The notes: a model not told the origin generated them from the letters alone. DNA of 50,916 nt from a virus (IMGVR_UViG_3300021420_000008:1-50916), one strand, 5' to 3'. Numbered from the stretch's first letter, positions 1-50,916 are shown. Program-made: numbers and translations.

Positions 1-127
1 TAGTCCTGGGCAACATCTCTCGCTTGGTGATCAATGGGCCTGCCATAGCAGTAGGCGATTCTCTATTGGTCTTCGGGGGCTTCACCGGCGCCGGTACCCT
101 GAAGCTCATCACCTTCAGCGATGCAGC
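1..127. repeat. 127-nt terminal direct repeat, copy 1 (circular assembly overlap)
   Basis: 1-127 is identical to 50790-50916; the length matches a common assembler k-mer and an ORF reads through the junction. Confidence 0.95.
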
Positions 128-764
128 TAACACAAACGGCGTTAACATCAAGCTGATCGGCAACGGAGCCTCCACCCCGAGCAAGACCTTCCGCGTACAG
201 GGTGGGAACTTTGAGTGGCTCAACGACGCCTATAACGCCGTGCTCGCACGCATAACTGATGCAGGTGCGCTGAACTTGCCAACAGGACCTGCCTCAGCCA
301 CCATAACCAATGCCCTGACTGGCGTAGCTGCCTTCAAGCCGAGTGACACAACGGCTACCAGCAACGCCCTAGCGGCTGATGCAACCCTCTCCCTCACCTT
401 CAATGAGATTGGAAAATACGCCTTTGAGCTGTGGCTTCCCTTCTACGAAGCAACAGTCGGTACTGGAGGGTTTCAATTCGACTTGAGCAGCGGCTCCGCA
501 ACTGTCGGGGCGATTGTCTACGGAGTAGACGGCTTCTCCACCGCCTCAATAATCAACGCTGGCGTCACCTCCGTTGCCACGGCAACTTCAGCCGCGACGA
601 TCTCTACCTCAGCCTCTGCTCCATCCTGGTTCTTCGCCAATGGCTGGTTCAGCATCACAGTCGCCGGCACCCTAGTACCTCGCTGGGCTCAGGCATCCAC
701 GCTGCTGGCAGATCCAACTACGTTGAAAGCGGGTGCCTATTTCACGGCAACCAAGATAGGATAA
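1..764 (+). CDS. C-terminal part of collagen-like tail fibre (starts at 49994, crosses the junction, about 519 aa total)
   Basis: The reading frame from GTG 49994 continues in frame with ORF 24..764; Thr/Ala/Gly-rich, beta-strand-like C-terminal receptor-binding-type domain. Confidence 0.8.
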   Translation, partial: VLGNISRLVINGPAIAVGDSLLVFGGFTGAGTLKLITFSDAANTNGVNIKLIGNGASTPSKTFRVQGGNFEWLNDAYNAVLARITDAGALNLPTGPASATITNALTGVAAFKPSDTTATSNALAADATLSLTFNEIGKYAFELWLPFYEATVGTGGFQFDLSSGSATVGAIVYGVDGFSTASIINAGVTSVATATSAATISTSASAPSWFFANGWFSITVAGTLVPRWAQASTLLADPTTLKAGAYFTATKIG

Positions 765-777
765 TAGGAGACTACGA

Positions 778-1152
778 ATGGCATCTAACAAGCTGTGGTC
801 CTGGGGTCCGGTGGCACTCACTAACACGCTCACCACGAACATTCTGAACTTCACGATTACGTCGCTCGCTGGTCCGGTCGGCACGACGCTCACCCAGCCC
901 TACTTCATCATGCGGCACATCCGGATCGTCAACAAGACGGCCGGCCCAGTGACGTTCTCGCTGTATCTCGGCCTCACCGGCGCCAACACTGCCGGCACCG
1001 AGGTCATCGGCACCGGATTGAGCGTTGCTGCCAACCAAGCCTACGACTGGTACGGAATGATGCGGATGGACGTGGCGCAGTTCCTGGTAGGCGGCGCCTC
1101 AGCTGCAACCTCCCTCACCATCCAGGGTGAAGGCGAAATCGGGTTCGTCTAA
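778..1152 (+). CDS. putative virion/tail-associated protein
   Basis: AGGAG RBS, beta-rich 124 aa, directly after the fibre gene. Confidence 0.55.
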   Translation: MASNKLWSWGPVALTNTLTTNILNFTITSLAGPVGTTLTQPYFIMRHIRIVNKTAGPVTFSLYLGLTGANTAGTEVIGTGLSVAANQAYDWYGMMRMDVAQFLVGGASAATSLTIQGEGEIGFV

Positions 1153-1153
1153 G

Positions 1154-1456
1154 ATGGTTACCCTAGCTGATTTGCCTGTCCATCACTACTTCGGCGGTGG
1201 CGTCTACGCGAAGGAGACTCTCATCCTTGGTGGACATAAACTGATCCAGCACAAGCACAAGTTCGAACACCTCTCCATCCTCGCCTATGGTGACGCAATC
1301 GTTAACGGAGAGAAGTTTCGTGGTCCTGCTGTGATTGTGATGGCAGCTGAAGTACCACACGAGGTGATTTCCGTGACAGACTGTGTCTGGTACTGCATCC
1401 ACGCGACGGAGGAGACGGATCCGGAGAAGATTAAAGAGGAGATGATTCTGCCGTGA
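1154..1456 (+). CDS. cupin-fold protein
   Basis: HxH motif (HKHKFEH) and distal PHEV; ATG 1154 directly follows the upstream stop. Confidence 0.7.
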   Translation: MVTLADLPVHHYFGGGVYAKETLILGGHKLIQHKHKFEHLSILAYGDAIVNGEKFRGPAVIVMAAEVPHEVISVTDCVWYCIHATEETDPEKIKEEMILP

Positions 1457-2046
1457 AGTACTTCCAGCAAGTCGCCTCCGGGATGAATGTGCTGCCTCTT
1501 GCGGTGCAGGTGCATAACCACCCGGAGCTTTGGAATCGCAATCCTGCCCGGCTCGTGCCCTTCGGTCCGCATCGGGAGACGGATGATATCTGGCTCCGCT
1601 ATAAGGATGAAGCCCCACACAAGGCGACGGGGGATTACTCCCACTTCGCTGACGAACACTACCCAATCTGGTATCCGGCCTACTTCGCCTTGCCCGCTTC
1701 CCGCCTCCTGATCTTCAGCGTGATGACCCGTTTCCAGGGCGAGAGCCTTGGCGGAGTACTGATCTACAGGATCCCTCCAGGGAAGCGGATCTACGCCCAC
1801 ATCGACAGCGGATGGCATGTTGACTATCACGAGAAGTTCAACATCTACCTCCAGGCGGATGAACGCACCGCGTTCCGCTATGGGAATGGTGAAGCCATCC
1901 GCGCGCAGACGGGAGACATCTACCACTTCACCAACAGCGTTATGCACGAGGTGGTGAATGAGGGGGATCTGGATCACCTGGTGATGACAGTTTGTATCCA
2001 CACGAGCCTGGAGGTAGCGAAATGCCATTCGCCTGGGCGGGACTAG
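1453..2046 (+). CDS. aspartyl/asparaginyl beta-hydroxylase / proline hydroxylase-like Fe(II)/2-oxoglutarate dioxygenase
   Basis: IPPGKRIYAHID (HxD) ... FTNSVMHEVVNEG (distal His), typical of the Asp_Arg_Hydrox family. Confidence 0.8.
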   Translation: MKYFQQVASGMNVLPLAVQVHNHPELWNRNPARLVPFGPHRETDDIWLRYKDEAPHKATGDYSHFADEHYPIWYPAYFALPASRLLIFSVMTRFQGESLGGVLIYRIPPGKRIYAHIDSGWHVDYHEKFNIYLQADERTAFRYGNGEAIRAQTGDIYHFTNSVMHEVVNEGDLDHLVMTVCIHTSLEVAKCHSPGRD

Positions 2047-2567
2047 CCTCCTCTGTGGTGGGCGCTGGCACGGCTATCTACGGCGCTTCGCAGTCGAGTT
2101 CGAATGCTGCACAATCAGCTGCTCTGGCCGATCCCTTTGCATCGCAAAGGCCTCAATATCAGGGCCAACTCTCTGCCTTGATGGCTGATCCCTCATCAAT
2201 CAGCAAAACTCCAGGTTATCAGTTCCAATTTGATCAAGGCATGCAAGCACTCGAACGTCAGCAAGCCGCCGGAGGCGCAGCGAATAGTGGCCAAGCGGAG
2301 ACGGCAGCGATCCAGTTCGGTCAGGGCCTGGCACAGACCTCCTTCGGCAACTGGGAATCGATGCTTGCCGATCTGTCAGGAGCGAATATTGGCAATCCGG
2401 GCCAGGCGGGTCAGCTCTCTGGCCAGTACCAGAACCAAGCCAACCAGGGCATCCAGTCCGCCATAGGCTCTCTCACCAGTGCCTTTGGCAAGGCCATTAA
2501 CGCGCCCTCGAGCTTGCCAGCCTACGATCAAACCCCCACGCTCCCCGCTTCAGCCTTCGGACCCTGA
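2022..2567 (+). CDS. DNA ejection protein (P22 gp7-like)
   Basis: GGAGG RBS; hydrophobic Gly/Ala N-terminus; TPGYQFQFDQG motif; Gln/Gly/Ala-rich. Confidence 0.7.
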   Translation: MPFAWAGLASSVVGAGTAIYGASQSSSNAAQSAALADPFASQRPQYQGQLSALMADPSSISKTPGYQFQFDQGMQALERQQAAGGAANSGQAETAAIQFGQGLAQTSFGNWESMLADLSGANIGNPGQAGQLSGQYQNQANQGIQSAIGSLTSAFGKAINAPSSLPAYDQTPTLPASAFGP

Positions 2568-2572
2568 TTGCG

Positions 2573-3796
2573 ATGCCCGGCTTCGACTTCAGCGCCGCGA
2601 TGCAGCGTTTCGGCCAAGGCTACATGGATAGCCTGGGGGGAGATCTGGGCAATACGCTGTCTGGCTATCGCGATATGCGAGGGCAGATTGTTGACACACA
2701 GCAGAAACAAGCCTCGACGGAAGACCTCTCAGCCCACGCTGAACACCAGCGAATGGTGAATGCGAGCGAGAAGCGGCAGGCACAGATCCTCCAGCAGCAG
2801 GCGCAGAAGCGACAGCAACTGGTGAGCGGGGCGCAGCAGCAAGTGCAGACGATGATTGAACAAGGAGCAGCCTTGATTGCGGGAGGTGAGCCGGCTGCGG
2901 GAGGAGCGCTTATTGAGAAGGCGGCGCTGATTGAGTCGCACCTGGCGACGGCCCGAAGGGAAGAAGACGTCAGGAAGCAACAAGAGTTCTCCCGCAATCA
3001 GGAGACGCGGGACTTCGAGGATCGCCTGTGGGTTGGGATCAAGAATCAGAGCGATATGGCCGCAGCTGCAGCTCAGTGGACAGAGCGCTTCCCGGGCCAA
3101 GCGAATCCCTTCAATGGCTTCTTCGATCCTGCGAAGAGAGACGAGCGAGTCCGGACAACTAGGGCAGGAGGGGATTTTCAGAAGAATGAGAGAGCACAGC
3201 AAGAACTGGAGGAGAGGATCAAGAACTATAAGAGGCTGAGGGAGGTCTCGCAGAAGCGGGAACAATACGATGATGAGATGCTGAAGATTCGGAAAGAGCA
3301 GGCAGCTAAATCTGCCAAGGATGGGGTGGTGAAGGGTGCTCCGCCAGAGTTGCAAGCGAAGGGCGAGGACTACGTGCGGGACAATTTCGACAACCTCCCT
3401 GCGAAGGAGGTTAGGCAGTTCGGTTGGGAAATTGCTGATCGTGCAATGGCCATTCAATCGGCGAATCGAGGGTTGAGTCAGGGAGAAGCTCTCAAAATTG
3501 CTGCGGGAGAAAAGCAACGAGAGCTGAAGCTCCTGAACGATCACTACACGGAGGAACACTCCTTGTTAGGAGGCATCAGTCGCTGGCTCAGCCCGCCGGC
3601 CCAACTCCCGGAGGAAGGCGAAGTCACTCCCGGCGCTAAGCCCATAATGGGCTCCGTTTGGGACGGACATCGCTATATTGGAGGTGATCCTTCGAAGAAG
3701 ACGAGCTGGGTCCCTGCGGAGAGCGATGAGGGCCCTGACGCCGTTGATGCAGAGACGGGCGAGGCGGTGAGTCCTGAGGACGTAAAGGATTGGTAA
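2573..3796 (+). CDS. DNA ejection / internal virion protein
   Basis: Gln/Ala-rich coiled-coil protein between the gp7-like gene and the giant ejection protein. Confidence 0.6.
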   Translation: MPGFDFSAAMQRFGQGYMDSLGGDLGNTLSGYRDMRGQIVDTQQKQASTEDLSAHAEHQRMVNASEKRQAQILQQQAQKRQQLVSGAQQQVQTMIEQGAALIAGGEPAAGGALIEKAALIESHLATARREEDVRKQQEFSRNQETRDFEDRLWVGIKNQSDMAAAAAQWTERFPGQANPFNGFFDPAKRDERVRTTRAGGDFQKNERAQQELEERIKNYKRLREVSQKREQYDDEMLKIRKEQAAKSAKDGVVKGAPPELQAKGEDYVRDNFDNLPAKEVRQFGWEIADRAMAIQSANRGLSQGEALKIAAGEKQRELKLLNDHYTEEHSLLGGISRWLSPPAQLPEEGEVTPGAKPIMGSVWDGHRYIGGDPSKKTSWVPAESDEGPDAVDAETGEAVSPEDVKDW

Positions 3797-3797
3797 A

Positions 3798-6700
3798 GTG
3801 AACCCGTGGGAAAGGCCCTGGGGTTCAGACCAAGCTGCTTCGGGCGCTGTTGCGGGGGCTGATGCACCTGCGGCTGATGCTCCCTCGACCAAGGTTCCTA
3901 CCTCCGTGGGCAAGCCTTGGGAGAGGAAATGGGGAGAGGCGGCGAAGCCGGAGGCGAAAGCTGAAGCAAAGCCTTCATCTCCTGACCTCGCCCTTGCCTC
4001 CGGCGGACTCAAGCCCGGGGAGGTGCCCGAAGCCTCCGCTGGTGAAGCTGCGAAACTCAACGTCTTCACTAATTTCCTCTCCAAGGAATCCGCCCGCCCT
4101 CGCTTCAATCCCGACACAGGAGAACCGGAGAAGCCGACCTTCCAGGACGCACTGGAGAGTGCTCGGCTGAAGAGCAACTTCTTCAGCTCCGTTGCTGAGG
4201 GCTTCTCCAAGCTAGGCCGCAAATATGCTCCGAAGATGCCTGAAGCGCTGGGTGGAGTGGATCTGGACACGATCGCTTCGCGAATCCGGACAGGCTTGGC
4301 GACTCCCGCAGAGACCTTTACCTACAACAACCTCCTCAAGGACCTCGTGGATGGGTATAAGATATCTGCTCAGGAAGACCACAGGGGGTTCGCCGAGGCC
4401 CTGGAAGGCACACTTTCTGCTGCTATTGATAACCCTGGTAATTTTGCTGGCCAGCTTGTTGCTGGTTTGATTCAGGATCCTGAGATGCTCGCCCTTGGGG
4501 GAATGGGCACGGGGAGCAAGCTGGCGGGGATGGTGAAGCAGTACAAGAAAGCGGCCGAAGCGGCCGGAGTCGGCGCGGAGGCGACAGCAGGCGGAGCGCT
4601 GATGAGTGCTGCAGGGCAGTACGCGGATCGAGGGGAGGTCAGGCTTCCTCAGCTCGCTTCTGAAGCTGTCCAGATCGGCCTCCCGATGGGGATGATACAT
4701 GCAGTGAAGGGGCTGAGAGCGAAGCCGGGAGAAGAGCCTGCGACCAAGCCTGCGACGGAAGAGGACTTCCCAGATTCGAAATCCTTTAAGGACTACCTTG
4801 AAACTCAGGTTGATGAGCACGTCGCGAAGGCCCAGCAACGGATTGAGCCCGGGCCGCTGAAGCCGGTGGAAGTAGCCACGCCCGAAAGGCCCTTCTCCGA
4901 TGCGAAGAAATGGGAAACTAGCCGCCTGGAGCGGATTCGTGACGCGGCTGAGCTGCGGATCGCGGAGTCGAAAGCGAAGTTCGAATCGTCGAAGGCCACT
5001 GATCGACGTAGGAGGATGAAGAGTCTGGGGACTGAAGAACAGGGCGAGCACGCGCAACGGCTGGAGGATCAGTTAAAGCAGATCAAGGACGAGCTGGCTG
5101 AGCGCAAGGGGGAGGGGCCTAGCGCTGGAGTTGTTGCAGGAGCTGCACTGGGAGCAACAGCAGCAGCGCTGGCGATGGCCAATCCGGATGTGAGGGATAA
5201 GGCCTCGACGGGGGCGATTGTTGCGGCTGTGTTCCTGGGGATGCCTGAGGGCAGCAGAGCCCTAAGCCCCGTCCTCAAGGCCGCCGAGCGCTCCGGCCGA
5301 GTTCTCGAACGCTTGAACGAACGCTCTCCGGGGAAGACAGAGTTCAAAAAGGTCGAGCTGCTCTCTGAGATCAATCGCCAGGACGTGCCAAAGGCGGAGA
5401 AAGAAGCGCTACAGAGGGTTATTGAGCAGTTCCCGGGAGAGTCGGTCAAATCCGCGGATCTCGTCCACCATTTCCAGCTTGAGACGCAGAACTTCGAGCT
5501 CAAGCCCGAGACTACCCAGCGCTACGCTCCTTTAGGTCTCGATAGAGTTGATCGCGGCAGCTATGGTGTCAAGGCCCAGACCGATGTGTGGAAGCTCCCC
5601 GAATCGTGGAACATCCCCGCGAAGGGCCACTTCGAAGCGATGGGGCCGAATCAGTATGGGCACACCAGAAGCTTCGTCGAGGGAGACGTCAGGCATGTGG
5701 TGGAAATGCAGAGTGACCTACAGCAGCACCTCGCGCCGATGAGCGAGGATCAGATAAAGGCGGAGAATACCAGCCTCAGTAACATCAACACAGGGATCGA
5801 AGTCTTTAATGACCTGAACGCCACTATTCAAGCCTCACCTACTGGCCTTCGATCCGCCCTCTCTCGCTGGCCAGCGATCTGGCGCGGACTAGGTTGGGAA
5901 CCACGCGGTGCCTTCTTCTCGTGGGTAAATGAAAGCACGCCGTCGTTGGAGAAGACAGCACTGCAGAGGCTCGATCCGGAGGGCAGAAAACAGGAAGTAT
6001 CTGGTGCTCATGAAGCGATCAGCGCGGTGTATGATAACAAGATGAAGGAACTGCAGTACAACGTCAAGGCTAAGGGTTATGAGCAGGTAAAGGGCTACAG
6101 AATCGTCCCGCGTAAGATCCAGGTAAAGACTGGAACAGGCCTTCGCTCAGAAGTAGTTAGTGATGCCTGGGACGTAGTAGTCGACTATCAGCCTCGTGAC
6201 TTCATGAATCGTGAGGATAGTGGACCTGCGCGTCAGGCGATTGAACACGTTGATTCAGGCAGCATTCTCTACAACCTCGTCAATCAAGGCTGGGTTCCAC
6301 ACGACTTCGGACTGACTCTTCGAGCCGCAGTCGAGACGCTGAATATGAAGCGAGATGAGACCTCCGCTCGACTGGGTAACGAGCCAGCGAAAGCGGAGCT
6401 CCGGGAGCGAATCCGGCCCATAGGAGAGAAGATCTGGCCGAGACGGCTGATCCAGGAAGAGATCGCCCGCGCCTCCCGTGAAGGGCGGGATAAGATCCGC
6501 TTCGGAGATGCTGAAGTTGTGGCCAGGATTGAAGGCTGGCAGCGGCGAACAGCGGAGTGGAAGAACGTCCGGAAGACTCTTCTAGCTGATCCTGACATAA
6601 GCGACACAGATCGTACGACGCTGGAAGCGGAAATGGCAAAGCTGACTGATAGCTTTGTCTCCCCGAAGCATCAATCCATCTATGATCGCTATCGGGATGA

Positions 6701-8831
6701 GATCACCAAGTATCTGAAGAGCCTCGGAGCCAAGGAGGTGACAGATCAATTCGGTCACACCTGGCACGAAGTTTCTGTCCGCTCCGGCGTACCGAAGCGA
6801 GTCTTCGGCGCCTCCGATCCTCGCTATCTGGCCAAGCTCGCTGCTCTCGGCGTAGGGGCTGCCGCAGGAGCCTACTTCAGCACTCAGGACAAGAAGCTGA
6901 TCGGCGCCATTGAGGGGACTCTCGGTGCTGCTGCCCTCGTGATGTTCGGTCCAGGTCTCGCTGCTGTAGTGAAGGACATGCGAACACCTGATACGCGAAT
7001 CAGGATCACGCACATAGGAGATGATCACGAAGAGCTGGTCCACCGCCTCGCTATCCACACGATGCAGGAGCAAACTAAAGTTGAGAACCTGGTGCCCCGC
7101 ATTGCGGATCGCGAGCACCTCACGGCCTGGCTGCGAGGGGACAGGAGCAAGCCCCTGAATGCCGAGCAGCAGAAGGCCCTCCCGATCATCCGCCAGTGGT
7201 TCCAGATCGCGGGAGGTCTCCAGGGCCGGACGGCTAAGGCTGCTGCTTCGCGATTCGCCCGCTCCTCGGCGAATATGAAAGACATCAGCGCGGTGATGGG
7301 CGCCTTCGGTCACGCGGTGGCGAGGTCGATTGCTGACACCCGAATGCTCGATGCGCTGGAGACTACCAAGGATCCAGCAGGCAATGGCCTGATCACGAGT
7401 CCCCAGAAAGCTCCCGCGGGCTACGTCCACCTGGAGCATCCGCTCCTCTCCGGCTACAGCGTACATCCAGACATCGCGACCAGCCTGCGGCTGATGCTGG
7501 ACACTCCGCACCCCGTCGCGGCGAAGCGAGTTGCCTGGGCCCTGATGCAGGGGACGAAGCGAGCCCTCGTCTCTTTTAGCCTCTTCCACGCAACAGCCCT
7601 GAGCTTCGCTTCCCAAGCTGCTTCCAGCAACCCCGTCAAATTCATCAAGCTCTATGCTCAGGCCGTTGCTCCGCGAGTCTTCGGGGAGAACCTCCTCATC
7701 AAGGCTGTGCGCGAACAAGGTCATGGTGCTCCGATTATCGACGATGCGATAAAGGGCGGCCTGACCTGGAGCCTCGGACGTGAAACAGGCGGTGTGGAGG
7801 ATGTGGGCAATTTCTACGCTGGAATGCACGACATCGCGAAGCTGGCGGAGAGCGTCCCCGTCCTCGGTCAGCCCCTGGCCATCGCCACTCGGAGCCTCAT
7901 TAAGCTGAACCAGAAATTCGACGGCTTCATGTGGGATCGCCTGCATGCAGGGATGAAGCTTGATCTGTTCGCGGAGAAGTTTCAGCAACTCCTAGAGAAC
8001 AACGCCAGAGCGATTGCGAAGGATCCAAAGATCAAGGCCTTGTCCAGACGTCAGGCGGCGACGATTGCGGCGCAGTATTCAAATGCGATATTCGGAGGAC
8101 TGAACTGGCGCAGGGCGGCAGAGAGTGTTCAGAGCCGGCTGCTTCGTGACGTGACTTCGAAGGGCTTCTCCCCCTGGTCCCGCCGAATCGCGCAGGTGGC
8201 CTTGTTCGCTCCCGATTGGCTGGTGTCGACTGCAACACCGTGGTTCGTCGCTGCCTTTGGCAAAGGTACTGGCATCAAGGGAGTCCTCAATGCCCAGACG
8301 CTCGCCGACTTGCATCGTCAGTACTTGATCCGCTCCGGCCTCTTCTACCTCGTCGTCGGCGACGCTATCAACCACGCGATGTCAGGCCATCACATTTGGG
8401 ACAACAAGAATCCCCTACAGATCGACCTCGACCCTCAGGGCGAACGCCACATGATCTTCAACAAGCACCTGTTGGAGGTCCCCCACATGCTCCAGGATCC
8501 GACGAAGCAGATCCTTGGGAAGCTGAGCTTTCCTGTGAAGGAATCTCTCAACCAACTCTTCGGGACTGAGTATCTGTCCATCAAGACCGATCCCCGAACA
8601 GGGCAAGTCAGTGCTGGTCCTGCGATGGAAGGCTCCCGGCTCGGCCACGCAGCAAGGGGGCTGGAGCCGATTGCTGTGCAGCAAGGCTTCGGCGGCGGAG
8701 CCGATGCGGGGATGGCAGGCTTTTTTGGCCTCCCCGTCTATGGCCGGACGCGGGAGCAGAAGCTGCAGGATGCGGCGGAGCGCAGGCGGAAGCGAGTGCG
8801 GCAGCACATCGATCAATTGCTGAGCAGATGA
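3798..8831 (+). CDS. large internal virion / ejection protein (1677 aa), possibly polyvalent
   Basis: Size and position; N-terminal PWERxWG repeats; Gly/Ala hydrophobic segments; central GHF..YGHTR..EMQSD globular block. Confidence 0.7.
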   Translation: MNPWERPWGSDQAASGAVAGADAPAADAPSTKVPTSVGKPWERKWGEAAKPEAKAEAKPSSPDLALASGGLKPGEVPEASAGEAAKLNVFTNFLSKESARPRFNPDTGEPEKPTFQDALESARLKSNFFSSVAEGFSKLGRKYAPKMPEALGGVDLDTIASRIRTGLATPAETFTYNNLLKDLVDGYKISAQEDHRGFAEALEGTLSAAIDNPGNFAGQLVAGLIQDPEMLALGGMGTGSKLAGMVKQYKKAAEAAGVGAEATAGGALMSAAGQYADRGEVRLPQLASEAVQIGLPMGMIHAVKGLRAKPGEEPATKPATEEDFPDSKSFKDYLETQVDEHVAKAQQRIEPGPLKPVEVATPERPFSDAKKWETSRLERIRDAAELRIAESKAKFESSKATDRRRRMKSLGTEEQGEHAQRLEDQLKQIKDELAERKGEGPSAGVVAGAALGATAAALAMANPDVRDKASTGAIVAAVFLGMPEGSRALSPVLKAAERSGRVLERLNERSPGKTEFKKVELLSEINRQDVPKAEKEALQRVIEQFPGESVKSADLVHHFQLETQNFELKPETTQRYAPLGLDRVDRGSYGVKAQTDVWKLPESWNIPAKGHFEAMGPNQYGHTRSFVEGDVRHVVEMQSDLQQHLAPMSEDQIKAENTSLSNINTGIEVFNDLNATIQASPTGLRSALSRWPAIWRGLGWEPRGAFFSWVNESTPSLEKTALQRLDPEGRKQEVSGAHEAISAVYDNKMKELQYNVKAKGYEQVKGYRIVPRKIQVKTGTGLRSEVVSDAWDVVVDYQPRDFMNREDSGPARQAIEHVDSGSILYNLVNQGWVPHDFGLTLRAAVETLNMKRDETSARLGNEPAKAELRERIRPIGEKIWPRRLIQEEIARASREGRDKIRFGDAEVVARIEGWQRRTAEWKNVRKTLLADPDISDTDRTTLEAEMAKLTDSFVSPKHQSIYDRYRDEITKYLKSLGAKEVTDQFGHTWHEVSVRSGVPKRVFGASDPRYLAKLAALGVGAAAGAYFSTQDKKLIGAIEGTLGAAALVMFGPGLAAVVKDMRTPDTRIRITHIGDDHEELVHRLAIHTMQEQTKVENLVPRIADREHLTAWLRGDRSKPLNAEQQKALPIIRQWFQIAGGLQGRTAKAAASRFARSSANMKDISAVMGAFGHAVARSIADTRMLDALETTKDPAGNGLITSPQKAPAGYVHLEHPLLSGYSVHPDIATSLRLMLDTPHPVAAKRVAWALMQGTKRALVSFSLFHATALSFASQAASSNPVKFIKLYAQAVAPRVFGENLLIKAVREQGHGAPIIDDAIKGGLTWSLGRETGGVEDVGNFYAGMHDIAKLAESVPVLGQPLAIATRSLIKLNQKFDGFMWDRLHAGMKLDLFAEKFQQLLENNARAIAKDPKIKALSRRQAATIAAQYSNAIFGGLNWRRAAESVQSRLLRDVTSKGFSPWSRRIAQVALFAPDWLVSTATPWFVAAFGKGTGIKGVLNAQTLADLHRQYLIRSGLFYLVVGDAINHAMSGHHIWDNKNPLQIDLDPQGERHMIFNKHLLEVPHMLQDPTKQILGKLSFPVKESLNQLFGTEYLSIKTDPRTGQVSAGPAMEGSRLGHAARGLEPIAVQQGFGGGADAGMAGFFGLPVYGRTREQKLQDAAERRRKRVRQHIDQLLSR

Positions 8832-10153
8832 AGATCCTCATCGTCGATCCAGCCTCGGCTGGCCTGAATTTCGCCCTTCGCTGCCAATGGGCGGGGCATG
8901 AGGTTAAGCTCTTCATTCCAAGGCTCTCGGAGGGCGAACTCTGCTTCGATGTGGGCGACGGCCTCGTGCCCAAGGTCCCGGAGTGGCAGCCGCACATGAA
9001 GTGGGCAGACCTGATCCTAGTAACAGGCAACGATAAGTACGTGAATGAGCTGGAGCCCTTCTTCCGCGAGGGATATCCCATTGTAGGTACGAATCGAGAG
9101 AGCGCTCAGCTGGAGCTGGATCGCGGAGTGGGGCAGGAAGCCCTTGAGAGTTGCGGCATCGACACCCTGGACTATGAGGAATTCACCTCCTATGAAAGAG
9201 CAATCGAATTTGTTAAGAAAGAGAAGAAGATCTATGTCTCCAAGCCCTGGGGAGGGGCGATTGACAAATCACTCAGCTACGTTCCCCAGTCCCGCGAAGA
9301 CCTCGTCTGCCGCCTCGAACGATGGAAGCAGGAGGGCCTTCGAGGCAAGTTCATCCTCCAGGAAAAGATCGACGGAACAGAGATGGCTGCGGGTACCTGG
9401 TTCGGGCCTGGAGGCTTTAGCCGCTATATCAACGAGACCTGGGAAGAGAAACGGTTCATGAACGACGGCTATGGGCCGAATACAGGGGAGATGGGCACGG
9501 TGCTGAGGTATACGAAGAAGTCCAAGCTCTTCGAGGAGGTTGTGAGGCCCCTAGAGCCTCGCCTTCAGGAATTGGGCTTCGTCGGCAACGTTGATGTGAG
9601 CTGCATGATCGACCGAAGCGGCCGCCCGTGGCCGATGGAATTCACCATGCGCTTCGGCTGGCCGGCCTTCAATCTCATGATGTCGCTACACCAGGGAGAT
9701 CCCGCAGAGTGGCTCCTTGCTCTGCTGGAGGGTCGCGACGTGCTCGAATGCTCCCGCAGCCTGTGCTGCGGCGTGCTGATGACCTTAGGCGATTACCCCT
9801 GGTGCAATTGGACTCACGATCAATGCTCTGAGTGGCCCATCAGGGGCCTCTCCGCGGAGGTGATGGATCATGTGGCACTCACTTGTGTTAAAATGGGCCG
9901 CGCTCCGACAGAAAGTGGCAGCCGCATCGAGGACAGGGATTGCCTCGTTACGGCTGGTTCTTACGTTCTGGTCGCCTACGGACAAGGAAGAACCGTCGAA
10001 GCTTCCCGACAAGCCGCCTATAAAGTAGCTGATCAGATCTCCTGGCCACCACACATCAACTTGAGGACCGACATTGGCTGTCGGCTGGAGAAGGGCTTGA
10101 AGGAGCTTCATCGCCACGGCTATGCAACGGATGTAGAGTACGATGGGAACTAA
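8828..10153 (+). CDS. PurD (phosphoribosylamine-glycine ligase)-like ATP-grasp enzyme, divergent
   Basis: YVSKP, FILQEKIDGTE, EEKRFMNDGYGPNTGEMG (PurD: D.GPNTGGMG), EFTMRFGWP (PurD: EFNxRFGDP), RTDIG; lacks the N-terminal GSGGREHA motif. Confidence 0.8.
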   Translation: MKILIVDPASAGLNFALRCQWAGHEVKLFIPRLSEGELCFDVGDGLVPKVPEWQPHMKWADLILVTGNDKYVNELEPFFREGYPIVGTNRESAQLELDRGVGQEALESCGIDTLDYEEFTSYERAIEFVKKEKKIYVSKPWGGAIDKSLSYVPQSREDLVCRLERWKQEGLRGKFILQEKIDGTEMAAGTWFGPGGFSRYINETWEEKRFMNDGYGPNTGEMGTVLRYTKKSKLFEEVVRPLEPRLQELGFVGNVDVSCMIDRSGRPWPMEFTMRFGWPAFNLMMSLHQGDPAEWLLALLEGRDVLECSRSLCCGVLMTLGDYPWCNWTHDQCSEWPIRGLSAEVMDHVALTCVKMGRAPTESGSRIEDRDCLVTAGSYVLVAYGQGRTVEASRQAAYKVADQISWPPHINLRTDIGCRLEKGLKELHRHGYATDVEYDGN

Positions 10154-10529
10154 TAATCCGCAAAGCGAAGCCGACTCCCTCATTCTCGGGGACTGGAACG
10201 CTATCTGCTTCCGTTGCGGATCGAAGTTCAAAGCCTCGGCGATGCAGAAGAATTGGCAGGGTTATTACACTTGCCGACGCTGCTGGGAGCCGAGGCAGCC
10301 CCAAGATTTCGCTACCGGCATCAAGGAGATCACCACTCCCCCTTGGACTCAGCCACCTCCGGCCGATTCCTTCGTCGTCTTCTGCGGTCCCAACGATCGT
10401 ACAGCGATTCCCGGTTACGCTATTCCCGGCTGTGTGAGGCCTGGTTTTATCGATGCTGCGTGGATAGGTAACTTCACTCCCCTGGGTGAGATCTATCCCT
10501 ACATCCCCTCTGCTCTCGTGGAGCGCTAG
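10143..10529 (+). CDS. zinc-ribbon-containing phage protein
   Basis: CFRC...CRRC pairs in a GDWNAICxRC..CWEPRQPQDF context. Confidence 0.6.
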   Translation: MGTNNPQSEADSLILGDWNAICFRCGSKFKASAMQKNWQGYYTCRRCWEPRQPQDFATGIKEITTPPWTQPPPADSFVVFCGPNDRTAIPGYAIPGCVRPGFIDAAWIGNFTPLGEIYPYIPSALVER

Positions 10530-12377
10530 ATGACTAGTAATGACACCACCTTCGTCCAAAATCAGTTACCTGTCATCAACGCTGCTTGGCTTAATGATGT
10601 AGGCGCCGCCGTCTGGGGCGGAATCGGTGCGGGGAGAGGCGGGGCACCGCCTACGACTCCAGCGCAGGTTAAGGCTAATCTCGCCATCACTGCAGGCGAT
10701 GCTGCATTCGTCCCGCAGGGACCGAGCGCTGTTGCAACCACAGTGAATGGTGCGCTGATTCAGGTCGTGAGTGCCTTTAACGACTTATCGGCTGCACAGC
10801 AAGCTGACGTCATGGCCGGTACTCTGTTGCTAGACTGCTCCGCGGGGCTTCAGAGCAAATTCAACTGGGCTTCCACCAACGCCGGGGCGGTGTATGTGCC
10901 GCCCTATGCTTATCGATGTGCCTCAGGGATCTCCGTTCTCGGCCAGGCTTCGGTGTACTCAACTGGCTTTCAGCCGACCAATCCACCAAGCGGCTGCCGG
11001 TTCGTATTCGACCTTGCTGTCGCAACCTGCGTCACGATGGGTGGAGCTACATCAACTGATCAATCCTGCTCCCTTAAGGGAGTGAGCATCCTCCGTGCTG
11101 CGGGAGCTATCCCGGCCGGCTCGATCGGGCTGATGGTGCAGAACGTTTATGCAACTACGGTTGAGGACGTCGCCGTGATGCGTCACTCGATCGCAATTAA
11201 CTTCAAGATGAATGCGACGGGGACAGCAGGCATCAGCTGCATGATCGATCGCTTGTGGACCGGAGCAATTTCAGATTGTCATGCTGTGTTCGATTCATGG
11301 CCGGAGGCACGCTTCAACCAGTGCCGCTTCGGGATGAACGGAGCCGGCGACCTCGCGGGGAATGAGTATATTCGGATCCAGGGTGGTACCTCGAACGCCG
11401 CTGGAGGCCCTGATACGCTCACCTGGGTCAATTGCCAGTTCAACCAGGGCGCCAATTCGATGACGAACTGGATGAGCTTCAAGAACTTCCTTGTGGGAAG
11501 CTCGTCGGTTGGAGGACTCTATTCGTTCGACACCTGCTACATCGAGGACAATGTTCACGGAATCTTCTCTGACGCTACGTGGGTCACTAGTAACGGAGCG
11601 TTTGCTGGGATTCTGCAATTCATGTTCGTGAACTGCGTGTTCAATCCGAATACCAACACGTTCCAGTTCTTGAACTTGAACGCCGGTACGCAGATCAACA
11701 ACATGACGATCGCAGACAGTCAGATCAAGTGCGCGTTCACCTACGCTGGAACAGCACAGATCAACACGCTGACTGTCACCAACACTCAATTCCTGGGCGC
11801 CGTGAATCTAGCCGGCATCAGCAATTCGGTGGCGGTGTTAGGAGATAACACCTACGGTAATGGTCTAACGCTGTCTGGGTCGTGGGGTGGCTGCCTCAGT
11901 GTGATTGGTGGAGGCATTACCAGCGGCGTGCTGAGTAACACTGCTACCGGGACGGTGAAGATCGATGTTGCGCCCTACAACTCGCTCCTGGCCTACACTC
12001 CCACCCTCGCCTTCGGTGGAGTTTTCCTCCCCTCAGGCCAGTACACCACCAAGGTAGGCGCGTATCAGGTTCTGGGCAACAGGGTAACTGGCCAGGGAAT
12101 GATCACCCTCAATAGCATTGCTGGTGCAGCAGGTGCCGCAACGCTCGAGGGCCTCCCATTCGCGCCTAATGGTGCTCCCTATGGCGGAGGTGGCGGCGGG
12201 ATGATTAACTTCGCCACGAACATGATTGCGCTAAGCGCCGCTCCGATGATGCTCTCAATCGCAGCGGGGACACAGTTCAACATCTACCAAATGTCAACCA
12301 CGGGGCTAACCGCAGTCACCGCTGGTAACTTCTCCGCCACCAGCACAATTCACTTCACTTTCGAATACTTCATGTGA
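10530..12377 (+). CDS. tailspike / beta-helix receptor-binding protein
   Basis: N-terminal AAWLND head-binding-like motif; GAVYVPPYAYRC pectate-lyase-3-like start; Asn/Gly/Thr-rich beta-helix repeats. Confidence 0.75.
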   Translation: MTSNDTTFVQNQLPVINAAWLNDVGAAVWGGIGAGRGGAPPTTPAQVKANLAITAGDAAFVPQGPSAVATTVNGALIQVVSAFNDLSAAQQADVMAGTLLLDCSAGLQSKFNWASTNAGAVYVPPYAYRCASGISVLGQASVYSTGFQPTNPPSGCRFVFDLAVATCVTMGGATSTDQSCSLKGVSILRAAGAIPAGSIGLMVQNVYATTVEDVAVMRHSIAINFKMNATGTAGISCMIDRLWTGAISDCHAVFDSWPEARFNQCRFGMNGAGDLAGNEYIRIQGGTSNAAGGPDTLTWVNCQFNQGANSMTNWMSFKNFLVGSSSVGGLYSFDTCYIEDNVHGIFSDATWVTSNGAFAGILQFMFVNCVFNPNTNTFQFLNLNAGTQINNMTIADSQIKCAFTYAGTAQINTLTVTNTQFLGAVNLAGISNSVAVLGDNTYGNGLTLSGSWGGCLSVIGGGITSGVLSNTATGTVKIDVAPYNSLLAYTPTLAFGGVFLPSGQYTTKVGAYQVLGNRVTGQGMITLNSIAGAAGAATLEGLPFAPNGAPYGGGGGGMINFATNMIALSAAPMMLSIAAGTQFNIYQMSTTGLTAVTAGNFSATSTIHFTFEYFM

Positions 12378-12386
12378 GGGCCAAAG

Positions 12387-12587
12387 ATGAAGGGCCAATT
12401 CAAGAACGCTCCCGGCAGCAATCACGAGCCTCCCGCTCATCTCGATCTCTATTGGCACCCTCCGCGCAGCAAGATCTCGATCAAGGTTGGAGAGCTGCAT
12501 GATGGGATTGCAGAGATCTATGAGGGAATGCCTCAGGCTGCCATCGATGCCTTTATCGTGAAGGGGACCGAGATTGCGGATAGCTAA
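12387..12587 (+). CDS. hypothetical protein
   Basis: ORF with GAGG RBS between the tailspike and lysis genes. Confidence 0.45.
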   Translation: MKGQFKNAPGSNHEPPAHLDLYWHPPRSKISIKVGELHDGIAEIYEGMPQAAIDAFIVKGTEIADS

Positions 12588-12789
12588 GACTACGATTGAG
12601 AATGCGAAGCAAAAATACTTGGCTCGCCCCGTCTATCGGACGATCTCCAAGACAAAACCGATGGCCCTCGCTGTCGCCTTCGCCGTGCACGCTCCGGCGC
12701 CGAAAGCAGCAGTGGAGATCGATCACTACGAGCGACATCGCATCCAGTGGATGAAGCGCGATCGCAACGGAGAGATAGTGCCAAGATGA
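12574..12789 (+). CDS. hypothetical basic protein
   Basis: Overlaps both neighbours as in an operon; its stop overlaps the next start (ATGA). Confidence 0.4.
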   Translation: MRIAKTTIENAKQKYLARPVYRTISKTKPMALAVAFAVHAPAPKAAVEIDHYERHRIQWMKRDRNGEIVPR

Positions 12790-13088
12790 CTGTCAGCGAT
12801 TGGGCTCAGGTCATCGGAGTCATCGTTGCAATCGCTGGCCTGATCGGTGGCGTGGTAGGGTGGATGCTGCGGCAACTGTGGGGCGCGGTGAAGGAGCTAA
12901 CGAGTGATGTATCGAAGCTGCAGCAATCCCTCCCCGGAGTCTATGTGAGGAAGGATGAGATGCAGAAGATGGAGGATAGAATTGCTACCGAAATCCGTGG
13001 AGTAGGTCATACTCTTGAGCGGCATATGGAGAATTCTACTCGGCTATGGGTTAATAGCCGGATGAACCCGATGGATCCGGAGAGCTGA
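12786..13088 (+). CDS. putative holin/antiholin (one N-terminal TM helix plus coiled coil)
   Basis: VIGVIVAIAGLIGGVVGWML hydrophobic helix; first gene of the lysis cassette. Confidence 0.55.
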   Translation: MTVSDWAQVIGVIVAIAGLIGGVVGWMLRQLWGAVKELTSDVSKLQQSLPGVYVRKDEMQKMEDRIATEIRGVGHTLERHMENSTRLWVNSRMNPMDPES

Positions 13089-13855
13089 TGAGCCATCGTC
13101 CAGTACGTCATCAGGGCAAAGCGAATGCCCCCTTCCACGAGCTGGAAGACGGTACCTGCATTAGCCTAGATAATGTAGAGAGCAGCCGCAGTATTCGCCA
13201 TCACATGCAACATTGGATGCGCTGCGTTTACACCATCATTTCACCCAGCGGATTTCACACGATGTACAGTTTCCGCATGGAGGAATCGGTTTATCAAGAT
13301 TTTTCAAATCGACGCGATAACCCGGGGCTTCTTAGATATCTTCGCGACAATCTTTCCGGCTCACGCTTCTTAAAAGAATGGGTGGTTTCTATGACTCCAC
13401 AAGAATTCATCGACGCGATCTATCCGGCGGCTCAGCAATCAGCAAAGAAGACCGGAATTCCGGCCTCGTTCACTGTCGCGGAGGCGGCACTGGAGTCGGG
13501 GTGGGGCTCCTCGAAGCTGGCGCAGGAAGGGTTCAACCTCTTTGGGGTGAAGGCCGATCCGTCGTGGGAGGGAGCCGTCCTGTACATGAACACCAGGGAG
13601 TTTCTGAACGGCCACTGGATCATGCTCACCGCGAGCTGGCGCAAGTACGTTGATTGGCTGGGGGCGATAGCAGACCATGCAGACTTCCTGTTGAGCAATC
13701 CACGCTACGCTCCAGCGTTTGCAACGACCAACGGCATCGACTTTGCGAGTGCTGTTGCACAAGCAGGTTATGCGACGGATCCAGAATACGCGAGGAAGAT
13801 AACGCTGATTATACAAGAGCATAACTTAGAACAACTTGGTGGAGGCTCGGTATGA
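13088..13855 (+). CDS. endolysin, GH73 glucosaminidase/FlgJ-like (catalytic domain from ATG 13391)
   Basis: AEAALESGWG, NLFGVKA and GYATDPEYA motifs. Confidence 0.9.
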   Translation: MSHRPVRHQGKANAPFHELEDGTCISLDNVESSRSIRHHMQHWMRCVYTIISPSGFHTMYSFRMEESVYQDFSNRRDNPGLLRYLRDNLSGSRFLKEWVVSMTPQEFIDAIYPAAQQSAKKTGIPASFTVAEAALESGWGSSKLAQEGFNLFGVKADPSWEGAVLYMNTREFLNGHWIMLTASWRKYVDWLGAIADHADFLLSNPRYAPAFATTNGIDFASAVAQAGYATDPEYARKITLIIQEHNLEQLGGGSV

Positions 13856-14118
13856 GTGCTTGGATGGCGAAGGCGTGGTTGCACCTACGGGGCGCGGTGC
13901 GGTCGTGGACAATCTGGTTCAACGGAGTGATAGCAGCGGGGCTTGCTCTTTTGCCTTCGTTGCAGGATTGGTTCCCCTCCCTCCAGGGCTACGTCCCGGC
14001 GAAAGCTTATCAATATGCTACCGTGGTGATTCTGGTAGGGAATTTCGCCCTGCGCTTTAAAACTAACAAGTCCCTCGCGGAGAAGGTTCTTCAACCCGTT
14101 CCCCCGGCGGCTCCGTGA
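13852..14118 (+). CDS. putative holin (two TM helices)
   Basis: Two hydrophobic segments and a basic C-terminus; between endolysin and spanins. Confidence 0.65.
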   Translation: MSAWMAKAWLHLRGAVRSWTIWFNGVIAAGLALLPSLQDWFPSLQGYVPAKAYQYATVVILVGNFALRFKTNKSLAEKVLQPVPPAAP

Positions 14119-14645
14119 CTCCGCTCATAGAAGCAGGCCTTGCCCTGCTGTTGGTCGCGATCTACAGCATCGCCTGTATGTTCGGGGGCTATGAGTTTGC
14201 GCAATCGAGGGCGGCGAAGCAGCAGGCAACTCTGGAGGCGAAGGCCACGACCAACACTCAAACGCTGGCTACCGCTAACGCTGTCGCCGCTGCTCCGATC
14301 ATCAAGTACATCGATCGTGTGCAAACTGTGACTCGCACCATTACCAAGGAGATCCCCCTTGTTCAAACGATCACATTACCTTCTCTCTGTCCTGAGCATC
14401 CTGCTGTGGTTTGTCCTGCTGCTATCACCGCTGCTGACCGCTTGCTCATCGATTCCGCCGCTCGTGGCATCGATCCCTCCGCCGGACCCAGTGCTGATGG
14501 CTCCCCCTATCCCGCTGGATCTCTTACCGCCAGCGTCGTTGCCAACTACGGCCGGTGCAATAGCTACATCGCCCAGCTCAAAGGACTCCAAGACTACGTC
14601 CACAGAGCACTAGAGGGACAGAAGCTGCTGTGCCCCAAGCCCTAG
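14115..14645 (+). CDS. i-spanin (Rz-like)
   Basis: N-terminal TM helix and periplasmic helical domain; contains a nested lipoprotein gene. Confidence 0.75.
   Translation: MTPLIEAGLALLLVAIYSIACMFGGYEFAQSRAAKQQATLEAKATTNTQTLATANAVAAAPIIKYIDRVQTVTRTITKEIPLVQTITLPSLCPEHPAVVCPAAITAADRLLIDSAARGIDPSAGPSADGSPYPAGSLTASVVANYGRCNSYIAQLKGLQDYVHRALEGQKLLCPKP
14359..14613 (+). CDS. o-spanin (Rz1-like lipoprotein) nested in Rz
   Basis: Signal peptide with lipobox LTAC, Pro-rich mature part, alternative frame inside Rz. Confidence 0.8.
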   Translation: MFKRSHYLLSVLSILLWFVLLLSPLLTACSSIPPLVASIPPPDPVLMAPPIPLDLLPPASLPTTAGAIATSPSSKDSKTTSTEH

Positions 14646-14758
14646 CGATGGCCGTTGAACTGGCCGCACCTGAAGCACCTCGTGCGCACCAGGAAGTTGC
14701 GGAACTTGCATTTCTTGCACACCCACGTCGGTGGGGGCTTCCGCAGTGGGCTAGTCAC
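14642..14758 (-). CDS. 38-aa RanBP2-type zinc-finger protein (not in ORF track)
   Basis: Translates MTSPLRKPPPTWVCKKCKFRNFLVRTRCFRCGQFNGHR, matching W-x-C-x2-C-x3-N-x6-C-x2-C; GTG start overlaps the end of the upstream ORF. Confidence 0.7.
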   Translation of the reverse strand: MTSPLRKPPPTWVCKKCKFRNFLVRTRCFRCGQFNGHR

Positions 14759-14920
14759 TGGATTGCTGGGCCGTTAGCTTGCTGCTTTCCTTCCTTGCCC
14801 TCTCGTACATCACTCCCTCGATGAACCACTTAAAGGCCTCGGGCCTCTCCGCGTGGTAGGTGATGACATAGGCCTGCTGCCGGGCCTCACGCAGGCGGCA
14901 GAGCTCATCGAAGGCTTCCG

Positions 14921-15157
14921 CTAGTCCTCGGTCAATAGTCCTCGGGCCTTCAAGCAACGGGTCGCGTTCTTGCATCGGTATTCTCCTCTCCGGAAAAGGG
15001 CCTTGTGAGTCTTGATTGTCGTGCGGCTGAGGCCGAGTCGCTGGCCGATCAGAGTGGGGCTGGTATGAAGGGAGAGGAAGGCGAAGACGCAGCAGTAGTG
15101 GAGGCCTTCTTCGCACACGAGACGCTCGAACAATGATGAACACGTTTTGCCGCTCAT
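14921..15157 (-). CDS. small HTH protein with Cys motifs
   Basis: SPTLIGQRLGLSRTTIKTH helix-turn-helix-like segment; C-terminal CxxxxxC. Confidence 0.5.
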   Translation of the reverse strand: MSGKTCSSLFERLVCEEGLHYCCVFAFLSLHTSPTLIGQRLGLSRTTIKTHKALFRRGEYRCKNATRCLKARGLLTED

Positions 15158-15163
15158 GCCGGT

Positions 15164-16378
15164 TCACGTTTTCTGCGTAGGCTCCGGATCCACTCCAACA
15201 TAGCGCAGTAGCCTCCCCTGCCCATTTATCTCCATCCGGACCTTCCCCAGCTGCAGCACTCCCATCAGGATCTGCTCGAACTCGTGGAAATTCGGGAACT
15301 GGTGGTGGATTTCATGATAGGCCTCTTCGTAAGTGCAGGTCCGATGTCGCTTCACGAATTCGACCAAGCGATCTGCTCCCATTGCGGCCTCATTCTTGCC
15401 AATCAGGGCAAAGACCTTCTCGAAGTCCGGCTCCACGCTGATCAGCATGCCATTGGCGTCCTCGAAGTCCTCAATCTCCAGCTGCATTGAGTCCCGTCGG
15501 GAGGCGGCCAGAATCATCGCGAGCTTACACAAGTGAGTTTGCTTCCTCGCCAGATAGTTCCGCATGATCGGTGAGCTGCACTCCGGGTACACCTTCTGCC
15601 ACAGATCCTCATACCAGATCTTCTCCCACTCTCTCGCTTCTGGCGTCTCCGTGAAGGGCCCCACGAGGTTGAGGCTGATATGCTCCAGATCACTGACGAG
15701 TGCCCTCCGCACCATCTCAAAGTCCTCCGCCGCGACCTCCTGGCTCGGATCATAGATCAGCCTCGCCTTCTCTTCTCGGTACACAAATATACAGCGTGAG
15801 GTAAAACCGCCCCCAACGGCAAGCCGCGGCATATTCTCTGCTATTGCGGGAGGAGTAGTGCAGCCCAGAAGGGTTATCCAGGGCGCTTCGACGATGTCCT
15901 TCCCATTCATCTTCGTGCTCTTGTCGAACCGTCTGCGACCATCCCACAAAGTGATGAAGAGGTTCACCATATCCCTGTCCTGCATGTTCAACAATAGCCC
16001 CAACTCGCTTGACACTAAGGTGATTGCCGACATCGGGTAGTGTTCGTCCTGATAGAGGAAGCTTTCGCAGCTCCCCGCAAAAGCTGTAACGAGCGACTGC
16101 CAGGTGATCGAATCTGGACCGAAATTGATTCCAGGCACTTCCCGCAACATGTCCAGCGCCAAATCGGCCGTAGAAGACTTGGTCACCACTCCCGGCGGAG
16201 CCACTAATATCACATAGAAAGACGGATACCATTTGAAGGTTCTTCGGTCGATCCAGACCTTTCGCCGCAGGGCTCCGCTGAGGGCGCATACCGCACTCCA
16301 AAAGTGCATAATGCCAGGGGCCTCAGTCACGGAGGCCCACTCGACATAGGTCTTCAACCAGTCCTCTAATTGTCTCAC
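15164..16378 (-). CDS. DUF3987-like P-loop ATPase (putative replicative helicase)
   Basis: Deviant Walker A APPGVVTKSS; LVSSELG; LWDG; GGGFTSR arginine-finger-like motif; coupled to the polymerase gene. Confidence 0.6.
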   Translation of the reverse strand: MRQLEDWLKTYVEWASVTEAPGIMHFWSAVCALSGALRRKVWIDRRTFKWYPSFYVILVAPPGVVTKSSTADLALDMLREVPGINFGPDSITWQSLVTAFAGSCESFLYQDEHYPMSAITLVSSELGLLLNMQDRDMVNLFITLWDGRRRFDKSTKMNGKDIVEAPWITLLGCTTPPAIAENMPRLAVGGGFTSRCIFVYREEKARLIYDPSQEVAAEDFEMVRRALVSDLEHISLNLVGPFTETPEAREWEKIWYEDLWQKVYPECSSPIMRNYLARKQTHLCKLAMILAASRRDSMQLEIEDFEDANGMLISVEPDFEKVFALIGKNEAAMGADRLVEFVKRHRTCTYEEAYHEIHHQFPNFHEFEQILMGVLQLGKVRMEINGQGRLLRYVGVDPEPTQKT

Positions 16379-18885
16379 TTACAATCGCCCCACGAAATCC
16401 TCGAGGTCTTGACTCCAACCGGAATCACAAGAGGATCTTCGTAGGGGATTGTAATGCTCGACAGCTTGCGGAGTTTTTCAATGCTTGCGTCATGACGATG
16501 ACTAGGAAATTGCCCTGCGAGGGAGTCGTGCACCTGCAGTAGGACTTCAATCTCTGGTGCCTGCTCCCAGAGGTTCATCCAGGCTCTGTTGATGGCACAA
16601 CCCACTGTGCTCTGAGGTATCCAGGCAAGCCACTCTGGAAGTCCACCTTCGAGTCGATCGAAAATATACCAGCGATAGCCGAATGGATTCTGAACGAATC
16701 TGTGTCGAACAACCCATTCTTCGGTTCTTCGTTGCCATGCCAAGATGCCAGGATGAGCTCCAAACCAGAGAGCTTGTGCTCTCTCGACAGTTGCGACAGT
16801 CTCTCCCAGCTTTGGGGCGAGACCTCTAGCTGTAGCACCATAGTCAGTTGCATGCACGAACCTCTTTGCAAATTCCCGTCCGCCTCGCATCCTGTCGCGA
16901 TAGTCCCAATAACACCTCGGGCCGCAGGAACAGGCCTCTTCCCTGGAGTGACGCTCAATCAGCTCTTCCAGGGGAGGAGCCTCGCGTCCTGCGAGCACAA
17001 AGGCGTTGAGGAGATGAAGATCAACGCCCAAGCGAAGGGCAGCCTGTAGCATGCTATCGCGAGCCTCCCACACGACAACCTGGAGATCCGCTCGGTCGAG
17101 GTCCAGGTCAAAAAATGTGAATCCTGAATCAGGCCCAAACATAGTGCGTATATTCGGGAGCTGGAGCTTGGTTCCCCTCTTTTCAGCCTTGCTAACAGAC
17201 ATCGATTTGTCAGACGGAATGTTCTGGAGATTGGCTCCAGAACCAAAGGCGTTTTCTGAGGAGGACAAACGATAACTATACGGGGCAGATTTTCCACTCG
17301 TAGAGCCTCCGATGTTGTAAGAGCAGCGCATTCGATTATCAACGTCCAGCCGCTTGGTGAGCATTTCCATGAACTTGCCCAGCGTGCGGAGGTCAGCAAT
17401 CGCGTCGGTGAGGGGCTTCAGCAGGGGCTCCCGCTCCCCGATCTTGGTCAGCGCCTCATCGTTGCAGGTGACGTGAGCGGGCGCATTCTTCGTCGCTCGG
17501 GTCATAATCGCAGGCTGGGCGAAGTCGCGATAAAAGAGCGTCGTCATCTGCGGGTAGGAGCCGATGTTCAGCTCGTGGCCGAGGACCTCATGCAGCATGC
17601 CCTGGCCCGAAGCGATCGCCTCTTGTGTCTCCATAATTAGCTTATCTCGCTGTTCCGTCCTGACACGGATTCCGCGGAGCATCGCTTTGAGAACGGGGTA
17701 AAAGAGACGCTGCTGAAAATCGTGCACTTCCCCCAGGCCGAGTTTTTCGACGGAGCGAAGCTCGGCCTCCCCGCATTCTCGGGTGTAGACGCAGTCTTCG
17801 AGGTTATAACTCCAAAGCTGCTCTTCCCCCATCTTTGGATCCCAGTTCTTCCCCTCATCCTTCCAGTAGACATAGTGCCGTGCGTACATCGAGGCCTGGA
17901 AGTACAGGGCCTTGGGGAGCTGGCAAAACAGAGTGTGCTGCGAGATCATCGTGTCCTGGACACCGTGCGGGATAAAGTGCCAGTGGCGATGAATGTACTG
18001 CGCATCATAGAGGCCGTTCTGCCATCTCACCTTCACCCGAGGATTAGTAAGTAGCCGGAAGAGGAGCCAGATGATATGAGCTTCCTCGTCGAGAGACCAA
18101 TATCCTGAAGCTCGCTCGACGCACATGAAGGGTATTGACACTCCTTCTGTGAGGCTCCAGGACAGCCCACAACAGGCAATGTGACCAGCCCTGGTTTCAA
18201 GGTCGAGTTCGATCCACAGATCATCAGTCTGGGCTCGATCAATAAGTGCTTGAAGAGTCTGCACTGTTTGATTGAAGGTCGGCCGGATGAGGAATCGCCA
18301 CGAGGGTTTGTCATAGGTTCTTGTCTCACTTTCTCTCCGCGCGCGGCGAAGGTCGCTTACAGCAATGGCTCGCTGATCCCACTGACGCAAGATGGCAGCG
18401 GGGTGGATGGTAGGGATTAGCTTGGGAGAGTCGGCTCCGTCGAGCTGGAGGTGGCTGCCGCGCCACTTCATAATCCCCTTGCGGCCCGTTAGCGCCCAGA
18501 GGGGGTAGCCCCCGCAGCCGACAATGAGGTTAGGCTTAACAGCGGCAATTTCCTGCTTCAGATGCTCAAGCCCAGCGATGAACAGCGGCGCGACCTTGGT
18601 GTCGCGGAAGGGGATGAAATCCTTGGGACAATCCCGTCCCTTCCAGTACTTGGCCTTCTTGTCGAAGATCCAGGCTGCGAGTTCATTCTCTGGCGGGCGA
18701 GCGTTTACTAAGTTGCTGACGTAGATGTCGGAGCGCATCATGCCAGCCTCTTGAAGCATGCGATTCAGCTCCAGACCAGAGGCGCCGACGAAGGGGATGC
18801 CTTTGCGCTCCTCCTCCGCGCCCCAGGCTTCGCCGACGAGCATCACCTTCGCGGGGATTGGGCCGTCGCCAGAGCGGAGATGCAT
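16375..18885 (-). CDS. polA: family A DNA polymerase with N-terminal uracil-DNA glycosylase-like domain and 3'-5' exonuclease
   Basis: UDG: VMLVGEAWG, PFVGASG, TIHPAAILR; Exo: LDLET, QNGLYD, YNLED; Pol: RLSSS, NLQNIP, motif A DLDRADLQ, motif B AKRFVHATDYG, motif C LQVHDSL. Confidence 0.92.
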   Translation of the reverse strand: MHLRSGDGPIPAKVMLVGEAWGAEEERKGIPFVGASGLELNRMLQEAGMMRSDIYVSNLVNARPPENELAAWIFDKKAKYWKGRDCPKDFIPFRDTKVAPLFIAGLEHLKQEIAAVKPNLIVGCGGYPLWALTGRKGIMKWRGSHLQLDGADSPKLIPTIHPAAILRQWDQRAIAVSDLRRARRESETRTYDKPSWRFLIRPTFNQTVQTLQALIDRAQTDDLWIELDLETRAGHIACCGLSWSLTEGVSIPFMCVERASGYWSLDEEAHIIWLLFRLLTNPRVKVRWQNGLYDAQYIHRHWHFIPHGVQDTMISQHTLFCQLPKALYFQASMYARHYVYWKDEGKNWDPKMGEEQLWSYNLEDCVYTRECGEAELRSVEKLGLGEVHDFQQRLFYPVLKAMLRGIRVRTEQRDKLIMETQEAIASGQGMLHEVLGHELNIGSYPQMTTLFYRDFAQPAIMTRATKNAPAHVTCNDEALTKIGEREPLLKPLTDAIADLRTLGKFMEMLTKRLDVDNRMRCSYNIGGSTSGKSAPYSYRLSSSENAFGSGANLQNIPSDKSMSVSKAEKRGTKLQLPNIRTMFGPDSGFTFFDLDLDRADLQVVVWEARDSMLQAALRLGVDLHLLNAFVLAGREAPPLEELIERHSREEACSCGPRCYWDYRDRMRGGREFAKRFVHATDYGATARGLAPKLGETVATVERAQALWFGAHPGILAWQRRTEEWVVRHRFVQNPFGYRWYIFDRLEGGLPEWLAWIPQSTVGCAINRAWMNLWEQAPEIEVLLQVHDSLAGQFPSHRHDASIEKLRKLSSITIPYEDPLVIPVGVKTSRISWGDCK

Positions 18886-18886
18886 G

Positions 18887-19051
18887 TTAGTGCCTGTAGC
18901 CCCAGGTTACCGTGGCGGTGATAGCGAGGGCCGAGAGCCAATAACAGCAATCGGCCCACCTGCGTCCGTAGGCCCACCAGAGAGCATTCGTGAGGTACAA
19001 GCTCATAATGACGTAGTTGAACAGCTTCGGATTGTTAAGAATGAAGCTCAC
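18887..19051 (-). CDS. small membrane protein
   Basis: GTG 19051 overlaps the upstream stop; two hydrophobic segments. Confidence 0.55.
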   Translation of the reverse strand: MSFILNNPKLFNYVIMSLYLTNALWWAYGRRWADCCYWLSALAITATVTWGYRH

Positions 19052-19452
19052 GGCTTCCTCGGCGGCAGGGCGTCGATGGTTGCAATGTAGGGATCCCACG
19101 CTACGTGCAATTTGCGGGCGAGGTCTCGCTCCACCACTGTGGCTGCCATGTGCTCTCGATGATAAGGCGCAAGGGGATCAATCCCTGGATCGTTCGGGAA
19201 CTTCCCATCGTAGCCGATGTCGAAAGCATCCACCATCTCAGGAGTGATTCCGCGCTCGCAACAGAGAATCATCTCGATCAGCTCGTGCACCGCAATCAGG
19301 GCGTTGTAACGAGGATCGCCGAGATCGCTGACGGTGATGTGCCAAACTCCCTCTGGATCTGGCCACCAATCACCTGCGGTGTCGTAGCGTTGTTCGTAGT
19401 GGGAGATGATCTTGATGGTGATCTTCGAGAAGGGCTTCAATTCCGCCTCCAA
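19048..19452 (-). CDS. hypothetical metal-binding protein (HELIE motif); start may be TTG 19440
   Basis: HExxE and PYHREH motifs; GGAGG RBS upstream of TTG 19440. Confidence 0.55.
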   Translation of the reverse strand: MEAELKPFSKITIKIISHYEQRYDTAGDWWPDPEGVWHITVSDLGDPRYNALIAVHELIEMILCCERGITPEMVDAFDIGYDGKFPNDPGIDPLAPYHREHMAATVVERDLARKLHVAWDPYIATIDALPPRKP

Positions 19453-19853
19453 TCACCTTCTCTACGCGCCTGCCGATTGTCTAGTATTACTTCCCTATTC
19501 TTGTAATAATTAGCTGTAGCGCATGCTTTGTGATAGAAGTAATCTCCCTTTCCTGCATATGCTCCTTTGCGCTTTACTTGACTCATCGTTGCAGGATTAC
19601 ACCAAACCTTACAGAGATAACATTTGCGATAGTCAGGATTACCGCTGGCCAGGAGCGCTTCTGTTCTTGTGTGTAGAAGAAAATGATATTTCTGATCAGG
19701 ACAGATCACCAAGTTATTGTTCGTGTTCGCCGGATCTAGGTCTATATGATGCACTTGTTCACTCCCTTTCAGTTCTCGTCCTAGAGCCTTTTCTGCTAAA
19801 TAGCGATGCAGTGTATTGCCGTGACCGCCTGTTTTCGGGTATACGTAAGTCAT
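19437..19853 (-). CDS. HNH homing endonuclease
   Basis: LHRYLAEKALGREL..QVHHIDLDPANTNNNLVIC..H motif; AT-richer than its flanks. Confidence 0.85.
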   Translation of the reverse strand: MTYVYPKTGGHGNTLHRYLAEKALGRELKGSEQVHHIDLDPANTNNNLVICPDQKYHFLLHTRTEALLASGNPDYRKCYLCKVWCNPATMSQVKRKGAYAGKGDYFYHKACATANYYKNREVILDNRQARREGDWRRN

Positions 19854-21175
19854 TTCAGCCCCATTAGTCTTTTCAATGCTATTCCGTAAGATGCTTGATC
19901 TTTCTCAATAGCTGTAGCGAACAGCTTAAGGCTGTGTGCTGCAGCAAGGATAGTACCTGTACCACAGAATGGATCTAGTACTCTGTCACCTGGCAGACAA
20001 CTACGGCCGAGTAAATCAGCGAATAACGCAACTGGTTTTTGTGCGGCGTGACCGAGGTTGTCGTCAGGAGGGAAGGTGAGGACGTCGCCCTGGAGGAGAT
20101 TGCACGTCCGGGAGCCCTTCAGGGCGTAGAGAATCAGCTCATACTTCCTTTGCGGCCCCATCTGCGGCCAGGGAGCACGCATCCCGAGGGGCTTATACCA
20201 GACCAAGGGCGTGCGGAAGGGCTTCCAGCCCACACGCTGGAAGGCGTCCTTGAGCCAGCAGAACCAGTCGATGTCACAGAACATGTACAGGTGCGCATCG
20301 GGCTTGGCCACGAGGAACGATAGTTCCGCGAAGCGGGTGAATAGGGTTGCGGCTTCCTGCGGATCATCCGCATAGCCGTGGGGGAGATTGCTCATCCCTC
20401 CGCTGTCTCCGTACTCGTCCGCCCCGATCCCGTAGGGAGGATCAGTGAGGATGCAGGCGAACTGGTCCGGCGCCGCTTCCGAGAGCCAGCGGATGGCGTC
20501 GATGTGCAGGAGGGAGTGAGAATGCCTTCCGTAGGTCGGACCCATCTGCTTGGCCACCTCCGTCGCCCTGGCAGCGACCTCCTTGCGCTGGATCAGCTTG
20601 AACGCTGGCCTCAGGCCGCCTGCATCGCGGACCTCGGGATCGTCCAGATAGCGGGAGACGATTAGCTCCATTCGAGCTGTCTGTTGCGCGACTCCGATCT
20701 CGTTCTCGGTTGCGACAGCGAGGGGGTCGATGTAGCGCTCGATGCCGATTTCCTTACTCCCTGGTTCTGGCATTCCAGCTGCCTTGGCTTGAAGTCCTCG
20801 CAAGCGAGCGAGCAGGGCGGTGGCTTCTGCCTTCTCCACCCAGGTCAGATCGGTGCGAATGCAGTTCTCATCGTACTCGCACTGCAAGGCTTCCAGCGGC
20901 TCTAGCTCCCCCAGCTCAACACAGGGCGCCGCACCGAGGACGATCTTGCCCTCAAAGCTGTAACCCATCCCCAACTCAGTCATGTCCCGCAGGACGCGGA
21001 GGCGGCGCTCGCCTGACACGAGGGTGGTTGACCCGTTGAGCTGGCGGACGACCAGCGGAAGCTGAAGGCCGATCTGCTCGATGGAGGCCTGGAGTTCCTG
21101 GAGCGCCTCCGGCTTGAACTCCCTCCGCTGGCGATTTTCGGGGACCTGGATGTTGGCGATTGGTATTAGCTGCAA
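19850..21175 (-). CDS. ParB-like domain fused to N6/N4 DNA methyltransferase (beta class)
   Basis: ParB: RQRREF..LQASIEQIGLQLPLVV..LVSGERRLR; MTase: TDPPYG, HAAQKP, VLDPFCGTG. Confidence 0.88.
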   Translation of the reverse strand: MQLIPIANIQVPENRQRREFKPEALQELQASIEQIGLQLPLVVRQLNGSTTLVSGERRLRVLRDMTELGMGYSFEGKIVLGAAPCVELGELEPLEALQCEYDENCIRTDLTWVEKAEATALLARLRGLQAKAAGMPEPGSKEIGIERYIDPLAVATENEIGVAQQTARMELIVSRYLDDPEVRDAGGLRPAFKLIQRKEVAARATEVAKQMGPTYGRHSHSLLHIDAIRWLSEAAPDQFACILTDPPYGIGADEYGDSGGMSNLPHGYADDPQEAATLFTRFAELSFLVAKPDAHLYMFCDIDWFCWLKDAFQRVGWKPFRTPLVWYKPLGMRAPWPQMGPQRKYELILYALKGSRTCNLLQGDVLTFPPDDNLGHAAQKPVALFADLLGRSCLPGDRVLDPFCGTGTILAAAHSLKLFATAIEKDQASYGIALKRLMGLK

Positions 21176-21254
21176 CGTATGCTCCTCGAAAGGGCCGGGA
21201 TTTTGGTTAGGCTCCCGGCGGACCTAGCAACTGCCGACGGTCAAGCCGCCAGCT

Positions 21255-21746
21255 TCAGGGTTTTGCAACCCCTTGGATCTCGTCGAAGATTTCTCCAGCT
21301 GAGGGCCCTTCCTCCGCAATGCGGTGGCCGATCTTCACCTTTACGACCTTCCCGCCGAGCATGCGGGGGTTGAAGGGCTGACCTGGAGTATTGAGATCCG
21401 TCGCCTCCCGCCACCGCCGCAGGGAGGGATTCTTCCCCACGCCGTAATCTATGCCCCCTTGGGGAGTCGTCTCCACCATGATGCTGTCATTCATCGTCAC
21501 AGTGGTCTGGGGGAGCTTCAGCTCCTCTTGGATGTGCAGGGGCACCTCGAGCGTCAGCGGGACGTCGAAGGCGATTCCTGCCTTGATTTTCGCATCTTGC
21601 TTCTTCGAGGTCCATTGGCGGGCCTTTAGCTCACCTGTAACTGCGGTATAATCCCCGGGAGGCAGCGGGGGCCTGCGGACGGATTGCTCGGTGGTAGTTG
21701 CATCGAGAAAAGAGGAAGGGTCAAAGCTTGAAAGTGAGTCGTTCAT
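21255..21746 (-). CDS. putative single-stranded DNA-binding protein (DUF669-like)
   Basis: AAGGAG RBS before ATG 21746; PLPPGDY N-terminal motif; follows the AAA ATPase. Confidence 0.55.
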   Translation of the reverse strand: MNDSLSSFDPSSFLDATTTEQSVRRPPLPPGDYTAVTGELKARQWTSKKQDAKIKAGIAFDVPLTLEVPLHIQEELKLPQTTVTMNDSIMVETTPQGGIDYGVGKNPSLRRWREATDLNTPGQPFNPRMLGGKVVKVKIGHRIAEEGPSAGEIFDEIQGVAKP

Positions 21747-21823
21747 CTTGGCTCCTTGAAAGCTGATTGTGGCTCTTGTGCTAGGACTGGCCCACGCCAC
21801 CTCGAAGGGCCAGAACACTGCGA

Positions 21824-21886
21824 TTAAAGGGATTCCCATAGCGTGCGGAGGAGGATCCAGACGCAGAGCAACAGCACCGCTGTCAC
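21824..21886 (-). CDS. 20-aa hydrophobic micropeptide (MTAVLLLCVWILLRTLWESL)
   Basis: GTGA overlap with the ATPase stop; purine-rich RBS. Confidence 0.35.
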   Translation of the reverse strand: MTAVLLLCVWILLRTLWESL

Positions 21887-22776
21887 TTCCCTCCCCTCGC
21901 CTGCCACTTGTCCATTACCTGGGCAAAGTCCGCGGGCAGCTTGCTGGCGATGGGCAGATTCCTCGCTTTGGTGTCGATGTTCGAGGCAGCGGTGTCCCAA
22001 TAGAAATCCCTACCCTCGCGGAGGGAGTAGATCACGTCGCTGAATAGGGGCGGGATGTCATCCGCAATGGCTGTGCCGAGGGACTTGGTCATCGTCTTCG
22101 TTGTGCCTGTGAGGAAGTCAGTCTGCCTCCGCACATGTGCTGTCATCACTACCGTACACTGACAGGTGATCAGCTTGCGGAGGAAGTTCAGCAGATTGTT
22201 CTGTGCAACCAGGTACTCATTCTGAGCCATCATCGGCTTGTTGCCGATGGTCATCTTTTCAGCCGCTGCCGCGAGTTCGCTTAGAGAGTCGAGCATGAAG
22301 ATCTTGTCCGTCCCCCACTTATCAATCGCTCCAAATTTCTTGCCTGTGCGATCGTCGGGGAAGTCCGTGCAGGTCGCCAGGACGTGCCAGAATGAATTGT
22401 TCGCTCCCGCTCGCGTGCCGTCGATCAGCTTGGTGAGGGACTCGTAGCTGAGTTTCGCTACGTTATCCGCTCCGGTCATCAAGGATTGGAAACTGAGCGG
22501 TGCGATAGGCTGCATGTGCCAGTGGAGACAGTCCGGGATGGGCCTCGGCTCCCGGCGCTTGGGATCGTTGGGATCTGTATCCCGCCAATAGCCCATCAAG
22601 GTTTCGAGGCTCTGTTCGAGGAAGAGAATGAAGACCTCCTTCCCATGCGCTTGAGCCCAATCGACCATCGTAGCGAGCGCATAAGTCTTCCCTGATCCGG
22701 CGGGGCCTTCGAGCAGCTCCTTCGGACCGGCGAGAGTAGGTTCTGGTATCGATATTGGTACCGCTGCTAGAGTCAT
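21883..22776 (-). CDS. AAA_24 / Sak4-like ATPase (recombination)
   Basis: Walker A GPAGSGKT, Walker B FMLDSLS, VVMTAH. Confidence 0.75.
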   Translation of the reverse strand: MTLAAVPISIPEPTLAGPKELLEGPAGSGKTYALATMVDWAQAHGKEVFILFLEQSLETLMGYWRDTDPNDPKRREPRPIPDCLHWHMQPIAPLSFQSLMTGADNVAKLSYESLTKLIDGTRAGANNSFWHVLATCTDFPDDRTGKKFGAIDKWGTDKIFMLDSLSELAAAAEKMTIGNKPMMAQNEYLVAQNNLLNFLRKLITCQCTVVMTAHVRRQTDFLTGTTKTMTKSLGTAIADDIPPLFSDVIYSLREGRDFYWDTAASNIDTKARNLPIASKLPADFAQVMDKWQARGGK

Positions 22777-22845
22777 CGCTTCCTCCCTCGGATCGCTGCC
22801 TTGCGAGCAGGAGGCTGGCCCAGCGCCGCGAGGCGGCGGGAGGCA

Positions 22846-23124
22846 TCAGCCAGCTTCTGGACCGGTTTCGGTTTCGGTTTCTTCTTCACTCTGTCGCTCC
22901 CTGGCTCGTAAGCCTGCTGCATAACCTTGATCATAACCATCGCGAAAGCCAGCATCCCGGCCCTCGCGTATACCGTCCAGCTTCCCGTTGATGAATCCTG
23001 TGTCATAAGCCATCTGCCTCACATGCGATGTTGCGATCTCCCCCGCTGCCTCGGCGTCAGCGAAAAATTGTTCAAAGGCCATCAGGTAGTTGCGGAGCTT
23101 CGGAATCTGCCTGGGATCGATCAT
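22846..23124 (-). CDS. hypothetical protein with GxxxG repeats
   Basis: AYDTGFINGKLDGIREGRDAGFRDGYDQGYAAG. Confidence 0.55.
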   Translation of the reverse strand: MIDPRQIPKLRNYLMAFEQFFADAEAAGEIATSHVRQMAYDTGFINGKLDGIREGRDAGFRDGYDQGYAAGLRARERQSEEETETETGPEAG

Positions 23125-23133
23125 CTCAGTGCC

Positions 23134-23367
23134 TCAATAAAGCGTTCCGTCATCGGCGAGAGTGCCTTTCAACAGTCCCTTCTTATCCGCAATCCACCTC
23201 GTTATCACGAGCCAGTCCTGCCCTTGCCCCATTCGGTGGATGGCCTCCGTTTGGCTCAAGGGAATCCAGACCAGCTCCCCGGAATCGAGCGCGACCTGGA
23301 TCGCCGCCTCGGTCTCCCGGACGATGGTGACGTTCTTGAGGTCGAAGACTTCATGTATTCTTGCCAT
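23134..23367 (-). CDS. hypothetical protein
   Basis: ETEAAI..WIPLSQ..WIADKKG small phage-type protein; start at MARIHE is inferred. Confidence 0.55.
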   Translation of the reverse strand: MARIHEVFDLKNVTIVRETEAAIQVALDSGELVWIPLSQTEAIHRMGQGQDWLVITRWIADKKGLLKGTLADDGTLY

Positions 23368-23719
23368 AGGGTGCCTTCCCCACCAGTCCATGCTTGGCCT
23401 TGAAGATCACCAGAAAGCGCTCCAGTTCTGCATTGAGCTGACTCATCCGCTTCATGTCATTCTCTGTTGGATCGTGCCCTGGATCGAGGAAGCTCATCAC
23501 GCTGGAGAAGAGATGCATCGCTCCGGAGAAGAAAGCGATGCGGCATTCATCTCGCTGGATTTGCGGTGCTTCTGGAGAGAGTACCAGGCGTTCGTAGCTG
23601 ACCCAACCCGCTTCCATCAACAAGCCACGATCGGCTAGCTCCTTGGTGACGACATCGGTCAGAGCCTTGAGTTTCGGATCAATCACAGCAACGTCTCCTT
23701 CCGTGTGAGCGGATCCCAC
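23351..23719 (-). CDS. hypothetical protein
   Basis: CRIAFFSGA motif; true start is probably near 23686. Confidence 0.5.
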   Translation of the reverse strand: MGSAHTEGDVAVIDPKLKALTDVVTKELADRGLLMEAGWVSYERLVLSPEAPQIQRDECRIAFFSGAMHLFSSVMSFLDPGHDPTENDMKRMSQLNAELERFLVIFKAKHGLVGKAPYGKNT

Positions 23720-24588
23720 TTCCGCTTTTCGAAGTCGATCTCCAGCCAGGGCTGGGCGTCCTCACTCATGCAGACCTTGCGGAACATACACCCCCCGAAG
23801 GCCGAGCATGCATCATCCAGATTGTAGTCCCAGTATCCCTCCTTCCAGCACTGGATCATCCGCTCGATGTCCCGCACAACCTGCTTGAGCCATCTGTCGA
23901 TCATGAACTGCGGCCGGTAGGTCAGTGCCTGAAGAGTGTCATACTTAGTCTTGAGAACGCTGATTCCGCGGATAAGAAATCCCTGAATTGGGATACCTGC
24001 CTGTTGGCAGCCCCAGCAATATCCGGTGAACTGGGCACGGAGATCCCACTGACGGGGCCAGGTGGCGCCGAGCTGGGTTGTGGTCTTATCATCTTCGCCG
24101 TAGACTGCGCCGGCAAATTCCGTGACTTGATCCATCCGGCCGCAGTAGATGATTGGACTGAGTGTCTGGGGATGGAGGAGCGGAAGCGGTTCTGCGAAGG
24201 AGAACTCAATCCCCTTGCGATCGGGGCCGATCTGGCTGGGGATCGCCGTCTCTTCGGCGAGGGGGTAACGGTCAAGGTAGTACTCCAGTGCGCCCATCAT
24301 TCGGGTAAGGGACTTCGGGGAGTCATCCGGACATTGGAAGTCACCGTATTCTTCGAGGAGAGCCTTCATTCCCTTCGCCGCTGCGGTGTTTGGATCCTCG
24401 CCCTGTTCGAAGAAGGACTTGCGGGCGACTTCCAGACCCTTGGCATAGGCCCCTCCGGCGTGGAGGTGGACGTTGGGTGTGCGAGGTTTCCAGTGCAGGA
24501 GATGCTCCAGATAAAATTTTTGCGGACAACTCACGAAGGTTGAGCGGAGTGTGTTATCGATCACTTCGGGAAAAGGGAGCGCTGTCAT
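23683..24588 (-). CDS. PD-(D/E)XK Cas4/AddB-like exonuclease
   Basis: SCPQKF, GRMD, EDDKTT, AQFTGY and C-terminal CSAFGGCMFRKVC Fe-S-type cysteines; ATG 24588 with GGAG RBS. Confidence 0.85.
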   Translation of the reverse strand: MTALPFPEVIDNTLRSTFVSCPQKFYLEHLLHWKPRTPNVHLHAGGAYAKGLEVARKSFFEQGEDPNTAAAKGMKALLEEYGDFQCPDDSPKSLTRMMGALEYYLDRYPLAEETAIPSQIGPDRKGIEFSFAEPLPLLHPQTLSPIIYCGRMDQVTEFAGAVYGEDDKTTTQLGATWPRQWDLRAQFTGYCWGCQQAGIPIQGFLIRGISVLKTKYDTLQALTYRPQFMIDRWLKQVVRDIERMIQCWKEGYWDYNLDDACSAFGGCMFRKVCMSEDAQPWLEIDFEKRKWDPLTRKETLL

Positions 24589-24764
24589 TTTGCTGCTCCT
24601 AATTGTGCTTCCAGCTCCTTGATCCGTGCCTCGGCTACGGCGAGGTCGCACATCGGTATTGTGTAGGCTGGTGGGTCGTTAAAGCGACCGAAGTCCTCAT
24701 ACCCTCGCACCGAGATACACCAGCCTTCAGCGTTGCGCCAGCCTGTGATGGGGAGATCGGTCAT
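24585..24764 (-). CDS. hypothetical protein
   Basis: ATGA overlaps on both sides; C-terminal coiled coil. Confidence 0.45.
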   Translation of the reverse strand: MTDLPITGWRNAEGWCISVRGYEDFGRFNDPPAYTIPMCDLAVAEARIKELEAQLGAAK

Positions 24765-24997
24765 TGCGACTCCATCGGCCGCCACTCCCCGCACCACAGC
24801 CTCGGTTCCGTATTCGGCCACCCTCCGCAAGCAGTAGGCTGGAGACTGATCCCCTTGGGATCGAGGACATTCTGCTGCTGGGGCAACACCAACCACTGGA
24901 GCTGCGGCGGATGGCGCAAGCAGACGTAGCCGGCGCCGAGATCCTGGGGCCGGCCGACGTAATAGCAGTTCGAGCAGGCTTGCGCGGAGCGATTCAC
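24761..24997 (-). CDS. small Cys-rich protein
   Basis: CSNC..CLRHPP..WP...WCGEW pattern. Confidence 0.55.
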   Translation of the reverse strand: MNRSAQACSNCYYVGRPQDLGAGYVCLRHPPQLQWLVLPQQQNVLDPKGISLQPTACGGWPNTEPRLWCGEWRPMESQ

Positions 24998-25296
24998 AGG
25001 TTGGCCTCGATCCAGTCAGCAATTTCGGCGAAGGAGCGACCGCTGTCGTTCATCGAGGCGATGTACTGAGCATTCTTGGGCGACAGTACCCAGTGAAAAC
25101 AATGCGGGCTCACACCGAGGACGTACTGCAATAGCCCCAGCGCGCAGAACCGATTCGCGCCGGTTGTGAGGGCGCCTTTAACCTGAACGAAGTTCCCTTG
25201 GCGGAGCACGCGGAGCCATTCCAGCTTCATCGTTTCCGGCATCGCGTGTGCGGGCTGAGCTTCGGCGAACAGTACTGGCTCGTTCATGTTAGACAT
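24994..25296 (-). CDS. hypothetical protein
   Basis: FCALGLL...MNDSGRSFAEIADWIEANL; GAGGAG RBS. Confidence 0.6.
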   Translation of the reverse strand: MSNMNEPVLFAEAQPAHAMPETMKLEWLRVLRQGNFVQVKGALTTGANRFCALGLLQYVLGVSPHCFHWVLSPKNAQYIASMNDSGRSFAEIADWIEANL

Positions 25297-25347
25297 CTTC
25301 TTCTCCTCTGCTGGTTGTAATCGGCCCCCTCGCGAGGGCCGCTTGGA

Positions 25348-25470
25348 TCAGTGATCAAAAATGATCGGATCAGGTTGAGCGGAACTACCAGTACCACCGG
25401 TAACTTCCTGGAGCTGCTCTGGTTCCAACTCGACCAGTTCTACCACCTCGACGACTTGTACATCGTTCAT
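25348..25470 (-). CDS. 40-aa double-glycine-leader precursor peptide (not in ORF track)
   Basis: MNDVQVVEVVELVELEPEQLQEVTGG|TGSSAQPDPIIFDH; AAGGAG RBS 9 nt upstream; GC hairpin at 25322-25341 just downstream. Confidence 0.7.
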   Translation of the reverse strand: MNDVQVVEVVELVELEPEQLQEVTGGTGSSAQPDPIIFDH

Positions 25471-25545
25471 GATGTGGTTCTCCTTCAACGCCCTGTGTTG
25501 CCCTGCACCGGAGCGGGCGGATCCGGGGCAGGTCGATCGACTGAG

Positions 25546-26739
25546 TCATGGCTGATTCCCGGTGGGCTTGCGTCGTTTGTGCCAGTCGTGTAATTGAGCG
25601 GCTGTTTGCGGGCTTTCCTCCAGCTCGTGCTCGAAGGCCAAGGCGGCGCGAGCAGCATCAAACTCAACCGTCTTGCGGTCTGCAACTCGCACAACCCCTT
25701 CTAATGCAGATCGCAACTGTTCGATCTTTGCATCCTTCTCCCTCACCAACCTGTCGTGGATCTCGCGGGGGATGGCGTCGGCTAACTTCTCGCGCAGTTC
25801 ATCGCGATCGTGCAGCAATGCTTCGGCCCATTCGTTCGGCGAGCGGGCTTCATTATCGCGTGTCCAGCCGCTTGCGCAGATCGAGCCAATGTCGCGCCAT
25901 TGTTCCTCAAGCTCCGCGATCTTCCCAAGCAAGACGGTGTAATGCGGCTCCGGGCCCTTGCCGGCTAGCGGTTGAGAGCCAACCTGCTGGGGGTCGTCAA
26001 TCTGGTGCTCATCTCCAGATAGCTCACTGGCCCCCAGCAAGCCCCGAGTTTCCTCGGGCTGCCGCGTCTCTCGACCGGCATTTTCTTGATTCGATGAGGC
26101 TGGCGGTTGAGGGGCGGCGTACAGCGGCTGCCACTTGCACGGCATACTGGGCGGCTCAATCGTGCTTGGATCATAGCTGCTATATGTAGTTGCGCCGTAA
26201 TTTCCGCAATAGCGCCACGCTACCGGCTTCGTGTCCGGGGAAGGTTGAGGGACGGCGTCAAATAGATACCTGCGGCTAACTGCGGCCGGATTCTCCGGTT
26301 CGCTGGCATAGCCCAGGTGCTCATTACCGTTAGCGAACTTCTCGATGTAGGCCACCGCCTTCGCCTCCTTGATCTGTGCCAGAGCGCGCTCATCTGGCGG
26401 TGTGCTGTGAAATTCGCAAGCCCTACGTAACCGCTCAATCTCCGCATCCTTCTCCGCGATCAGCACGGCGGCGGAGGGAGGGACGGCGTATATGGCAGTT
26501 GTAGGATTTAGTCTGCTACCGTGTCTGAACATTAAAACGCTAATCGACAGACAATCTGGATCTTTCAATTTGTCAAATTCTGATGTTAGAGCGTGTGCCA
26601 CCGGCTCCGGCTGCTGCGCAAGGGCGGCGTCGATGCGGGCTATTAGCTCGGCATCCGGCTTGCTCCCGACGCCAACGAACACATAGCTATCGAGCCTGTC
26701 GCGCGCCTTCCGCAGCAGTTCGCGCAATGGGTCAGTCAT
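25546..26739 (-). CDS. mosaic early protein (Ead/DUF551-like modules)
   Basis: Repeated EPVA/PVAW..PLYAAPQP modules and coiled coils. Confidence 0.55.
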   Translation of the reverse strand: MTDPLRELLRKARDRLDSYVFVGVGSKPDAELIARIDAALAQQPEPVAHALTSEFDKLKDPDCLSISVLMFRHGSRLNPTTAIYAVPPSAAVLIAEKDAEIERLRRACEFHSTPPDERALAQIKEAKAVAYIEKFANGNEHLGYASEPENPAAVSRRYLFDAVPQPSPDTKPVAWRYCGNYGATTYSSYDPSTIEPPSMPCKWQPLYAAPQPPASSNQENAGRETRQPEETRGLLGASELSGDEHQIDDPQQVGSQPLAGKGPEPHYTVLLGKIAELEEQWRDIGSICASGWTRDNEARSPNEWAEALLHDRDELREKLADAIPREIHDRLVREKDAKIEQLRSALEGVVRVADRKTVEFDAARAALAFEHELEESPQTAAQLHDWHKRRKPTGNQP

Positions 26740-26899
26740 GGCTCACTCTCTCAACGCTGTACACAGCGCAAGGACATCTTGGGATCAGACATCCAGTTTT
26801 ATCGTGATTCCAGTGAGGGTGATGGCATCTGCCGCAGCCGTAACCTTTGCCATATCGCCATCGGTTAAACGCGTAGTACAGGCAATTGAATAGGCTCAC
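26732..26899 (-). CDS. 55-aa Cys/His-rich protein (not in ORF track)
   Basis: MSLFNCLYYAFNRWRYGKGYGCGRCHHPHWNHDKTGCLIPRCPCAVYSVERVSHD; overlaps both neighbours. Confidence 0.5.
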   Translation of the reverse strand: MSLFNCLYYAFNRWRYGKGYGCGRCHHPHWNHDKTGCLIPRCPCAVYSVERVSHD

Positions 26900-27306
26900 G
26901 TCCCCTCCCCCAGCTTAGGCGCGGCGGCGAGCATGTATTCGATCATCTGCCTCGTCTGTGTTGCGGTCAGAAGATTTGTGCCAACCGGCCACTGCCGCGC
27001 GTAACCCATTGCATCTGGTTTGCGCCCATCAAAACTGATACCGCAGTCGGGCGCGAAGTCTTTCGGCAGAGGCCAAAGCAAGAAGCGCTCTACCATTTGA
27101 TCTACGAACTGATTGGGGTCGTAGACCTCAGGCGGATTCGACGTAGCGAAAGCGGCTCCGTCATCGTGCACCCACCCGGGCCGCTGGCGGGCGAGGGCGA
27201 TGAGGCGTACAAAGCTGTCGAGTGACATCGCAGCGACATAACCATCAGTCGCGTACACTTCCTCTGTCGCTAGCAGCCTCAGCGCCTCCTCGTGCTCTGG
27301 TGTCAT
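26896..27306 (-). CDS. hypothetical early protein
   Basis: FLLWPLPKDFAPDCGISF..WPVGTNLL; operon-style overlaps. Confidence 0.55.
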   Translation of the reverse strand: MTPEHEEALRLLATEEVYATDGYVAAMSLDSFVRLIALARQRPGWVHDDGAAFATSNPPEVYDPNQFVDQMVERFLLWPLPKDFAPDCGISFDGRKPDAMGYARQWPVGTNLLTATQTRQMIEYMLAAAPKLGEGT

Positions 27307-27533
27307 GATATCCCCAGCTCCTTCTCCAGCTCCTCGAAGCTCGGTACGGCAGCCTTGACCTTCTTGCGCTTCGCCGAGTCACTCGCCTGCGCTGCGGCGG
27401 CTCGCCCCTCGCGGAGGATGGCGGTGGACTGCTTTAACTCCTCCACCGTCAGCGTCCCGTCCAGGGCTTTGGCCCTCCAAACGGCTACTTGAGCTTGCAC
27501 TTCAGGTGTCATGGTGCTACCTTCCATAACCAA
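27303..27533 (-). CDS. hypothetical protein
   Basis: Helical small ORF; probable start at MTPEVQ. Confidence 0.5.
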   Translation of the reverse strand: MVMEGSTMTPEVQAQVAVWRAKALDGTLTVEELKQSTAILREGRAAAAQASDSAKRKKVKAAVPSFEELEKELGIS

Positions 27534-27685
27534 GTAATAGTGCCCGCTATCATTAACAAGAATCCTGTCAGCAGGCAGAACACACCGATGTTGCAGATCC
27601 AGTCAGGAATAACTAGCTGACTGCTCAGATCGAGTTCCATGACTGTATAGCCTACCAAGAAGAGGGAGAGTCCCACAGCCATCAT
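27509..27685 (-). CDS. 58-aa two-TM membrane protein
   Basis: ATG 27685 overlaps the upstream stop; two hydrophobic helices. Confidence 0.5.
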   Translation of the reverse strand: MMAVGLSLFLVGYTVMELDLSSQLVIPDWICNIGVFCLLTGFLLMIAGTITWLWKVAP

Positions 27686-27960
27686 TCCGAGGTGACCTCC
27701 TCGAACCGCTGCTTCAGGGCCTGAATCATCCCCTTCGGCCCGCGGACGAAAAAGCCGAGAGGGAAGCCGTAAGGGGAGAGATCGAGCGTAGCCTGGTCGA
27801 AGTACTCGCGGATGCGCTCCAGGATGAACTGCTGCCACGCTCCTTGTGGCACTCTGCGTTCTGCGTCGCTCCACAAGAGCAGCTCCACTCGCTGCTTCTC
27901 CGCCGCAGGCACAGTTACGTGAATGTGCTCCAACGGAACAGGTGATGGTCTCCGTGGCAT
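27682..27960 (-). CDS. putative ribbon-helix-helix DNA-binding protein
   Basis: N-terminal alternating strand HIHVTV followed by two helices. Confidence 0.4.
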   Translation of the reverse strand: MPRRPSPVPLEHIHVTVPAAEKQRVELLLWSDAERRVPQGAWQQFILERIREYFDQATLDLSPYGFPLGFFVRGPKGMIQALKQRFEEVTSE

Positions 27961-28244
27961 CAGCCCAGCTCCTTCCCCTCACCTATGGCCCTGGCCTTCA
28001 TCAGCATCCGTTGCGAATCTCGCCAGAGCTGCTTGAGCGCCTCCTCCATTCGCTCTGGCCAAGGCGGCTGCTCCGTCATCACGCCGATGACCTTGAATCC
28101 GCCTTCCTTGAGTGCTACGCAGCAGAAGAACTTACACTCCCCGCTCTCAACGATTTCGACGAGCTGCTGGACCTGAGAGCGAGCGTGCTCTTTCCGCACT
28201 TCTTCTGTCGCACCTGCGTAGAATGATTCTTCGGCTTCGGCCAT
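27960..28244 (-). CDS. hypothetical protein
   Basis: First ORF after the promoter at 28288-28316. Confidence 0.5.
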   Translation of the reverse strand: MAEAEESFYAGATEEVRKEHARSQVQQLVEIVESGECKFFCCVALKEGGFKVIGVMTEQPPWPERMEEALKQLWRDSQRMLMKARAIGEGKELG

Positions 28245-28287
28245 AGAGCCTCGTTAGGTGGACTGGTGAGGACGGGCAAACGTGAAC

Positions 28288-28316
28288 ATGATACGTCCAC
28301 GTGGCCCAGTTGTCAA
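28288..28316 (-). promoter_or_regulatory. sigma70-type promoter TTGACA-N17-TATCAT
   Basis: Perfect -35, 17-nt spacer, intergenic. Confidence 0.8.
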
Positions 28317-28335
28317 TACCATGAATCCGTAAACT

Positions 28336-28524
28336 TCAATCCCCTTCCTCTCCGTCCTCTTCCTCCTCTTCCTCCTCATCTGGATCCGTCTGCAGCTCAA
28401 TCACCTCCGATCCGTAAACGGCTCCTGTGATGGGCCGCAGATCATCGGCGTCTGCGTCATAGGCCTTTACGGATGAGAGTGCAGGATAGCGAGAGAGAAG
28501 GGCGATCAATTCCGCTGCGGTCAT
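28336..28524 (-). CDS. small protein with acidic C-terminal tail
   Basis: AAGGAG RBS; poly-Glu C-terminus. Confidence 0.55.
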   Translation of the reverse strand: MTAAELIALLSRYPALSSVKAYDADADDLRPITGAVYGSEVIELQTDPDEEEEEEEDGEEGD

Positions 28525-28541
28525 CTTGGCGACTCCTTGGG

Positions 28542-28573
28542 AAAAAATCCCCCTGGGCCTTTGTGCCAGGGGG
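28542..28573 (-). terminator. Rho-independent terminator
   Basis: CCCCCTGG-N9-CCAGGGGG followed by ATTTTTT on the minus strand, after ORF 28603..29364. Confidence 0.8.
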
Positions 28574-28602
28574 TAGCTCTCAGGAAGAGCTAAGGGGATT
28601 CC

Positions 28603-29364
28603 TCAGACCTGCAGCCCAGCTGCCAGCTCCGCATCGGCGTCGATCTTCGTGGCCTTGGCTGCCTTCTCCTCCTCCATCCGCCGGACGATCTGGCCGACCT
28701 TGGACTTGGGATTGCGGAACGAGGCGTAGAGTGCGGCGCGGCTCAGGGATTCCCCCTTGGCTTTGGCGGCGTCGAGCTTGCCCTGCAGGTAGGCCTTGAT
28801 CTCCTGCATCGTCTTGCCGCTGGCCTCCATGAGGGCCTTGATCACGACGGAGGCGCCGCCAAAGCTCTCTCCTGGCTCCCTCGTGCTCCACGAGCCTGCG
28901 TTGAGCTTGTCGATGATTGCATCCACAGCGACTACCATGTCATCGACATCCTCTTCCCCTGCGGTCTCGTCCCCGATCTTCTGACTCGCCCCGTGCCCGA
29001 TGAAGCGGATCAAAAGGGAGTCGGGCGGCGAGAACTCCCTCGTTTCTCCGTTGCGGAAGTCGAACCTGACTTTCGCATACTGATCCCCATCTTGGGGATC
29101 CTCATCGTGCCAGGTTTCGAGATCCTTGCTGTAGAGAACGGTCTTGTTCATCTTCTTCTTCCCGGCGAAGTCGACCTCCCGGCCGTCGCTGAGCTTGATC
29201 TTCACGTACTCCGTGGGGGCGCGTTTCGCCTTCGCCGCCTTGTCGGCCGGAGCCGTCGCTGCGGGAGGGAGAGGATGCTGGGCTCCAGGATGCTGCCCTG
29301 GGGGATGCTTCGCGTTGCCTCCGCTTGCGGCCGCCTGTTCGTGTGCTGCTTGGGGAATGTTCAT
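28603..29364 (-). CDS. hypothetical protein, probable paralog of 34855..35409
   Basis: GAGGAG RBS, strong GC3 codon bias, HGASQKIGDETA motif. Confidence 0.7.
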   Translation of the reverse strand: MNIPQAAHEQAAASGGNAKHPPGQHPGAQHPLPPAATAPADKAAKAKRAPTEYVKIKLSDGREVDFAGKKKMNKTVLYSKDLETWHDEDPQDGDQYAKVRFDFRNGETREFSPPDSLLIRFIGHGASQKIGDETAGEEDVDDMVVAVDAIIDKLNAGSWSTREPGESFGGASVVIKALMEASGKTMQEIKAYLQGKLDAAKAKGESLSRAALYASFRNPKSKVGQIVRRMEEEKAAKATKIDADAELAAGLQV

Positions 29365-29380
29365 GTTGCTGTGCTCCTCA

Positions 29381-29677
29381 TCATTGAGTGACGTCTTCTG
29401 GGCGCGTCACGGATTCCGCAGCTTGCTGCCCCTCATTCAGGGGCTTCAGACAGGAATCGAACCACTTCTCTATCGGGTCATAACAGTGTGCGCAGCGTAA
29501 CGGTTCTTCAAGACTCCAGAGCCAATCACCGGGCTTGCTATGTGCGTCGTATGCTGTCATTACTCTAACTACTCTGCCGATGTGACACATACAGTTCCCT
29601 GCCCGTCCGTAGGCTCCTGAGAGTCCTGTGAGAGGACTCCCTACTATGATGGCCAAATCATCTGGCTTGCAGTTCAT
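29381..29677 (-). CDS. hypothetical protein (MNCKPDDLAIIV...)
   Basis: AAGGAG RBS before the ATG; downstream of the promoter at 29739-29767. Confidence 0.55.
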   Translation of the reverse strand: MNCKPDDLAIIVGSPLTGLSGAYGRAGNCMCHIGRVVRVMTAYDAHSKPGDWLWSLEEPLRCAHCYDPIEKWFDSCLKPLNEGQQAAESVTRPEDVTQ

Positions 29678-29738
29678 CTTGTTTCTCCTTCGTGCTGCCC
29701 CGCTCCTGCCTCTGGCAGGCGGAGCCCTATCGCGCGCG

Positions 29739-29767
29739 ATTGTCTCACGCCAGGGACCCGAATGCAA
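29739..29767 (-). promoter_or_regulatory. sigma70-type promoter TTGCAT-N17-GACAAT with extended TG
   Basis: Correct spacing; shares upstream AAATGCGGGA with the promoter at 34197-34225. Confidence 0.55.
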
Positions 29768-29812
29768 TCCCGCATTTATGGCAATCGTGGGGACGGTGAC
29801 AGACCCTCATTC

Positions 29813-30022
29813 CTAGCCTTGTGCGAAGTAGGCAGCCTGCTTCGCTCGCTCCATCTCCCTCGCTGCCAGCAGCCCACAGATATTGAGCACGATGCGCTCG
29901 AGGCGAGCGAGTCTGAGATCAATGGATTCTTTCTCCCCAGCTGCTACCCTTGCTGCCATTATAGCAAGATCAGCCTGGAGCATAGACACAAAGTCGGACG
30001 GAGCTTGTCCTGGATTGCTCAT
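29813..30022 (-). CDS. hypothetical protein
   Basis: GGAGG RBS, ATGA overlap. Confidence 0.5.
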   Translation of the reverse strand: MSNPGQAPSDFVSMLQADLAIMAARVAAGEKESIDLRLARLERIVLNICGLLAAREMERAKQAAYFAQG

Positions 30023-30372
30023 TTATCCTCCCTGTAATCAGTTTGATCGCAGATCCCCCAAAGCGCCTCGACATCAAAGTGAGGGCCAAACACTCGCCGC
30101 CCGCGCCACTTGAACGCTTCCCTCGCCCTGTGCTCCATTGAGGTGATGCAGAGCTTGAAACAGGTCTGCACGATCTCGCTCTGGGTCATCTCCGGCGATA
30201 AGCGCCACTGGCGGGTGTACTGCAGTGTCGGCTTGCGGCTGAAGGTGTCGGGGTCCATGTAAACTGCGGAGAGCATGATCCCCCCGTGCGCTTCGCGCAC
30301 ATGAAAGTGATAGGTCGAGTGCGGGTCGAACTCGCACTGCTTCACCACCTCCCGCATTTCCTCAAGAGTCAA
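30019..30372 (-). CDS. hypothetical protein
   Basis: SEIVQTCFK..MEHRAREAFKWRGRRVFGPHFDV motif. Confidence 0.6.
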   Translation of the reverse strand: MTLEEMREVVKQCEFDPHSTYHFHVREAHGGIMLSAVYMDPDTFSRKPTLQYTRQWRLSPEMTQSEIVQTCFKLCITSMEHRAREAFKWRGRRVFGPHFDVEALWGICDQTDYREDK

Positions 30373-30550
30373 GGGTTCCCTCCGTCAGTTCGAACTCTAC
30401 TGTGATCTTGCTGATTGCTCTGTTTATCGGGCCAGAGTTCAGCTGAATGACCTTCGGTCCTCCCTGCCATGAAACATCAACCTGCATTGCTTGTCCTCGT
30501 GGCTCGATGGCAAAGCCTGGAGGTGCAAACCAAGTGAGCTTGAGGGTCAT
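30362..30550 (-). CDS. hypothetical protein
   Basis: Packed in the operon. Confidence 0.45.
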   Translation of the reverse strand: MTLKLTWFAPPGFAIEPRGQAMQVDVSWQGGPKVIQLNSGPINRAISKITVEFELTEGTLDS

Positions 30551-30770
30551 CGCCTAGCGCTCCCTCTGCATCCATTCCAGCGCAATCAGCATCCCCACAA
30601 TTGCGCGGAGGTACAGCTCCCTTCGGGGTGACAGGCGGAGGAAGTCGACCTGCTTCGAAACCGCCTCCCCTGCGGCATCCACTTCCGTCTGCTCCAGCTC
30701 GCCATTCTTCCCTTCATGTACGAGGGAGAAGTAATATTCTCCGTCTACGATCATGCATCGGCTTGCCATC

Positions 30771-31010
30771 TCACTTCCCCCAGTTGAGTGCAATCTCTTC
30801 GGTCGCCCAGCGGCCAAAGATGTGCATAGCAGGTCTGCCTCTGATATCTGGACGCCCAAGGATGCGCTTGCATTCATCCAGCTCCAGCCCTGTCGCCTGC
30901 ACGAAGTGAGTGTATTCGAGGATCTTGCCCAGCTCGCTGGGAGTGGGCGGTTTGCCGTACTTCAGCTCCATCTCTGGATCTCCGTCGCTGTCGAGAATGA
31001 AGAGGCTCAT
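30771..31010 (-). CDS. hypothetical protein
   Basis: Packed in the operon. Confidence 0.45.
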   Translation of the reverse strand: MSLFILDSDGDPEMELKYGKPPTPSELGKILEYTHFVQATGLELDECKRILGRPDIRGRPAMHIFGRWATEEIALNWGK

Positions 31011-31013
31011 CGC

Positions 31014-31127
31014 TTAGATCCCCCACAAGTGAAAGTACCAGAGGAGAAACTTACCTACAGGTGGCGTGACCAGGATGACGAAGAGGATGATTCCGATTGT
31101 GATTGCTGCTCCTTTCAGGTAGTTCAT
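31014..31127 (-). CDS. 37-aa membrane peptide (not in ORF track)
   Basis: MNYLKGAAITIGIILFVILVTPPVGKFLLWYFHLWGI exactly fills the gap between two genes. Confidence 0.55.
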   Translation of the reverse strand: MNYLKGAAITIGIILFVILVTPPVGKFLLWYFHLWGI

Positions 31128-31130
31128 CAC

Positions 31131-31475
31131 TTAGCGCTCCTTGACTTCGAGGGCCTTCATCAGCTGCTCCAGCATGTGCTCGATGTGAGCGATGCGCTGG
31201 ACGAACCCAGGTATCGCTCGAGGCGCTGGAGGCGTCGCAGAATCGCTCTCAGATCCTCCATTCAGTGAAGCGTATTGTGCATATCCCACCTTGCGAATTT
31301 CTTTATCTGTTGCCATTCTGATAAGTAGCTGCCTAAGCAGGGGCGGACTTGGTTGCAGCTTCGCTATTTCTGCTCTGCTTGCCAGTTCCGCTGTAGTCTT
31401 TATCCCCTCATTGAGTGCTACTCGAATCGCTTGTCTCAGCTGCGCTCTTTTTACCGCTGTTGGCCGACGCTTCAT
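31131..31475 (-). CDS. putative winged-helix DNA-binding protein
   Basis: GAGGAGG RBS; TTAELA..LRQLLIRMATDKEIRKVGYAQY pattern. Confidence 0.45.
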   Translation of the reverse strand: MKRRPTAVKRAQLRQAIRVALNEGIKTTAELASRAEIAKLQPSPPLLRQLLIRMATDKEIRKVGYAQYASLNGGSESDSATPPAPRAIPGFVQRIAHIEHMLEQLMKALEVKER

Positions 31476-31952
31476 TCCTCCTCTCCCAGCCCATGCCTCG
31501 GGTGCCGATGCCACCAAGAGTCAACGTGCCACTTCCTCTTCTCGCTATCGTATTGCATCGTCTGCGTTCCGTGCAGCACATTTGCGTCGAAGACCTCGCA
31601 GTGCACGATCTTGCGGCCGAAATGCTGGAGCTGCAGGTGATGATAGGCGTTGCGCATCATCGTGTGCGGGTACTTGCCTGCGGTGGTTTTGATGGCCTTC
31701 GCTCCGTTGCCTGTCCCATTATAGTACCTGGCCTTTACTGGCCTCGAATCTTCATCCTTCTGTTTTCTGCTCATGATATCGGCCACTCCTTCTCTCTGCA
31801 TCGCACTCGCCTCTTGTGAACCCCCGCCGCAAGGCGGAGCATTTCCTCCTTCCTGTGGGGCAGCACTTCAGCGAGCGTCAAGAGGTCCTCGACCTGCGCA
31901 GCCCTACACCTGTGGTGCTCACACCAGGCTTTGACCCAGAGCCTGTGGCTCA

Positions 31953-32321
31953 TCAGTCCGCTGCTCCTAGCTTGTCATCATCGAAGACCGAAAACTGCGC
32001 CTCCTCCCGCTCCGCTGCCCCTTCCTCGCATCCTTGTTCATTGAGCTTCGTGAAGGCTTCGTCATTCATCAGCGCAATGAAGAGCGGCGGTAATTCGAGC
32101 TTCTCGGGCAGCTCTGGACTGTATTGCTTGCGGAGTTCGGGAGGCAGCAACAGCTTAACCGTGTCTCCCTCAAACTCAGGCGGTTCCTCCGGCCAGCCGG
32201 GATCGCCGTTTCGCAGATAATTGACCTGCGGTGCGCCGGGCGAATAGCGGCCTGTGATCTCAACTTCTCTCTCACCAAGGCAGCCGAAGTCGAGCGTTGT
32301 TCTAAAGGTGATCTGTGTCAT
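31953..32321 (-). CDS. hypothetical acidic protein
   Basis: GGAGG RBS before MTQITF; GDPGWPEEPPE motif. Confidence 0.5.
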   Translation of the reverse strand: MTQITFRTTLDFGCLGEREVEITGRYSPGAPQVNYLRNGDPGWPEEPPEFEGDTVKLLLPPELRKQYSPELPEKLELPPLFIALMNDEAFTKLNEQGCEEGAAEREEAQFSVFDDDKLGAAD

Positions 32322-32358
32322 TGCTATCCTCCGATTCAGGGACGCCAGCCAGGGGCCC

Positions 32359-32787
32359 CTACCCCTGGACTTCGACGATCTCGCCTTCCCGCCAGGCTTG
32401 AGCGAGCGGCCAGCTTGCTGCTCCGAGGCATTCAGCACAGAAATTGGTGCTGTAGCACCTCACGTAGGTCACCGAGCCCTTGAGGAGTTCGGGCAGTGGC
32501 GCCACAGTGCATGCAAGCCAATGCTTCGTGCCCGACGGATGATCGTCGGGCTTCAGCCACTCCCTCTCCTCATAGAGCCCGTCGAAGTGGCGGGAGGTTG
32601 CATGGCATCTGAGGCAGAGATGCTCCTCCCACCAGCCAGCGAAGCGGACGAAGCGACTCTCTGATTCCAAGGGAGTGTGATGCTGCGTCCTCAGGGGGTA
32701 GGCTGGTCCTTCGACCTTGGCCTTTGCCTTGGGCGCCGGGAGGTGCTGCAGTGCATCTTCGAGAAGTGCGTCGAGGTCTTCAGCCAT
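32359..32787 (-). CDS. hypothetical protein with two CxxC motifs
   Basis: CLRC...CAEC. Confidence 0.55.
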   Translation of the reverse strand: MAEDLDALLEDALQHLPAPKAKAKVEGPAYPLRTQHHTPLESESRFVRFAGWWEEHLCLRCHATSRHFDGLYEEREWLKPDDHPSGTKHWLACTVAPLPELLKGSVTYVRCYSTNFCAECLGAASWPLAQAWREGEIVEVQG

Positions 32788-32944
32788 TTATTGCTCCCTC
32801 CGGCTCCTCTCCGAGCGCCAGAATCCGCTCCGCTGCCAGATCCAGCACCCTGCGCCAGAACTCTCGCTCCGTCAGCTCCCCTCGCTCGAACTGTTGCTGG
32901 AATTCCAGCAGATTGGTCGCTCCCAATAGACTCATTGTTTCTCC

Positions 32945-33139
32945 TCAGTAGATGTATGCTCTGTACTTCTCCCTGAATTCCGTCGATCCCATCAGCGCGT
33001 TGTCTTTTATCAGTTCTTGTTCATGATGTGCCCGATATTCCTGTGCTGTTGCCCAGCCATCTCGTGGATAGCTCATGAACGCATATCCCTTTATCTTACG
33101 GGCCAGGATCTTCTGCAGCGTTTGCGCGGAGACGTTCAC
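32945..33139 (-). CDS. hypothetical protein
   Basis: GTGA overlap with the upstream gene. Confidence 0.45.
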   Translation of the reverse strand: MNVSAQTLQKILARKIKGYAFMSYPRDGWATAQEYRAHHEQELIKDNALMGSTEFREKYRAYIY

Positions 33140-33432
33140 AGTTCTCCCCTCGCTATGCGATTCTTCAGTTCATAGATCAGCCCCATCGAGTCATCATAGG
33201 CCTTCTTGAGCCTCCCTCTCTCCTGCATGATCTCCACCAGCTCACCCCGTGCTGCTGCAGGAAAGCAAAATGCTTGATATAGACAGTCCTCCGCCTTGTG
33301 CGCGTTGTCGATCCAACAGAAAGCTTCGGCTCCTGATCCTCGCATCTTCGTAACCGTGCCCTCCTTGAGCGAAGTGGGATCAGTAAGCCCTGTTCCGGCT
33401 CCTTCCCATACTATCCTGTCGCCGATCTTCAT
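33136..33432 (-). CDS. hypothetical protein
   Basis: MKIGDRI SH3-like start; AAGGAG RBS. Confidence 0.5.
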   Translation of the reverse strand: MKIGDRIVWEGAGTGLTDPTSLKEGTVTKMRGSGAEAFCWIDNAHKAEDCLYQAFCFPAAARGELVEIMQERGRLKKAYDDSMGLIYELKNRIARGEL

Positions 33433-33956
33433 TCTGTCGTCTCCTTCTCTGATTGATCCTCATCCGGCACCAGTCCCATTAGCTCGATGTCCTCGGGACA
33501 GGTCAGGACTCCCTCACAATAGCGCCATCCTTCAGCGAGGAGCGCATGATAACGCTTGACCTTCGGTCGCTCCGCGGCGGGCTGTTCTCTGAGTCGCTGC
33601 GCTGTGGCTGCAATGCTTTTGGAATCTGCTTCCAGCAACGAGGGCCGTTTCGGCTGCTCGGCGAGCATTCGCTGGAGCTTCTCGAAGCTCTCGTCGGCTC
33701 GCTGTTGCAACTCAGCCGCGGAGATTTCGGCCGGAGCCATCCCTTCCATCGGGACCCAGCCATAAGTCTGCCCTGTCACCACTCGATCTATGGTCTCCTT
33801 GCTCACGCAGTAAGAGAGCGCCACTTCCAGCCGACTCGCGCCTTCCATTACCCGCCTGCGGATCAGCCTCACATCATTTGCGCTGAAGGCCCCACCATGC
33901 TTCCTCGCCCTGTTATGGGGCCGCATTCCAGGCGGCGGATATTTAACGTTGCTCAT
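33429..33956 (-). CDS. HTH DNA-binding protein
   Basis: FSANDVRLIRR..GASRLEVALSYCVSKETIDRVVTGQTYGWV. Confidence 0.65.
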   Translation of the reverse strand: MSNVKYPPPGMRPHNRARKHGGAFSANDVRLIRRRVMEGASRLEVALSYCVSKETIDRVVTGQTYGWVPMEGMAPAEISAAELQQRADESFEKLQRMLAEQPKRPSLLEADSKSIAATAQRLREQPAAERPKVKRYHALLAEGWRYCEGVLTCPEDIELMGLVPDEDQSEKETTE

Positions 33957-34165
33957 TGCGCTGCTCTCTGTGGCAGTGGCCTCTCGCCTTGCAGAAATCC
34001 TTCTTTATCCTCCAGCCAAGTCTCTCTCCTCACTATGCTGGCCACCGTTCCCATCGAAACAGTTATCTCCCCCTGCTCCTCGATGATGCGCCTGATATGC
34101 GAATAGGTCTTCCCGTTCGCGGCCAGCGCTCTGATCCAGCGAACATGGTAAGGTGTGAGTTTCAT
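33953..34165 (-). CDS. HTH DNA-binding protein
   Basis: MKLTPYHVRWIRAL..VSMGTVASIVRRETW; the longer predicted N-terminus overlaps a promoter. Confidence 0.55.
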   Translation of the reverse strand: MKLTPYHVRWIRALAANGKTYSHIRRIIEEQGEITVSMGTVASIVRRETWLEDKEGFLQGERPLPQRAAQ

Positions 34166-34196
34166 TGCTGTGTCCTGCCAAGATCCCAGGTCGAGC

Positions 34197-34225
34197 ATCA
34201 TACCATGCGGTAATGCTCGTAGCAA
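34197..34225 (-). promoter_or_regulatory. sigma70-type promoter TTGCTA-N17-TATGAT with extended TG
   Basis: Correct spacing, upstream of the HTH gene pair. Confidence 0.65.
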
Positions 34226-34255
34226 TCCCGCATTTGCGGTACGTATTATGCCCAC

Positions 34256-34512
34256 CTAGTCATCCTCATCATCATCCTCAACCCTTATGGCCTTCCTCCT
34301 CCATTTCAAGAACCGTCATGCCTCCAGTTCCCTCCTTCCCAGTCTCCCTGTCCCAGTGCCGTTCCCTTAGTATGTTATCTCTTAAAAAAATATAAAAACA
34401 AAAAACACCCCTACAGAGAGACGGAACTGGGGCGGAGAGACTAGACCCATAACGGAACTACGAATGGGGGCGAGAGGCCGGGAGGGTTGAGGATGATGAA
34501 GAAGAAGACTAG
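34256..34512. repeat. 30-bp imperfect inverted repeat (27/30) flanking an A/T-rich core; candidate replication origin
   Basis: 34256-34285 versus the reverse complement of 34483-34512; core TTAAAAAAATATAAAAACAAAAAAC. Confidence 0.7.
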
Positions 34513-34545
34513 TTGCTAATGTTGATGATGAAGATGAGCCCAATC

Positions 34546-34577
34546 GTGAACAGGTTAACTCGCGCTAACCTGTTCAC
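34546..34577. repeat. perfect 12-bp stem hairpin GTGAACAGGTTA-N8-TAACCTGTTCAC
   Basis: Read directly; lies just downstream of ORF 34586..34780. Confidence 0.75.
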
Positions 34578-34585
34578 TCCCCTCA

Positions 34586-34780
34586 TCAGAGCGTAATCTT
34601 AATCGCCGCCTTCACGACCTCGGTTACGCAGAGCTTATAGATCCGCTCGCAGTCCGCGTCAGTAACATGTTCACGGAAATCCTCACTCACTGAGAAATCG
34701 CACATTGGCCGATTCCCCTCGACTAGCTCAAAGCTGTTCGGCGTCTTCTGAATAACCTGAAAAGGAAAGGTGATTCTCAT
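34586..34780 (-). CDS. hypothetical protein
   Basis: GAGGAG RBS. Confidence 0.55.
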   Translation of the reverse strand: MRITFPFQVIQKTPNSFELVEGNRPMCDFSVSEDFREHVTDADCERIYKLCVTEVVKAAIKITL

Positions 34781-34854
34781 TTCCGCTGCTCCTCGTCAAT
34801 AACCTATGCCCAGTTAAACCCCCGCGCCCCCGCAGTTCCACACTCACTGTGGGG

Positions 34855-35409
34855 TTATTCGCTTACAATTCCCAATTCAGCCGCGTACTCGTTGACCTGC
34901 TCGAGCGAAATTCCGCTCGCCGCAGCCCGTAATTCCGCCGCCTTATCACCGACGGCCTTCACGCGCCCCCAGACGTTCACAACATCGACGACCGTCGCCT
35001 TTTTCGCCTGAGCCGAGTCGAGCGCCATTTGCAGCGCCGCGGCGTAATCGATCGATTTGAGCGCCGCTACCGCCCTCACCGTCCACTGATCAAACTGAGG
35101 TCCCCTCGGCCGAGCGGTCAAATCCCAGTCGTCAGTCCCCGACTCATAATGATCGCGCAGCCGGACTATCGCCTCATACTTCTGCGCCGCAGTCGCGGCC
35201 GCGCCCGTAACCTTATCCTTCGGAATAGCCGCCGCGTTCGACAGTCGCTGTGTCCAGCCGTGAATTTCCGCATAGTCGCGGCAGATCTGTGCCGCACGCG
35301 AAGGGCAGAAATGCACCTCCCCTGCGCCGATCACGTTGATAATCAGCCGCTGCGCGTCATCATCCCATTTCGAAGTGACCACGCTGTTGGACTTCGGTTT
35401 ATCGTTCAT
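34855..35409 (-). CDS. first early gene, hypothetical protein
   Basis: AAGGGG RBS, downstream of two promoters; HGWTQRLSNAAA motif. Confidence 0.7.
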   Translation of the reverse strand: MNDKPKSNSVVTSKWDDDAQRLIINVIGAGEVHFCPSRAAQICRDYAEIHGWTQRLSNAAAIPKDKVTGAAATAAQKYEAIVRLRDHYESGTDDWDLTARPRGPQFDQWTVRAVAALKSIDYAAALQMALDSAQAKKATVVDVVNVWGRVKAVGDKAAELRAAASGISLEQVNEYAAELGIVSE

Positions 35410-35447
35410 ATCTCATTCCCCTTCGCCGTCGTAGTTATGATGTCGAA

Positions 35448-35476
35448 ATGATAACGTGTTCGCGAATTGCTGACAA
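35448..35476 (-). promoter_or_regulatory. sigma70-type early promoter TTGTCA-N17-TATCAT
   Basis: Correct spacing; preceded by GGTA like the 28.3 kb promoter. Confidence 0.7.
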
Positions 35477-35557
35477 TACCGTGTTCACGTTTCCTCCAGC
35501 CGCGTTCACGCGTATCATATCCTGCACTGCAGCATGACTCGCGTTGCGAAACCTTCC

Positions 35558-35586
35558 ATCATATCAGCTCCCGACTCGCGCGTCAA
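35558..35586 (-). promoter_or_regulatory. sigma70-type early promoter TTGACG-N17-TATGAT
   Basis: Near-consensus hexamers, 17-nt spacer, intergenic. Confidence 0.75.
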
Positions 35587-35929
35587 TCCCTGGTACGCGT
35601 CGGTACCCAGCCTGCAGGGGGCTCGGCGATTACCGCATCATAGCGTGATGCATATATCGACGGAGCCTACAATACTACAATCACGTCAGCTCTCACTCCC
35701 TCGCACCTACCGCCCTTGCGCTAGCCGTATGTTGCGTCGCTAAGATCGAGGCCGGACGGGGGCAAACTGAGAAGTGAGTACTCACTCCGCAGGCGAAATC
35801 CAAATTTTGCGCAACTGAGAGTAACGTGTTCATGTTTAAGGGAGCTGGAGCAGCGCAGTGGCACAGGAACTGCTCAGGATATCGTGTTCATGTTTAGTTA
35901 GCTGACCACAGTATATGGCAAAGTGGGTA

Positions 35930-35958
35930 TTGACTTTGGGGGTGGATAGGAGTATCTT
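35930..35958 (+). promoter_or_regulatory. sigma70-type promoter TTGACT-N17-TATCTT for the packaging operon
   Basis: Correct spacing; predicted start site only a few nt before ATG 35968. Confidence 0.6.
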
Positions 35959-35967
35959 CCTGTCGTC

Positions 35968-36522
35968 ATGAATGAGGAACTTGATTCTCTCACAGCCGAC
36001 GCCCTAGGGGCAGGAGCCCATGAGCCGGTAGGGGCGAAGCCGCCCAGCAAGCTGAACTACACGCACGAGGCCTGCGTGGAGATGCTCGTGGCGCATCCGG
36101 AACTGACGCAGCGCAGGATCGCGGAGATGTTCGGCTACAGCGAAGCTTGGCTGAGCACCATCATTTGCAGCGATGCGTTTCAGGCGCGCCTCGCGCAGCG
36201 ACGGGAGGAGATCATTGATCCCCTTCTGCGCTTGAGTGTCGAGGAGCGGTTTAAGGCGGCGGTGAACCGCAGCTTCGAGGTCTTGATGGAGAAGATGAGC
36301 GGGCCGGCGCGGCTGGTGAGTGATCAAGTGGCGATCCGGGTCGCGGAGATGGGCGGGAAGGTCCTAGCTGCCAAGGCTGCGAACGGGCCTCAGGCTCCCT
36401 TGATGGCTCCCGGGGAGCGGATCAAAGCCATAGCTGGTAGGCTTCGCGAATTGCAACGGCCCGCGGAGCCCATCGTGGTGGATGCGGTAGTGAAGGAGGT
36501 TCCGAGTGGCCTATCATCGTGA
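35968..36522 (+). CDS. putative terminase small subunit (N-terminal HTH)
   Basis: PELTQRRIAEMFGYSEAWLS HTH; first gene of the late arm, upstream of TerL. Confidence 0.6.
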   Translation: MNEELDSLTADALGAGAHEPVGAKPPSKLNYTHEACVEMLVAHPELTQRRIAEMFGYSEAWLSTIICSDAFQARLAQRREEIIDPLLRLSVEERFKAAVNRSFEVLMEKMSGPARLVSDQVAIRVAEMGGKVLAAKAANGPQAPLMAPGERIKAIAGRLRELQRPAEPIVVDAVVKEVPSGLSS

Positions 36523-36745
36523 GTATAAGCATACCAGCCACAAGATCAAGGGAGCGGAATATGGCTTCACCCTGCACGGCGGGGCGACGCATCCCGTAGG
36601 AGGGAATCACACCTTTCATACGGAGGGGCCGGGATGCTGGATGAGCGTGCCCTCGACGAAGCATCAGCCGAAGACGCCGGAGGCTCCCACAAGTGGCGAC
36701 CCGGTGAGGATGCACCACAAGATGGCCAGGCCCTATGAGAAATAG
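36506..36745 (+). CDS. hypothetical His-rich protein
   Basis: AGGAGG RBS. Confidence 0.5.
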   Translation: MAYHREYKHTSHKIKGAEYGFTLHGGATHPVGGNHTFHTEGPGCWMSVPSTKHQPKTPEAPTSGDPVRMHHKMARPYEK

Positions 36746-37024
36746 TCCGACCGACGGAGTCGGGAGCAGGGCGGAATGGCTCCGCCTGGAGCGGGGCAGA
36801 ACGGCTATCGCGATCTGATGAATAATGACTTTTACGAACCAGCCTCCCCTGCCTCGAGTCCTTGGACTCATTGGCTTGCGGCCCTTCAGACCCTAGGACA
36901 GGCAGGGAAAGGCTGGTATTCAGCGGAGCTGAATGATGAGACAAGGGCTTCCCAAATTACGACAGCCCCGCCAGAGGCCGAAGAAGGTGGCGAAGCCTAA
37001 GCGGGTGAAGAAATCACGCTACTG

Positions 37025-37237
37025 ATGGCGAAGAGACCGAAGGTCCAGCCTCCGCTCCGTGCGCCGAAGCCCCGGCTGACGGCGGAGGATCGGCGCTTTC
37101 AGGCGAGGGATGATCTCCGGACGCTGCAGTCGGCGCATGAGATTCAGAGCGATAAGCGAAGATACGATGAGGCTGGGCGTGAGGCCCGGCGGCAGATACA
37201 GGCACTCTCCCAAGTGAAACCGAGGAGCGGACGATGA
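37025..37237 (+). CDS. hypothetical basic protein
   Basis: FQARDDLRTLQSAHEIQSDKRR; ATGA overlap with the next gene. Confidence 0.55.
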   Translation: MAKRPKVQPPLRAPKPRLTAEDRRFQARDDLRTLQSAHEIQSDKRRYDEAGREARRQIQALSQVKPRSGR

Positions 37238-37602
37238 CGGATGAAGCGATAGTGACGGATTCCCTTGCTGCGATTGAGAAGCTGGATCTTCCAGCCGAGC
37301 CGTCGGAGCCCGCTCTTCCAGAAACTGTTCTGACAGATCCTTCGACCGAGGCCGGGCAAGTCGCTCTAGCCGGCGATCTACTTCCTCCCTCCCCAGAGCC
37401 CGTCGCCTCGGTCCCTTCGCTTCCAGAAGCTCCCCCTGTTGCTGTAGCTTCCCCCGTTGCTCCAGCCGCTCCCCCCGCGGCGGAGGCGACAATCCGCTCG
37501 TGGGCAGCGGATACCTTCACCAATCTCGTGGCCACAGGCCGCTTGCGCGAGCGCGAGGCGGAGGCCTTTGTGCAGGATCTGCTCAAGCGATTAGGGCTCT
37601 GA
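37234..37602 (+). CDS. Pro/Ala/Glu-rich hypothetical protein
   Basis: GAGGAG RBS. Confidence 0.5.
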   Translation: MTDEAIVTDSLAAIEKLDLPAEPSEPALPETVLTDPSTEAGQVALAGDLLPPSPEPVASVPSLPEAPPVAVASPVAPAAPPAAEATIRSWAADTFTNLVATGRLREREAEAFVQDLLKRLGL

Positions 37603-37603
37603 G

Positions 37604-37798
37604 ATGGACCTGCTGCAGATAATCGTCCTCGTCGCCGTCCTGGGCGTGGTGTGGTGGGCTCTCACCACACAAGTCCCGATGCCTCCGGCCGGGAAGAAGG
37701 CCCTCACTATCGCCTTCGTTGTGGTGATCGTCCTCGCCCTGCTCTCCTTCCTCGGCGTCGGTACCGGGGTGTTGCACTATAAGCCCCATCTCGGATGA
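37604..37798 (+). CDS. two-TM membrane protein (Thivi_2564-like)
   Basis: Two hydrophobic helices separated by VPMPP. Confidence 0.6.
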   Translation: MDLLQIIVLVAVLGVVWWALTTQVPMPPAGKKALTIAFVVVIVLALLSFLGVGTGVLHYKPHLG

Positions 37799-38112
37799 CC
37801 TCCCGGCAAGAATTTCAGTCCAAAACCCCCGACGAGACGAAGCTGTTGACCTTTGATTACAGCTCCGACCTCGGATCGGGGGAGACGATCTCGAGCACTG
37901 CAGTGAGCTGCGTGGTCTGGAGCGGAACGGATGCGGCTCCCTCGGGGATGATCTCAGGCTCAGCCACGATCTCGGGCACCCTGGTGACTCAGCTCTTCGC
38001 CGCAGGGCTCGCAGGAGTGATCTACTTGGTGAGGGTCCTAGCCACCACCAGTCTGGGCCAGGTCCTGCCTAAGGCAGGCTATCTAGCGGTGGTCGCTGCG
38101 CAGCCGGGGTAA
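37795..38112 (+). CDS. putative fibre-tail adaptor / small virion protein
   Basis: KTPDETKLLTFDYSSDL..GETISS motif, beta-sandwich composition. Confidence 0.55.
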   Translation: MTSRQEFQSKTPDETKLLTFDYSSDLGSGETISSTAVSCVVWSGTDAAPSGMISGSATISGTLVTQLFAAGLAGVIYLVRVLATTSLGQVLPKAGYLAVVAAQPG

Positions 38113-38113
38113 A

Positions 38114-39583
38114 GTGGAACAGCACGTCAAGCTGGATGCGGTGCTGCAGGAGACGTTTGCGGGGGTGTTCCTCAGCCCCCTTTATGACGAACCCAAGCCC
38201 ACGCCGGACTTCCATCGGCAAGGGTGGGAGCTCTACTGTTCTTCCGCTCCCCAGGCGGCCCTGGCGGCTCCGCGAGAGCACGCCAAATCTACCGCATTCA
38301 CCCACGATTTCGTCCTTGCAAACGTGCTCTTCCGCGTCGAGCAGTACGTCATCATCGTCTCTAGCAGTGAAGAGATGGCTATAGAGCCACTCACTGATAT
38401 TTCGAAGGAGCTCAGGGACAATGAGGACCTGATCGCTGAATTCGGCATCAAGCGTTTCGTCAGCGATACGAAGACCGACATCATCGTGGAGATGGAGGAT
38501 GACTACCAGTTCAGGATCATCGCCCGAGGTTCGGGGCAGAAAATGCGCGGCAGGAAGTGGATGGGGAAACGTCCGGGCCTTATCGTCTGCGATGATCTCG
38601 AAGATGATGAACAGGTTGAATCCTTGGAGCGCCGCACCAAATTCCGTCGATGGTTCTTTCGCGCTCTCAAGCCCGCGTTGCGTGATGGTGGGCGTCTTCG
38701 GCTCCATGGGACTATCCTTCATGAAGACAGTCTCCTAGCCCGGCTGATGAAGGACAAGACCTGGGCCACCCTGTTCTATAAGGCGCACGAGTCGTTTGAT
38801 GACTTTAGCAACATCTTGTGGCCTGAGAAGTTCCCCGAGGTCCGGTTGCGGATGATTAGGGCCTCTTTCATCGCGCAGTATGACGCTGCGGGTTACGCCC
38901 AGGAGTATCTCAACAACCCCTTTGACCATCAGGACAGCTACCTCCAGAAGGGCGACTTCCTCCCGATGGAGGAAGTGGATTACGAATCGCATCAGACCTT
39001 CTACGCAGCTGCTGATCTCGCCGCTTCCTCTCACGATCGAGCCAATCGGACCTCCCTGGTCGTTGGAGGCAAGGATACAAAGCATGCGCTGTTGTTCCGC
39101 GACCAGCGGGTAGGACGCTGGAAGCCCCAGGAGTGGCTCGAACACATGTTCGACATTCAGCAAAAGTGGTCCCCGAAAGCCTTCTTCGTCGAGAAGGGTC
39201 AGATTTGGTCCTCTGTTTCGGGCTTCATCGAGGCGGAGATGCTCAAGCGGCAGATTTGGATCAACTTCGTACCGATGAACCCTGCGAAGGATAAGGCCAC
39301 TCGCGGGCGAAGCTTGCAGAAACGGATGCGCGGCGGAGGGTGCAAATTCGACAAGCGAGCCGACTGGTATGTAGGGATGGAAGAAGAGCTTCTGCACTTC
39401 ACGGAGGAGGCCGAGGCGCTCTTGGATGACCAATTCGACTCGGCCTCGCTGCTCTCGTGGGGCCTCGACACCTTTGCAGAGGAGGAGGAAGACGATTTCT
39501 ACACGGATGAAGAGAGGCAGTTCTTCAAGGAACAGGCTCTCAGAGCAAAAGCTAATGGCAGGAGCCTAGTAACGGGCTATTGA
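38114..39583 (+). CDS. terL: terminase large subunit
   Basis: Deviant Walker A APREHAKST, Walker B IVCDDLED, GTILHEDSLL, QEYLNNP, nuclease AADLA..DDQFD. Confidence 0.9.
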   Translation: MEQHVKLDAVLQETFAGVFLSPLYDEPKPTPDFHRQGWELYCSSAPQAALAAPREHAKSTAFTHDFVLANVLFRVEQYVIIVSSSEEMAIEPLTDISKELRDNEDLIAEFGIKRFVSDTKTDIIVEMEDDYQFRIIARGSGQKMRGRKWMGKRPGLIVCDDLEDDEQVESLERRTKFRRWFFRALKPALRDGGRLRLHGTILHEDSLLARLMKDKTWATLFYKAHESFDDFSNILWPEKFPEVRLRMIRASFIAQYDAAGYAQEYLNNPFDHQDSYLQKGDFLPMEEVDYESHQTFYAAADLAASSHDRANRTSLVVGGKDTKHALLFRDQRVGRWKPQEWLEHMFDIQQKWSPKAFFVEKGQIWSSVSGFIEAEMLKRQIWINFVPMNPAKDKATRGRSLQKRMRGGGCKFDKRADWYVGMEEELLHFTEEAEALLDDQFDSASLLSWGLDTFAEEEEDDFYTDEERQFFKEQALRAKANGRSLVTGY

Positions 39584-41727
39584 AGATGATCCTCGAACTC
39601 TCCAAGCACCTCACTCTCGATCTCAAATCGATTCGCTCTCCGAATCTCGTGCCGGAGCTGGATGAGAATGATCTCGAAAACCTAGGCGCTTGGTGTTGGA
39701 CCGGCTACGACGCCGACGTGCAGTCGCGGGCGAATTGGTTCCGCCGCAACGAGGCGGGGATGGACCTCGCGATGCAGCTGGTGAAGGAGAAATCCTTTCC
39801 CTGGCCAGGATGTGCGAATGTTGCCTTCCCGCTGGTGACGATCGCTACGCTGCAATTCCACTCCCGCGCTTATCCCGAGCTGGTCCCCGGCAAGGACCTC
39901 GTCCAGTACGAGGTCTGGGGCGATGATCCGGAGGGCAAGGAAGCTGCCCGCGCCTCACGCATAGGGGCTCATATGAGTCATCAGTGCCTCAAGGAAGATG
40001 AGGGATGGCAGGACGTGCACGACAAGCTGATGATGAACTACTCTGTTGTCGGCTCCGCCTTCGTGAAGACCCGGAGGGATACAGCGGAGAATAAGAACAA
40101 GAGCGATTTCGTCCCTGCACGCTATCTGGTGATGGACTATTGGGCCAAGAGCGTCGAATCTTGCGGAAGGAAGACGCATCTTATCCCGCTTTCGCGCAAC
40201 GAGATCGTGGAGCGGGTGCGGAAGGGGACCTGGAAGGATGTCCTGAAGGAACCTTGGTACCAGGCCGGAGGCGAAGCGGATCAAAAGCAACAGGAGCGTG
40301 AAGCGGGGAAGGATAAACGAGCAGGCCTGGAGATGCCTCCGGCCGACGATCTCACCCCCTTTTGGTTCGGAGAGCAACATACCTGGGTCGATTTCGACGG
40401 AGACGGCTACGCTGAGCCTGTAATCGTCACATTCGAACTCAACTCCAAGAACGTGGTGCGGGTAGTCTATCGCTTCGAACGCGAAGAGGACATCATCCGC
40501 AATGATGAGAAGGCGATCGTCAAAATCCTGCCCGAGGAGCTATTCACCCGCTACGAATTCCTGCCCTCGCCCGACGGAGGCGTCTATGGCCTCGGTTGGG
40601 GCCTGCTAGTTGGGCCGCTCAATGAAGCTGTTTCAACCCTGGTCAATCAAACCCTGGACGCGGGGACAGTCAACAACACCAAGGGCGGCTTCCTCGCACG
40701 CAACGCAAAGCTGAGAGGGGGCAAGTACATCTTCAGTCCCTTCGAATGGGTCAACGTCGACGTGAGTGGAGGGACACTGAAGGATAGCATGATACCCTTG
40801 CCTGCGGGAGAGCCTTCCGAGGTGCTCTTTAAGCTCCTCGTTCTGCTGATCGACTATTCGAACCGGATCTGCTCCTCGACGGAGATGCTCGCCGGGGAGA
40901 ATCCTGGGCAGAACACGCCGGCACAGACCTCCGCTGCGATGGTCGAGCAGGGGATGAAGATCTTCGCTTCCATCTTCACTCGCGCCTGGCGGTGTATGAA
41001 GGAGGAGTTTAAGAAAATCTACATGCTCAACGCCGTCTATACAGCTCCCGGAAAGCCTCTGCCGGGATTCGCCTCCCTGGAAGACTACAAGGGCGATCCC
41101 TCTCGCATCTCGCCGAGTGCAGATCCGACGGTTTTGAGCGAAACACAGCGACTCCTCAAAGCGACGGCATTGCGCCAAGCTGCGTACACGGCTCCCGGCT
41201 ACGACATCGAAGCGGTGGAGACCTATTACCTCAAAGCCCTCCGCGTTCCGAATTGGCAAACCTTCTACAAGGGCAAGGACAAAGTCCCGCCGCTGCCGAA
41301 TGCAAAGATGTTGATCGAGCAGGCAAAGACGGAGAGGGAGAAGCTGAAGCTCCAGCAACAGAAAATGGAATTTGCCTTCGGCCTGCTGGAAGAGAAGCGC
41401 CTCAACGATGCGAAGATCCTGCAGCTCGAGGCCCAAGCTGCGAAATTCGTCGCGGAGGCTGGCGGGATTGAGAGCGGACAGCGCCTCGAAGCCTTCAAGA
41501 GTGTGATCGAGATTGTGAAGGGCAGGCAGGAACTGATCGGCAAGCAATTCGACTTGATAATGCAGCAAATGAAGGCCCAGGACGAGGGAGGCGAGGATGG
41601 AGAAGGTAAGTCCGGAGGAGTTCGCAAGGTGGCTGGAGGATCCAGTCACTCAGGCCCTGCGTCAGCATCTGCGGGAGGGGCGGCTGGAAGTAATGGATCT
41701 ATGGGCGCGGGGCCAGTTCACGCATGA
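39580..41727 (+). CDS. portal protein
   Basis: Follows TerL; KSFPWPGCANV; about 715 aa with C-terminal coiled-coil barrel as in P22-like portals. Confidence 0.85.
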   Translation: MKMILELSKHLTLDLKSIRSPNLVPELDENDLENLGAWCWTGYDADVQSRANWFRRNEAGMDLAMQLVKEKSFPWPGCANVAFPLVTIATLQFHSRAYPELVPGKDLVQYEVWGDDPEGKEAARASRIGAHMSHQCLKEDEGWQDVHDKLMMNYSVVGSAFVKTRRDTAENKNKSDFVPARYLVMDYWAKSVESCGRKTHLIPLSRNEIVERVRKGTWKDVLKEPWYQAGGEADQKQQEREAGKDKRAGLEMPPADDLTPFWFGEQHTWVDFDGDGYAEPVIVTFELNSKNVVRVVYRFEREEDIIRNDEKAIVKILPEELFTRYEFLPSPDGGVYGLGWGLLVGPLNEAVSTLVNQTLDAGTVNNTKGGFLARNAKLRGGKYIFSPFEWVNVDVSGGTLKDSMIPLPAGEPSEVLFKLLVLLIDYSNRICSSTEMLAGENPGQNTPAQTSAAMVEQGMKIFASIFTRAWRCMKEEFKKIYMLNAVYTAPGKPLPGFASLEDYKGDPSRISPSADPTVLSETQRLLKATALRQAAYTAPGYDIEAVETYYLKALRVPNWQTFYKGKDKVPPLPNAKMLIEQAKTEREKLKLQQQKMEFAFGLLEEKRLNDAKILQLEAQAAKFVAEAGGIESGQRLEAFKSVIEIVKGRQELIGKQFDLIMQQMKAQDEGGEDGEGKSGGVRKVAGGSSHSGPASASAGGAAGSNGSMGAGPVHA

Positions 41728-42034
41728 GGATGGGGACTCCACGCTGCAGGACAGCTCCAATGCCATAGGTGTTTGCCAGGCGTTGCAGGACATAATCGAT
41801 ATCAGCTACAGAGACCTTTTCGGCGAGGATGAAGATGACACAGCAGATGAAACTCGTAGACGATCCGAGGGCACTCCAGGAGAACCAAGGGAGCCCTATC
41901 CCCAGGGAACCCGCTTCGCAGTACCGATCAGGGATCAACGCTTCAGGTCTTCACCCCCTGGGCCGGGCGGTCCTTCTGTGGCCATTGGAAACGGGTCTGA
42001 AGACCCAGAAAATCCAGCTCCCCGAAACGGTTAA
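41597..42034 (+). CDS. hypothetical protein overlapping portal and GroES-like genes
   Basis: GAGG-rich RBS; EEFARWLEDPVTQAL motif. Confidence 0.55.
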   Translation: MEKVSPEEFARWLEDPVTQALRQHLREGRLEVMDLWARGQFTHEDGDSTLQDSSNAIGVCQALQDIIDISYRDLFGEDEDDTADETRRRSEGTPGEPREPYPQGTRFAVPIRDQRFRSSPPGPGGPSVAIGNGSEDPENPAPRNG

Positions 42035-42293
42035 GCAGCGACAGCTGGTCCTCGACACTGTGGCCTGGGTCGTGGAGATGGGGAAGGACTGCAATCCGTG
42101 GTGGAGCTTCCTCGTCCGCTGGCTGGGGATGCAAGGGCCTCGGTGTAAGGTGGGGGATGCGGTGATCGTTGCGGCGCTATCGGGCTCGATGCGCGAAGGC
42201 AAGGACGGAGTCATCTATCGCTTCGTGAATCACAGGGACATCTACGGCCTTGTTGACCAAGATCATCCACTGCTAGGAGGCCAAGATGCCTGA
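41829..42293 (+). CDS. GroES/Cpn10-like co-chaperonin
   Basis: LHPLGRAVLL, IQLPE, KVGDAVI, YRFVNHRDIYGLV. Confidence 0.75.
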   Translation: MKMTQQMKLVDDPRALQENQGSPIPREPASQYRSGINASGLHPLGRAVLLWPLETGLKTQKIQLPETVKQRQLVLDTVAWVVEMGKDCNPWWSFLVRWLGMQGPRCKVGDAVIVAALSGSMREGKDGVIYRFVNHRDIYGLVDQDHPLLGGQDA

Positions 42294-43149
42294 CGATCGG
42301 ACGACAGATGAACGAACTGACGCGCAGGTCGAGGCTGATGCCCGACTTGTGGGATGGCAGCCGGAGAATGAGTTTCCTGGCGATAAGGCCAAGTGGAAGC
42401 CCGCCCGCGAATTCCTGCAGATGGCTGAATCGCAACTGCCAATGGCGCGGGCAACGAATCGCCGGCTGGAGGCGACGAATCAGGAGCTGATCCGGCGGCT
42501 TAGGGCGCAGGAAACAGCAATAGCGGGGATGAAGGAGTCGCTCGAAGCGCTCAAGGAATTCCATTCCTCTGACACCAAGCGGAAGGTCGAGGAGGCCAGG
42601 GCCAAGCTGCTTGAGGAGCTGAAAACCGCTCGCACGGCGGGGGATGTTGACGCTGAGGCGGACATCCTCGATGCCCTCACCCAGGCGCAGGTGACGACGA
42701 AGGAGGAAGAGAAGAAACCTGAGCCGACGGAGTCGGCTGCGGAGTCACCTGACTGGAAAGCCTGGCGTGCAGACAATCCGAAATTCCAAACGGATAAGAA
42801 GTGGCGCGGAGTGAGTATCGGCATTGGGGAGGAGATGCGCGCCGATCCCGCATTCAATCACCTAGTGGGTCGCGCCTTTTATGACGAGGTCACCCGTCAG
42901 ACGGATGCGTGGTTCGCGGAGCATCCAGCTGCACCACGACGAACGGAAAAGAGCGAGGCGGGAGGCAGCGCGGGAGGCAACGGAGCCGGCTCTGCTGCGC
43001 CTCGGGGGAAGAGCTATGCACAGTTACCTCCCGACGCCAAGACTCAGTGCGAGAAGGACGCCAAGAAGCACGTTGGGAAGGATCCTGCCTTCAAAACACT
43101 TGCCGACTGGCAATCGTATTACGCTAAGGTCTATTGGGAGAACGAGTGA
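42286..43149 (+). CDS. capsid scaffolding protein
   Basis: Charged coiled-coil protein; ARLVGWQP..W motif; between portal and capsid. Confidence 0.7.
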   Translation: MPDDRTTDERTDAQVEADARLVGWQPENEFPGDKAKWKPAREFLQMAESQLPMARATNRRLEATNQELIRRLRAQETAIAGMKESLEALKEFHSSDTKRKVEEARAKLLEELKTARTAGDVDAEADILDALTQAQVTTKEEEKKPEPTESAAESPDWKAWRADNPKFQTDKKWRGVSIGIGEEMRADPAFNHLVGRAFYDEVTRQTDAWFAEHPAAPRRTEKSEAGGSAGGNGAGSAAPRGKSYAQLPPDAKTQCEKDAKKHVGKDPAFKTLADWQSYYAKVYWENE

Positions 43150-43712
43150 TGGTCAATCCTGTGCAAGAGCGCATCCTCAAAGCCTCAACCAAGTCGCCAG
43201 CTGCCCCTCCCTTCAAGTACGTGGAGGGTGCGGAGCAGGGCTACATTTCGATGAGCGTCCCCAGGCAGCGACTTGCGGCGCCGGAGATCCCCGGCTTCCA
43301 CACCCATTGGTTCATGGGCTTGCCCGATCGCGTGCACCAGGCGATGCAGGCGGGCTACACCTGGGTGGATCAAGATGAGGTGGAGCTGAGCGACTTCGAT
43401 CTCGCAGGCGATGGCAGGCCCATCGGCGGGACGGATCTCGGTTCCAGGGTTAGCACCGTTGCCGGAGGTCTCTATGAGGGCACGATGCAGCCTCAGCGTC
43501 TCTATCTGATGAAGATTCCCGAATGGCTCTGGGAAAAGCATCAGAAACCGCTGGATGATATCAACGAAAGCATCGCAGCAGCTCTGCGGGGCGATCGCCC
43601 TGCCATCAGCACTTCAGCCCAAGACGACAAGGCGGCGAGAGGGCAGGACTTCTCCCACCGTTATCAGTCAGACGCAGGGAAAAAGAAGACCCTCTTTCAT
43701 AGAAAGAATTGA
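43134..43712 (+). CDS. conserved head-region protein
   Basis: IPGFHTHWF..GYTWV..LYLMKIP motif; probable start ATG 43149. Confidence 0.6.
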   Translation: MGERVMVNPVQERILKASTKSPAAPPFKYVEGAEQGYISMSVPRQRLAAPEIPGFHTHWFMGLPDRVHQAMQAGYTWVDQDEVELSDFDLAGDGRPIGGTDLGSRVSTVAGGLYEGTMQPQRLYLMKIPEWLWEKHQKPLDDINESIAAALRGDRPAISTSAQDDKAARGQDFSHRYQSDAGKKKTLFHRKN

Positions 43713-43745
43713 AAAGGCTAGGAAACTTCTGAAAGGAGACTCGAA

Positions 43746-44360
43746 ATCGCTAACCTAAACCAACCGTCAGGGTTGGCTCCAGTCCGGTACAAGAATGGTA
43801 ATCCGTGGAACGGAGGAGCGAAGCAGTATTGCATCCTCGCTGCGGACACCAATCAGTATTGGATCGGTGATCCCGTTACCACAATCGGGAACGCCGGAGC
43901 CGACACTTTCGGAGTTCCAGCCGTGACGATCGGCGTAGCCGGCACGGCTGTTCGGGGCGTGATCCTTGGTCTGGGGACCATTCGCAACGGTCCCTATATC
44001 AACCCGAACAACCTCAACGTGCTGCCCACTCGTCCGTCTGGGGCACAAGCTGGAAATTGGTACGCCTTGGTCTGCGACGATCCGGACGTGCTGTTTGAGA
44101 TTCAGGAAGCTGGTGCGGGCTCCGTCCTCACCTCCACTTCAGTGAATCGAAACGTCAACTTCAACCTAGGCACGAGGACCTCCACGCTGACCCTCAGCCC
44201 GACGTTCCTCGACAACAACACAGTCAGCACTACCAGCACGCTGAATCTGAAGATCATCCAGGCCGTTCAGCGCCCCGACAACACGCCGTTTGCCCAGTTC
44301 CAGAAATGGATCGTGACCATCAATAATCACGAGTACTCGGGCGGAACGACCTCACCGTAG
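43746..44360 (+). CDS. capsid decoration/cement-like protein; apparent ATC start at 43746
   Basis: AAAGGAG RBS 7 nt before ATC GCT AAC; ANxNxPxGLxPV N-terminus; VCDDPDVLFEIQ. Confidence 0.65.
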   Translation: MANLNQPSGLAPVRYKNGNPWNGGAKQYCILAADTNQYWIGDPVTTIGNAGADTFGVPAVTIGVAGTAVRGVILGLGTIRNGPYINPNNLNVLPTRPSGAQAGNWYALVCDDPDVLFEIQEAGAGSVLTSTSVNRNVNFNLGTRTSTLTLSPTFLDNNTVSTTSTLNLKIIQAVQRPDNTPFAQFQKWIVTINNHEYSGGTTSP

Positions 44361-44369
44361 GAGGCGAGA

Positions 44370-45290
44370 ATGCCGGCTGGTATTATCAACACAGGCAGTC
44401 ATCCCAAATTGCTGTGGCCAGGCGTCCATGCTACGTGGGGTCAGATTTACGCGGAGCATAAGGCCGAGTACACGGACCTCTACGATTGGGACGACTCGGA
44501 TCAAGCTTATGAGGAAGACCTCCAGATCAGCGGCTTCGGCATGGCCTCAGTCAAGCCTGAGGGAGAGCCCGGAACGTATGACAGCGAGCTGCAGGGCATC
44601 CTCACTCGCTACGTGCCGACGCCCTATTCGTTGGGCTACATCGTCACGCATGAGGAGTTGAAAGACAACCTGTATGATGCAGTAGCTAACAGAAGGGCGA
44701 AGGCAAACGCCTTCTCGATCAATCAGACCATTGAGAACATCTGTGCGTTCCTGTACAATAACGGGTTCGTCACGACTTACTTCGTTGCGGGCGATAATCA
44801 GGCCCTCTTCAGCACAGGTCACACTCAGGTCACGGGAGGGACTTTCAGCAATGCCCTCAGCCCTGCGGCCGACCTCGCGGAGACCTCCCTCGAGGACATC
44901 AGCATTCAGGTCATGGGAGTGCAAACGGATCGGGGGCTGTTCTTTCAAGCCATGCCCGAATCGCTGCACATCCATCGCAATAACTGGTTCAACGCGAATC
45001 GCATCCTCAAGTCGGTGTTGCAACCAGGCGGCAGCAACAATGACATCAATGTGCTGCACGCGACCAACGCATTCCCCAAGGGCATCAAGCTCAACCATTA
45101 CTTCACGAATCCAGGAGCCTGGTTCGTGAGGACTAATGTGCCGAATGGGATGACGGCTTTTTGGCGGGAGAGACCAGAACTGAAAATGGACAACGATTTC
45201 GACACTAAAAACGCAAAAGCTTTGTGCTATTTTCGACTCTCTGTGGGTATAACCGATCCGCGCGGCGCTTATGCGTCGAACGGGCCGTGA
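44370..45290 (+). CDS. major capsid protein
   Basis: AGGAGG RBS; KLLWPGV, KPEG, GYIVTHEELKDNLY, GDNQALFSTGH, DPRGAYASNG; 306 aa. Confidence 0.88.
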   Translation: MPAGIINTGSHPKLLWPGVHATWGQIYAEHKAEYTDLYDWDDSDQAYEEDLQISGFGMASVKPEGEPGTYDSELQGILTRYVPTPYSLGYIVTHEELKDNLYDAVANRRAKANAFSINQTIENICAFLYNNGFVTTYFVAGDNQALFSTGHTQVTGGTFSNALSPAADLAETSLEDISIQVMGVQTDRGLFFQAMPESLHIHRNNWFNANRILKSVLQPGGSNNDINVLHATNAFPKGIKLNHYFTNPGAWFVRTNVPNGMTAFWRERPELKMDNDFDTKNAKALCYFRLSVGITDPRGAYASNGP

Positions 45291-45399
45291 GGAGTTAGTG
45301 AGAGAAAACGTGGACACCGATGCGTGTGCAAACGTGTCCACGATTTAATACTCCGCTTCCAGCAATTCCGCTGGGGCGTCTCGACTGGAGATTCGAGGA

Positions 45400-46623
45400 A
45401 TGAGTACAGGTGCATCACCAACATTCAGCAACTTCCCTGGTGGGTTTGCCAATGGGCTCTCAGTGAGAGGGATGCCATTGATGCAAATGCAGCCAGGCCA
45501 AGTGTTCTATCTGGGCAACGGCCCGGCACTGATCCAAGGCGCTCGGGGAGGTAGCGATGGGAATAGGGGGACTTTCCTCTCGCCCTACGCGACACTGCAG
45601 GGCGCTCTCAACTCCGCTTCCAGCGGCTCGGGCAATCTCTCCTCCAACCAGGGCATTCAGGACGGCCGAGGCGACATCATCTTCATCCTCCCCGGTCACC
45701 GAGAGACGATTACCTCCGCTACGGCCTTGAGCCTCAACCAAGCTGGAGTGGCGATTATTGGTCTTGGTGCCGGCCTGCTCCGGCCGACATTCGTTCTCAG
45801 CACCGCAACCACCGCAACTATCAACGTGCTTGCTGCGGGAATGTCGATGCAGAATTGCTTGTTCCTGGCGAATTTCGCCGGGATTGCTTCGGTGTTCACC
45901 GCAGCGAACGCGAGCTTCACCGCCGTTATCGCTGGCAACTTAATGACCACCAGCTCGGTGACCGGCACGATCAATTCCGGAGCCACGATTGCTGGCACAG
46001 GTATCCTACCTGGAATCATGATCCTCAACCAAGTAAGCGGCACGGTGGGCGGAGCCGGCGTCTACACGCTGAGCCAATCGCTCACCTTCGCCTCCGGCTC
46101 CGTCACGTCGATGACTCCAGACTTCGCCATCGACAACTGTGAGTTTCGTGACATCTCGACCGTTCTCAACTTCGTCACGATCTTCTCCGGTGCTTCGACA
46201 ACCAACGCTTGCGACGGATTCCAGTTCACCCGCAACCGCGTCTTCAGCCTCGGTAACACTACCGGGACAACCTGTATCAAGCCCCTCGCGCGTGCGGACA
46301 GGATGCAGCTGAACAGCAACTTCGTCGATATGGGAATCTTGAACGATACACCCATCTTGCTCACGGGAGGTGTCTACAATCATCAAGATCTGGAAATTGG
46401 CTGGAACATCCTCAATCGCCCAAACACCTCAGCCACCGGTGGCCTGATGATGTCGAGTTCGGCCACCAGCTGCACGGGACACGTCCACGACAACTACGTT
46501 TGGAGCCTTGTCGCTACGCCCTTGCTGGCTCCCACCGGTACGAAGTTGGCGTTTGACCAAAACTATGTGAACAACACCGGTGCAGCGGACAAGTCCGGCC
46601 TGATTCTTCCAGCTACAGCCTAA
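45400..46623 (+). CDS. beta-helix-containing virion protein (head fibre/spike candidate)
   Basis: PYATLQGAL, GRGDIIFILPGHRE beta-helix entry; Asn/Thr/Gly-rich. Confidence 0.6.
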   Translation: MSTGASPTFSNFPGGFANGLSVRGMPLMQMQPGQVFYLGNGPALIQGARGGSDGNRGTFLSPYATLQGALNSASSGSGNLSSNQGIQDGRGDIIFILPGHRETITSATALSLNQAGVAIIGLGAGLLRPTFVLSTATTATINVLAAGMSMQNCLFLANFAGIASVFTAANASFTAVIAGNLMTTSSVTGTINSGATIAGTGILPGIMILNQVSGTVGGAGVYTLSQSLTFASGSVTSMTPDFAIDNCEFRDISTVLNFVTIFSGASTTNACDGFQFTRNRVFSLGNTTGTTCIKPLARADRMQLNSNFVDMGILNDTPILLTGGVYNHQDLEIGWNILNRPNTSATGGLMMSSSATSCTGHVHDNYVWSLVATPLLAPTGTKLAFDQNYVNNTGAADKSGLILPATA

Positions 46624-46641
46624 CCTCTCTCGGAGAACGAA

Positions 46642-47349
46642 ATGTCACAAGCATTGCAGAACGCGAACTATCCTGTCAGCGGCTCGATCAAGGTATCGAA
46701 CATCTTTCCTGGCGACTACGGCGCGTGCGACGAAGGCTCCTTCTACACTGCGAGTCTAGCTGCAACAGCCTCTACCGCGGTTGCAACCACAACCCAGGCT
46801 CTGGGCAAGACCAATCCTGTTCTGGCTATCATCAACCCCTATCCCGTCGGCGGACCGGGGAGCTTTAACATGTATCTTCGCTACGTCAAGCTGGTGATGT
46901 CCGTCGTATCAGGCACTAGTACCTTCATCGCTCACGTTGGAACGCTGGACAATGTGAATCCAAAGCTTTCAACGGTGGGAACTGTCTTCGGCGTAGGTCC
47001 AAACAACACGAATTCTAACTCGGGAACGACTTCGAGGGCTTCCCTCTACGGCGGAGTCAACATCGCCGTAGGCGATACCTCGCAAGGTAGAACCGTCCAC
47101 ACCGGCTTTGTCACCAATGGCCTGCCCGTAGCGTTCGACACCTATACTCTCGCCTTTGGTGAGCCAGTAACAGCAATGAATCTGATTGGAACAATGACCT
47201 TGGTCAAGCTTATCACGATTCCCGTACCTCCCGTCATCATCGCTCCAGGATGGACCTACACGCTGGGCCTGTGGGGCACCGGCACAGCGGCCAGTGCTGC
47301 AACCTACTACATGGATGTTGGCTGGATCGAGCGTCCACAGGGCCAGTAG
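46642..47349 (+). CDS. virion structural protein
   Basis: GGAG RBS, beta-rich, PPVIIAPG. Confidence 0.55.
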   Translation: MSQALQNANYPVSGSIKVSNIFPGDYGACDEGSFYTASLAATASTAVATTTQALGKTNPVLAIINPYPVGGPGSFNMYLRYVKLVMSVVSGTSTFIAHVGTLDNVNPKLSTVGTVFGVGPNNTNSNSGTTSRASLYGGVNIAVGDTSQGRTVHTGFVTNGLPVAFDTYTLAFGEPVTAMNLIGTMTLVKLITIPVPPVIIAPGWTYTLGLWGTGTAASAATYYMDVGWIERPQGQ

Positions 47350-47358
47350 GAGATCGTT

Positions 47359-47772
47359 ATGGCTAACGTCACTGACTATCAGATCACTGAAGAGGGCCCT
47401 AGGAACGCGGTCATCAAGCTGACCGGCGTACTCGATAGCAGTGACGTCTACCTCCGACCAGCTGTTGCCTTGAGCATGTTCAACAGCAACGAGCCCAACG
47501 CACGGCTGGTCGGACTCAGGGTGGATCTGATCGAGTTCTCCGTCGGCAACACGCTGGAAGTGTTCCTTGAGTGGCAAGCGGCTTCGCCGCAGCAGATCTT
47601 CAATCTCTCCCGGAGCGGGAAGATTCACAGTTATGGATATGGGGGTTTTGTGCCTGATCAATTGCGATCGGGCTATACAGGGGACATTAATCTCCGCAGC
47701 GCGGGATTTCCCGCCGGTACGATTCAGAGTTATACGGTGGTGCTCGAACTTGTGAAGCTGTACAAAGCCTGA
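47359..47772 (+). CDS. virion structural protein
   Basis: AGGAG RBS; GPRNAVIKLTG, TGDI, YTVVLELVK. Confidence 0.6.
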   Translation: MANVTDYQITEEGPRNAVIKLTGVLDSSDVYLRPAVALSMFNSNEPNARLVGLRVDLIEFSVGNTLEVFLEWQAASPQQIFNLSRSGKIHSYGYGGFVPDQLRSGYTGDINLRSAGFPAGTIQSYTVVLELVKLYKA

Positions 47773-48494
47773 TGGCTGCTGTAACGCCGCTGAATTTTAA
47801 TACCGCAGAACTCGCTATTCGAGATGCTATGCGAGAGGCGCAGCTGATTGAGAAGACGGCGAATCCCTCCAGTGAGGACTATGCTGTTCATATCACTCGG
47901 CTGAACCAAATGATCCAGCTCTGGACTACGCAGGGCCTCAAGCTCTTCCTGTGGAAGGACATTGCTCCCACGCTGGTGGCAGGTACGCAGGTCTATCCCA
48001 TCACCAGTACCTTTGTGAACATGAGCACCAACCCGCAGCAGATGCGGGAGGCCTATTACCTCTATCCGAATGGATCGCAGTACTTTCTTATCCCCTTCTC
48101 GTGGAACGAATGGAACACACTCTCCACCCGATCGCAACAGGGCCAGCCGACGAACTTCTTCGTCGACAAACAGGCAACAGCGTTTAACGTGAGCTTGTGG
48201 CCCATTCCGGACGCTACAGCCGCTCTGGGCACAGCTCATTTCCTCGTGCGGCAGCGAGCCCCGCAGATGTTGCAGATCAACGAGCAAACGCTGTTCCCAA
48301 CGGAGTGGTTCCTCGCCTTGATGTGGGGGCTTGCGGAGGAGATCTGTACGGGCCAGCCCGATTCAATTGTGACTCGCTGCACGGTGAAGTCCGTTACCTA
48401 TAGGGAGATGCTTGAAGGATTCGATGTGGAGGATGCAAACACGCAGTTTCAGCCTGATCCCAGGGCTGGCTACCACCTGTCGAGATTCCGATGA
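47772..48494 (+). CDS. head-tail adaptor (P22 gp4 / tail tubular A-like)
   Basis: LNQMIQLW..GL.LW, GQPTNFF, LWPIPD, FPTEWFLALMWGLA. Confidence 0.7.
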   Translation: MAAVTPLNFNTAELAIRDAMREAQLIEKTANPSSEDYAVHITRLNQMIQLWTTQGLKLFLWKDIAPTLVAGTQVYPITSTFVNMSTNPQQMREAYYLYPNGSQYFLIPFSWNEWNTLSTRSQQGQPTNFFVDKQATAFNVSLWPIPDATAALGTAHFLVRQRAPQMLQINEQTLFPTEWFLALMWGLAEEICTGQPDSIVTRCTVKSVTYREMLEGFDVEDANTQFQPDPRAGYHLSRFR

Positions 48495-49993
48495 GCGCGC
48501 AACCGCAGAAGGGTCCACTTCCCAGGCTCCCGCTCGTAGTTCCCTTCGAGTCGAGGGGAGGCGACACGGCGCAGAAGGATCCCCGCCTCATCAACGCCTA
48601 TGGCGAGCGGCTTGAGGACGGGACTTATCGAGTGCTGAAGCGTCAGGGAGTCGCCAGCTACCTAACCTTCGGCGCCCTTCCCGGGGGCTATGCTTATGCT
48701 TATTCGATGGGCAGCTTCGTCATCCAGGTTCCTGGCCGGCTCACGCTCTTAACCTTCGTCGCTGGCACTTTGGGCCCTGTTGCGCACCTTTTCGTGGCAG
48801 GGACGCCTGTGTCCGGTCCCGCCGGCAGCTACGTTGATACCGGATTTGGCCTCTCTTTCGGAGCTTTTCCAAATCTGGCTGTGAGCTGCTCCTCCTACAG
48901 CGCCTCCCGAACAGTTGTGAATCTCGGCTTAGGCTCCAACGATGTCCTCGTGTTCAACTCCCTCGGGGCGCTGGTCGCTACCGTCGCCACTCCCTCAGGC
49001 GCGCTCGTACCGGGGCTGGCTAATCTGGACGACACTGTTTATGTGATGGACAACACAGCGACGATCTGGGGTTCGAATGTGGGCGACGCAACTACCTGGT
49101 CTGGACTCAATTTCATCCAGGCCCTCGACGAGGCCGGAGCGGGGGTCTACTTGGCAAAACACCACAGCTACGTGGTTGCGCTCAAGTCATTCTCCGCCGA
49201 ATTCTTCTACGACAATGTCAATCCAACCGGCAGCCCGCTGAATGAGGTGCCTAACAGCACCATTCACTGGGGCTGCGCTGACCCTTATACTGTGCAGGTC
49301 CTCGGCAACCAGCTCTTCTGGCTCGCCTGCGAACGTAAGGGGGCTCCCTTCATCGCGATGCTGGATAATATGCAGCCGATTAAGGTCTCTACCCCCGGAA
49401 TCGATAAGATGCTGGGCGATGCAGCTGGCACCTTCACCTCCTTCGGCTTTCGGAACTCCTCCGGCCATCAGCACTACGGGATAACCTCCCTCACTCAGGG
49501 CTTCACCCTCGTCTACGACATAGGGGAGAAGCTCTGGTCTCAGTGGAACTCCCCTGGAAGCGCCTATTTCCCCTTCACTTTCGCTGTCGTTCAGCCAAAT
49601 TCCAGCACGATTGCCAATCTGTTGCTCCTGTCCAGCACAGATCCTACCAAGGCCGCCACTCTCTATCAGATGGATGAAGACTTCACGACGGATGTGGCTG
49701 GCTCCTTCGGCGTAGACATCTACACCCCGAACACAGACCTCGGAACGCGTAGGCGTAAGGTCATGATGCGAATGGACTTCCTCGCAGATCAGCAGCCAGC
49801 CTACTTGCAAGTCCGTCATAGCGAGGATGATTTCAAGACTTTTAGCCAATTTCGACAGGTTGATCTCAACCAGAAGCGACCCAATCTGACCAACTGTGGC
49901 ACCTTCCGCCGAAGGGCCTATCACATGCATCACAACGCACCCTACGCGTTGCGGCTCGAAGCTGTCGAGCTGGATGTGCTCTTAGGAGCCTAG
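48491..49993 (+). CDS. tail nozzle / packaged-DNA stabilisation protein (P22 gp10-like)
   Basis: Beta-propeller-like; KVSTPGIDKML, TLVYDIGEKLWSQW, CGTFRRRAY. Confidence 0.75.
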   Translation: MSAQPQKGPLPRLPLVVPFESRGGDTAQKDPRLINAYGERLEDGTYRVLKRQGVASYLTFGALPGGYAYAYSMGSFVIQVPGRLTLLTFVAGTLGPVAHLFVAGTPVSGPAGSYVDTGFGLSFGAFPNLAVSCSSYSASRTVVNLGLGSNDVLVFNSLGALVATVATPSGALVPGLANLDDTVYVMDNTATIWGSNVGDATTWSGLNFIQALDEAGAGVYLAKHHSYVVALKSFSAEFFYDNVNPTGSPLNEVPNSTIHWGCADPYTVQVLGNQLFWLACERKGAPFIAMLDNMQPIKVSTPGIDKMLGDAAGTFTSFGFRNSSGHQHYGITSLTQGFTLVYDIGEKLWSQWNSPGSAYFPFTFAVVQPNSSTIANLLLLSSTDPTKAATLYQMDEDFTTDVAGSFGVDIYTPNTDLGTRRRKVMMRMDFLADQQPAYLQVRHSEDDFKTFSQFRQVDLNQKRPNLTNCGTFRRRAYHMHHNAPYALRLEAVELDVLLGA

Positions 49994-50916
49994 GTGTCTG
50001 TCGCTCCCGGACCTCCGCCGCTTCGAGTGCCAATGTACGAAGGCGAAGCACTCAATCCGCTGTGGGAGCGGTGGTTCATCTCGCTGTGGCGAGCGACTGG
50101 TTTTAGCCCACCGGGTGGGACGGGAGTGGCGGAGCTGATTGCGGGAGCGAATATCAGCATTAATCCCTCGGTTGGTACAGGAATAGTAACAATCAGTTCC
50201 GCTGCAGCAAGTGGATTCTTCGCTCTCGATGGGCTGGATGGTGAGGAGGGAATGCCGATTCCTGGTCCGCCGGGAGCTTCTGGCACGTTTGGTGGTCCAG
50301 GGCCACAAGGCATTCCCGGTATCGGCCTCGATGGAGCTGACCCGGACGAGTTCTTCATCGTACCAGGACCAGCGGGAGCGGCAGGAGCTGCCGGAGCACC
50401 AGGTTCCGTTGGTCCTCAGGGCATGATAGGAATTGGCCTTGATGGTGCGGATGCAGATGATCTGCTACATCTCCCTGGTCCTGCTGGAGCAGCTGGGGCG
50501 CAAGGACCTATCGGCCCTCAAGGCATGATTGGCATAGGACTTGATGGCGCTGATGGCGACGAGGGTATGCCGATCCCCGGGCCGCTCGGTCCAACTGGGC
50601 TGCAGGGCTTACAGGGGCTTCAGGGGATTCCAGGCATCGGTTTCGACGGGGCCGATGCGGACGATCTGTTGCACATCCCGGGGCAAACTGGCTCGACTGG
50701 AGCTACTGGCGCACAGGGCATTCCTGGCATTGGCCTCGACGGTGCAGATCCTGACGAGAGCATGTCAGCTCTCCGAAGCCTAGATGGCATAGTCCTGGGC
50801 AACATCTCTCGCTTGGTGATCAATGGGCCTGCCATAGCAGTAGGCGATTCTCTATTGGTCTTCGGGGGCTTCACCGGCGCCGGTACCCTGAAGCTCATCA
50901 CCTTCAGCGATGCAGC
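49994..50916 (+). CDS. collagen-like tail fibre, N-terminal part (continues to 764)
   Basis: GTG with AGGAG RBS; NPLWERWF N-terminus; Gly-X-Y runs interrupted by GIGLDGAD repeats; no stop before the window end. Confidence 0.8.
   Translation, partial: MSVAPGPPPLRVPMYEGEALNPLWERWFISLWRATGFSPPGGTGVAELIAGANISINPSVGTGIVTISSAAASGFFALDGLDGEEGMPIPGPPGASGTFGGPGPQGIPGIGLDGADPDEFFIVPGPAGAAGAAGAPGSVGPQGMIGIGLDGADADDLLHLPGPAGAAGAQGPIGPQGMIGIGLDGADGDEGMPIPGPLGPTGLQGLQGLQGIPGIGFDGADADDLLHIPGQTGSTGATGAQGIPGIGLDGADPDESMSALRSLDGIVLGNISRLVINGPAIAVGDSLLVFGGFTGAGTLKLITFSDA
50790..50916. repeat. 127-nt terminal direct repeat, copy 2
   Basis: Identical to 1-127. Confidence 0.95.

Follow-up and report, generated by a model that had tools for sequence, protein, structure and literature searches.

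An orphan phage peptide gene with a double-glycine-type leader: a candidate substrate for cleavage and export by a host transporter

We describe a gene of 40 codons in a complete virus (the window, that is, the whole stretch of DNA analysed, 50,916 bp with direct terminal repeats), which is a genuine gene under purifying selection and the product of which begins with 26 residues that look like a conserved double-glycine (GG) leader. Bacteria are well known to use GG-leader peptides as pheromones and bacteriocins; what is new here is a phage-borne, transporter-less family of them, which is small and sharply defined (35-54 aa) and has a predicted cleavage site. Judged from its sequence, the product has about an even chance of being an orphan phage pro-peptide that a host PCAT, a transporter with a C39 peptidase domain, would cleave and export, releasing a short, unmodified, extracellular peptide of pheromone size. 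If a host PCAT does process the peptide, phages can insert their own products into the peptide-export and signalling channels of bacteria. Our literature search returned no description of a phage-encoded, transporter-less GG-leader peptide family; one large metagenomic survey of RiPPs removed viral contigs before analysis, according to an extract of the article (PMC11118758).

The peptide gene and its flanking elements

The open reading frame extends on the minus strand from an ATG at 25470-25468 to a TGA at 25350-25348 and encodes the 40-aa product MNDVQVVEVVELVELEPEQLQEVTGGTGSSAQPDPIIFDH (Table 1). The short ORF with an AAGGAG ribosome-binding site (RBS) and a GC hairpin downstream, which the initial annotation had proposed from the sequence of this region, is indeed present on the minus strand at 25470-25348. 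We also considered a form of 46 aa starting from the in-frame TTG 25488 and rejected it, since this TTG falls within the Shine-Dalgarno and the public gene calls of relatives begin at the ATG.

Table 1. Features of the peptide locus, numbered from the first nucleotide of the window
Feature	Position	Strand	Description and basis
Pro-peptide gene	25348..25470	-	40 codons and TGA stop; ORF reading, relatives, purifying selection
Shine-Dalgarno AAGGAG	25480..25485	-	9 nt 5' of the ATG; inside a nearly invariant block
Putative leader, residues 1-26, ending in G25-G26	25393..25470	-	Invariant columns, published consensus, model and profile matches
Predicted cargo, 14 aa, TGSSAQPDPIIFDH, with PDP-hydrophobic motif	25351..25392	-	Release predicted
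GC hairpin	25322..25341	-	7 nt past the stop; 8 GC-rich pairs and a tetraloop, no U-tract
Conserved upstream hairpin or inverted repeat	25503..25531	-	9-bp stem, 11-nt loop; covariation

Selection on the peptide frame is evident from the comparison of the window with a related viral record (G001), in which pS is 0.755 (saturated) and pN 0.162, with 9, 2 and 21 differences at codon positions 1, 2 and 3. The in-phase antisense frame gives a pS of 0.37 and a pN of 0.28, and the shifted frames contain stops. An overlapping frame from ATG 25549, which had been named as the one that might instead be under purifying selection, is not so constrained: its pN is 0.36 against a pS of 0.06, it is interrupted by stops, and in G001 it ends 19 nt into the peptide gene. 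Contigs from other soil runs, to which variants were assigned from depth values, differ from the window at 16 variant sites within the ORF, of which 13 are third positions. At the protein level the changes amount to V4A, T24A (position -3 relative to the predicted cleavage site) and T27K (position +1), in addition to one in-frame deletion of 3 nt. Across 21 distinct DNA sequences, four codons are used for L-12, three each for L-7 and V-4, two for G-2 and four for G-1, and the residues remain unchanged. Comparison of the window with G001 gives an identity of 70-72% for the peptide and of 26-58% for the six other ORFs that the two share, with 26% for the terminase-region protein and 37% for the ATP-grasp protein. 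The selection data, together with an identity above that of the other shared ORFs, indicate that the gene is real and among the most constrained of these phages.

Conservation also extends upstream of the gene, as about 70 nt 5' of the ATG are kept at the nucleotide level in the 21 distinct sequences; the indels of this stretch are not multiples of three, so it is non-coding. It contains the invariant block GAAGGAGAACCACAT, which belongs to a longer block around the Shine-Dalgarno, CAGGGCGT(C/T)GAAGGAGAACCACAT, conserved at 90% or more over the 21 distinct upstream sequences. Farther upstream, the arms CTGCCCCGG (25531-25523) and CCGGTGCAG (25511-25503) pair around the 11-nt loop ATCCGCCCGCT, and the general form across sequences is a 9-bp stem with an 11-nt loop, ANNCGCCCGNN. 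In the alignment of the 21 distinct upstream regions 90.5% of the cells in the stem pair, against 30-59% in slid controls; four of the nine pairs are changed on both sides, and the covariation score is matched by none of 500 shuffles. Single-sequence folds of the upstream region are no better than shuffles (z -0.13, -0.70 and +0.98), and the stem is visible only in the alignment. The element may be an RNA hairpin or a protein-binding palindrome. Rfam gave no match in 25200-25700, and a scan of 25000-26000 found no sigma-70-like promoter site. The gene thus moves as a compact unit, comprising the upstream element, a strong RBS and the ORF, among phage genomes that are otherwise very different.

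The downstream hairpin (25341-25322) folds with a dG of -18.6 kcal/mol (z -2.28; 3 of 200 shuffles fold equally well); it lacks a U-run and was not called a terminator by a simple scan. Beyond it lies a gene for a protein of 100 aa with its own RBS and an ATG at 25296. This protein was considered as a partner of the peptide and set aside, its seven relatives in viral contigs having no adjoining GG peptide.

Leader, cargo and relatives of the peptide

A GG leader is an N-terminal stretch of about 15-30 residues on a short precursor, with Gly-Gly, or else G-A or G-S, at -2/-1. PCAT substrates follow the consensus L(-12)xxxE(-8)L(-7)xxxxG(-2)G(-1), in which the residues from -10 to -4 form a helix that docks on the C39 domain, positions -7 and -12 make up a hydrophobic knot and position -4 tunes specificity, as set out in an extract of the article (PMC6959990). 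In the window peptide, L12 corresponds to position -15, L15 to -12, L20 to -7, V23 to -4 and G25-G26 to -2/-1; the leader thereby has Gly-Gly at -2/-1, hydrophobic residues at -12, -7 and -4 and an acidic or polar residue at -8. L-12, L-7, V-4, G-2 and G-1 are invariant in all 21 distinct DNA sequences, position -8 is Q, E or D, and positions -3 and -6 vary freely. Among the database proteins, exceptions are A-G in place of G-G in P0001 and D at -4 in P0017, and the V23 column family-wide holds one I variant and one D variant. The length of the leader across the family is 23-27 aa. Reading the window in all six frames gives seven occurrences of the bare pattern, with hydrophobic residues at -15, -12, -7 and -4 followed by G-[GAS], and three of these lie in open frames of at most 100 codons, so that a motif match alone is weak evidence; the conservation of the leader motif in relatives places it far above chance. 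The earlier proposal of a double-glycine leader is borne out in that the N-terminal 26 residues are conserved and leader and GG are kept in homologous loci.

Searches against curated models point weakly in the same direction. Taken alone, the window peptide resembles a CTB bacteriocin family (E 0.086) and a lichenicidin A2 family (E 0.15), with scores of 13.0 and 12.4 bits that lie far below the curated cut-offs of 32 and 33. For 12 family members at E<=1, all six NCBIfam families matched are GG-leader peptide families, namely NF038167 (6 of 12 members), TIGR03949 (5 of 12, best E 1.4e-5) and TIGR01847, NF033772, TIGR03893 and NF033383 (one of 12 each). The Pfam matches comprise five families, four of which are of the GG-leader type: PF10439 (Bacteriocin_IIc; 5 of 12 members, best E 0.016) and Mersacidin, ComC and Lactococcin (one member each); the fifth, HUN, is an unrelated match to an acidic region. 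When the family profile was compared with all PDB chains, five sequences were found at E<=10, and the top three were CtA, the substrate whose complex with PCAT1 has been solved, aligned on ELxxxxLxEVxGG with marginal E values of 0.044, 0.31 and 0.43.

With the known GG-leader substrates of PCATs (CtA/PCAT1, ComC/ComAB, TIGR03949, NF038167, PF10439) the family has in common a leader of 23-27 aa on a short precursor and the residues L-12, L-7, V/I-4, Q/E/D-8 and G-G at -2/-1; its matches to the models of these substrates range from sub-threshold to weakly significant, CtA being the best match in the PDB. It differs from them in that the gene is phage-borne and stands alone, none of its neighbours being a PCAT, HlyD or immunity gene, and in the unusual V/E-rich N-terminus VVEVVELVEL of the phage peptide. 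The phage cargo is unrelated to the bacterial cargos among the matches listed, and it is far shorter than CtA with its 66 residues, a length taken from an extract of the article (PMC6959990).

The cargo behind the GG measures 9-27 aa in the family, and indels of 0-9 residues fall directly after the GG. Farther on, a core motif P-D-P-[F/I/H]-[I/V]-x-[D/N/G]-x is conserved, including an Asp. The cargo lacks Cys as well as any conserved Ser, Thr or Lys; it is acidic or neutral, thus without net positive charge, and neither amphipathic nor Gly-rich. Core units are repeated in two members (HVVNYG, PDPHVVNDG and HILND in P0008; YHILNDG and DPHVVNN in L158), which suggests that the short hydrophobic unit is the functional part. 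Being Cys-free and non-cationic, with a conserved PDP-hydrophobic-hydrophobic motif, the cargo looks like a peptide signal and not like a pore former; the earlier impression of a core too short and too acidic for a pore former agrees with the length and composition seen across the family. The expectation of a conserved leader joined to a variable core, in contrast, is borne out only by half: the first residues after the GG vary in sequence and length, but the PDP-hydrophobic-hydrophobic motif is conserved, and a conserved core motif fits one conserved product with modest variation and not a set of strain-specific signals.

By analogy, the cargo appears to be sized like a Gram-positive GG-leader pheromone and not like a pore-forming bacteriocin, a comparison that draws in part on single weak matches to the VP1 and EntF models. 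The Gram-positive GG pheromones (ComC/competence-stimulating peptide, BlpC, VP1 NF033772 and EntF-type NF033383) are similar in predicted mature size and likewise have no Cys or modification site; the matches of family members to the VP1, EntF and ComC models are single and weak. Such pheromones adjoin two-component or Rgg-type receptors and a PCAT. The phage peptide, in contrast, has no linked receptor or PCAT, and the hosts are probably Gram-negative.

About 25 distinct relatives were collected, from soil metagenome contigs and four other phage contigs. Three close relatives, peptides of 36-38 aa, were found among 5.8 billion proteins by a word-based search. A five-sequence profile run against 1.84 billion representatives matched 12 proteins at E<=1e-3, and peptides of 35-54 aa with the same build account for nine of them; the clusters of the profile matches add ten short variants. 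The long profile matches P0005, P0011 and P0013 are repeat proteins that match few profile positions and were set aside, as was P0021 (479 aa, from the cluster of P0010), by eye a Mur-ligase-type enzyme and a clustering artefact. The family members P0007, P0008, P0015 and P0018 lie on contigs of 12.9-77.6 kb, that of P0007 measuring 77.6 kb.

At the DNA level, a degenerate pattern encoding V-E-L-x-x-[ED]-[EQD]-L-x-E-[VI]-x-G-G matched four viral contigs, in each of which a short ORF has a leader of this type; G001 and G002 have the PDP core, and G003 and G004 the diverged core NVPGLVVAFA. A stricter pattern matched 47 metagenome contigs, with a family member in 29 (two of these being the same records as G001 and G002), other short GG-leader ORFs in nine and no short ORF at the match in another nine. 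Among cultured phages, blastn with the 2.9-kb region gave no match, nor did tblastn with the peptide, the V/E-rich leader of which may be hidden by the low-complexity filter. By terminase, an Alcaligenes phage and a spring-water virus are nearest to the window, and such an ORF is absent from both. Peptide-alignment searches of genome contigs and metagenome contigs gave no match, and PHROGs holds no family for the peptide. In the ESM Atlas two clusters, one of them unnamed and the other of type-A lantibiotics, were matched with a score of 0.90; few features are shared, and we take this as a lead only.

In bacterial genomes, the 128 pattern matches listed, from 120 loci, include at least 50 ORFs resembling short precursors in 43 loci. 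One of these matches, a Burkholderiaceae peptide with the leader end VELSLEQLAEVSGG, is placed directly 5' of HlyD and a C39 PCAT of 712 aa, and the leader end of this peptide-HlyD-PCAT operon is nearly identical to that of the phage family. The cargo was found in none of the 128 matches from the 120 bacterial and archaeal loci, and the family occurs on phage-like contigs only and in no bacterial genome locus among the matches listed. RaxX/RaxB of Xanthomonas is a proteobacterial GG-leader signal peptide system. GG peptides that have no closely associated or co-regulated PCAT are also known in bacteria, according to an extract of the article (PMC7018657). These bacterial peptides are encoded by chromosomal genes of the producer, whereas the phage family resides on phage-like contigs.

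Genome context, host and searches for partner genes

The genes neighbouring the peptide gene are all on the same (minus) strand. The upstream neighbour encodes a protein of 397 aa (25546-26739) with no convincing Pfam or PHROG family, and farther downstream are a PD-(D/E)XK exonuclease, AAA_24, a ParB-methyltransferase, a DNA polymerase A fused to UDG, and a primase. The structural genes resemble those of GP4- and SU10-type podoviruses. The scan of 76 ORFs revealed no integrase, nor did we see genes for lysogeny.

For the family as a whole we surveyed 29 loci, clustering the ORFs of 60 aa or more that lie on the same strand within 3.5 kb and scanning representatives of 10 clusters with Pfam. 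An Ea22-like family (motifs LRELLR and RIDAALA) is encoded upstream of the peptide gene in 25 of the 29 loci; other neighbours are an HNH endonuclease, RecT, NinB and several unknowns, and nine loci have a type IV pilin gene downstream.

Eight sequencing runs contain DNA of the window; all are labelled soil metagenome DNA, and no RNA run is among them. The host is probably a Gram-negative, proteobacterial soil bacterium, for which we have hints only: the GP4/SU10-like virion parts and a lipoprotein-like gene beside the endolysin, the nearest cultured terminase, which is that of an Alcaligenes phage (36% identity), and the type IV pilin genes in related contigs. A tRNA search intended for host inference found none.

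The initial annotation credited the phage with neither a PCAT nor an immunity gene, and with no modifying enzyme next to the peptide gene, and none was found in the window. A search of the complete 50,916-bp record with PF03412 (C39) found no such domain, and Pfam on the 76 ORFs revealed no transporter and no modifying enzyme adjoining the peptide gene. The same applies to the relatives. The related viral records G001-G004 yielded no C39, PCAT or HlyD gene, and tblastn of 264,662 bases (the window, the four viral records and the 29 metagenome contigs) found no PCAT or HlyD; as a positive control, the same query detected three of three PCAT loci. The representatives of the 10 neighbour clusters from the 29 loci included no conserved receptor-like neighbour and no modifying enzyme within 3.5 kb on the same strand, and no immunity-like small membrane protein is conserved beside the peptide gene in these loci. 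The family thus shows no genetic linkage to a C39 transporter and accessory protein, and since no PCAT or HlyD was found in family-bearing DNA, the proposed transporter partner is hypothetical. A C39 domain is present in 26 of 61 genomes sampled (the 26 include the unpublished genome G033) from the order of one bacterium with a similar leader; this makes a host PCAT plausible but far from assured.

A proposed export route and the competing explanations

In the mechanism that we propose, the peptide gene would be expressed as a phage accessory gene of the early minus-strand block. The short helix of the leader (-12 to -4) would dock on the C39 peptidase domain of a host PCAT in the infected cell, and the PCAT would cut after Gly26. 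Together with membrane-fusion and outer-membrane partners, it would then export the 14-residue TGSSAQPDPIIFDH (9-27 residues in relatives), the candidate receivers of which may be other infected cells, uninfected hosts or competitors.

That the product acts as a signal is, on present sequence evidence, a doubtful proposition. We speculate, with the same reserve, that soil phages of Gram-negative bacteria might release a conserved PDP-hydrophobic peptide early in infection, in multiple copies from some precursors, by means of a host PCAT; the peptide would then report infection density to phages or reprogramme neighbouring host cells. If the export route is true, peptide-based phage communication or host manipulation extends to soil phages with probably Gram-negative hosts, and if the signal reading is true, this would be a peptide channel beyond the arbitrium of Bacillus, using an export route hijacked from bacteria, and the first case of a phage signalling peptide released through a host PCAT. 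In arbitrium, which includes a regulated switch between lysis and lysogeny, AimP is secreted by way of a Sec-type signal. The AimP/AimR system likewise rests on a short phage-encoded pro-peptide with a signal-sized mature product, and it is described for phages of Bacilli, where it works with the adjacent AimR receptor, as stated in extracts of two articles (PMC13220667, PMC12768286). The peptide described here differs in having a GG/PCAT-type leader, no linked receptor gene and, in its genome, no lysogeny genes that could be seen. It is not an arbitrium system, because an adjacent receptor is absent and the export signal is of a different kind.

The main rival to processing and export by a host PCAT is a serious one, although we consider it unlikely: all 40 aa may constitute a small acidic effector that acts inside the cell, for instance by binding a host or defence protein, and it would resemble a GG leader by convergence. 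An intracellular role is the rule for most small acidic early phage proteins, and the window peptide, with nine acidic residues and no Lys or Arg, is encoded in an early accessory region among Ea22-like, RecT, NinB and HNH genes, with no linked transporter or receptor gene. Both halves of the peptide are conserved, as would be expected of a single folded or binding unit, and the model matches are sub-threshold. However, the set of invariant positions is exactly that recognised by PCATs (-12, -7, -4, -2 and -1), all NCBIfam matches and four of five Pfam families are of the GG-leader type, and the length variation of 0-9 residues exactly after the GG, together with the core repeats, is hard to square with a compact unit.

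An improbable alternative is that the peptide serves as a decoy or competitive substrate, whose leader would occupy a host PCAT or a stand-alone C39 peptidase and so keep a bacteriocin, RiPP or quorum signal of the host from being exported or matured; the cargo would then be secondary. The leader evidence is the same for this explanation as for release of the cargo by a host PCAT, and an orphan gene with no transporter of its own would fit it; moreover, PCATs accept several peptides, some from other strains or species, as mentioned in an extract of the article (PMC7018657). A pure decoy, however, would not need the PDP-hydrophobic motif of the cargo, which is conserved like the leader, with synonymous turnover, and there is no sign in the data of host PCAT use against phage.

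We regard as still less probable that the peptide is a RiPP precursor, the core of which would be modified, before or after removal of the leader, by the phage ATP-grasp protein or a host enzyme. The core does contain a conserved Asp, and the window encodes a GARS_A/GARS_C-like ATP-grasp protein (8828-10153), which occurs at the identity given above also in G001, itself a carrier of the peptide. This gene, however, sits 15 kb from the peptide gene on the opposite strand, in what appears to be the structural (late) gene block, and the G002 fragment yielded no copy of it; Cys, Ser, Thr and Lys are not conserved in the core, and no modifying enzyme is seen among the representatives of the 10 neighbour clusters scanned.

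It is very improbable that the phages carry a class II bacteriocin or microcin directed against competitors of their host. A GG leader is typical of such toxins, and class II microcins are abundant across bacteria according to an extract of the article (PMC12219008). Against this, the cargo of 9-27 aa is acidic or neutral, not amphipathic and not Gly-rich, and no immunity-like small membrane protein is conserved alongside; with no integrase in the 76 ORFs, lysogenic conversion is not evident. The cargo of class II bacteriocins and microcins comprises several tens of residues and is hydrophobic or amphipathic, and an immunity gene adjoins the toxin gene.

The view that the ORF is no protein gene in its own right, but serves the next gene as a regulatory upstream ORF or leader, or is open by chance, draws on the conserved hairpin upstream and on G001, where the stop of the peptide gene overlaps the ATG of the next gene (ATGA), and it is hardly credible given an amino-acid sequence that is conserved under saturated synonymous change, an immediate downstream gene that differs among the window, G001 and the MSDETE-type loci (subfamilies), and, in the window, a hairpin and a separate RBS preceding that gene.

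Possible expression signals around the peptide gene

Upstream of the peptide gene, a conserved stem-loop was recognized in the alignment A6 of 21 distinct upstream regions (see table), and compensatory changes are found within its stem across these sequences. This element could act as an RNA hairpin or as a palindromic operator, and Rfam holds no family for it. The other end of the gene differs between related phages. In the viral contig G001 (locus L009, 4120-4123), the stop codon of the peptide gene and the start codon of the gene that follows share bases as ATGA, an arrangement which suggests that translation of the two genes is coupled in this contig. Unlike G001, the window carries a hairpin and a separate ribosome-binding site between the peptide gene and the next gene.

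Diversity of cores behind double-glycine leaders

Two family members, the database protein P0008 and the one in the region L158:2608-2654, carry a single leader followed by two or three repeats of a short hydrophobic core unit, and these repeated units resemble those of multi-core precursors. Additional short ORFs with similar double-glycine leaders but other cores are present in metagenome and viral contigs; these include IVLGSRGGGGFGRMML-type cores in six metagenome contigs (L157, L168, L185, L190, L192, and L199) and the core NVPGLVVAFA in two viral contigs, G003 (L143) and G004 (L144). Orphan double-glycine peptides may be more common across soil phages.

Neighboring genes and a candidate modifying enzyme

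The upstream neighbor of the peptide gene belongs to a paralogous family, relatives of which occur in 25 of the 29 family loci, always on the upstream side of the peptide gene and often in several copies. The paralogues share an N-terminal module (LRELLRxAR ... RIDAALA ... PVAW) and correspond to no Pfam family; we take them to be Ea22-like. On the downstream side, a type IV pilin gene is located 0.2-1.5 kb away in 9/29 loci, where a phage-borne pilin gene neighbors that of a putative exported peptide. The pilin genes also hint that the host bears type IV pili.

The sole candidate for a peptide-modifying enzyme in the window genome is an ATP-grasp protein, a copy of which, with 37% identity, is encoded by the related phage G001. 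In the window its gene is flanked by a 1677-aa ORF and a 615-aa ORF and looks to sit within the structural (late) block. Two further ORFs of the window are domain fusions (see table).

Coordinates of features in the window and in one metagenome locus
Feature	Location	Strand	Remark
ATP-grasp protein, GARS_A + GARS_C, PurD-like	window 8828-10153	+	domain matches (Pfam)
836-aa ORF, uracil-DNA glycosylase superfamily domain joined to family A DNA polymerase	window 16375-18885	-	
N-terminal ParB domain fused to N6/N4 DNA methyltransferase	window 19850-21175	-	
Conserved stem-loop, 9-bp stem and 11-nt loop (ANNCGCCCGNN)	window 25503-25531	-	alignment A6
Upstream neighbor of peptide gene, paralogous family member	window 25546-26739	-	
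Type IV pilin gene, Pilin and N-terminal methylation motif	L170:3020-3781	+	one of 9 metagenome loci
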